In this document: positions 1 through 32,000 of the stretch, in pieces | Numbering within the stretch: the stretch's first letter is position 1 | How the letters are laid out: every line of letters starts with the position of its first letter | Assembly: GCA_963699255.1 (NCBI GenBank) | Contig: OY969425.1 | Span: forward strand, 360,001-392,000 | Source: an uncultured bacterium | GTDB lineage: Bacteria > Margulisbacteria > WOR-1 > CAVSGV01 | Direction: 5' to 3' | DNA length: 32,000 nt | The notes under the pieces: model-generated | The model's input: only the letters and a program-made list of their open reading frames with translations | Databases searched by the model: none | Told to the model about the DNA's origin: nothing | Translations under genes and position numbers: made by a program

Positions 1-11
1 ACTGGATAAAT

Positions 12-64
12 AATCCCCTGCTCGCTTCACTCGCACCCCCTTTACTAAAGGGGGTAGGGGGATT
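12..64. repeat. Nested GC-rich stem-loop: inner perfect hairpin CCCCCTTT-ACT-AAAGGGGG (36-54), bracketed by AATCCCC (12-18) and GGGGATT (58-64)
   Basis: The inverted repeats were read directly from the sequence. No U-tract follows on either strand, so this is not a canonical intrinsic terminator. It could be a REP-like element or the 3' structure of an upstream gene outside the window. Confidence 0.4.
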
Positions 65-216
65 AAGTCTGCCCCGCCTTTGCCTGCCCCCAATTTTTAT
101 GTTAACTTGAGATCCTGGGATACTTGACATCCTTTCTCTTTCTACATTTTTAACTCAAATTGTGATAAACTTCAGCCAGTTCAAAGATGATCTTATCTTC
201 TCGAAAGCAGGAATTA

Positions 217-2094
217 ATGAAAAGATGTTGCTTCATTCTGCTGGTGGCTTTGTTGTTGCCATTTGAAGCTTTTTGCGCCACGGGATCGATAGATTCCAGT
301 TACACCTATGATTACAGTCAGCCGCCGGAATTCCAGCCAAGCTTGAACAGCCAGTTCACGGCACTTTCCGCTGGAGTTACGGATATTAATGCGAACCCCG
401 CCGGGCTCATGCGGGTCAATACTTTTGAAGTGGCGGTCGGAATAAGCGGATTCGTTCAGAACCCAATAAAAAGCGATGAGAACAATGTTTACGTTGATGA
501 TGTGAATCTGGGCGGAATAGAGAACTCTCCCAATTCAAGGTCTTATATAAGATTTACGGATGACAGGTCCGCCGTGACCGCTGAGTCGAGGCCGATCACG
601 ATCAACGAGGATTACTCGAAGGGCGGCGGGATCAATTTCTTCGGGACGACATACAGGATGTCGGACTGGCTGGCGTTTTCCGTTAGCAGGAAACGCCCTA
701 CAGCGATCGCTTTTAACTATCAGATGCTTACTCCGATCCTCGTGGATGCCAGGGCGGATTTCAGGGGGGCATCGGTCGAAGCCGGGGGACCGGGTAATTA
801 TATTAATTTCAGGAATGACGGCACTATAGAGGTGGTAATCGGCGGAGTAACGATGGCAACGTCGGAGGTTGCCGCCTGGAGCGGGTTCTTGAGCCAGGGT
901 ACGGGCGAAGTGGATTGGGTGGACGGCACTTTTGACAACTCGATAGTGAACCAGGACGGCATTGTCATTTCTGCCGCGGCAAAGACCGGGCCGATCTCCT
1001 GGGGGCTCAATGTTATGCCCATGACCGTTGACATGCAGCTGAACAATGAGGTCTCTGTTGCGAGCGACAGCGGCAATTCCAATGTGATGTTCTATATACC
1101 GAATTTGGATTTCAGTTCGACATTCGACGCCCTGTCCTGGGTGACATACGAGTGCGGGACCCCAACCGGCTACAGGTCTATCGAGGTGGAGACACGCGCC
1201 GGACAGCAGATCGGCAAAGCGCAGATCGCCGGCAAATATTCCGCGTCCCTGACAAGGATGGACCTGGGGATGCAGTGGGATCCTGCGGACTTTATAAGCG
1301 TCGGCGCCGTATACGAGAACTTCAACGGCGCGACATTGGACCTGAAAGGAGTGGAGGTCATACAGGAAGTGGAGCACTGGGTGGACACATCATCCAGAAT
1401 GCCGACCCTTGAGGGGGCGATCTACTGGGATCCGTTCCTCACCGCGCCGACCCATGAAGTTGAAACGGAGAAGACCATAAGGAACGCCTTGAACTTCCAG
1501 CCGATAGAGCTTCCGAGAAAAATAAAGTTCGGAGCGGCGCTCAAGAAACCGATCATTTTTGCGGTGGATTGGGAGCGGTGGATGAATGAGTATGATTTTT
1601 CAAGCGATCCGGGACATCCGGAAACGGCGCATAACATATCTCTGAGCGATATTTCCTTTGTGAAGATCGGCGCTGAAAGCCGGATCATGGCTCTACCCAT
1701 GATAGTGAGGGGAAGCTTGACCGGAATGCTCAAGCCGACGTCGGATGATAAGGCCACTGAAAACAGCATTGATGACCTGTATAAGAACATTCCGATAGTC
1801 CCGGTGGATGGCAATATTTATTTCGGTTTTGGGGTCATGGACGGGGAGTTCGGGTTCGGAGTCGGCGGCGGAGGGCTGCCTTTAATTCAGGCGCTGATGC
1901 TTGACATGTCGTCGATCACAAAGGTATTCTACGCTAATGTTTATTATACAAAGGGGAACTGGCAGGTCAGCTATCTTATGACGATGGACCCGGTGCTGAC
2001 GGGTTTTTCATCTGACATATCAACGACGGCGGGAGAAGAAAGCAATATAAGGCTGATGCAGACCTCCACTTTAAGCTTAGGGTTTAAATTCTGA
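217..2094 (+). CDS. Outer-membrane beta-barrel protein, FadL/PorV-like, function unknown
   Basis: It has a signal peptide (MKRCCFILLVALLLPFEAFCA) and an early NANPAGL motif of the kind seen near the N-terminus of FadL/PorV-type barrels. The C-terminal strand ends LSLGFKF, with the terminal Phe typical of OMPs. I prefer the start at 217 (AGGA 4 nt upstream) over the ORF-track start at 187, which has no SD. Confidence 0.6.
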   Translation: MKRCCFILLVALLLPFEAFCATGSIDSSYTYDYSQPPEFQPSLNSQFTALSAGVTDINANPAGLMRVNTFEVAVGISGFVQNPIKSDENNVYVDDVNLGGIENSPNSRSYIRFTDDRSAVTAESRPITINEDYSKGGGINFFGTTYRMSDWLAFSVSRKRPTAIAFNYQMLTPILVDARADFRGASVEAGGPGNYINFRNDGTIEVVIGGVTMATSEVAAWSGFLSQGTGEVDWVDGTFDNSIVNQDGIVISAAAKTGPISWGLNVMPMTVDMQLNNEVSVASDSGNSNVMFYIPNLDFSSTFDALSWVTYECGTPTGYRSIEVETRAGQQIGKAQIAGKYSASLTRMDLGMQWDPADFISVGAVYENFNGATLDLKGVEVIQEVEHWVDTSSRMPTLEGAIYWDPFLTAPTHEVETEKTIRNALNFQPIELPRKIKFGAALKKPIIFAVDWERWMNEYDFSSDPGHPETAHNISLSDISFVKIGAESRIMALPMIVRGSLTGMLKPTSDDKATENSIDDLYKNIPIVPVDGNIYFGFGVMDGEFGFGVGGGGLPLIQALMLDMSSITKVFYANVYYTKGNWQVSYLMTMDPVLTGFSSDISTTAGEESNIRLMQTSTLSLGFKF

Positions 2095-2699
2095 TGAAAA
2101 GTAAAATTATAATAGGATTAACTGGGCCGATAGCATCAGGGAAGAGCACTGTTGCTAAAATGTTGAACAGGCGAGGCGCCTGTGTGATCGACGCCGATAA
2201 GGTGGGCCATCAGGTCATAGCGCCGCAGTCGAAGGCCTGGCACGAAATAATAAAGATCTTCGGCTCTAAAGTGTTGAACAGGGGAGGCGCGGTCAACCGG
2301 AGGAAACTCGCCGGGATGGTTTTTTCAAGCCCGGCCGCTTTGAAGAAGTTGAACAGGATCACTCATCCTGAAATGCGAAAGATAATAAGCGGCGAGATCA
2401 ATGCGGCGAAGCTTTCAGACAAAAAATACATCGTTGTAAATGCGGCCATATTGAATGAAATGAAGCTTATACCTCTCGTAGGTAAGGTTGTTGTGGTTTT
2501 GGCCGGCAAAGCGACACGCATAAAGCGTCTGCTTAGAGCGGGATCATCAAAGCGGGATGCGCTTGCCAGGATAAGGGCCCAGGTTCCCGATGCGCGGTAC
2601 AGGAAAATAGCCGACTTTGTCATTGTGAACGATACAAACACGGAAGACCTTAAACAAAAGGTGAAAAGGATACTTGAAGAATTGAGATCCTGCGACTGA
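2094..2699 (+). CDS. coaE: Dephospho-CoA kinase
   Basis: It has an N-terminal P-loop (GLTGPIASGKST), a DADKVGH block, and a length of about 200 aa. The start overlaps the upstream stop (TGATG). Confidence 0.9.
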   Translation: MKSKIIIGLTGPIASGKSTVAKMLNRRGACVIDADKVGHQVIAPQSKAWHEIIKIFGSKVLNRGGAVNRRKLAGMVFSSPAALKKLNRITHPEMRKIISGEINAAKLSDKKYIVVNAAILNEMKLIPLVGKVVVVLAGKATRIKRLLRAGSSKRDALARIRAQVPDARYRKIADFVIVNDTNTEDLKQKVKRILEELRSCD

Positions 2700-2836
2700 A
2701 CCTGCCCGCAATGCTAGCCCGCCCGCCAGCCGAGCAAGGCGAGGCGGCCAGGGCGCGTGCGTTGCAGGCGGGTGTCGCGGCTCCAATAAAGTATATGCGT
2801 GTGGCTAAATCAGAGTATAACCATGAAAAATAAAAC

Positions 2837-2864
2837 GGAGCCGAGGCGTTTAGCCTCAGGCTCC
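2837..2864 (+). promoter_or_regulatory. Strong stem-loop (GGAGCCGAGGC-GTTTA-GCCTCaGGCTCC) directly abutting the uvrB Shine-Dalgarno
   Basis: An 11-bp stem with one bulge was read from the sequence. Its 3' arm is followed by tAGGAG (SD, 2866-2870) and the TTG start at 2876. GCTCCTAGGAGC is itself a perfect palindrome, so the SD can pair with the 3' arm. It could be a coaE terminator or a translational control element. Confidence 0.4.
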
Positions 2865-2875
2865 TAGGAGCTTCT

Positions 2876-4843
2876 TTGAGCAATTTCAAGATAGTATCGG
2901 ATTATAAGCCGTCCGGCGATCAGCCGAAAGCGATAAAGGAGCTTTCCGAAGGTCTCCTGGCCGGAGAGAAAGAGCAGACGCTGCTGGGCGTCACCGGATC
3001 GGGGAAAACGTTCACTATCGCGAACGTGATCGAGCGCGTGCAGAGGCCGACTCTTGTCATATCGCACAATAAGACCCTCGCCGCTCAGCTGTGCCAGGAG
3101 TTCAGGAGCTATTTTCCGAACAATGCCGTGGAGTATTTCGTTTCTTTCTATGATTATTACCAGCCCGAGGCATATATCCCTACCACGGATACATATATTG
3201 AAAAAGATTCCGCCATAAACGAAGAGATCGACCGGTTGAGGCATTCGGCCACGATGTCCCTTTTTGAGAGACGCGACGTCATCGTCATCGCTTCGGTGTC
3301 ATGCATATACGGGCTCGGCACTCCAGCTGATTACTTGAAAGCCATGCTTCACCTGCAGGTCGGGGAAACCCATAAAAGGGAAGATATTCTCCGGCAACTT
3401 GTCGAGATGAAGTATGAGAGGAACGATGTGGACCTGACCAGGGGGCGTTTCAGGGTGAGGGGAAATGTGGTTGAGATCTGTCCCGCATACGAGAAAAACA
3501 TCCTACGGCTCGAAATATTCGAAGATGTTCTTGAAAAGATATATGAGCTGGACCCTGTGACTGGCGAGGTGCTCAGCAAAAAAGAAAGCATCGGAATATA
3601 TCCCGGGACCCATTACGTTACGTTCAGGGACAGGCTTGACGGCACCATCGAGTCAATCAAGAAGGAGCTTGAGCTGCGCCTGGCCGAGCTGAACGCCCAG
3701 AATAAGCTTCTGGAGGCTCAGAGACTTGAACAGAGGACAAAGTATGACATTGAAATGATAACGGAGATGGGATACTGCAGCGGCATTGAGAACTATTCCA
3801 GGCACCTTGACGGAAGGGCTCCGGGGCAGCCGCCGGGGACGCTTCTTGATTATTTTCCAAAGGACTTTCTGATGATAATTGACGAGTCCCACGTTACGCT
3901 TCCACAGGTCAGGGGAATGTACGAAGGGGACAAGGCGAGGAAGAAAGTCCTTGTTGAATATGGTTTCAGGCTGCCCTCAGCTTTGGACAACAGGCCGCTT
4001 AACTTTAATGAATTCAGCCGGCACATAAACCAGGTCATATATGTTTCCGCTACGCCCTCTCCTTATGAGATCCAGAGGTCGTCAAGGGTCGTTGAACAGA
4101 TAATCAGGCCGACGGGACTTATCGATCCGGAGGTCGTTGTAAAGCCCACAAAGGGGCAGATGGATGACCTGCTTGCGGAGATAAAGACCGTGATAAAAAG
4201 GAAAGAAAGGGTGCTTGTCACGACGCTTACGAAAAGGATGGCTGAGGACATCGCGGAATTCATGAGCGAGAAAGGGTTGAAGGTAAGATACCTGCACTCG
4301 GATGTGGAAACGCTCGACAGGATCGATATCCTGAGAGGGCTAAGGCTTGGGGAATTCGACGTCCTTGTGGGGATAAACCTTCTCCGCGAAGGACTTGATT
4401 TGCCAGAAGTTTCCCTTGTTGCTATACTTGATGCGGATAAAGAAGGGTTTCTCAGGGCTGAAACGTCCCTGATACAGACGATCGGCAGGGCCGCGAGGAA
4501 TATATCGGGAAGGGTCATTCTTTACGGCGATGAGATCACACGATCGATGAGCAAGGCCCTGCTCGAGACGAACAGGCGCAGAAAGATCCAGCTTGAATAC
4601 AATAAGAAGCATGGGATCAAGCCCAAGACCATCGTGAAAGATATCAAGGACATAAACGAGAATATCAGACTTGTGAAGAAGGAAGAAATCAATAAACTTA
4701 AGCAGTTCGTTCCGAAGGATGAGCTGCCCGGACTGATAAGGATAATGGAAGAGGACATGCTGGCTGCCGCTACGGCGCTTGAGTTCGAGAGAGCGGCGGA
4801 GATAAGGGACAAGATATCCGCGTTGAAGGAGGCATTTAAATGA
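2876..4843 (+). CDS. uvrB: Excinuclease ABC subunit B
   Basis: It has a Walker A motif ([10 protein letters not shown]), the YDYYQPEAY block, helicase motifs ([14 protein letters not shown]) and a C-terminal UVR domain ([12 protein letters not shown]). It uses a TTG start with an AGGAG SD 5 nt upstream. Confidence 0.97.
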
Positions 4844-5721
4844 CCGATTTTGGAATGGTTATAACGGCAATGGTTTCGCCATTTAAGCCGGACGGCTCAA
4901 TGGACTATAAAAGGGCCGCGGAGCTGGCCAATTACCTGGCTGAGAACGGTTCAGATGGCGTTGTTGTTCATGGCACTACAGGGGAATCTCCGACCCTTAC
5001 TCATGAAGAAGAGTACGAGCTTTACCGGGTCGTGAAAAAAGCCGTCGGCGGAAAGATCAAAGTGATCGCCGGAACAGGATCGAATTCAACCGCGACCTCC
5101 ATCAAATCGACCAGGGAAGCCGAGAAAATAGGCGTGGACGGGCTGATGATAGTTGTCCCTTATTACAATAAACCGTCGCAGGAAGGGATGTACCAGCATT
5201 TCAAAGCCGTTGCGCGGTCAACCGGCCTGCCGATCATTATTTATAATATCATTGGGCGGACCGGTGTTAATATGACGGCCGATACCGTGGCGCGACTTGC
5301 AGAAATAAAAAACATCGCCGGAATAAAAGAGGCAAGCGGGATAATGGAACAGGTCTCGGAGATCAGGCAGAAAACCCCGAAAGAGTTCATGATATACAGC
5401 GGGGACGACGATAAAACAATGGAAATAATGAAAAGGGGTGGATGCGGGATCATAAGCGTAGCTTCCCACATTGCCGGCAAAGAGATAAAAAAAATGTGCG
5501 AGGCTTACCGGTCGGGCAGGATCGATGAGGCCGAAAAAATAAACGCAAGGCTTTCTCCTTTGTTCAAAGTGCTTTTCATAACGTCTAACCCGACTCCTGT
5601 AAAAGCCGCGCTTGCGATGATAGGCCAGCCTGTGGGAGGCCTTCGTCTGCCTCTGATCGAGGCGAACGAATCCGAAAAGGCGCAGATCAGGCAGGTTTTA
5701 AAAGACCTAAAGCTTATATGA
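4840..5721 (+). CDS. dapA: 4-hydroxy-tetrahydrodipicolinate synthase
   Basis: It carries the DHDPS family blocks [17 protein letters not shown] and IAGIKEAS (Schiff-base Lys). There is an ATGA overlap with the uvrB stop. Confidence 0.95.
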
Positions 5722-6266
5722 AAAAGGTCCTTCTTCACACCTGTTGCGCCCCGTGCTTATCTGGAGCAAATCAGGCTTTCGCGAAAGAAGATCTTGATGT
5801 GACCGGATATTTTTACAATCCGAACATTCATCCGAAGGTCGAGCTTGATAAACGTATTGAAGCTTTGCGCATTTATTCGGATATAAAGAAGTTCAATGCG
5901 ATAATCATAGACAGCTATGACCTTGAATTATTCAAAAGTGATGTTGTCGATCGGGCTGGCGAGAGGTGCTTTAACTGTTACAGATTTCGTCTTAACGCGG
6001 CCGCTGATTATGCCGGCCGGAATGGGTTCGATTGTTTTTCCACCACGCTCTTGATCAGTCCCTATCAGAAACACGATTTGGTGAGGGCTGCCGGCGAAGA
6101 GGTATCAAAACAATATGGGATGGAATTTTATTACAGAGATATGACACCTTTTTACCAGGAGTCGATCAGGATATCAAAAGCTATGGGGCTTTACAGGCAG
6201 AGATATTGCGGCTGTTATATTAGCAAGGAGATCAAAAATGAGCAAGTTGCTGTCGCTTCTATGTAA
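5718..6266 (+). CDS. queH: Epoxyqueuosine reductase QueH (DUF208)
   Basis: It shows the characteristic cysteine pattern LLHTCCAPC, CFNCYRFRL and QRYCGC. It also has the FYNPNIHP block, at about 180 aa. Confidence 0.85.
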   Translation: MKKVLLHTCCAPCLSGANQAFAKEDLDVTGYFYNPNIHPKVELDKRIEALRIYSDIKKFNAIIIDSYDLELFKSDVVDRAGERCFNCYRFRLNAAADYAGRNGFDCFSTTLLISPYQKHDLVRAAGEEVSKQYGMEFYYRDMTPFYQESIRISKAMGLYRQRYCGCYISKEIKNEQVAVASM

Positions 6267-6885
6267 GGAGCCTTTGACCCTCATTGTAAGGCTTTCCGAT
6301 ACTTCGGTGGAAATGGCAAGAGCTGCTGAAGAAGGCGGGGCTGATGCCGTTTGCGCTGATTTTTCAGGGGGTAAGGATACGGTCGAACAAATAATTGGAT
6401 CGGTGAAGGTTCCCGTCGGGATATCGGTGGAAGAAAATGCTTTAACAGATGCTGACATTAAACAATTTCAGAAGATCGGTCTTGATTTCATTGATTTTCC
6501 TTTGGGAGGCATCCCGGAGAGCGTGCTTAAGTCGGGCGGTTTCGGGAGGATCCTGGTTCTCGGCCCGGATTACGACGCTCTTGACCTGACCAGATTATCG
6601 GATAAACCGATCGACGGCTTGGATGCCGCGATAACCCTGAAAGAAGAATGGGGAAAGGCCCTTACAGTTGGCGATATTCAACAGCTGATCACGATCACTA
6701 TGTCGACCACGCTTCCCGTCATAGTCCCCACCCAAAAGACCATAAGGGCGAGCGAAGTACCCATTATATGGGATACCGGTGCGAAGGGGATAATGATAGG
6801 GGAAACTGTAACAGGTGGGACGCCCGCCTCACTGAAAGCCGTAACCAAGGAGTTCAGATCGGCGATAGAGGCACTTAAAGAATGA
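6238..6885 (+). CDS. Uncharacterised protein, possibly a ribulose-phosphate-binding (NanE/ThiE-like) TIM barrel
   Basis: A strong SD (AAGGAG 8 nt upstream) supports the start, which overlaps queH by 29 nt. There is only loose resemblance to NanE-type barrels (ARAAEEGGADAV..., LPVIV...GAKGIMIGETVTG). The function is not established. Confidence 0.55.
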   Translation: MSKLLSLLCKEPLTLIVRLSDTSVEMARAAEEGGADAVCADFSGGKDTVEQIIGSVKVPVGISVEENALTDADIKQFQKIGLDFIDFPLGGIPESVLKSGGFGRILVLGPDYDALDLTRLSDKPIDGLDAAITLKEEWGKALTVGDIQQLITITMSTTLPVIVPTQKTIRASEVPIIWDTGAKGIMIGETVTGGTPASLKAVTKEFRSAIEALKE

Positions 6886-7628
6886 AAAGAGTATTATCCT
6901 TATTCGTAATATTCTTTGTTTCATTACAGATAACATGTTACTCTGCCAGGTTCTCTTTCGCTGTTTTCGGGGACAACAGGGACGGAGATGCCTCCTTCAT
7001 GAAGATCATACAAATGGTGAACAATGACAGTGATATTAAATTCGCGATCAACACGGGTGACTTGACCCCTAACGGCTCAAATTCTGAATACGATAAATAC
7101 TGGCAGATGTGCAGATCCTGCCGTGTAAAGATATATGATGTCATCGGCAACCATGACCTTGGTTTTTTAAGCGGCGGGCTGAATATCTTCAAGAAGAAAT
7201 ACGGGGAGACTTATTATTATTTTGATCGCGACAACGTTAGATTCATTATTCTCGACAATTCCAGAACAATAGGCATGGGCAAAAAGCAATTCGATTGGCT
7301 TAAAGGGATCCTGGATACAAAAAAAACAAAGCTGGTATTTATCCATAAGCCGCTGTTCGATCCTACGGGCACGTATCCGGCGCACGTAATGACGCCTTGG
7401 ACGGAGAATAAAGAACTGGAAAAATTGTTGGTAAAAGAACGAGTAAGTTATTTGTTTGCCGGCCATATTCACGGCTATGGCAGGGAGGAGAAGGATGGGG
7501 TGATATATGTCGTCACCGCCGGCGCCGGAGCTCCGCTTTATTTGCCGTCCTTTGGCGGCGGATACTTCCATTATGTAAAGGTTACAGTCGACGGATCTAA
7601 AATAACCGATGAGGTGGTTAAAATATAA
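6882..7628 (+). CDS. Secreted calcineurin-like metallophosphoesterase
   Basis: It has a signal peptide (MKRVLSLFVIFFVSLQITCYSA). The metallophosphoesterase motifs GDNRDG, TGDLTPNG, GNHD and GHIHGY are present. Confidence 0.85.
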   Translation: MKRVLSLFVIFFVSLQITCYSARFSFAVFGDNRDGDASFMKIIQMVNNDSDIKFAINTGDLTPNGSNSEYDKYWQMCRSCRVKIYDVIGNHDLGFLSGGLNIFKKKYGETYYYFDRDNVRFIILDNSRTIGMGKKQFDWLKGILDTKKTKLVFIHKPLFDPTGTYPAHVMTPWTENKELEKLLVKERVSYLFAGHIHGYGREEKDGVIYVVTAGAGAPLYLPSFGGGYFHYVKVTVDGSKITDEVVKI

Positions 7629-8477
7629 ATGGCTAAGTTTATTAAATGGTTTTTGGTGTTTGTTTCTTTAACGGTAATATCAAACGCCGCGTTTGCCGCT
7701 GATAAGCCGTTAGTTTCTGTCGTTAAGGGCACAAGCATCGAAGCATCAGTAAGAAAAGCGATCGATCTTATCGGCGGCATGTCCGGCAAGGTAAAGAAAA
7801 ATGACAGGGTCATAATCAAGGTCTCGCTTGATGAAGCAAAACCTTCCGGATCGGGTCTTGTCACCAACGTTGAAGTGGTAAGGGCGATCGTAAAGATCGT
7901 CAAGGAAGCTGGGGCAAGGCGGATCACTATCGCGGACGGCTCTCTAAAGGCCAACACCTGGAAAGCGTTCGAAGCCGCCGGGTACGATAAAATGGCGAAA
8001 GAAGAAGGCGTTGTCCTTAAGGATATGAACTCGGACTATATATGGAGGGCGTGGCTTCCCGAAGGTGACTATCAATATAAAAAATACAGCGTATCTTTAA
8101 TGGTCCTTAACTGTGAAGTGTTCATAAATGTTCCTGTCGTCAAGCTTGCTGATGAGGCTTCCCCCTCGCTCTCTTTGAAGAACCTTTTGGGGATCATGTC
8201 TGATAGATGGGTAAAGAGGCGTCTCCCTACAGCGGAAGCGCTGGATGATCTCATAGTTGACATGAACTCGGTAAGGCAAAGCGACCTTGTGGTGATCGAC
8301 GGAACGGATTATGGCAACATGATAATTGCCGGCGATAACCCCGTTTCCACCGACAGCGTTGCTCTGAGGATGCTGAAGCTTGATCCGGATAGGATAGGTT
8401 ACATTAAACTTGCGGAGAGCAGGGGATTAGGAAAAAGCAGCGCTTCGCAAATCGAAGTAAAAAGCGAAAAGTTGTAG
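7629..8477 (+). CDS. Secreted DUF362-family protein
   Basis: It has a signal peptide (…ISNAAFAADKP). DUF362-like blocks are present (DRVIIKVSL…GLVTNVEVVRAIVKIVKEAGARRITIADGS; INVPVVKLAD…SLKNLLG; LVVIDG). The ATG immediately follows the upstream TAA. Confidence 0.6.
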   Translation: MAKFIKWFLVFVSLTVISNAAFAADKPLVSVVKGTSIEASVRKAIDLIGGMSGKVKKNDRVIIKVSLDEAKPSGSGLVTNVEVVRAIVKIVKEAGARRITIADGSLKANTWKAFEAAGYDKMAKEEGVVLKDMNSDYIWRAWLPEGDYQYKKYSVSLMVLNCEVFINVPVVKLADEASPSLSLKNLLGIMSDRWVKRRLPTAEALDDLIVDMNSVRQSDLVVIDGTDYGNMIIAGDNPVSTDSVALRMLKLDPDRIGYIKLAESRGLGKSSASQIEVKSEKL

Positions 8478-8540
8478 TAATATCCGCAAAAAGCTTGATT
8501 TCTAATAATTCAATTAACACCACCCAAAACATGCAAGTAT

Positions 8541-8569
8541 TTGCCGATTTATCTCGATAAATATATATA
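8541..8569 (+). promoter_or_regulatory. Sigma70-like promoter TTGCCG-17 nt-TATATA for the 8592 gene
   Basis: The hexamers and 17-nt spacing were read from the sequence. An AAGGAG SD lies at 8577-8582, 9 nt before the TTG at 8592. Confidence 0.45.
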
Positions 8570-8591
8570 GGTAGAAAAGGAGATAAATTCA

Positions 8592-9377
8592 TTGACAGGT
8601 ATTAATAATATTCATAATGGCCTGGTGACAACTATTGGGGGGACAAAAACCTCCGTTGAAAAACTGGCTAAACAGAAAGAGAATGATCTTGACCAGTTCT
8701 CTGTAACCATTATTCCTGGCACGACCACTGCGAAAGTGCTTGGAGCACAGCTTGCGTGTTTGGGAATAAAAAGCGTTACTATAGAAGCGTTAGAGAAAAT
8801 TGCAGGCGTCGATAAAGTATTTGATAAAAATGAGATAATTCCACTTGATGACTACTTAGACAAGGAATTTGCTCTTTGGGGGATGCAAAAGTCAGGGATC
8901 GTTATTGATGATTGGATTAAGGAAAATCTTATTACAGATAAAGCCAAAGACCCGGATTATATTGGCGCATTAATAGAATTGCAGAAGTCAGGGATTAAGG
9001 TCAACGGCTTACTTATTGATTCTCTTTCTTTGGATAAAGGCCAGGATAAGGATTATATAAGCGCATTAATAGAGATAAAGAAAGGCGGAGTTGAGATATC
9101 CGCATCAATGGTCATTCATCTTGCTCGTGAGACAGCAAAAGACCCGGGCTATCGTCATTTGCTGATAGAGGACAAGGGTGATTTTAACAGGGCTGATATG
9201 GATTATATAAAGAAATATTTTATGGAGCATGCAAAAGGGAAAAAAGAAGAAGAGATCAATTCCGAGGTCAATAATCTTGATAGTTTGACAAGGCTCTACA
9301 TGGATAATTATAACACGGCTTTAGGACAGATCGTCCTTCAACGCATAACGCACATATCGCAATCAGATAAGAAATAA
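8592..9377 (+). CDS. Orphan repeat protein with four ~32-aa tandem repeats, no recognisable family
   Basis: This is an ORF with a TTG start, a good SD and its own promoter. The repeat units are …DDYLDKEFALWGMQKSGIVIDD…, DKAKDPDYIGALIELQKSGIKVNG…, DKGQDKDYISALIEIKKGGVEIS… and ETAKDPGYRHLLIEDKGDF…. At DNA level, GGATTATAT(TG/AA)GCGCATTAATAGA recurs at 8954 and 9050, 96 nt apart. There is no signal peptide or TM segment. Confidence 0.6.
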   Translation: MTGINNIHNGLVTTIGGTKTSVEKLAKQKENDLDQFSVTIIPGTTTAKVLGAQLACLGIKSVTIEALEKIAGVDKVFDKNEIIPLDDYLDKEFALWGMQKSGIVIDDWIKENLITDKAKDPDYIGALIELQKSGIKVNGLLIDSLSLDKGQDKDYISALIEIKKGGVEISASMVIHLARETAKDPGYRHLLIEDKGDFNRADMDYIKKYFMEHAKGKKEEEINSEVNNLDSLTRLYMDNYNTALGQIVLQRITHISQSDKK

Positions 9378-9403
9378 CACCGCTTTGGTTGCATCCGCTC
9401 TTA

Positions 9404-9432
9404 ATGACGACATCTTCATTTTATGCTAAAAT
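9404..9432 (+). promoter_or_regulatory. Candidate extended -10 promoter (aTGACg-17 nt-TGcTAAAAT) abutting the dnaE start
   Basis: The -10 hexamer ends at 9432 and the dnaE ATG is at 9442. An in-frame TAA at 9427-9429 prevents any upstream extension of the ORF. No SD is present in GGTCCCATT. Confidence 0.35.
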
Positions 9433-9441
9433 GGTCCCATT

Positions 9442-12400
9442 ATGCCCCGAGGGTTCATACATCTTCATGTGCATTCTGAGTACAGCCTCCTTGATGGTGC
9501 AAGCCGCGTAGAGGACCTGGCCAAAAGGGCGCACGAGCTCGGCATGAAGGGGATGGCCATCACCGACCACGGCAGCATGTATGCCGCGGTAAAGTTCTAC
9601 CTCAACATGAAAGAAGCCGGCATCAAACCGATCATCGGCAGCGAGCTTTATATCGCCCCCAACGGAAGGTTCAACAAGATCACTGCGGAAGACAGGTCGC
9701 CGTTCCATTTGACCGTTCTGGCGAAAAACAAGGCCGGATATAAGAACCTGGTCACACTCGTGTCCAAGGGAAACATAGAGGGATTTTATTCCAAACCGAG
9801 GGTCGACAAAGAGCTCCTGGAAAAGCACAGGGAGGGACTGATAGTTCTGTCCGGCTGCCTTAAAGGGGAGATAGCCAAAAAGATCGTCGCGAACGAGGAG
9901 CAAAAGGCAAAAGAACTTGCGTCATTCTACAAGGAACTGTTCAAGGATGATTTTTACTTAGAGATGATGTATCACGGCCTTCCGGAACAAAAAAAGGTGA
10001 ACGAGTATCTTGAAAAACTCGGCAAGGAAATGGGCATCCCGTGCGTCGCCACCAATGACAGCCATTACACGAGGCGTGAGGACGCGAGAACCCAGGACAT
10101 AATGCTTTGCATTCAGACGGGGGCTTTCCTGGATGACGCCGACAGGATGAAATTCTCTTCCGACGAATTCTTCATTAAATCCCATGCGGAAATGAAGAGC
10201 AATTTCTCCCATAACGAAGAAGCGCTGGGGAATACCATGGATGTACTGGATAAGTGCGACCTCGAATTGGATATCGGGCGCAACCTTATTCCGGATTTCC
10301 CGGTTCCGGAAGGCGAAACTCCCGATTCTTTCCTTGAGAAGCTCAGCTTTGAAGGTATAAAGCAAAAGTACGGTGTTAATGCGGAGGACCGCGGGAAGGA
10401 AGTTGTCGTGGTGCCTCCCGAAGTGAATGAAAGGGTTAAATACGAGCTCAGCGTCATAAAACAAACCGGGTTCGCGTCTTATTTTCTGATAGTTAACGAT
10501 TTCATAAATTTCGCCAGGTCCGCGGGGATTCAGGTGGGCCCGGGGAGAGGATCTGCGGCCGGAAGCATAGTTTCTTACTCTCTGGGAATAACCAGCCTCG
10601 ACCCGCTAAAATACGGGCTCATATTCGAGAGATTCCTGAATCCGGAGAGGATATCCATGCCTGATATCGACATAGACTTCTGTATCGAGAGGCGGCAGGA
10701 GGTCATAGATTACGTCGTCAGGAAATACGGCGCGAGCAGGGTTGCGCAGATAATAACTTTCGGAACGATGGCCGCAAGGGCCGCGATAAGGGATGTAGGC
10801 CGAGTTGAACAGGTCCCTCTATCGGAGGTCGACAAGATCGCGAAAATGGTCCCGATGGTAAAGGACATGACAATAGATAAGGCTGTTTCGGAGATAAAGG
10901 AACTGAAGGCCATATACGATAAGGATGCAAAGATCAAGGCGCTCATTGATGACGCGAAGAGGATTGAAGGCCTGGTGAGGCATGCGTCGATGCACGCCGC
11001 GGGAGTCGTCATTTCCAGGGAGGAGCTTACGAACATCGTCCCGGTACAGACAGTGAACGATACTCAGGTGATGTCCCAGTACGACATGGATGACCTGAAG
11101 GAGATCGGGATCTTGAAAATGGACTTTTTGGGTCTGCGCAACCTCACGATGATAGCGCATGCCGTTAATATCATCCGGCATACAAAGGGGATTGATTTGA
11201 ACATAAAAACACTGCCGCTTGATGATACTGAAACATACCAACTGCTTTGCAGCGGCAATACGATCGGCATATTTCAGCTTGAAAGCAGGGGGATGAGGTC
11301 GCTAATAAAAGATCTTAAGCCGACTTCTTTCGAGGAAATAATCCCTCTTATTGCGCTTTACAGGCCGGGCCCCATAGAGAGCGGAATGGTGGAGGACTTT
11401 GTTAAAAGGAAACACAAGCAGGTGGAAGTTAAATATGAGATGCCGGAGCTTGAGCCAATATTGCGGGAAACGTACGGCGTCATTCTTTACCAGGAACAGG
11501 TCATGGAGATAGCGAGCAAAATAGCTGGCTACTCTTTTGCCCAGGCGGACGTTCTGCGCGCCGCTATGGGCAAGAAAAAAGTAAAAGAGATGCACGCGGA
11601 AAGAGAGCGCTTCATAGCGGGAGTAAAAAAGAACCATTCGGAGAACAAGGCCGTGCACCTGTTCAATCTTTGTTCGAAGTTCGCGGGGTACGGGTTCAAC
11701 AAGAGCCATTCCGCGTCATATTCGATCATCTCGTACCAGACGGCTTACCTTAAAGCGAATTATCCCGTGGATTTCATGGCGGCGCTGCTTACTTCCGTTA
11801 CAGGCGATTCAGATAAAGTGAGCTTATATATTGCCGAATGTCAGAAAATGAAAGTAAAAGTAATGCCGCCCGACGTCAATGAGAGCTTGAAAAATTTCAC
11901 TGTCGTTGGCGACGGCATAAGGTTCGGTCTGGTCGCCATAAAAAATGTGGGACTGGCTGCGGTCGAGAACATACTCTCCGTGAAAGAAAAGGACGGAAAA
12001 TTCACATCGCTTCTCAGTTTTTGCGAAAGGGTCGACTTGCGCTCCGTTAATAAGAGGGTAATAGAAAGCCTCATCAAGAGCGGGGCTTTTGACAGCCTCG
12101 GCAGGCGCGCCGCGCTGCTTAAAAAGCTCGAGGGCACAATCGATAAGGCGGCTCTTACCCAAAAAGAAACGGCGAACGGGCAGGGCGCTTTGTTCCAGGT
12201 GGAAAGAAAGGCGGCTGCGCCGGGCGAACCCGATGCCGATGATGCGGCGGAATTCAGCCCGGACGAGCTGCTAAAGATGGAGAAGGAAATGCTGGGGCTT
12301 TACATATCGGGGCATCCGCTCTCTTCGGTCAATGAACTTCTAAAGGAGCAGATCGACACTAACGCATTTGAGCTTGCAGAAAGAAAGGAAGGCGAACAGG

Positions 12401-12879
12401 TCGTTGTGGGTGGGATCCTTTCATCCTGCAGAAAACTGACCACAAGAAGAAAAGAGCTTATGATGGTCGCGAACATCGAGGACATGTCCGGCACGATACC
12501 TGTGGTGATATTCCCGAGGGCTTATGAGAAATACGCTTCAATGCTTTCTGACGATGCCATTGTCATAATAAAAGGCAAGGTCAACATCGACTCCATGAAT
12601 GACGAGAAAAAGATCTTATGTGACATCGTGAAGCCTCTCTCAAAGGAAAAGAACGGACGCAGGGTATTTCATGTCAGGGTGGACAAGGAGAGATTCAGTT
12701 CCCTGCCGGAGCTGAAAAGCCTCTTCAGTTCATACAAGGGGAAGGACCCGGTTTACCTCCACATGGATGGAAAGGTGATAAAAGTGGGGGAGGAGCATTA
12801 TATTTCGATCGATCCCTCAGTGGTTTCGCAGGTTGAGGAATTGCTTGGAAGAGATTCGGCGTGGGTTGACAGCCAATGA
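9442..12879 (+). CDS. dnaE: DNA polymerase III alpha subunit
   Basis: It is 1145 aa with an N-terminal PHP domain (HLHVHSEYSLLDG). Polymerase core blocks are present (PDIDIDF, GLLKMDFLGLRNLT, FNKSHSASY), as is a C-terminal OB-fold region. Confidence 0.97.
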   Translation: MPRGFIHLHVHSEYSLLDGASRVEDLAKRAHELGMKGMAITDHGSMYAAVKFYLNMKEAGIKPIIGSELYIAPNGRFNKITAEDRSPFHLTVLAKNKAGYKNLVTLVSKGNIEGFYSKPRVDKELLEKHREGLIVLSGCLKGEIAKKIVANEEQKAKELASFYKELFKDDFYLEMMYHGLPEQKKVNEYLEKLGKEMGIPCVATNDSHYTRREDARTQDIMLCIQTGAFLDDADRMKFSSDEFFIKSHAEMKSNFSHNEEALGNTMDVLDKCDLELDIGRNLIPDFPVPEGETPDSFLEKLSFEGIKQKYGVNAEDRGKEVVVVPPEVNERVKYELSVIKQTGFASYFLIVNDFINFARSAGIQVGPGRGSAAGSIVSYSLGITSLDPLKYGLIFERFLNPERISMPDIDIDFCIERRQEVIDYVVRKYGASRVAQIITFGTMAARAAIRDVGRVEQVPLSEVDKIAKMVPMVKDMTIDKAVSEIKELKAIYDKDAKIKALIDDAKRIEGLVRHASMHAAGVVISREELTNIVPVQTVNDTQVMSQYDMDDLKEIGILKMDFLGLRNLTMIAHAVNIIRHTKGIDLNIKTLPLDDTETYQLLCSGNTIGIFQLESRGMRSLIKDLKPTSFEEIIPLIALYRPGPIESGMVEDFVKRKHKQVEVKYEMPELEPILRETYGVILYQEQVMEIASKIAGYSFAQADVLRAAMGKKKVKEMHAERERFIAGVKKNHSENKAVHLFNLCSKFAGYGFNKSHSASYSIISYQTAYLKANYPVDFMAALLTSVTGDSDKVSLYIAECQKMKVKVMPPDVNESLKNFTVVGDGIRFGLVAIKNVGLAAVENILSVKEKDGKFTSLLSFCERVDLRSVNKRVIESLIKSGAFDSLGRRAALLKKLEGTIDKAALTQKETANGQGALFQVERKAAAPGEPDADDAAEFSPDELLKMEKEMLGLYISGHPLSSVNELLKEQIDTNAFELAERKEGEQVVVGGILSSCRKLTTRRKELMMVANIEDMSGTIPVVIFPRAYEKYASMLSDDAIVIIKGKVNIDSMNDEKKILCDIVKPLSKEKNGRRVFHVRVDKERFSSLPELKSLFSSYKGKDPVYLHMDGKVIKVGEEHYISIDPSVVSQVEELLGRDSAWVDSQ

Positions 12880-12904
12880 ATGAAAAATGGAAGGGGAGAT
12901 AAAA

Positions 12905-13225
12905 ATGTCGATTATTGATGAAATGAAGTTCGACGGTTCCGGCCTTATTCCGGCGATAGTCCAGGATGAAAAGACAAAGGATGTATTGATGGTGGCTTAT
13001 ATGAACAGGGAATCTCTTGAGAAAACAATAAAGGAAGGCAAAGCTTGTTACTGGAGCAGGTCAAGGAAGAAACTCTGGACAAAAGGCGAGACATCCGGCA
13101 ATTTCCAGAAAGTTAAGGCAATATTTTATGATTGCGATATGGACGCTCTTCTCCTGATAGTTGATCAGGTCGGGGTTGCCTGCCATACCGGCAACAGGAG
13201 CTGTTTTTACAGGAAGCTGAAATAA
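12905..13225 (+). CDS. hisI: Phosphoribosyl-AMP cyclohydrolase (monofunctional HisI)
   Basis: It carries the blocks [24 protein letters not shown] and CHTG.RSCF. The start at 12905 has a GGGGAG SD 6 nt upstream. The ORF-track start at 12887 has no SD. No HisE (PRA-PH) domain is attached. Confidence 0.9.
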
Positions 13226-13243
13226 TGTCTGCGGTTCCAGAAT

Positions 13244-13765
13244 ATGCGGCAACAATCATTAGAGACGTTCACGTATATGGTTTTTAAGACACCCTTTGGC
13301 CATATGGGCGCTGCGAGAACGCGTTTGGGGATGCACACGGTCATATTGCCGAAAAGACGCGCGGATGAAGTTGAGGGGATACTTAAGGAAAGGCTTGGTC
13401 AGGACATCATTGAAGATGGATCAAGTTTCAGTTCATTTTACAGTAAAACATCGGAATATTTTTCAGGAAAGAACGTAAGTTTTGACGATCTCATAGATGT
13501 TGAAGGAGCCTCCGATTTTGAAAAGCGCGTTTGGTCAATGGCGGCTGCCATTCCCTGGGGACAGGTTCGATCTTATGATTGGGTGGCGCGGTCAATAGGT
13601 CAGCCGGGTGCATACAGAGCTGTTGGTAGAGCCCTTGCGTGCAACAGACTTCCGATCATCATACCTTGCCACAGGGTAACTAAGAAGGACGGGGATATCG
13701 GTGGATTTGCGGACGGGCCGCAGATGAAAAGTTTGTTATTAAAAATAGAGGGCAGTTTACATTGA
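13244..13765 (+). CDS. ogt: Methylated-DNA-protein-cysteine methyltransferase
   Basis: It has the active-site motif IIIPCHRV, together with the WGQVRSY and YRAVGRALACN blocks. An alternative start exists at 13277. Confidence 0.88.
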   Translation: MRQQSLETFTYMVFKTPFGHMGAARTRLGMHTVILPKRRADEVEGILKERLGQDIIEDGSSFSSFYSKTSEYFSGKNVSFDDLIDVEGASDFEKRVWSMAAAIPWGQVRSYDWVARSIGQPGAYRAVGRALACNRLPIIIPCHRVTKKDGDIGGFADGPQMKSLLLKIEGSLH

Positions 13766-14496
13766 ACACCTCAAATTCCAAATTCGGTCATTGGCCATTG
13801 GTCATTTATTTGTCATTGGTGATCGGGTTTTGGTCATTTATGTCCGGAGCTTGTGAAGCAAGGTCCGTCTGGAACGGTGACCGTACCAGGAATGTTGTTG
13901 CTCTTACTTTCGATGACGGGCCAAAACCGGAGTTTTGCGCGCACATTCTTGACATTCTGGACAGGTTCGGCGCGAAAGCAACTTTTTTTGTGGTCGGACA
14001 GGAAGCGGAGGACAGTCCCGATCTGATAATGAGAATGGAAGACAGCGGACACGAGATAGGCAACCACACATATTCGCACATGCCTCTTAAGGACAAGCCT
14101 GTGGGGGAAGCGCTGGAAGATATCCAGAGATGCAGCGAGGTCATTTATAACATAACCGGCAAACAGCCAAAGTATTTCCGTCCGCCCGGAGGGGAATATA
14201 ATTCCGGCATATTGAACGGATTGAACAAGATGGGGCTTACAACGGTGTACTGGTCCTTGAATGCTGCCGACTATAGCGACGATATGACGCCGGGATATGA
14301 AGTGCCTGACGACTATCAGGCCATGGCAAAAGCGCTTACAAAGCGCATTGTGGACAAAGTAACTCCTGGGACTATAATATTGTTACATAATGGGAGCGAG
14401 CAGACCGTACTGGCTCTGCCGTTCATTCTCACCGAATTAAAGAAGAAAGGATATGGCTTCGTTACCATAAGCGATATTCTCGAGGAGAAGATCTGA
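13762..14496 (+). CDS. Polysaccharide deacetylase (NodB homology domain), membrane-anchored or secreted
   Basis: It has an N-terminal hydrophobic segment. NodB motifs are present ([27 protein letters not shown]). The TTG start overlaps the ogt stop. Confidence 0.85.
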
Positions 14497-15257
14497 TGCT
14501 TGCAAGGCGTATCATACCCTGCCTCGACGTTTCGGAGGGACGGGTCGTAAAAGGAATAAAGTTCGTTCAGCTCCGGGATGCTGGAGATCCTGTGGAGCTG
14601 GCGTCCTTTTATGATAATGAGGGCGCCGACGAGCTCACTTTCCTGGATATCACCGCTTCCTCACAAAAACGCTACATCATAATCGATGTTGTTCGCAAGG
14701 TCGCGGAGAAAGTTTTCATACCTTTCACGGTAGGGGGCGGGATCTCGGATGTTGACATGATCAAGGAGATCCTGAAGTCCGGCGCCGATAAGGTATCCAT
14801 AAATACGGCTGCGATCAAGAACCCCGACTTCATAAAAAAGGCTTCAGATAAATTCGGGAGCCAGTGCATCGTGGTGGCTATTGACGCCAAAAGGAATTCG
14901 AGTGGCTCTTCCTGGGAGGTTTACATCAATGGTGGCAGAACTCCTACCGGAGTTGACGCAGTGGAGTGGGCGAAGCGGGCCGAAAGCCTCGGCGCGGGAG
15001 AGATACTTTTAACGAGCATGGACAGGGACGGCACCAAAGAGGGATATGATATTGAACTTACAAAAGCCATATCCAGCAGCGTTAATGTCCCCGTTATCGC
15101 CTCGGGCGGCGCCGGCACAAAGGAGCATGTTTATGAGGCTTTAACTCGCGGCGGCGCTGACGCGGCCCTTCTTGCTTCGCTCCTCCACTACGGCGAATTC
15201 CGCATAAAGGAGCTGAAGGAATTTTTGACCAGGAAAGGGATCCCCGTAAGGCTTTAA
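14496..15257 (+). CDS. hisF: Imidazole glycerol phosphate synthase cyclase subunit
   Basis: HisF blocks are present: [34 protein letters not shown] and ASGGAG. Confidence 0.96.
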
Positions 15258-15258
15258 T

Positions 15259-16086
15259 ATGGACATCGAAATATACCTCTCTAACCGAAAGAGCGTTGTT
15301 AACAAAGCCCTATCTGAATATATCCCTAGAGGAGATAGATACGCAAAAACATTGCGTGATGCCGTCAGATATTCACTTATGTCGGGAGGCAAAAGAATAA
15401 GGCCCATACTGACGCTTGCCGCCTGCGAAGCGGTATCGGGAGGCTATAAAAAAGCCATGCCGCTGGCCGTGGCCATCGAGATGATCCACACATATACGCT
15501 GATCCATGATGATCTGCCGGCAATGGACAATGACGATATCAGGCGCGGAAAACCGACCTGCCACCGTGTTTTCGGGGAGGATGTTGCCATTCTCGCGGGG
15601 GACATGCTGAACACGCTGGCTTTCGAGATAATCGCGGATAACTACGGCGAAAGATCCGCTCTTATCATTTCGGAACTTTCAAAAGCACTGGGCATCAATG
15701 GGGTTGTTGGGGGACAGCTTGCCGATCTGAAATCGAAGGACAAAAGGATCGCCATGAGCGAGCTTAGGTTCATAAGCATACATAAGACGGCATGCCTTTT
15801 TATCGCAAGTGTCAGGTGCGGAGCGATCGCAGGAGGAGCCACCCGCAGCGAGATCTCGAAGCTGACCGAATACGCAATGAGCATCGGCCTTGCGTTTCAG
15901 ATAATAGATGATATATTGGATTATAAGACCGGATCGAAAAACAATTACCCGGCGCTCCTTGGAATGAAGAGTTCAGAGTCTCAAGCTAAGACCGGAATAG
16001 AAAAAGCGGTCAGGGCTTTGCCCGGAGGCGCAAACTACAGCTATTTAAGGGGTATCGCTCTCTTTTTGGCCGAAAGAAAGGAATGA
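15259..16086 (+). CDS. ispA: Polyprenyl (farnesyl/geranylgeranyl) diphosphate synthase
   Basis: It has two Asp-rich motifs, LIHDDLPAMDNDDIRRG and FQIIDDILD, and a GGKRIRP block. Confidence 0.9.
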   Translation: MDIEIYLSNRKSVVNKALSEYIPRGDRYAKTLRDAVRYSLMSGGKRIRPILTLAACEAVSGGYKKAMPLAVAIEMIHTYTLIHDDLPAMDNDDIRRGKPTCHRVFGEDVAILAGDMLNTLAFEIIADNYGERSALIISELSKALGINGVVGGQLADLKSKDKRIAMSELRFISIHKTACLFIASVRCGAIAGGATRSEISKLTEYAMSIGLAFQIIDDILDYKTGSKNNYPALLGMKSSESQAKTGIEKAVRALPGGANYSYLRGIALFLAERKE

Positions 16087-16090
16087 ACAT

Positions 16091-16474
16091 ATGATAAAAG
16101 AAATTATCACAGGATCTCTTACAAATGCAGCTCTAATAACAGCTCTTGTTTCCATGTTACTGGCCCAGGTGATCAAGATAATATACTATTCGATCGTTGA
16201 AAGAAAGATCAATTGGCTGCATTGTTTTGAGGCAGGCGGGATGCCTTCTTCGCACTCGGCTTCGGTATGCGCGCTCTCCATGATGGTGGGTTTAAAAGAA
16301 GGCTTTGATTCCACCCTTTTCGCTGCGGTCATTATTTTTGCCGCGATCGTCATGTATGATGCGATCGTAATAAGGGCGGAAGAGGTGGAGCACACGCTGA
16401 TCGAAGTTTCGGCGGGTGGGCTTATCGGCATTATCGTTGCTTTGATCTTACATTTCAATATTTTCAGGGGGTAA
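16091..16474 (+). CDS. Divergent PAP2 / DUF212 (YuiD-like) membrane protein, shortened variant
   Basis: It has the GGMPSSHSA block, VMYDA and a C-terminal EHTLIEV..GGLIG (cf. GHTP.EV..G). At 127 aa, it seems to lack roughly 20-40 residues of the loop between MYDA.GVR and GH..EV found in YuiD-type proteins, as recalled from memory. Confidence 0.7.
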   Translation: MIKEIITGSLTNAALITALVSMLLAQVIKIIYYSIVERKINWLHCFEAGGMPSSHSASVCALSMMVGLKEGFDSTLFAAVIIFAAIVMYDAIVIRAEEVEHTLIEVSAGGLIGIIVALILHFNIFRG

Positions 16475-16475
16475 G

Positions 16476-18404
16476 GTGTCAGAATTACTTTCCAGGTTAA
16501 ATCTTCCTTATGATTTAAAAAAACTTTCCTGTTCTGAGCTTGAGGACCTCGCGACCGAGATCAGGACTTTGATAATTGATACAACATCTCATGTTGGAGG
16601 GCATCTTTCTTCTTCCCTTGGAACGGTTGAGCTGGCTGTTGCGCTCCATGCGGTCTATGATTCGCCTAAAGACAAGATCCTTTGGGATGTCGGCCACCAG
16701 GCCTATGCGCACAAGATATTGACGAGCAGGAGCTCCAGCTTCCGGACACTTCGCCAATACGGGGGCATCTCTGGTTTCCCGAACAAAGATGAATCCCAGC
16801 ATGACCAATTCACCGTCGGACACGCGAGCAATTCAATATCTTTAGCGCTTGGACTGGCGAAGGCAAGGGATATTTTAAAGGAAAACTTCCACATAGTGTG
16901 CGTGATAGGCGACGGAGCGCTTTCCGGCGGACTCGCGCTCGAGGGGATGAACAATCTTATCGGATTAAAAGATAATCTTGTGATCGTTCTGAACGATAAC
17001 CAGCTTTCCATATCAAAAAATGTCGGAGGGCTCGCCAATTATTTTACAAAGCTCAGGACGAGCGGCGCTTATGTCAAATTCAGGGACCGCGTTGAGAAGA
17101 TGGTCAAGAGGATCCCAAGGATCGGGGTTGCGCTGGTACAGAAGGCAGAGAACATGAAGAACAGGCTGAAGCACTTTGTTGTTGACTTCAATGTCGGCGT
17201 GATCATAGAGGAACTGGGAATAAGATACCTCGGTCCGATAGACGGTCATAATATTCCCCTGATAATGGGGACCTTGCAATATGCGAAAGAAGTGAAGGGG
17301 CCGATAGTTGTTCACATTCATACAACAAAAGGAAAGGGATATAAACCGTCGGAAGCTGACCCGACCAGGTTCCATGGGATCGCGCCTTTTAAGATCGATA
17401 CAGGAGAGCTGATATCAAAGAGCGATGCCCCGACCTATACGTCCATTTTCGGAAAAACGATCGTTAAGCTGGCGCAGGCGGATGATAAGATCGTGGCAAT
17501 AACCGCTGCCATGCTTGACGGAACGGGTCTTGAAGAATTCGCGAGGCTCTATCCGGAGAAATTTTTTGATGTCGGCATTGCGGAAGAGCACGCCGTTACT
17601 TTTTCCGCCGGACTTGCGAAAGCGGGTTTAAAGCCGGTCGTGGCGATATATTCAACTTTTCTTCAGCGCGCTTATGATGAGATAGTTCATGACGTGTGCC
17701 TCCAGAACCTGCCGGTTGTTTTTGCCATAGACCGGGCGGGCATCGTCGGCGAAGATGGAGCGACGCATAACGGGATATTTGACATCGCTTTCTTGCGTCA
17801 TATCCCGAATATCGTATTTATGGCTCCGAAAGACGGCAATGAGCTTCAGAACATGCTTTATACGGCTCTGCGCCATGCCGGACCTGTTGCTATACGATAC
17901 CCCAGAGGAACGGCTATTGGTGTTTCCATGGATGACATGCTTAAAGAGCTGCCGATCGGCAAATCGGAAATTGTATACACATCTCATCTCCCACTTGCTC
18001 CGCGCGGACTTGTCCCGACCGCAGTGTCGGGAGTCGCGGGGGCTCCCATCTCTCATCTCGTAATTTTTGCTTTAGGTTCGATGGTTTATCCGGCGATTGA
18101 AGCCGCTAAGCTGGGTGAAGCAAAAGGAGTAAGCTCGACGGTCGTTAATGCGAGATTTGTGAAGCCGCTGGATGCTGAGCTCATAATACGGTTGGCAAAA
18201 GGATCGGACAAGGTCATCACTGTCGAAGAAGGGGTTTTGGATGGCGGTTTCGGCAGTGCGGTGGCGGAGTTGCTGGCCGATAAGGACATTGAGAAGCCAT
18301 TAAAGCGGATAGGGCTGCCATCAAAGTTCATTGAACACGGAACGAGGGCACAGATACTCGATCTATACGGCCTTACGGCAGAAAAAATAGCTTCCGTTTT
18401 TTGA
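16476..18404 (+). CDS. dxs: 1-deoxy-D-xylulose-5-phosphate synthase (carries a 23-aa in-frame insertion)
   Basis: It uses a GTG start. Dxs/TPP blocks are present (GGHLSSSLG, DVGHQAY.HK, IGDGALSGG, GIAEEHAVTFSAG, DRAG.VG.DG.TH.G). The insertion LPLAPRGLVPTAVSGVAGAPISH interrupts the conserved IGK….LVIFALGSM region. Confidence 0.95.
   Translation: MSELLSRLNLPYDLKKLSCSELEDLATEIRTLIIDTTSHVGGHLSSSLGTVELAVALHAVYDSPKDKILWDVGHQAYAHKILTSRSSSFRTLRQYGGISGFPNKDESQHDQFTVGHASNSISLALGLAKARDILKENFHIVCVIGDGALSGGLALEGMNNLIGLKDNLVIVLNDNQLSISKNVGGLANYFTKLRTSGAYVKFRDRVEKMVKRIPRIGVALVQKAENMKNRLKHFVVDFNVGVIIEELGIRYLGPIDGHNIPLIMGTLQYAKEVKGPIVVHIHTTKGKGYKPSEADPTRFHGIAPFKIDTGELISKSDAPTYTSIFGKTIVKLAQADDKIVAITAAMLDGTGLEEFARLYPEKFFDVGIAEEHAVTFSAGLAKAGLKPVVAIYSTFLQRAYDEIVHDVCLQNLPVVFAIDRAGIVGEDGATHNGIFDIAFLRHIPNIVFMAPKDGNELQNMLYTALRHAGPVAIRYPRGTAIGVSMDDMLKELPIGKSEIVYTSHLPLAPRGLVPTAVSGVAGAPISHLVIFALGSMVYPAIEAAKLGEAKGVSSTVVNARFVKPLDAELIIRLAKGSDKVITVEEGVLDGGFGSAVAELLADKDIEKPLKRIGLPSKFIEHGTRAQILDLYGLTAEKIASVF
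17982..18059. repeat. 60-bp GC-rich palindrome-rich segment flanked by perfect 9-bp direct repeats TCTCATCTC (17982-17990 and 18051-18059) inside dxs
   Basis: The direct repeats were read from the sequence and lie 69 nt (23 codons) apart. The interior contains the palindrome TCCGCGCGGA (17999-18008). It also contains the hairpin TCCCGAC-n6-GTCGGGA (18013-18032) and the pair GGGAG/CTCCC (18029-33 / 18043-47). Confidence 0.6.
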
Positions 18405-19974
18405 AGACCTGGTGTCTTCTCCAGTGAATGTCGTCTTGCAGGGGATAATCCGACCTGAAATGCGCTCCTCTTGATTCCTTTCTGTTAAGGGCGGCCTGTG
18501 CGATCAGTATCGAGGTTGTGGCCATGTTCTTCAGTTCCAGCTCATCCTTATTGTCGGGAATATAGTTTGTTTTATGGTAGATCTTTTTTAGTTCGGATAA
18601 GGCAAATTTCAGGTCTTTTTCCGTGCGGACGATCCCGACCTTTTCCCACATTATCGTTTTGAGCTCCTGTTTTTTGTGTTTGATCTCTTCAGGCGTTAAC
18701 TTGGGCGGGACATGTTCCGTTAATTCAGGATTGAAACTGTTAATGGCTTTGTCGATTTCAGGGGACTTGTTGTAGCTCTCGGCGTTTATAGCGGCTCTGT
18801 ACCCGAAAACAAGACCGTCCAGCAGGGAATTGCTGGCCAGACGATTTGCCCCGTGTACACCCGCTGAAGAAACTTCCCCTGCCGCGTACAGGCCGGGGAT
18901 GCTGGCCTTTCCGTCCGTGTCGATCTTTACGCCGCCCATGAAATAATGAGCGGCGGGGGTAACAGGGACCTTGTCTTTTGTGATATCAATATTATATTTT
19001 AGGCATTCCTGATATATTTTGGGGAACCGTTTGCTGATCCTTTCCGCGCCGATCGGAGCCAGGTTCAGATAAACATGATCCGAGTTCGTCCTGTTCATTT
19101 CCTCAAGTATCGATCTTGACACGATATCCCGCGGAGCCAGGTCCTTGAGAAGGTGATATTTTGGCATGAACCTTTCCCCGTTGACGTTCTCAAGTACCGC
19201 GCCTTCGCCCCTTACGGCCTCGGAAATAAGGAATCTTGTCTCAACGATATTTCTGATAAAAAGGGTGGTGGGGTGGAATTGTTCGAATTCCATGTCCGAG
19301 ACCTCCGCGCCAGCCCTGTAAGCCATTGCTATTCCGTCGCCGGTCGCGAAGGACGGGTTCGTATTGTGCAGATATACTTGTCCGAGACCTCCTGTCGCCA
19401 GCATCGTTGAGCGCGCCAGAAATATCAGCTTCCTGTTGTTCTGGATATCTATAGCTTCAGCCCCAATACATCTGCCGTTCTTGATCAGCAGGTCTTTTCC
19501 GTATATGAAATTGCGGACATCCACGAGTTTTTCCTTCAGGAGGGTCGCCGCGAGGCCTCTCTCTATCTCGGATCCTGTGGCGTCGCCTGCGTGAAGTATC
19601 CTCCTGTGGCTGTGGGCCCCCTCGAGCGCCAGTTCATAAACGTCGCCGATCTTGTCGAATTTCACCCCCATATTGATCAGTTCATGAACTCTTTTGACAC
19701 CGTCGTTGACAAGCACTTTGACCGCGTTTTCATCGCTGAGTCCCGCTCCTACATCAAGCGTGTCCTGCATATGGAAAAGAGGGGAGTCCTTTTGTTCATC
19801 GACAGCTGCTGCTATGCCTCCCTGTGCGTACTCGGTCGCGGTCTCTCCTGTTTTCCCTTTTGTGAGGAGGATCACTGTCCCGTGGTGGCTTGCTTCGATC
19901 GCGGCTGAAAGGCCGGCTATTCCTCCGCCGATTATCAGGAAATCACATTTAAAAACTCGATCATCCGTGTTCAT
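18373..19974 (-). CDS. nadB: L-aspartate oxidase
   Basis: It has the FAD-binding motif IIGGGIAGLSAA, plus the AQGGIAA, RGEGA and GANRLASNSLL blocks, at 533 aa. Its 3' end overlaps the dxs 3' end by 32 nt. Confidence 0.95.
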   Translation of the reverse strand: MNTDDRVFKCDFLIIGGGIAGLSAAIEASHHGTVILLTKGKTGETATEYAQGGIAAAVDEQKDSPLFHMQDTLDVGAGLSDENAVKVLVNDGVKRVHELINMGVKFDKIGDVYELALEGAHSHRRILHAGDATGSEIERGLAATLLKEKLVDVRNFIYGKDLLIKNGRCIGAEAIDIQNNRKLIFLARSTMLATGGLGQVYLHNTNPSFATGDGIAMAYRAGAEVSDMEFEQFHPTTLFIRNIVETRFLISEAVRGEGAVLENVNGERFMPKYHLLKDLAPRDIVSRSILEEMNRTNSDHVYLNLAPIGAERISKRFPKIYQECLKYNIDITKDKVPVTPAAHYFMGGVKIDTDGKASIPGLYAAGEVSSAGVHGANRLASNSLLDGLVFGYRAAINAESYNKSPEIDKAINSFNPELTEHVPPKLTPEEIKHKKQELKTIMWEKVGIVRTEKDLKFALSELKKIYHKTNYIPDNKDELELKNMATTSILIAQAALNRKESRGAHFRSDYPLQDDIHWRRHQVFKKRKLFFLP

Positions 19975-20363
19975 AAAAGCTTTCTAATGGTGTCGGGGAT
20001 CGAAGTGACTTTTCCCTCTTTTGTGACGGAAACGAGCTTTGAATTGCCGGTGGCGAGCAGTTCTTTGGTCTTTTCATCAGTAATCTCATATTCAAATATC
20101 ACGCTGGCTTTATTGACCTCTTTAATGATCGTTTTAACAATTATTGGTTCCTCATATTTTGCCGGCTTAATGTATTTGACGTAAGTATCCGCTACAACAA
20201 GGTAAAGCCCCTGTTTTTCCATCTCTGAGTAAGGGAAGCCTGCGGATTTGAGGTGCTCTGCGCGTCCTAGCTCGAACCATTCAAGGTACCTGGAATAATA
20301 GACCCTTCCCATCTGGTCGGTTTCGGAGTACCGGACGATCAACTTGGTTTCGTGGGTTTTCAT
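19971..20363 (-). CDS. YbgC/4HBT-family acyl-CoA thioesterase (hot-dog fold)
   Basis: It has the N-terminal block VRYSETDQMGRVYYSRYLEWFE, typical of YbgC-like thioesterases, at 130 aa. There is a 4-nt overlap with the nadB start. Confidence 0.85.
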   Translation of the reverse strand: MKTHETKLIVRYSETDQMGRVYYSRYLEWFELGRAEHLKSAGFPYSEMEKQGLYLVVADTYVKYIKPAKYEEPIIVKTIIKEVNKASVIFEYEITDEKTKELLATGNSKLVSVTKEGKVTSIPDTIRKLL

Positions 20364-20443
20364 GAGCGTATTATAGCAGAGACAAGGAACTCTGGTAAGT
20401 GAGCGTGGGATGATTTCAACTTCAGAGGTTGCGGGTACGCCTT

Positions 20444-22594
20444 TTAGTCAGGAATTTGGATCGGCAGGGTAAAAGTAAAAGTGCTGCCTTTGCCAAATTC
20501 GCTATTAACCCCCACCTCGCCGCCGTGGGCTTCCACAAATAACTTGACATTCCACAGCCCGATACCTTTGTTTTCTCCGATTCCCGGTGCTTGTTGTGTC
20601 TGGGTCTCATCTTCAGCGCCGCGATGATTGAATCTGTAGATGTTTTGCAGATTATCGTGGGGGATGCCTTTTCCGTTATCAGCTACGGATACTTTGTAAT
20701 AATCTTTGCCGTCCTCGTTTATTATTTCGCCGGATATCCTTATATATCCCTTTTCTTTTCTGCCTTCCCTTTTATTGTATTTGATGGCATTGCCGAACAA
20801 ATTTTCCAGAACGCGTCTCATCGATTCCCGGTCGGCGTGGATCCTGATGTCCTTAAGGTCCTTATCCATATCCGGATCCACGATTATTTCAATATTTGCT
20901 TTTTCAGCCGGCCCGCTTAACAGTTCTTTTGTGTCAATGATGGCGTTTTTCAATGAAAAAGGCTGGCGGTTGATTTTTATTTGAAGGGTTTTGGAATAAT
21001 CAACGGCGTCTTTTAAAAGAGCGAGTTGCGCAATTGCGCGATGAAAGCTTTTTTCAATAATATTCGCATAATAAATCATATTGGCATAATATTTGCTATT
21101 TTTCAAATGAGGCGTTTTATTAAGCATTTCATCAAGGGCCTCTAGCATGAGCGGTACGAAGCCTGCCGCATTAAGGGGACTTCGAATGTCGTGGCCTATT
21201 CCTGCAATAAATCTTGCAAGGTTGTGTTCCTGTTCAGTGTAGACCTTGGGCTCTTCCGGCTTGGCATCCGGGTCTCCGTGCAATAAAGCCCATAAGTGTC
21301 CCGGCGCAAGGGTGATCGACATCGCTGTGCTGAGATCAATGTTCTTGTGTGATTCTTTTTCAGGGGAGACATCGATCAATTTGGATATTTCATTATCGTA
21401 AAGGCCCTGGTCAAAAAAGATGCCCATAAGGTCAGTAAGGTCAAATTTTTGTTCATTCTCAACATCCGTGTTGGCGATGATATATGCTCTTTGATCCTGG
21501 CTGCATCCTTTTTCAAAAAATAATATCTTATTGTTGGTATGGGGGAGCGGATGAATGATGTGTCCTTCTTCCGCGAAACACAGGTAAAGTTTTTTGAGTT
21601 CCATTAATTTTGTGATGAAATCGGTATTGTTAATATCACTACCGGAGGGCAGCAGGAAATGTTTTGATAGCATTGCCGCCAGAGCGGTGCGCAATTTCCA
21701 GGCCTCATTATTGTCTTTATATTCTTTGAAAGTGGGGTCGTTGGTCACTTTGTAGGTTTTATGGGTTTCCGCAAAACTTACGGAATCCATTTCCCTCATG
21801 TTTAAGGGCGAAACAGTGTAATGGGCCGTATCATCACGTAAATTCCAATATTTGGTATTGTTGAAATATGCGTCAAATCCGGCTTCATTTAAATCATTGA
21901 TGTCTTTGTCCCGGAACTTAACATTCATGATATCCCCGTTCCTGTTCCGAGTATTCGCCAAAAAGATAGTAGAAGGATATGGTTTTCTGATGTGACTTAT
22001 GGCTTTCTGCCAGAAGGAAAGCGGAGGCGAATTTGGATCATCAACGAGGATGGGGTTGTCGAAGGAAAACCCCTTTGCCCCGAGATGTGTATAATGCATC
22101 ATGATTTTTATCATAAAATTCCATACTTTTTCATTATTATAGTTCCAGAGGATAACATCTGTTCTTACTTTTCTTTCTTTTATTGGCCGTACCGGATGGA
22201 TCAAGTTCCTCTCCTTATCCCGCAAAAACCAATCATAGTATTTATTTTCTTTAGTGAAGGGATGGTGCGTGGAGGCATATCTCCAAGGCAGCTCCATTAT
22301 GGGCGTTAAACCTTTGATAGAGGCTTGATTTGTTACCTCTTTAAGCTGTAATTCATCAGAAAGAACTGTGACGTTGTTTTCCGGGGTTTCAAGGACAGAG
22401 GAAGATATGGCGAAATGATCGATGATCGCCTCGGGATTGAAAGGCTTTTGTTTAAGACACGGCGATAGCAGGACAGTATTAAAACCCTTTGTTTTCACAT
22501 CTTCAAAGATCATGGAGCATCGTCCTAAACCCAGCTTTGGCCCTAAATGTAAATTATAGATGCGCAGCGAATGTATGCTGTCCGTACGCTCCAT
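20444..22594 (-). CDS. Soluble histidine kinase with an N-terminal GlgE-like (GH13) alpha-glucan enzyme-like domain
   Basis: The C-terminal part has an H-box (GIGHDIRSPLNA), N-box (ENLFGNAIKYN), G1 (DNGKGIP) and G2 (GIGLWNVKLFVEAHGG). The N-terminal ~440 aa carries GH13/GlgE-like blocks (STHHPF, GFSFDNPILV…FWQ, IFLANT) and a domain-C-like stretch. No TM helices are present. An AAGGGG SD lies upstream of the ATG. Confidence 0.8.
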   Translation of the reverse strand: MERTDSIHSLRIYNLHLGPKLGLGRCSMIFEDVKTKGFNTVLLSPCLKQKPFNPEAIIDHFAISSSVLETPENNVTVLSDELQLKEVTNQASIKGLTPIMELPWRYASTHHPFTKENKYYDWFLRDKERNLIHPVRPIKERKVRTDVILWNYNNEKVWNFMIKIMMHYTHLGAKGFSFDNPILVDDPNSPPLSFWQKAISHIRKPYPSTIFLANTRNRNGDIMNVKFRDKDINDLNEAGFDAYFNNTKYWNLRDDTAHYTVSPLNMREMDSVSFAETHKTYKVTNDPTFKEYKDNNEAWKLRTALAAMLSKHFLLPSGSDINNTDFITKLMELKKLYLCFAEEGHIIHPLPHTNNKILFFEKGCSQDQRAYIIANTDVENEQKFDLTDLMGIFFDQGLYDNEISKLIDVSPEKESHKNIDLSTAMSITLAPGHLWALLHGDPDAKPEEPKVYTEQEHNLARFIAGIGHDIRSPLNAAGFVPLMLEALDEMLNKTPHLKNSKYYANMIYYANIIEKSFHRAIAQLALLKDAVDYSKTLQIKINRQPFSLKNAIIDTKELLSGPAEKANIEIIVDPDMDKDLKDIRIHADRESMRRVLENLFGNAIKYNKREGRKEKGYIRISGEIINEDGKDYYKVSVADNGKGIPHDNLQNIYRFNHRGAEDETQTQQAPGIGENKGIGLWNVKLFVEAHGGEVGVNSEFGKGSTFTFTLPIQIPD

Positions 22595-22660
22595 GATATT
22601 TTTCCCCTTAAAACGATCGCGAATAGCAGATGAACTGCTTTTTCATTTGGGATTCGTTTT

Positions 22661-22690
22661 GTTATACGCTTCTTTATCGGCCAATATCAA
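22661..22690 (-). promoter_or_regulatory. Candidate promoter for the histidine kinase gene (minus strand TTGATA-18 nt-TATAAC)
   Basis: The hexamers were read on the minus strand: TATCAA at 22685-22690 and GTTATA at 22661-22666 on the + strand. Confidence 0.3.
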
Positions 22691-22696
22691 GGAAAA

Positions 22697-22713
22697 TTTC
22701 AAATTTTTTGAAA
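22697..22713. promoter_or_regulatory. Inverted repeat TTTCAAA-TTT-TTTGAAA between the two divergent promoters
   Basis: Perfect 7-bp arms were read from the sequence. Direct GAAAATT copies flank it at 22692 and 22710. The region is AT-rich, so a chance occurrence is plausible. Confidence 0.3.
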
Positions 22714-22736
22714 ATTCTTTTTGATCTTAGCGATAC

Positions 22737-22765
22737 TTCAAGGTTTAACGCAAAGATGATATAAT
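22737..22765 (+). promoter_or_regulatory. Candidate extended -10 promoter (TTCAAG-17 nt-TGaTATAAT) abutting the ABC ATPase start
   Basis: TATAAT lies at 22760-22765 with TG at 22757-58. The ATG at 22772 follows after only 6 nt and there is no SD. Confidence 0.4.
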
Positions 22766-22771
22766 ACATAA

Positions 22772-23542
22772 ATGGAAGCAATAAAGGTTGATCACTTGAC
22801 CCGCAGATATAACGGCCTGGTTGCCGTTGATTCCATCTCTTTTTCGGTGGAGCAGGGCGAGGTCTTCGGTTTTCTGGGGCCCAACGGCGCAGGGAAAACC
22901 ACGACCATAAACATGCTCTGCACTCTGCTGAAACCGACCTCTGGCATCGCGCAGGTCGGATGCTGTGATGTCTCGAAAGAGCCGAACAAAGTGAGGAGAG
23001 AGATAGGCATCATCTTTCAGGACCCCTCCCTTGACGATCGATTGACCGCCGATGACAATCTGAGGTTCCACGGTTATCTTTATCACATGAAAAGAGAGAT
23101 GATAGAGGAACGCATCCCGGAGGTCCTCGAATTGGTCGAGCTCGGCGACAGGCGCGGGGAGATCGTGAAGAAATTCTCGGGCGGAATGAAGAGGCGGCTA
23201 GAGATCGCGCGCGGTCTCATGCACAGGCCGAAGATACTGTTCCTGGATGAGCCCACTATCGGGCTTGACCCGCAGACAAGGGCGCACATATGGGAATACA
23301 TCCTGAAGATGCGCAGGGAAACCGGGCTGACGATATTCATGACAACTCATTACATGCAGGAAGCGGAGGTTTGCGACCGCATCGCCATAATAGATCATGG
23401 CAACATAGTCGCACTGGATTCACCGGCAAAGCTTAAGGAAACATACAATGAAAAAACGCTTGAGGACGTATTCCTGAGGCTGACCGGAAGACAGATCAGG
23501 CCTCAGGAAAGCGGGTTCAGCGGACGGCGGTGGAGGAGATGA
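22772..23542 (+). CDS. ABC transporter ATP-binding protein (DrrA/ABC-2 type)
   Basis: It has Walker A (GPNGAGKTT), the signature FSGGMKRRLEIA, Walker B (ILFLDEPT) and an H-loop (TTHYMQEAE). Confidence 0.92.
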   Translation: MEAIKVDHLTRRYNGLVAVDSISFSVEQGEVFGFLGPNGAGKTTTINMLCTLLKPTSGIAQVGCCDVSKEPNKVRREIGIIFQDPSLDDRLTADDNLRFHGYLYHMKREMIEERIPEVLELVELGDRRGEIVKKFSGGMKRRLEIARGLMHRPKILFLDEPTIGLDPQTRAHIWEYILKMRRETGLTIFMTTHYMQEAEVCDRIAIIDHGNIVALDSPAKLKETYNEKTLEDVFLRLTGRQIRPQESGFSGRRWRR

Positions 23543-24297
23543 TAGTGCTGGAAGATATAGGCGCGATTTTCATACTGTGGCTGCGCGACCTCAAAAGATA
23601 CTGGTATGATAAGCCGCGAATTGTCGCGTCACTGGGACAGCCGCTGCTGTTCTTGTTCGTGCTTGGTTCTGCGCTTTCACCTTCCTTCCAGGGGCCGAAA
23701 GGCGTCACCTTCACGGAATTCATTTTTCCCGGTATATTATGCATGACCATACTTTTCACGTCTGTCTTTTCCGGTATGTCGATCGTATGGGATCGCGAGT
23801 TCGGCTTCCTTAAAGAGGTGATGGTGGCCCCGGTTTCGCGGTGGGCGATATCGATAGGGAAGGCGTTCGGGGGAGCGAGCGTCGCATTCATCCAGGGGGT
23901 GATCATGCTCACGCTTTCTCTTTTTGTGGGCGTCCGGCTTTCAATAACGGCGCTCATATTAAGTCTTGTTATTATGTATATGATAGCATTCGCGATGTCA
24001 TCTTTCGGGATAATGATAGCCGCAAGGATAAAGGAAATGGAAGGATTCCAGGTGATCGTCAACTTTCTGATCATGCCGATATTTTTTCTTTCGGGAGCGC
24101 TGTTCCCGCTTGACCGTTTGCCGGCGTGGCTGACGTTTTTAACGCGAATCGACCCGTTGACCTATGGCGTAGATCTCCTGAGAGGGACAATGATAAATGT
24201 TCATGCTTTTCCTTTGACAGTTGATGTCCTTACAATAGGCTTGTTCGCGGTCGTGATGCTCGGTATAGCTGTAATAGAATTCAACAGGTTGGATTGA
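23530..24297 (+). CDS. ABC-2 type transporter permease
   Basis: It has about six hydrophobic segments at 255 aa. It overlaps the ATPase gene by 13 nt, which is the typical DrrB-like arrangement. Confidence 0.85.
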   Translation: MEEMIVLEDIGAIFILWLRDLKRYWYDKPRIVASLGQPLLFLFVLGSALSPSFQGPKGVTFTEFIFPGILCMTILFTSVFSGMSIVWDREFGFLKEVMVAPVSRWAISIGKAFGGASVAFIQGVIMLTLSLFVGVRLSITALILSLVIMYMIAFAMSSFGIMIAARIKEMEGFQVIVNFLIMPIFFLSGALFPLDRLPAWLTFLTRIDPLTYGVDLLRGTMINVHAFPLTVDVLTIGLFAVVMLGIAVIEFNRLD

Positions 24298-24307
24298 ACT
24301 AAGTAAC

Positions 24308-24390
24308 TGCCGCGGAGAGGACTCGAACCTCCATGCTGTTTAGGCATACGCTCCTGAAGCGTACGTGTCTACCAATTCCACCACCGCGGC
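24308..24390 (-). tRNA. tRNA-Leu (anticodon CAG), class II with long variable arm, CCA not encoded
   Basis: The minus-strand sequence GCCGCGG-TG-GTGGAATTGGTAGACAC-G-TACGC-TTCAGGA-GCGTA-(variable arm)-GGAGGTTCGAGTCCTCT-CCGCGGC-A folds as a cloverleaf by hand. Confidence 0.9.
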
Positions 24391-24427
24391 GCTTCGACGA
24401 ACTCAATTGATCCCGATGATTTTTTAA

Positions 24428-24511
24428 TGCCGCTGGTCGGAGTCGAACCGACATGAGGTAAACCTCACGTGATTTTGAGTCACGCGCGTCTGCCAGTTCC
24501 GCCACAGCGGC
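24428..24511 (-). tRNA. tRNA-Leu (anticodon CAA), class II with long variable arm, CCA not encoded
   Basis: The minus-strand sequence GCCGCTG-TG-GCGGAACTGGCAGACGC-G-CGTGA-CTCAAAA-TCACG-(TGAGGTTTACCTCAT)-GTCGGTTCGACTCCGAC-CAGCGGC-A folds as a cloverleaf by hand. Confidence 0.9.
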
Positions 24512-24518
24512 ACTTGTC

Positions 24519-24598
24519 ATGCCGAACTTGTTTCGGCATCTGAATTTGCATTTGAGATCCTGAAACAGGTTCAGGATGACAGCATAATATTATTATGC
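24519..24598. other. Three consecutive perfect hairpins between the accA stop and the tRNA-Leu genes
   Basis: The first is ATGCCGAA-cttgt-TTCGGCAT (24519-24539). The second is ATCCTGAA-acagg-TTCAGGAT (24557-24577). The third is the palindrome GCATAATAtTATTATGC (24582-24598). None is followed by a U-tract on either strand. Confidence 0.45.
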
Positions 24599-24604
24599 CA
24601 CAGC

Positions 24605-25582
24605 TCATAGGGCACCAAGCTCCTCGAATATCCCCAATGACTTGAATTTTTTGTATCGGGCTTCAACAAGTTCAGGTCCCGACAGTTTTTGTAATTCCGC
24701 GAGATTCCTTAAGAGAGAGGCTTTAATGTTCTTTGCGGTCTGTTCCGCGTTGGTATGCGCGCCGCCGATAGGTTCTTTAATGATCTCATCAATGACCTTT
24801 AATTCCAGGAGATCGGGCGCCGTGATCTTTAACGATTCCGCCGCGTCCTTTGCTTTGGCCGCGTTCCTGTACAGGATCGACGCGCAGCCTTCCGGAGATA
24901 TTACCGAATAGATCGAATATTCGAGCATAAGCACTTTATTGCCGACTCCGATGCCCAGCGCCCCGCCGCTTCCTCCCTCACCTGTGATGATGACTATGAT
25001 AGGGACCTCGAACTGGGACATCTCCCGTAGATTCCTTGCAATGGCTTCGGCAACGGACCTTTCTTCTCCTGCGATACCAGGATAAGCTCCCGGAGTGTCA
25101 ATAAAAGTGACTATTGGTTTCTTAAAGTTGTCCGCCATCTGCATAAGCCGCAGCGCTTTCCTGTACCCTTCGGGATTAGCCATCCCCCAGCGCCTGTAGA
25201 TGTTCTCCTTTGTGGAGCTTCCTTTCTGGTTGCCGACGATCACAACGGATTGCCCTTCAAGTTTTGCGATGCCCCCGATCAGCGCGGGGTCGTCGGCGAA
25301 GTACCGGTCGCCGTGCAGTTCGTAGAAATCCGTGAAAATGTGCTTGATAAGGTCAAGGGTTGACGGCCTTAACACATGCCGCGCGATCGATACTATCTGT
25401 GTTGGAGTAAGATTCGTAAACAGCTCTTTTTTTTGTTGTTCGATCCTTTTCTCAAGGGCCTGTATCTCGGACGAAAGGTCTATCTTGTTGTGTTTTGAGA
25501 TCCTAGTTAGGTCCTCTATCTTTTTATACACTTCGATCAGAGGTTTTTCAAATTCAAGCAATCCCTTTGGTATGCCGGCCAT
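24605..25582 (-). CDS. accA: Acetyl-CoA carboxylase carboxyltransferase alpha subunit
   Basis: AccA blocks are present: FIDTPGAYPG, AEERG-like GEERSVAEAIA and GEGGSGGALG, at 325 aa. Confidence 0.96.
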   Translation of the reverse strand: MAGIPKGLLEFEKPLIEVYKKIEDLTRISKHNKIDLSSEIQALEKRIEQQKKELFTNLTPTQIVSIARHVLRPSTLDLIKHIFTDFYELHGDRYFADDPALIGGIAKLEGQSVVIVGNQKGSSTKENIYRRWGMANPEGYRKALRLMQMADNFKKPIVTFIDTPGAYPGIAGEERSVAEAIARNLREMSQFEVPIIVIITGEGGSGGALGIGVGNKVLMLEYSIYSVISPEGCASILYRNAAKAKDAAESLKITAPDLLELKVIDEIIKEPIGGAHTNAEQTAKNIKASLLRNLAELQKLSGPELVEARYKKFKSLGIFEELGAL

Positions 25583-25583
25583 T

Positions 25584-26447
25584 TTATTTCTCCATAAAGA
25601 AATTGATCATTTTCATTAGAGTGTCTTTCATGTTCTTTCTTTCAACGACCATATCAATGAATCCGTGTTCGACCAGAAATTCAGCCCTCTGGAAGTCATC
25701 GGGCAGTTTTTGTTTTATGGTCTGCTCAATTACCCTGGGACCTGCGAACCCTACCAGGGCGCCCGGCTCTGACATGATTATATCGCCGAGCATAGCATAG
25801 CTTGCGGAGACGCCGGCCATTGTGGGGTCGGTGCAGACAGATATGTAAGGCAGTCGCGCTTTTTTCAGCTTGCCAAGGGCAGCAGATGTCTTTGCCATCT
25901 GCATAAGGCTCATGATGGCTTCCTGCATCCTTGCTCCTCCCGATGCGTTGAATATTATCACCGGCATTTTGTTCTCTATGGAATGTTCAATAAGGCGGGT
26001 AACTTTTTCACCAACGACAGAGCCTAAACTCCCGCCTATGAAGCTGAAATCCATTATGCCCAAACCCGTCCTTAACCCGCCAATCTTCGCTTCACCCGTT
26101 GTGATCGCCTCGTTCAAGCCGGACTTTTTCTTTGCATCTTCGAGCCGCTTTGAGTAGGGCATTGTATCGGTGAATTTGAGGAAGTCCTTTGAAAAGACAA
26201 GGTTGTCATATTCGATGAATGAACCGTCGTCCGCCGTTATCTTCATTCTTTCGGCGCACGTTAGCCTGAAGTGGTGTCCGCATTTAGGGCAAACCTTCAA
26301 ATTTGCTTCCAGATCCTTGCTGTAGATCGTGGCCTTGCATTTGGGGCACTTTACCCATAAATGGCCAGGGATATCAAGCTTATCGGATTTTGCCGCAAGT
26401 TCTTTCTCTTCTTTTTTCTTTGAGAACCATTCATTTATTGATTTCAT
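25584..26447 (-). CDS. accD: Acetyl-CoA carboxylase carboxyltransferase beta subunit
   Basis: It has an N-terminal zinc ribbon (CPKC…CPKCGHH). The GGSLG and SGGARMQE blocks are also present. It lies immediately upstream of accA. Confidence 0.96.
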   Translation of the reverse strand: MKSINEWFSKKKEEKELAAKSDKLDIPGHLWVKCPKCKATIYSKDLEANLKVCPKCGHHFRLTCAERMKITADDGSFIEYDNLVFSKDFLKFTDTMPYSKRLEDAKKKSGLNEAITTGEAKIGGLRTGLGIMDFSFIGGSLGSVVGEKVTRLIEHSIENKMPVIIFNASGGARMQEAIMSLMQMAKTSAALGKLKKARLPYISVCTDPTMAGVSASYAMLGDIIMSEPGALVGFAGPRVIEQTIKQKLPDDFQRAEFLVEHGFIDMVVERKNMKDTLMKMINFFMEK

Positions 26448-26466
26448 AGAAAACGTGTGTTATTAT
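26438..26466 (+). promoter_or_regulatory. Candidate promoter for rpsT (TTGATT-17 nt-TGtTATTAT)
   Basis: The hexamers and spacing were read from the sequence. An AAAGGAG SD follows before the ATG at 26502. Confidence 0.45.
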
Positions 26467-26501
26467 ACAGCACAAATGTGAGATTGAAAAGGAGAGTTTC
26501 G

Positions 26502-26768
26502 ATGGCTAATATAAAAGCTGCTATTAAATATATAAGGAAATCCAGAAAGAACAGGGCAAGGAACCTTGCGGTAAAAGGCAAGATCAAAAAGCTGTTAAAA
26601 GAGGCTTTGAAACTGATATCGTTGAAGGACAAGGGCGCCGCGGAAGCCGTTAAAGCTGTTATTAGCGCTATCGATAAGGCCGCGGAGAACGGGATACTTC
26701 ACAAGAATACAGCCGCCAGAAAAAAATCAAGGCTGATGAAGAAATTAAATGCCATCTCAAAAAAATAA
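26502..26768 (+). CDS. rpsT: 30S ribosomal protein S20
   Basis: The sequence MANIKAAIKYIRKSRKNRARN… is a typical S20 N-terminus. A GGAG SD lies 6-7 nt upstream of 26502. The ORF-track start at 26457 adds an unsupported 15-aa extension. Confidence 0.93.
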   Translation: MANIKAAIKYIRKSRKNRARNLAVKGKIKKLLKEALKLISLKDKGAAEAVKAVISAIDKAAENGILHKNTAARKKSRLMKKLNAISKK

Positions 26769-27561
26769 CTCGATAAAGTTAAGGGCATATGCCAAACTAA
26801 ATCTTTCGCTCAGCATCATCGGAAAACGTCCGGATGGCTACCATGACATTGACTCGATGATGCAGTCCGTATCCCTGCATGATGAGGTTGATCTGAAAGC
26901 AATTGAATCCGGAATAAAGGTCAAATGCTCAATTCCCGACATCGAAGATAATACGGCGCAAAAAGCAGCGGAACTCTTGCTTGCTGAAGCAAAGATAAAA
27001 TCAGGCGTCAGCATACAGATCAAGAAGAACATCCCTGTGTCGGCGGGTTTGGGCGGGGGGTCGGCGGATGCCGCTGCTACTTTGATAGGTCTAAACAAAT
27101 TGTTCGATCTGAACTTGCACAGGGAAAAACTGTTGGAGCTCGCCGCAAAAATAGGCTCGGATGTGCCGTTTTGCCTTGTCGGCGGGACCGCTCGATGCAC
27201 CGGCAGGGGAGATATAGTGGCAAAAGAGAACCCTCAAACGGGAGCCGTGTTCATGCTGGTCATACCGAATATAGAGGTCCCGACCAAGATTGTTTATGAT
27301 AAATTCGATGAGGTGGGAAGAGGTCCTTCGGAGAATGAACTTGAGAAAGCTGCCGTAGCGCTGTTCCCTGAGATAAGCGAGATGAGGGAAATACTGGTCT
27401 GCGAAACGAAACAAGACTGGAAAATGTCGGGTTCCGGCCCCACTCTTTACATTGAATTAAGGGACCTTTCTGACGCGGAAAAATATTCGGAAACCGTGAG
27501 CAAGATAAACGCGGTCCACCATGTCGTAAAGCGCATGGATTCAGGCGTAGAAACCTTCTAA
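26749..27561 (+). CDS. ispE: 4-diphosphocytidyl-2-C-methyl-D-erythritol kinase
   Basis: It has AYAKLNLSL and RPDGYH blocks and the GHMP kinase motif PVSAGLGGGSADAAA. It overlaps rpsT by 20 nt. Confidence 0.92.
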   Translation: MPSQKNNSIKLRAYAKLNLSLSIIGKRPDGYHDIDSMMQSVSLHDEVDLKAIESGIKVKCSIPDIEDNTAQKAAELLLAEAKIKSGVSIQIKKNIPVSAGLGGGSADAAATLIGLNKLFDLNLHREKLLELAAKIGSDVPFCLVGGTARCTGRGDIVAKENPQTGAVFMLVIPNIEVPTKIVYDKFDEVGRGPSENELEKAAVALFPEISEMREILVCETKQDWKMSGSGPTLYIELRDLSDAEKYSETVSKINAVHHVVKRMDSGVETF

Positions 27562-27574
27562 GGATATTTTCCTC

Positions 27575-27603
27575 TTGACAGACTTTTGTCTCAAGTATAG
27601 TAT
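27575..27603 (+). promoter_or_regulatory. Sigma70-like promoter of the efflux operon (TTGACA, then TATAGT/TAGTAT 15-17 nt downstream)
   Basis: A perfect -35 hexamer lies at 27575-27580, with a -10-like element at 27596-27603. These were read from the sequence. Confidence 0.5.
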
Positions 27604-27609
27604 GTACTG

Positions 27610-27637
27610 CATATCATACATATCATATCTATATGAT
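27610..27637. promoter_or_regulatory. Operator-like repeats in the efflux operon leader: tandem CATATCATA x2 (27610-27627) overlapping the inverted repeat ATCATAT-ct-ATATGAT (27622-27637)
   Basis: Perfect repeats were read from the sequence. They lie between the putative -10 and the SD (GGGAGG, 27646-27651) of the TolC-like gene. Confidence 0.45.
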
Positions 27638-27659
27638 TATTTAAAGGGAGGTTGAGCGA

Positions 27660-28997
27660 GTGAAAAAGATCTTATTGTTTATGGTTCTGTTGCTTTCATC
27701 GTCATTTGTTTTTGCGGATGAATTAACGTTAAAGAACAGCATTGATATGGCCATGGAAAAAAGTCCGGCGATAATATATGCGAGGCAGGGTGTGGTCGCG
27801 GCGGACGGGAAACTCGGGCAGGCCTTCGGGGCAATCCTCCCAAATCTGTCATTATCCGGGAAATATGGTTCCAGCTACACAAAACCGTACGATATCAATG
27901 ATATGATAACGTTCGGCACTACGGAAACGCCGGTTTCCATCACCCAGGGGGCCGATGAAACGGCGTTAGTGTACGGATATAACCTGACTTTGTCGCAGCC
28001 TATTTATGCGGGGGCGCTTTTCCCCGCGCTGGATATAGCTCAGAACGGGTATAATATCGCGAAGGAAAACCTGAGAAAATCGGAATTTGACCTTAAATAT
28101 AACGTTGTCAATTCTTATTACGGGGTTCTCAGGGCGACCAAACTTTATGACCTCTCTAATGAGTCCCTTGATATGGCCAGATCGCACAGGGACCAGGTGA
28201 AAGCCATGTATCTTGCGGGGACCGCCACAAAAGCTGATGTGCTGCGCTCGGAAGTGGAGGTGGCGAACATGGAGGTGTCTCTTACAAAAGCCAGTAACGG
28301 ACTGGCGCTTGCTAAAGACGCTTTTAATAATGTTCTTGGTAGAGACCTGGATGAATCGGTGGCGTTGAGCGAAAAAGAGATCGTGCAGGAAATCGTTCAG
28401 CCTAAAACATATAAGGAATGTGTGGCGACCGCTTTTGACAGCAGAGCCGACTGGCTGATCTTTCAGCTGAATAAAAAGATTAACGAGAAGAGCGTGGATA
28501 TCGCGGTGAGCGGGTATTTTCCGGTTTTATCGCTTATCGGTTCGATCGGCGAGAATAAGATGGAGTATACCAAGAACGATCTGCTGAACACCGATATCAA
28601 TTCATGGACCGTTGCCGCAAATGCTTCCTGGACGCTTTTTGACGGGCTTGCTACTCAGTCAAGAATCAAGGAAGCCAACGCGAATCTTGAGGCCATAAGG
28701 GCCAATGAAGATTCTGTAAAGAACGGCATTATTTTGGAAGTGAAAGACACCTGTCTCAATCTTACCAGCGCCATAGAGGTCATTAAGAGCGCCGGCAAGG
28801 CTGTTGAATCGGCGGATGAAAATTACCGCATTTCAAAGGAAAAGTACAGGAGCGGTATCGGCTCGAACCTTGAGATGATAGACGCCCAGACCGCTCTTAA
28901 AGAAGCGAAAACTGACTTTTATCAGGCGCAATTTGATTATCAAATAGCAAAGGCAAAGTTGAACCAGGCCATAGGGGAAGAAGTTTACGTATTTTAA
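27660..28997 (+). CDS. TolC-family outer membrane efflux protein
   Basis: It uses a GTG start with a GGGAGG SD and has a signal peptide (MKKILLFMVLLLSSSFVFA). It shows the two-repeat OEP architecture at about 445 aa, with typical LTLKNSIDMA and AKDAFNNVLG-type helices. Confidence 0.88.
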   Translation: MKKILLFMVLLLSSSFVFADELTLKNSIDMAMEKSPAIIYARQGVVAADGKLGQAFGAILPNLSLSGKYGSSYTKPYDINDMITFGTTETPVSITQGADETALVYGYNLTLSQPIYAGALFPALDIAQNGYNIAKENLRKSEFDLKYNVVNSYYGVLRATKLYDLSNESLDMARSHRDQVKAMYLAGTATKADVLRSEVEVANMEVSLTKASNGLALAKDAFNNVLGRDLDESVALSEKEIVQEIVQPKTYKECVATAFDSRADWLIFQLNKKINEKSVDIAVSGYFPVLSLIGSIGENKMEYTKNDLLNTDINSWTVAANASWTLFDGLATQSRIKEANANLEAIRANEDSVKNGIILEVKDTCLNLTSAIEVIKSAGKAVESADENYRISKEKYRSGIGSNLEMIDAQTALKEAKTDFYQAQFDYQIAKAKLNQAIGEEVYVF

Positions 28998-29012
28998 TAA
29001 GGAGGAATGAAA

Positions 29013-29258
29013 ATGGAAAAGGGTGTAAAGGATTTTGAACATCGTTTCTACGATGTGGCGACGGTGGGAGAGCGAGGACAGGTAGTTATTCCTTCGAATG
29101 CGAGAAAAGCACTCGGTATTAAAGCCGGGGACAAACTGATCGCTCTGGAAGGGCCTATGGGAAGTTCCATTGTTTTTTTTAAGATGAGATCGATGAATAC
29201 GTTCATGCAAAAGGTCATGAGAACGCTTGGCGGGACGAAAGTTCCCGGCAGCAAATAG
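29013..29258 (+). CDS. Small AbrB/SpoVT (MazE-fold) DNA-binding domain protein
   Basis: GERGQVVIPSNARKALGIKAGDKLIALEG matches the SpoVT-AbrB looped-hinge helix pattern. The start at 29013 sits 7 nt after GGAGG. The ATG at 29007 is too close to the SD. Confidence 0.7.
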   Translation: MEKGVKDFEHRFYDVATVGERGQVVIPSNARKALGIKAGDKLIALEGPMGSSIVFFKMRSMNTFMQKVMRTLGGTKVPGSK

Positions 29259-29272
29259 AGAAGGAGGAACAT

Positions 29273-30148
29273 ATGGGAATAACTGATGCGCTTAATAAGC
29301 TTAGGGGCATGAAAAGGAAAGATATCATAAATATGGCGATCATTATCGTTATTATAGTAGCCGCTGTTTATTTTGCTGCTCAGTACGCGATAAATTATTT
29401 TAACAGGGATAAAATATTTGCTTCCGGCACGATAGAGGCTGTTGAGACAGACGTTGCCACCAAAGTGTCTGGAAGGGTCATTAGTTTTCTCGCTGATGAA
29501 GGCGACAATGTGCAGAAAGGCTCTGTTATAGCTTCACTTGAAACCTCCGAACTTTATGCGGGCTTTAAGCAAACAGTGGCGGTAGAACAATCCGCGCAGA
29601 TCAGATACGACAACGCCAAAAGAAATTACACAAGGGCCAAAGCATTGAGAAGAAAGAACATGATAAGCGCCCAGGATTTCGATGCCGTGACGAGCAATTA
29701 TGAGGCTGCGGAGGCTGAGCTAAGCAGGTCATCTGCTTCCAGGGCGGTCGCGGAGATATCTTATAATGAAGCCAATATCAGAGCGCCTATTTCCGGGACC
29801 ATTCTCTCAAGGGCTGTAGAAATAGGAGATCTGCTTTCGCCTTACTCAACGGTGGTGACCATGGCCGATCTATCCATGCTTGAGATTATGCTTTATGTTT
29901 CCGAGGGAAAATATGGAAGGATAGCAATCGGAGACAGTGTGGACGTGATGGTAGATTCTTTCCCGCGCGATAAGTTCAGCGGAAAGGTCGTATATATCTC
30001 GAATACGGCGGAGTTCACCCCGAAGAACATCCAGACGAAAGAGGAAAGGGTGACCCAGGTTTTCGGGATAAAGATCGATATCCCGAATCCGGAAAACAAA
30101 TTAAAGCCGGGTATGCCTGCTGACGCGGTCATTTATTTAAGCAAGTAA
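29273..30148 (+). CDS. HlyD-family periplasmic adaptor (YbhG-like membrane fusion protein)
   Basis: It has an N-terminal TM anchor, a lipoyl-like block (VATKVSGRV…GDNVQKG) and a coiled-coil region. The IRAPISGTI and FTPKNIQT blocks typical of YbhG-type adaptors are present. A strong SD precedes the start. Confidence 0.88.
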   Translation: MGITDALNKLRGMKRKDIINMAIIIVIIVAAVYFAAQYAINYFNRDKIFASGTIEAVETDVATKVSGRVISFLADEGDNVQKGSVIASLETSELYAGFKQTVAVEQSAQIRYDNAKRNYTRAKALRRKNMISAQDFDAVTSNYEAAEAELSRSSASRAVAEISYNEANIRAPISGTILSRAVEIGDLLSPYSTVVTMADLSMLEIMLYVSEGKYGRIAIGDSVDVMVDSFPRDKFSGKVVYISNTAEFTPKNIQTKEERVTQVFGIKIDIPNPENKLKPGMPADAVIYLSK

Positions 30149-30152
30149 CCCT

Positions 30153-30896
30153 GTGGATAATGCAGTTATCACCGTCAATAAGCTGACGAAAAAATTCAAA
30201 GAGCACACCGCTGTATCCTCCCTTGATCTCACCATAAATAAAGGAGAGATTTTCGGTCTTCTTGGCCCTGACGGGGCTGGAAAATCAACCATCATGAGGA
30301 TGCTCTCCACCGTAATGCTGCCTACAAGCGGAGAGGCGACCGTCCTGGGAATGGATATCAAGAAGGATGAGGATAAGATAAGGCGGCGCATAGGTTACAT
30401 GCCTCAGAAATTCAACCTCTACGGCGACCTGACGGTGGATGAGAACATAGAATTCTTTGCTGACATTTATGATGTGAAAAGGGAAGACCTGGATGCTGTA
30501 AGGGAGAAAACCCTCGAATTCACTAAGCTGGCGCCTTACAGGAACAGATATGCTCGCCAGCTGTCCGGAGGAATGCAGAAAAAGCTCGCTCTCGCGACAG
30601 TTATCCTTCACGCTCCGGAGATACTTTTTCTTGACGAGCCCACACTGGGGGTAGATCCACTTTCCCGGCGGGAGTTCTGGAGGCTTTTGTACGGCTTAAA
30701 TGACGTGACTATCTTTGTAACCACCCCGTATATGGATGAGGCGGAGCGATGCAACAGGATAGGGTTGATCCGCGAAGGCGTTCTGCTTACCTGCGATACT
30801 CCGGCTCAGATCAAACTACGGACCAATGAGCCGACGCTTGAGAAAGCTTTTATAAATCTGATCATGTGCGCCAGAACGCCAGGATGTGAAGTGTAG
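30153..30896 (+). CDS. ABC ATPase 1 of the efflux system (intact signature, H-loop His replaced by Pro)
   Basis: It uses a GTG start. It has Walker A (GPDGAGKST), the signature LSGGMQKKL and Walker B (ILFLDEPT). Its H-loop region reads VTTPYMDEAE instead of TTHYMDEAE. Confidence 0.9.
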   Translation: MDNAVITVNKLTKKFKEHTAVSSLDLTINKGEIFGLLGPDGAGKSTIMRMLSTVMLPTSGEATVLGMDIKKDEDKIRRRIGYMPQKFNLYGDLTVDENIEFFADIYDVKREDLDAVREKTLEFTKLAPYRNRYARQLSGGMQKKLALATVILHAPEILFLDEPTLGVDPLSRREFWRLLYGLNDVTIFVTTPYMDEAERCNRIGLIREGVLLTCDTPAQIKLRTNEPTLEKAFINLIMCARTPGCEV

Positions 30897-30897
30897 T

Positions 30898-31848
30898 ATG
30901 TCAGAAGTATCAATTGCAGTAAAAGATCTAACAAAGAAATTCGGCGATTTTGTTGCCGTCAATAACATTAACTTTGAAATAAGGAAAGGTGAGATCTTCG
31001 GGTTTTTGGGGCCGAACGGGGCGGGTAAGACCACTACGATCAGGATGCTTTGCGGATTGATCGACCCCACTTCAGGTGACGCGACTGTTGGCGGGTTCAG
31101 GATATCGGATCAGCAGGAAGACATTAAAAAGATCATCGGATATATGTCGCAAAAGTTCTCTCTTTATGATGACCTGACCGTAGCTGAGAATATCGATTTT
31201 TTTGCCGGTATATATCAGACGCCTAAGTATAACAGGGAACATAAGAAACAGGAGATAATCAAGATCTCGGAACTGTTCGGCAAGGAGAATGTCCTGGCGG
31301 GGGAACTCGCCTCAGCTTTAAAACAACATCTGGCTCTCGGGTGCGCTTTGATCAATGATCCCCGCGTCATTTTCCTTGACGAACCTACCGCTGGTGTGGA
31401 TCCGCTGGCCAGAAAGAAATTCTGGAACATCATAAAGATGCTGGCTAAAGCCGGCGTAACAGTATTGGTCACCACTCATTACATGGATGAGGCCGAAAAC
31501 TGCGATCGTATAGCGTTCATAAGCGATGGCGTTGTTATCGCGTGCGATTCCCCGGAGAACCTTAAGACCAATGAAATGAAGGGTTTCCTTTATGAGATAG
31601 AATGCGACAAGGTCATGAAGGCGCTTGAATTGTTGAGGAAACTATCCTTTATAAGGGAGATCGCGTTATATGGCATTTATCTTCACGCGGTCGTAGAAGA
31701 CGAAAAATATGCGGAAGATATAAAAAGCGCCTTAAAGTCTAACTTTATTGAGATCAAAAGGATGGAGAAAACCATTCCGTCGCTTGAGGATGTTTTTGTG
31801 TCGCTTGTCGAAGCTCAGATCCGTCAAAAGAGCGCGGGAAATAAATGA
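30898..31848 (+). CDS. ABC ATPase 2 of the efflux system (degenerate signature motif, intact H-loop)
   Basis: It has Walker A (GPNGAGKTT), Walker B (VIFLDEPT) and an H-loop (TTHYMDEAE). Its signature position reads LASALKQHL instead of LSGG.KQRL. It has a C-terminal extension of about 100 aa. The ATG at 30898 lies 1 nt after the upstream TAG, with an alternative GTG at 30886. Confidence 0.9.
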   Translation: MSEVSIAVKDLTKKFGDFVAVNNINFEIRKGEIFGFLGPNGAGKTTTIRMLCGLIDPTSGDATVGGFRISDQQEDIKKIIGYMSQKFSLYDDLTVAENIDFFAGIYQTPKYNREHKKQEIIKISELFGKENVLAGELASALKQHLALGCALINDPRVIFLDEPTAGVDPLARKKFWNIIKMLAKAGVTVLVTTHYMDEAENCDRIAFISDGVVIACDSPENLKTNEMKGFLYEIECDKVMKALELLRKLSFIREIALYGIYLHAVVEDEKYAEDIKSALKSNFIEIKRMEKTIPSLEDVFVSLVEAQIRQKSAGNK

Positions 31849-32000
31849 TCAAGCATATTTATGCGATAATGCGCAAAGAATTCTTACATCTTATAAGGGA
31901 TCCCAGAAGCCTTGTAATATCCATCTTTTTACCTGTCATTCTTTTGTTCATTTACGGATATTCCGTCTCCTTTGACGTGAAGAACCTGCAAATGGCTGTA
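31845..32000 (+). CDS. ABC-2 permease (YbhS/YbhR-like), 5' fragment truncated by the window end
   Basis: There is an ATGA overlap with the upstream stop. The translation MIKHIYAIMRKEFLHLIRDPRSLVISIFLPVILLFIYGY is the typical N-terminus of ABC-2 membrane subunits. Confidence 0.8.
   Translation, partial: MIKHIYAIMRKEFLHLIRDPRSLVISIFLPVILLFIYGYSVSFDVKNLQMAV

Follow-up and report, generated by a model that had tools for sequence, protein, structure and literature searches.

The small dispersed repeats (SDR) of the Nostocaceae have, to our knowledge, appeared in print for that family only. They insert precisely without target duplication, and we know of no transposase for them, nor of any report in which their mobiliser was found. 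The heptanucleotide tandem repeats of cyanobacteria are termed STRR, and the Rickettsia palindromic elements (RPEs), of ∼100–150 bp, are confined to Rickettsia. RPEs are said, since the work of Ogata et al. in 2000, to be selfish elements that lie in frame in protein-coding genes and are tolerated in surface regions. SDR1–8 were reportedly defined in 2008 by Elhai, Kato, Cousins, Lindblad and Costa in Nostoc punctiforme and other Nostocaceae, as units of 21–27 nt; the same account gives them a shared hairpin in which changes are compensatory, a location within heptamer repeats and nesting within their own copies.

The 2008 paper (Genome Res 18:1484) is cited in PMC3116915 (ref. 43), PMC5861425 and PMC4390886. 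For SDR5, the point of insertion within HIP1 is constant (PMC4390886), and among HIP1-rich cyanobacteria none outside the Nostocaceae was found to have SDR-like repeats (PMC5861425). Further mentions of RPEs are in PMC1779305 and PMC10969869. In Beggiatoaceae, TAACTGA repeats contain stop codons in their forward frames and are located at the edges of proteins (MacGregor 2015, PMC4679880); the same paper is our source for the long simple sequence repeats described by Mrazek et al. REP/REPIN elements are accompanied by RAYT (Y1) transposases (Bertels and Rainey 2011, PMC3116915).

The locus compared here with these systems lies in the dxs gene (1-deoxy-D-xylulose-5-phosphate synthase) of a member of the Margulisiibacteriota, whose closed and compact genome is a single 1.77-Mb contig. 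The gene occupies 16476–18404 on the + strand of the window (the whole 32,000-nt stretch of DNA that was analysed) and its ORF and translation are intact over 642 codons. The product aligns with E. coli Dxs (2o1s_A) over residues 11–635 with E = 2e-165. This is the only full-length dxs of the genome, the remaining matches being transketolase-like pieces with 30–41% identity. As the preliminary description had stated, a perfect 9-bp repeat, TCTCATCTC, is found at 17982–17990 and again at 18051–18059, with a start-to-start distance of 69 nt. The 60 nt between the copies (17991–18050) are self-complementary and GC-rich, with a GC content of 71.7% compared with 48.8% for the rest of dxs and 47.5% for the genome. 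The frame stays open across them, reading ...IGKSEIVYTSH LPLAPRGLVPTAVSGVAGAPISH LVIFALGSM....

Perfect 9-mers 69 nt apart around a GC-rich palindrome, and the dispersal of the element in the genome, favour the interpretation first given to this segment: a MITE- or REP-type element inserted in dxs, with the 9-bp target duplicated and the whole 69 nt left as its footprint. The 9-mer pair alone is weak evidence of such a footprint, since the window contains two matches where 0.46 are expected, and at least two occur in 6 of 100 shuffles. The pair exceeds chance because both copies are members of a heptamer family, not because they flank an insert.

Both 9-mers are units of a block of CATCTCN heptamers, and all of the following features are on the + strand. 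The left part of the block (17980–17993) consists of CATCTC, ATCTCC and the CA of a split unit, and holds the left 9-mer. The right part (18042–18060) starts with GCTCC, which completes the split unit (CA with GCTC-C), continues with CATCTCT and CATCTCG, and holds the right 9-mer. The true insertion in dxs is the sequence between the two parts, 17994–18041, which was placed at a codon boundary within one heptamer (CA^GCTC). It is 48 nt long and adds 16 residues (LAPRGLVPTAVSGVAG), rather than the 69 nt and 23 residues first proposed.

The 48 nt comprise a 24-nt hairpin unit, CTTGYCCCGACCGNAGYGTCGGGR, within the loop of a second such unit. In an alignment of five copies, the 5′ part of the outer unit (17994–18008) is made up of CTTGC, the arm TCCGCG and the loop half CGGA, and its 3′ part (18033–18041) of the loop half GT, the arm CGCGGG and a final G. 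The inner unit (18009–18032) sits in this loop and reads CTTGT-CCCGAC-CGCAGT-GTCGGG-A. The consensus of the unit is CTTGY, a 6-bp arm CCCGAC, the loop CGNAGY, the arm GTCGGG and R. The hairpin TCCCGAC-n6-GTCGGGA that had been pointed out in this segment is present, with 18013–18019 pairing with 18026–18032; the outer pairing of CTCCGCG with CGCGGGG, 17998–18004 with 18035–18041, is present as well. The minimum-energy fold is the inner hairpin and the outer pairing, nested, at −27.7 kcal/mol. An Rfam scan of 17700–18300 gave nothing relevant, the only match being RAGATH-25 with E = 4.2.

Cutting out 17994–18041 leaves ...CCA GCT CCC ATC..., which encodes TSHLPAPISHL and has the length of the clade motif TSHLSSPISHL. 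The heptamer register returns on removal of the 48 nt from dxs, and likewise for the copies at C1:1515k and C1:418k. The 16 residues are missing from the Dxs proteins of 20 class relatives and from the 58 closest database Dxs proteins, the nearest of which are 76–82% identical over residues 380–642 and read TSHLSSPISHL or similar. That the palindromic segment is an insertion, as originally suggested, is thus borne out by its absence from all close Dxs orthologues aligned. The uninterrupted block of the relatives has 4–5 CATCTCN units, coding for TSHLSSPTSHL or TSHFSSPISHL; there are four units at the dxs site in relative G002 and five in relative L216, both without the hairpin.

These hairpin-free relatives already have the equivalents of both 9-mers, as SHL-coding units of the CATCTCN block, which contradicts the proposed 9-bp target-site duplication. 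Compared with the nearest orthologues, dxs is longer by 48 nt and not by 69, and at the sister copy at C1:1515532 CATCTCN heptamers adjoin on one side only. The sites in dxs, dinB and ligA are filled in this genome and empty in relatives. In the relatives L177 and L185, the 24-nt unit is found in a gene whose orthologue in this genome (G000) is exactly empty; the difference is exactly 24 nt, and the flanks abut at C1:1579662/1579663 without duplication. Target duplication was sought at dinB, at ligA and at the L177/G000 pair, and none was found. We therefore regard a duplicated-target footprint in dxs as very unlikely. Assignment to the MITE type fails on other grounds too, as the unit is far smaller than a MITE and has no terminal inverted repeats matching an autonomous IS. 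Among ten insertion sites compared, the base before the unit was a purine in nine, and no other clear target motif was common to them.

The suspected dispersed repeat family exists. A BLAST search with the dxs insert returned other copies in the genome, including an intergenic copy of 60 nt with 88% identity at C1:1515532–1515591 and further copies at 1764150, 1559155, 98193 and 682058. The pattern TTGYCCCGACN6GTCGGG has seven matches in the genome compared with none in the reversed control, and there are 16 hairpins of the form CCCGAC-loop-GTCGGG. The family numbers about nine loci when nested outer units and variants are added to the seven exact matches. Four copies of the 48-nt nested form are present in this genome, and the same form is found at two metagenome loci (L158 and L199). 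The unit is found in either orientation, both in spacers and in genes unrelated to one another; four copies lie within genes. Three copies (dxs, C1:1515k and C1:418k) are embedded in CATCTCN units. The GC skew indicates an origin close to 1.43 Mb and a terminus close to 0.50 Mb; the unit shows no replication strand bias, with three plus and four minus orientations in one replichore.

Outside this genome, TTGYCCCGACN6GTCGGG was not found among 145 other Margulisbacteria genomes, nor was the unit found in 5 cyanobacterial genomes, 5 genomes of other phyla or a sample of 401 genomes of the phylum Omnitrophota. A stricter 22-nt form is present in 81 metagenome contigs with GC contents of 34–68%, of which only ∼5 come from close relatives (77–88% protein identity). 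This distribution bears on whether the palindrome could have formed in place, through replication slippage or template switching in the CATCTC repeat. Heptamer arrays are prone to slippage, and the length of the Dxs loop at the heptamer block varies through the class. Such a local origin is nevertheless highly improbable, given that the 22–24-nt sequence recurs at no fewer than seven other loci of the genome as well as in the metagenome contigs, and that the GC-rich 48-mer is not derivable from CATCTC units.

Two further copies lie in frame in genes. DinB has gained 16 residues from a 48-nt nested copy that is missing from 7 orthologues; LigA has gained 8 from a 24-nt copy, which G002 and G005 lack. 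With the open frame in dxs, these copies uphold the earlier suggestion of RPE-like in-frame retention in an essential gene. They also speak, as independent insertions, against the 48 nt having been joined into dxs by an assembly or binning error, of which mis-assembly at a repeat would be a typical case. The dxs insert starts between two codons, preserves the reading frame exactly and contains no stop codon; the genome is a single contig; and related contigs from other samples carry similar inserts. We therefore consider an artefact most improbable.

The arms of the five aligned nested copies pair throughout, with standard pairs in 70 of the 70 pair cells (100%). Two outer pairs have changed on both sides between CCCGAC/GTCGGG, CCCGCA/TGCGGG and TCCGCG/CGCGGG, in five sequences only. 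The hairpin of the unit thus appears to be maintained through compensatory changes, on statistics that are thin (∼9 loci, with covariation from five sequences).

A selected function could account for this pairing and for the presence in an essential mRNA of a nested hairpin as stable as −27.7 kcal/mol: the hairpin would regulate dxs through ribosome pausing or RNase III processing, or the 16 residues would give the enzyme a new property. The fold is, however, no better than those of shuffled sequences of the same composition, with a z-score of only −1.35, because any equally GC-rich sequence folds well. Every other Dxs examined is without the insert, the nearest being 82% identical over residues 380–642; the unit also occurs, in either orientation, in spacers and in other, unrelated genes; and the protein region is predicted to be disordered. 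A selected function is therefore unlikely.

The position of the insert in the protein was taken from alignment and modelling. In the alignment with E. coli Dxs the insert falls in the gap at the KRRGEK turn, and an AlphaFold model places strands 498–502 and 527–532 around a coil at 503–526, with pLDDT <50 at 512–520. The insert thus sits where Dxs domain III begins, in a β-hairpin turn that the model covers with low confidence. Most likely, LAPRGLVPTAVSGVAG represents 16 extra disordered residues that are translated and tolerated in a floppy surface loop, with little effect on the enzyme.

Translation of the insert would not take place if ribosomes bypassed it in the manner of phage T4 gene 60, with take-off at the first CAT CTC, landing at the second and the hairpin skipped. 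Identical codons do stand on either side of a structured 69-nt gap. No stop follows the take-off codon, however, and the reading frame runs uninterrupted through the gap. The hairpin begins 13 nt past the first CTC and thus away from the take-off site, so that dxs has neither of these features of the gene 60 type. The in-frame copies in dinB and ligA, moreover, have no matched flanking codons. Programmed bypass is extremely unlikely.

The CATCTCN block is itself one of many. The three-unit pattern matches 60 times in this genome, corresponding to ∼40 four-unit blocks, compared with 8 and 11 times in two family relatives, and there were no matches in the two class relatives searched. In the genome, TRF detected 433 tandem arrays of period 7, compared with 141 of period 8. 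The flanks of the dxs insert therefore have the tandem 7-nt units, dispersal and lineage specificity of heptanucleotide tandem repeats. The likeness to the STRR type lies in short tandem 7-nt arrays found in ∼40 dispersed, lineage-specific blocks; the CATCTCN blocks differ in their fixed size of four units (27 nt) and in that several of them are read in frame as protein.

The dxs block is also a landing site that has been used repeatedly. This follows from two relatives, with Dxs proteins 92% identical, that have a 21-nt palindromic module, distinct from the 24-nt unit, at two separate positions of the dxs heptamer block, and from a third in which the block is without the module.

For the 24-nt unit, the closest known kind would be the SDRs, judged by the features given above for SDR1–8. 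The unit is 24 nt long (48 when nested) and SDRs are 21–27 nt; in both, the hairpin seems to be kept by compensatory changes. Both have copies in heptamer arrays, self-nesting, precise duplication-free insertion, dispersed copies in one genome and presence or absence at orthologous sites. The sequence of the unit, not found in the 5 cyanobacterial genomes searched, is probably different from those of the SDRs, and its host is one of the Margulisbacteria and not of the Nostocaceae. The unit also differs in having copies in frame in essential genes and in the occurrence of an identical unit in contigs of very different GC content. With RPEs the unit has in common that it is a palindromic, probably selfish repeat that lies in frame in protein-coding genes and is presumably tolerated at the protein surface, but it is much smaller, lies inside a heptamer array and belongs to another phylum, so that both size and taxon set it apart.

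We consider it likely that a tolerant loop of Dxs holds passenger DNA in two layers, an SDR-like unit having inserted in a heptamer block. The older layer, common to the closest relatives, would be an in-frame block of the dispersed 7-nt CATCTCN repeat of the lineage, which would have lengthened the β-hairpin turn at the start of domain III. The second layer, seen in this genome alone, would be the 48-nt nested element set inside one heptamer. The 24-nt unit may spread by copying, with no duplication of the target, and frequently settle in heptamer arrays or in existing copies of itself. Its persistence in genes may be favoured by a length that is a multiple of three, by the freedom from stops of five of the six unit frames (the sixth has a stop only if the loop N is T), and by landing in, or surviving only in, surface loops. 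The dxs insert would probably be neutral.

If so, the tempting reading as an IS footprint would give way to two stacked classes of very small repeat making new protein sequence in an essential enzyme. Short GC-rich in-frame segments in Margulisbacteria genes would then need to be annotated as repeat passengers and not as conserved domains. A 1.77-Mb genome with ∼9 copies, clean filled and empty sites and a reused landing block in dxs offers handles on SDR-type mobilisation, as does the identical unit in unrelated metagenome contigs; these should make a search for the mobiliser, and tests of the tolerance of inserts, more tractable.

A bolder reading, which we put forward only tentatively and think rather doubtful, is that CTTGYCCCGACCGNAGYGTCGGGR is an active ultra-small mobile element, near-identical across distant lineages (contigs of 34–68% GC) through a conserved mobilising machinery. 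Its multiple-of-three sizes (21, 24 and 48 nt) and stop-free frames would then allow new loops to be seeded in essential enzymes, and the Margulisbacteria dxs loop would be a natural landing pad with three independent hairpin insertions in one heptamer block.

No mobilising gene for the unit was found in this genome, nor any larger element ending in the 24-nt unit. Clustering of the ORFs at 80 unit-bearing metagenome loci gave no mobiliser candidate, with no recombinase or transposase family recurring. The sole ORF family present in two distinct organisms among those 80 loci was an AbiEii toxin.

The single Y1 (IS200-like) transposase of the genome, at C1:1290815–1291165, scores 81.6 bits with an IS200-type model and 50.4 bits with the RAYT model (cut-off 80). 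It is flanked by GGAACC...GGTTCC hairpins, and CCCGAC units were not found beside it. The dxs unit resembles REP/REPIN elements in being a short GC-rich imperfect palindrome dispersed in the genome. It differs from them in not being at the transposase, in being rarer (∼9 loci versus at least 38) and in having four of its copies within genes; the proposed REP type does not hold, since the unit is not the REP family of this transposase.

The genome has a REP-like system of its own, consisting of the GGAACC...GGTTCC hairpins, often as doublets, around the single Y1 transposase. The resemblance once noted between the insert and a stretch at 2764–2784 of the window dissolves on inspection: these bases make up the 3′ arm of a hairpin of another family (GGAACC/GGAGCC...GGTTCC/GGCTCC) and were not among the BLAST matches to the insert. 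The loop of this GGAGCC-type hairpin holds another GC-rich insert.

The 9-mer TCTCATCTC occurs twice in the window sequence, at 17982–17990 and 18051–18059, both within dxs, the gene for 1-deoxy-D-xylulose-5-phosphate synthase (16476–18404, forward strand), of which the genome has only one full-length copy. The 60 nt between the two 9-mers have a GC content of 71.7%, compared with 47.5% for the genome and 48.8% for the rest of dxs, and the frame remains open through this GC-rich segment. As RNA, the segment is predicted to fold into a nested hairpin (−27.7 kcal/mol), with a z-score of only −1.35 relative to composition-matched shuffles. Window sequence, GC content, fold and translation confirm what had been observed in the preliminary description, namely the 9-mer pair, the GC-rich palindromic segment and the open dxs frame. 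The 9-mer had 2 matches in the window where 0.46 were expected, and two or more matches were reached in 6 of 100 shuffles; the 9-mer pair alone is therefore weak evidence.

The 9-mers had been read as the target duplication of a MITE- or REP-type insertion. This reading was borne out in part: there is an inserted, dispersed hairpin repeat, in frame, but the target duplication did not stand. In 20 relatives of the same class, short arrays of 7-nt repeats occupy the Dxs loop in frame: AAATCCG in four perfect copies in one (L008), variants of AAATCCG in four others (L011, L014, L002 and L007) and GAAATTN units in L015. In G002, a genome of the same family, the loop has CATCTCN units encoding TSHLSSPTSHL. 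The 58 closest database Dxs proteins gave the same picture as the class relatives; the nearest (76–82% identity over residues 380–642) have TSHLSSPISHL or a close variant and fall 16 residues short of this Dxs, and the DNA of one nearest relative (L216) has five CATCTCN-type units with the GC-rich part absent. Since relatives such as G002 and L216 have the heptamers without the GC-rich part, both 9-mers are older than that segment; judged by this sequence comparison, both TCTCATCTC copies are units of a heptamer array that predates it, and not a duplicated target site.

Heptamer arrays are common in this genome, where TRF gave 433 arrays of period 7 versus 141 of period 8. CATCTCN blocks number ∼40, and almost every one is exactly four units long (27 nt). 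A three-unit CATCTCN pattern had 60 matches here, 8 and 11 in two family relatives and none in two class relatives, one of which instead had 34 AAATCCN matches and has AAATCCG units in its dxs. Bacterial heptanucleotide repeats (PMC4679880) are the counterpart of the repeats flanking the dxs insert. In another class member (L020, the dxs of G026), CCCTNAC heptamers are followed by a small hairpin, CCCCTCTCCC-AAA-GGGAGAGGGG, the same heptamer-plus-hairpin build with unrelated sequence. G002 has two full dxs copies (C5:8242–10119 and C3:187015–188892), both with the CATCTCN block. The sole dxs-like matches in G001, also of this family (C3:260471–262248), carry several stop codons and may reflect a decayed gene or poor assembly.

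Measured against the motif of the clade, the insertion amounts to 48 nt, rather than the 69 nt first proposed, and occupies 17994–18041 at a codon boundary. It adds the residues LAPRGLVPTAVSGVAG; without it the sequence reads TSHLPAPISHL, exactly as long as the motif of the relatives, and a heptamer unit is complete again (CA|GCTC-C). Alignment of Dxs orthologues confirmed that the 16 residues are absent from the nearest relatives. The inner 24-nt unit (18009–18032) consists of CTTGT, the arm CCCGAC, the loop CGCAGT, the arm GTCGGG and a final A, and lies in the loop of an outer 24-nt unit with arms TCCGCG and CGCGGG. The unit consensus is stop-free in five of six frames, and the sixth has a stop only if the loop N is T. 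No matching family was found in Rfam.

A BLAST search of the genome with the dxs insert gave an 88%-identical 60-nt copy beside CATCTCN heptamers at C1:1515532–1515591 (C1 being the single 1.77-Mb contig of this genome, of which the window covers 360001–392000) and further copies at C1 positions 1764150, 1559155, 98193 and 682058, upholding the suggestion of a dispersed repeat family. A pattern scan found 16 CCCGAC-loop-GTCGGG hairpins, and TTGYCCCGACN6GTCGGG had 7 matches versus 0 for the reversed control. The nested 48-nt form is present at four loci; in these and one metagenome copy all paired positions are standard, and in two outer pairs both partners have changed. In the three heptamer-linked copies (dxs, 1515k and 418k), the heptamers come back into register once the 24 or 48 nt are taken out, and the insertion point follows the second base of the unit (CA^GCTC, CA^TCTC and CG^TCTC).

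Several copies lie in other genes. A nested 48-nt copy in dinB (IMS family; C1:1764140–1764187) adds 16 residues in frame, CPDRTCPDRSVGSVGG, absent from seven orthologues, two of them from genomes at 75–76% identity. In ligA, a copy of 24 nt lies on the opposite strand (C1:682057–682080) and adds eight residues in frame, PDAAVGAS; these are absent from G002 and G005, and in a third genome, G003, the site is occupied by a diverged insert of 8 residues. An unannotated 378-codon ORF (C1:417656–418792, reverse strand), with no Pfam match, has a 24-nt unit inside CGTCTC/CATCTC heptamers (C1:418195–418250), read in frame as KRDARPRHLGRGKREMRGAR. One further copy overlaps the last codons of prfB.

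Profile alignment to Escherichia coli Dxs (2o1s_A) placed the insert in a gap at the KRRGEK turn after IGKGIV. In the known structure of Dxs, domain III begins at this turn, and the thiamine diphosphate site lies elsewhere, between domains I and II. The AlphaFold2 model, for which 24 orthologues were used (mean pLDDT 83.7), has strands at 498–502 and 527–532 joined by coil at 503–526, with pLDDT below 50 at 512–520, so that the insert maps to a predicted low-confidence coil between two strands. On the best reading, the insertion site is a disordered surface turn, and the insert is most likely a tolerated passenger.

The anatomy of the dxs unit matches that of the small dispersed repeats (SDRs) of Nostoc punctiforme and its relatives, which Elhai et al. 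(2008, Genome Res 18:1484; reference 43 in PMC3116915) reportedly describe as 21–27 nt long, with a common hairpin that shows compensatory changes, and as occurring in heptamer repeats and nested in themselves. According to PMC4390886, the insertion point of SDR5 is exact, between bases 3 and 4 of HIP1, and PMC5861425 states that HIP1-rich cyanobacteria other than Nostocaceae yielded no SDR-like repeat. Rickettsia palindromic elements, the precedent offered initially, are alike in their in-frame tolerance but differ in size and taxon. On anatomy and class, the dxs feature is most probably a 48-nt nested SDR-like hairpin repeat within an older in-frame heptamer block.

A proposed second copy at 2764–2784 was ruled out, as this is the 3′ arm of a hairpin of a different, GGAGCC-type family, GATCCTGCGAC TGAA ... 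T GTCGCGGCTCC, with its own GC-rich insert, of ∼64 nt, in the loop. That copy with its loop insert spans 2686–2784, and a second unit of the GGAGCC-type family lies at 2838–2865.

A single Y1 HUH transposase gene is present in the genome (C1:1290815–1291165), scoring 81.6 bits with the IS200 model and 50.4 bits with the RAYT model, below the RAYT cut-off of 80. The hairpins on either side of it are not of the dxs type but GGAACC...GGTTCC, a family of at least 38 copies that frequently come in doublets and have the form GGAACC or GGAGCC, a 5-bp inner arm, a loop, and GGTTCC or GGCTCC; the hairpins at 2686–2865 of the window are of this family. Together, transposase and hairpins look like a REPIN-type system. 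Genes beside the unit on metagenome loci gave no recurring candidate, and copies of the unit showed no preference for either strand with respect to replication. The minimum of the cumulative GC skew falls near 1.43 Mb and its maximum near 0.50 Mb; the two replichores therefore differ in length (∼0.84 and 0.93 Mb), and replication does not start at the beginning of the contig.

Searches for the unit in 145 other Margulisbacteria species genomes, 5 cyanobacteria, 5 genomes of other phyla and 401 genomes sampled from the phylum Omnitrophota gave no match. A stricter 22-nt form was present in 81 metagenome contigs (34–68% GC), often beside or inside other small palindromes, and the 48-nt nested form was found twice in such contigs. 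About five of the unit-bearing contigs are from close relatives (77–88% protein identity); most are distant (30–50%). In two close relatives (L177 and L185) a gene carries a 24-nt unit at a site that is precisely empty in its orthologue in this genome, where the flanking sequences meet at C1:1579662/1579663 with no duplication. In another (L142, compared with C1:1217190–1217320), a 24-nt unit upstream of a start codon is bracketed by a duplicated 14-nt stretch of the ribosome-binding region, GGAGGAGGAGATAG; no other copy was seen to have direct repeats at its flanks. Two further dxs loci (L214 and L215, at 1800–1900) have a different 21-nt palindromic module, CCTGCC...GGCAGGCAGG, at two different positions of the heptamer block; their Dxs proteins are 92% identical and the third relative, L216, is empty. 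Insertions have thus landed repeatedly in the heptamer block of this loop.

Follow-up and report, generated by a model that had tools for sequence, protein, structure and literature searches.

A predicted soluble histidine kinase whose input region is an apparently non-catalytic GH13-fold domain

Organization and integrity of the fusion gene

In the window, the 32,000-nucleotide stretch of DNA from an uncultured bacterium that we analysed, positions 20444-22594 of the minus strand form one intact 716-codon ORF with an ATG start, uninterrupted as the initial annotation had read it. The gene and its immediate surroundings comprise the following features.

20444..22594, minus strand: whole coding sequence, 716 aa, putative GH13-like pseudoenzyme domain followed by a HisKA/HATPase_c core (ORF and domain searches)
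22604..22609, minus strand: Shine-Dalgarno-like AAGGGG, 9 nt 5′ of the ATG of M1 (sequence)
22595..22771, no strand assigned: intergenic region, common to a divergent DrrAB-type ABC-2 exporter (sequence comparison)

Because residues 10-16 (LRIYNLH) line up with the conserved β1 strand of GH13 relatives, M1 is the real start, and not M28 of the NCBI call, which removes barrel strand β1; the annotation is corrected here. Residues 1-27 are also conserved in the orthologues P0002 and P0003. The gene is modestly more AT-rich than its surroundings, as had been suspected by eye, with a GC content of 42.4% versus 47.7% for the window and a GC3 of 47% versus 53-67% for its neighbours.

The fusion is genuine. 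An assembly chimera or a frameshift that joined two genes has nothing in its favour except the unusual architecture, and is refuted with near certainty by independent contigs: the Logan assembly of ERR10755942 contains the 716-aa ORF in identical form and beside the same neighbours, and P0002, P0003 and P0006-P0010 show the same fusion on other contigs and in other samples.

The input half has a GH13 fold

The input half, residues 1 to ~440, is composed of a GH13 (β/α)8 barrel followed by domain C.

21560..22594, minus strand: GH13 domains A and B, aa 1-~345, (β/α)8 barrel (AF2, Foldseek, profile matches)
21275..21547, minus strand: domain C-like β-sandwich, aa ~350-440 (AF2 and profile matches)

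The AF2 model, computed from an input alignment of 83 sequences, has a pLDDT of 84.2 and a pTM of 0.88 (a 3-sequence alignment gave a pLDDT of only 37), and shows eight strand/helix repeats and a β-sandwich. The eight barrel strands are formed by residues 11-16, 40-44, 97-101, 175-179, 210-214, 242-246, 270-274 and 312-316, while ILFFEKG, AYIIANT, ITLA and LWALLH form strands of the β-sandwich, in agreement with the domain C-like stretch proposed initially.

A Foldseek search of the model against the PDB returned 1104 matches at E<=1e-3, with GH13 enzymes throughout the best 50 of these 1104. Furthermore, hmmsearch of 1.84 billion proteins with a 3-sequence N-domain profile returned 383 matches at E<=1e-3; leaving the fusions aside, the best of these, with E-values from 4e-30 to 1e-10, are Alpha-amylase/hDGE_amylase proteins of canonical type. 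The Pfam model PF00128 has no match at E<=1 in the window protein; its cut-off of 22 bits is exceeded by the family members P0006 (36.2), P0009 (27.9) and P0010 (27.0). Judged from sequence comparison, the GH13 homology of the N-terminal half is far beyond chance. The initial assignment to GH13 thus stands on both profile search and AF2/Foldseek, and the motif strings that it cited are all present, with the residue number of the acid/base position corrected.

Relationship to GlgE and AmyB

The initial annotation had called the domain GlgE-like, a label that is only partly right. In its favour, the top seven Foldseek matches are GlgE (E 7e-22 to 4e-21, TMq 0.64-0.70), and in a single-sequence phmmer search against the PDB, GlgE (E~7e-4) is the only PDB family below 1e-3. 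Against it, the PDB profile search places AmyB (4gkl, 1e-42) and 3dhu (4e-39) ahead of GlgE (7.5e-33), the NCBIfam GlgE model has no match to the window protein, and the N-terminal domains of GlgE are missing. Specifically, GlgE (GH13_3; S. coelicolor 3zss, M. tuberculosis 4u33) resembles the window protein in an S-x-x-HP(W/F) stretch past β3, but its barrel begins at about residue 215-235 in the solved chains. Profile position 9 pairs with GlgE residue 215/235, and β1 of the window protein is formed by residues 11-16; since the window barrel begins at residue ~10, the ~210-residue N-terminal domains of GlgE are missing. The window protein also differs from GlgE, an enzyme defined by maltose-1-phosphate binding and maltosyl transfer (EC 2.4.99.16), in being fused to a histidine kinase and in having neither the catalytic Glu nor the second Asp.

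The closest sequence relatives are compact, ~430-aa GH13 enzymes that are AmyB/GH13_48-like. AmyB of Thermotoga neapolitana (4gkl, GH13_48) and L. plantarum 3dhu have the same A-B-C-only layout of ~420-450 aa, but are active and carry the full catalytic set, whereas the window domain has apparently lost catalysis and has acquired two loop insertions. A Cys directly before the nucleophile is a marker of GH13_48/49, and region VII of GH13_48 ends in GQ (PMC11239784). In the stand-alone relatives the Cys is present and region VII ends in G(Y/F)E, not GQ; the window protein reads F178-D179 and PSGS at these sites and so carries no GH13_48 signature. The nearest stand-alone relatives bear the JGI label 'starch synthase (maltosyl-transferring)'.

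A DNP block had been taken initially as the mark of GlgE. The NP of this block belongs to an insertion.

22040..22057, minus strand: 6-residue insertion NPILVD, aa 180-185, right after the nucleophile position (alignment)

The insertion is confined to the window's subclade and is the source of the GlgE-like look; at this site, (R/K)xDAAYxVP is found in basal fusions and in every stand-alone relative. Thus, the alignment indicates that the DNP block was not inherited from a GlgE-like ancestor.

The GH13 active centre is largely replaced

Four elements around the former active centre were located by alignment, three of them also on the AF2 model.

22058..22060, minus strand: D179 codon, GH13 catalytic nucleophile position, end of β4 (alignment and AF2)
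21953..21955, minus strand: N214 codon, in place of the general acid/base Glu, end of β5 (alignment and AF2)
21923..21949, minus strand: 9-residue insertion RNRNGDIMN, aa 216-224, past β5 (alignment and AF2)
21758..21769, minus strand: E276-T-H278-K279, GH13 region IV, ESHD in active relatives (alignment)

Only two of the seven canonical GH13 active-centre residues (D179 and H278) are left in the window protein; the other five are changed (Y55E, H106Y, R177S, E214N and D279K). Stand-alone relatives retain the full set, Y/H/R/D/E/H/D. The window domain lacks an intact Asp/Glu/Asp triad and intact regions I-IV: the NH of region I reads R105-Y106, and region IV, correctly read as ETHK in the initial annotation, keeps its His (H278) and has Lys (K279) in place of the transition-state Asp. 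The Asn that replaces the general acid/base Glu, placed initially at residue 213, is N214. D179 lies at the end of β4 in the model, although one MAFFT run paired D185 with the nucleophile instead; an hhalign comparison of A3 with A5, which is circular in that A5 includes A3, served only for the register at D179. The claim that the nucleophile Asp is kept holds for the window protein, but not for its nearest orthologues P0002, P0003 and P0005, which have Glu at this position. The insertion past β5, like the one past β4, is subclade-specific, and has low pLDDT.

These replacements support the earlier view that the domain is probably non-catalytic. An active bifunctional enzyme-kinase, in which the GH13 domain would still perform glucan transfer or hydrolysis, could draw on D179 and H278, but is highly improbable given the replacement of the acid/base Glu (N214) and the transition-state Asp (K279), of the Arg that precedes the nucleophile by two residues (S177), of the His in region I (Y106) and of the Tyr that provides stacking (E55), and given that even the nucleophile Asp is lost in orthologues.

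The kinase half is intact

Residues ~455-716 contain a complete HisKA-type core with H468 and N, G1 and G2 boxes.

21191..21262, minus strand: linker, conserved K445-P446 to H468 (motif spacing)
21191..21193, minus strand: H468 codon, phospho-acceptor His in the H box GHDIRSPL (aligns with the HK853 H box)
20960..21232, minus strand: HisKA-type DHp hairpin, aa ~455-545, its two helices separated by an extended segment (profile and structure-database matches)
20456..20833, minus strand: HATPase_c catalytic domain, aa 588-713 (Pfam and motifs)

HATPase_c (PF02518) scores 75.7 bits against a cut-off of 26.4, and the N box (598-606), G1 (639-644) and G2 (GIGL) are all located in the window protein, as expected from the complete core centred on H468 that had been reported by eye. 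The Pfam HisKA score of the window protein, 14.9, is below the cut-off of 26.9; the orthologue P0008 passes with 35.6. All family members have intact H, N, G1 and G2 boxes, and the spacing from the K/R-P to the His is 23 residues in seven of the eight.

The initial annotation had further described a kinase without a TM helix, without PAS, GAF or HAMP domains and without a response regulator in the window, and all of this is upheld. The maximum Kyte-Doolittle 19-mer score is 0.99, with no TM segment; no PAS, GAF or HAMP match to the window protein is found at E<=1; and no Response_reg match, and hence no receiver domain, is found among the window ORFs or at related loci. The window and the 22 kb around a related locus on a 116-kb contig likewise contain no α-glucan gene. 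The proteins HK853 (2c2a/3dge), WalK and PhoR align with the DHp and HATPase_c over residues 459-712 (E 1e-15 to 1e-16). The inputs of these kinases are TM, PAS, HAMP or periplasmic domains, whereas the input of the window kinase is a ~440-residue enzyme-derived barrel joined to the DHp by a short linker. The architecture proposed at the outset, a soluble histidine kinase whose entire input region has a GH13 fold, is thus supported by prediction.

A fast-diverging family of fusions

The family includes eight homologous fusions, carried by syntenic contigs from a single uncultured lineage, for which the nearest named AccA relatives are Margulisiibacteriota (62-67% identity). A scan of genome contigs returned only distant GH13 genes, from Bacteroidota and Lachnospiraceae, and scans of metagenome contigs returned no family members. 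The fusions are monophyletic and form a gradient from the near-enzyme P0006, which retains four of the seven active-centre residues (H, R, D and E), to the window's subclade, the most derived, in which one or two of the seven sugar-contacting residues are left. Catalytic-site loss, as read from the alignment, runs through the whole fusion family.

The fusion gene diverges about ten times faster than its flanks, with a dN of 0.35-0.46 (0.37-0.58 for the N-domain) versus 0.02-0.16 in the flanking genes, and its copy number varies, with one copy or two tandem copies per genome. Nevertheless, dN/dS remains below 1 (~0.1 against L001, and ~0.4 against L012, a value that comes from an orthologue with a nonsense codon), and the ORFs stay open in five independent contigs at ~50% amino-acid divergence. 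In the closest genome, L012, the copy has a nonsense codon, TGA, in place of a conserved Trp. Recoding of this TGA as Trp was considered and rejected, since TGA serves as the most frequent stop codon of the window (15 of 28).

The elevated dN and low GC3 could also be read as relaxed constraint. A decaying orphan kinase, drifting and with its GH13 part a remnant without a sensing role, would fit the N-domain dN/dS of ~0.4 against L012 (0.04-0.13 in the flanks), the GC3 of the fusion gene, which is below that of its neighbours at every locus, and the TGA codon of L012. It is nonetheless improbable, because two assemblies carry the 716-codon ORF unbroken and in identical form, all members keep the kinase motifs and the length of the linker, the 51% identity extends along the entire N-domain, in which the three closest sequences share many invariant positions, and dN/dS is still well under 1 (0.11 against L001).

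A proposed sensor kinase with an enzyme-derived receptor

We favour, with a probability of roughly 60%, a soluble, probably dimeric, orphan sensor kinase in which a GH13 barrel has been turned into a non-catalytic receptor. This reading is anchored by the fold, the loss of five of seven active-centre residues, the intact kinase core and the fixed spacing of 23 residues that links domain C with the His. Also in its favour are the monophyly of the fusions, with their gradient from near-enzyme to most derived, the ORFs that stay open in five contigs, and the absence of a TM helix and of any other sensor domain. The input module (domains A, B and C) would descend from compact, ~430-aa, α-glucan-active enzymes, and a cytoplasmic ligand or partner would sit in a remodelled pocket at the barrel top, reshaped by the two subclade-specific loop insertions past β4 and β5. 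Occupancy of this pocket may shift domain C and, through it, helix 1 of the DHp, a movement that would set the balance between kinase and phosphatase activity at H468; a response regulator encoded elsewhere would then receive the phosphoryl group. An α-glucan-derived signal (malto-oligosaccharide, maltose-1-phosphate or glycogen ends) is the most economical guess, and is the weakest step of the proposal: the case for a maltose-1-phosphate or α-glucan ligand is weakened by the replacement of five of the seven subsite −1 residues, a change that speaks against canonical glucose binding. Also counting against the favoured reading are the lack of a response regulator or α-glucan gene in the window and around the related locus on the 116-kb contig, the elevated dN and low GC3, the nonsense codon in the closest genome, and the Pfam results for the window protein, with no Alpha-amylase match and a HisKA score below the cut-off.

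The dead barrel might instead serve as a protein-interaction, scaffold or localisation module and not as a sensor of sugars or other small molecules. Such a module may evolve together with a partner that itself changes quickly, and this would account for the hypervariability (N-domain dN well above that of the flanks) and the copy-number changes. An interaction role would also be consistent with the few sugar-contacting residues left in the window's subclade. There is precedent in the 4F2hc/rBAT ectodomains, GH13 pseudoenzymes that act as the non-catalytic module of a larger machine (PMC8537225). Like the window domain, these keep the GH13 fold and have lost the catalytic residues, but they are eukaryotic, extracellular and membrane-anchored, partner SLC7 transporters and have no signalling kinase. 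We consider an interaction module possible but clearly the less probable role, as the basal P0006 and P0009 retain more of the sugar-binding set, barrel-top motifs of active relatives persist (FDxYxN, W195 and HP), no candidate partner is conserved beside the gene, and a PADLOC scan for a defence system returned nothing for the kinase.

A further tentative reading, one that we regard as doubtful, extends the receptor proposal: in a lineage-restricted kinase family, the dead GH13 barrel would have become a rapidly diversifying receptor whose specificity is under diversifying selection. If so, it would represent a new class of enzyme-derived intracellular receptor, and could couple a phosphorelay to the state of storage glucan, or else to a glycan or partner that varies.

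Full-text literature searches for GH13 or glycoside-hydrolase fusions to histidine kinases returned no relevant paper and no characterised kinase with such an input, in line with the initial statement that none was known. As far as our searches reach, an amylase-fold input on a histidine kinase is a very rare, fast-evolving design without a described precedent; sensor kinases are modular, and a whole GH13 fold as the sole cytoplasmic input is apparently undescribed. RsgI-type anti-sigma factors of Clostridium thermocellum have likewise recruited GH and CBM modules as their sensing part, but are extracellular-sensing, single-pass membrane proteins that use other GH families and no phosphorelay. 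Intermediates between enzyme and receptor are preserved in the fusion family, from P0006 to the window protein, offering a compact system in which to study how a pseudoenzyme becomes a sensor. Were the ligand of the favoured receptor an α-glucan metabolite, the kinase would report the status of storage carbohydrate directly through a phosphorelay, in a poorly known lineage that is probably related to Margulisiibacteriota.

Upstream of the gene, the intergenic region (22595..22771) contains TGAAATTT(T/C)CC and CGATAA, which are conserved in L001 and L009.

A GH13 input domain fused to a histidine kinase core

The kinase is encoded by one unbroken ORF in the window:

20444-22594, minus strand: histidine kinase gene, 716 codons, ATG start

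M1 is the real start, because P0002 and P0003, the closest two homologues, keep residues 1-27, a Shine-Dalgarno-like AAGGGG lies 9 nt upstream of the ATG, and the stretch LRIYNLH (residues 10-16) matches the conserved β1 "RIYNLFP" of stand-alone GH13 relatives. The public call (P0001) is 689 aa from M28 and loses one strand of the barrel; in the Logan gene call all 716 aa are present. A parallel miscall affects the family member P0006, whose called start lies too far downstream (L009:1722-1784); an upstream ATG gives MSSIRRAPQLRIYDV, an extension that restores β1.

The C-terminal half contains the complete HisKA/HATPase_c core proposed in the initial annotation. Specifically, Pfam HATPase_c matches residues 588-713 at 75.7 bits (cut-off, 26.4), while HisKA is sub-threshold in the window kinase and above the Pfam cut-off in its orthologue P0008. 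Alignments over residues ~453-713 with NCBIfam models of kinases and with kinases of solved structure, HK853 among them, put H468 (GHDIRSPL) on the phospho-acceptor His. The N box (598-606), G1 box (DNGKGI, 639-644) and G2 box (GIGL) are present, and the H, N, G1 and G2 boxes are kept in every fusion-family member. The absence of PAS, GAF and HAMP domains and of a TM helix, also noted earlier, holds: Pfam finds none of the three domains even at E ≤ 1, and the top 19-mer Kyte-Doolittle value is only 0.99, so no TM helix is present.

The input half belongs to GH13. The window sequence alone matches GlgE chains marginally (E ~7e-4, residues 107-218) and does not match Pfam Alpha-amylase. A profile built from the three closest N-domains gives 383 matches at E ≤ 1e-3 in an exhaustive search of 1.84 billion representatives. 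Seven fall below E 1e-30, six of them the same histidine-kinase fusion and the other a 402-aa fragment (P0005); below them (E 4e-30 to 1e-10) come proteins of ~430 aa that have scores for Pfam Alpha-amylase and hDGE_amylase and are named "starch synthase (maltosyl-transferring)" at JGI and "alpha-amylase" at NCBI. When widened to include these stand-alone relatives, the profile retrieves from the PDB AmyB of Thermotoga neapolitana (4gkl, E 1e-42), L. plantarum 3dhu (E 4e-39) and GlgE (E 7.5e-33, near full length). An AlphaFold2 model of the input half (83-sequence alignment; pLDDT 84.2, pTM 0.88) predicts eight β/α repeats and a C-terminal β-sandwich, which spans the strands previously picked out as domain C-like. 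In a Foldseek search of the PDB, seven GlgE structures take the top places (E 7e-22 to 4e-21, TMq 0.64-0.70), followed by 3dhu, TreA and AmyB. The N-domain profile search also returned another unusual architecture within the same GH13 clade, P0016 (848 aa), in which radical SAM and SPASM domains are joined to a stand-alone-type GH13 relative.

The label "GlgE-like" in the initial annotation stands in part. In its favour, GlgE structures lead the fold comparison, GlgE chains alone match the single sequence in the PDB, and the JGI name of the nearest relatives agrees. However, the window barrel starts at about residue 10, whereas profile position 9 corresponds to residue 215/235 of GlgE chains; no GlgE model appeared in NCBIfam scans, and AmyB and 3dhu score higher by profile. 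The stand-alone relatives carry the Cys before the nucleophile described for GH13_48/49 (PMC11239784), and have G(Y/F)E in region VII, like GlgE, not GQ. We therefore file the domain under GH13 by fold and superfamily, outside both GlgE and GH13_48.

The active site

We scored seven canonical GH13 active-centre residues, nearly invariant in 28 stand-alone relatives, of which the window protein retains two.

Active-centre residues (residue; stand-alone relatives; window protein)
Y55; 28/28; E55
H106; 25/28; Y106
R177; 25/28; S177
D179, nucleophile; 22/28; D179
E214, acid/base; 23/28; N214
H278; 27/28; H278
D279; 25/28; K279

Judged from these residues, the site is dead, in agreement with the disabled catalytic site first suspected: D179 is kept, the acid/base is N214 and the third carboxylate position is K279. 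In the model, D179 and N214 lie at the C-terminal end of β4 and the end of β5. HMMER, hhalign, the model and all MAFFT runs except one, which gave D185, place the nucleophile column at D179, a position that is Glu in the closest orthologues. The window's subclade carries insertions directly after β4 (NPILVD) and β5 (RNRNGDIMN), on the active-site face of the barrel. The "DNP" block once taken as typical of GlgE arises from the former insertion; at this position (R/K)xDAAYxVP occurs in basal fusions and in stand-alone relatives. The active-centre set is complete in none of the fusion members, of which the least derived, P0006, retains H, R, D and E. An active enzyme-kinase is very improbable.

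Occurrence of the fusion

The fusion is genuine, rare and confined to one lineage. An identical ORF with the same neighbours occurs on a Logan contig of ERR10755942 (L008), and homologous fusions lie on other contigs, so that the assembly chimera raised in the initial annotation has a negligible probability.

Kinase-family loci on other contigs
L001: ABC exporter divergent from P0002; tandem pair P0002 and P0007, then thioesterase-nadB
L012/L014 (116-kb contig): accDA, then tandem pair P0008 and P0010, then thioesterase-nadB
L009: ABC exporter divergent from P0006, then thioesterase
L010/L011: P0009

Among the first 237 proteins collected, the kinase core is confined to the fusion family, which is monophyletic in an NJ tree, and a word-index search of 5.8 billion clusters returned just three clusters. 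The window AccA shares 94% identity with its counterpart on the 116-kb contig; its nearest named relatives, from Candidatus Margulisiibacteriota and Saganbacteria (62-67% identity), give a weak indication of taxonomic placement.

A hypervariable locus

The kinase gene, present in one or two copies, is only 35-52% identical between genomes (window versus L001, L012 and L009) that share 76-96% identity in the flanking genes.

Divergence between the window and L012
Flanking genes: 84-96% aa identity; dS ~0.5-0.6; dN 0.02-0.08; dN/dS 0.04-0.13
Whole kinase gene: 45% aa identity; dN 0.455
N-domain: dN 0.58; dN/dS ~0.4
Kinase core: dN 0.30

Against L001, the kinase is 53% identical and the flanks 80-89% (dN 0.35 versus 0.06-0.16), and the overall kinase dN/dS is ~0.11 because dS is saturated. 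Since kinase dS exceeds flank dS, low-identity alignment, older allelic lineages or paralogue replacement may contribute. Family genes fall below their flanks in GC and GC3 at every locus with comparable flanking genes.

The L012 kinase copy of the window's type (P0008; L012:7776-8030, also L014 and L013), which belongs to the most closely related genome, has its N-terminal part in frame ahead of the called start, broken by TGA at a conserved Trp (L012, about 7875-7877). This is likely a nonsense mutation, because stop codons in the window are most often TGA; recoding as Trp was rejected, TGA being an ordinary stop here. Decay of the kinase gene under relaxed constraint is unlikely.

Coupling and the proposed function

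In seven of the eight members the phospho-acceptor His lies 23 residues from the conserved K/R-P that closes domain C, and in the eighth 27 residues, despite ~50-65% sequence divergence. A fixed linker length is expected for a mechanically coupled input domain, and is our main argument that the barrel would regulate the kinase and not be a mere neighbour.

We favour, with a probability of roughly 0.6, an orphan soluble sensor kinase whose receptor would be the GH13-derived pseudoenzyme domain. An alpha-glucan-derived signal would be the default guess for the ligand, weakened because most subsite -1 residues are lost. Less probably, though deserving some weight, the barrel is a partner-binding scaffold resembling 4F2hc/rBAT (PMC8537225), one that may co-evolve with a partner that varies. 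Full-text literature searches aimed at GH13-histidine-kinase fusions found no description of one; within that literature the input domain is previously undescribed, as the initial annotation had supposed.

Genomic context

Consistent with the earlier observation, a domain scan found no response regulator in the window ORFs, nor was one found in 22 kb around the related locus of the 116-kb contig; neither region holds an alpha-glucan pathway gene. PADLOC found no defence-system relation of the kinase locus.

20370-20398, minus strand: strong sigma-70-like promoter match (TTACCA, 17 nt, TATAAT, upstream TG; 10/12), between the kinase stop and a YbgC-type thioesterase
22595-22771: kinase-exporter intergenic region
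22772-24297, plus strand: DrrA/DrrB-type ABC-2 exporter pair, divergent from the kinase, above NCBIfam drrA/drrB cut-offs
187-2094, plus strand: 635-aa ORF
8592-9377, plus strand: 261-aa ORF, TTG start
24308-24512, minus strand: two neighbouring tRNA-Leu genes

Because the promoter-like site precedes the downstream thioesterase, the kinase gene is probably monocistronic, and the site suggests separate transcription of the thioesterase-nadB unit. The exporter adjoins the kinase in L001 and L009 and is absent from L012. L001 and L009 both conserve TGAAATTT(T/C)CC and CGATAA from the intergenic region, where a shared regulatory site may lie.

Neither the 635-aa nor the 261-aa ORF has a Pfam, NCBIfam or PADLOC match; the latter lies within the window's lowest-GC stretch (gene GC 38.7%, GC3 38.5%). 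The tRNA-Leu genes carry anticodons CAG and CAA.
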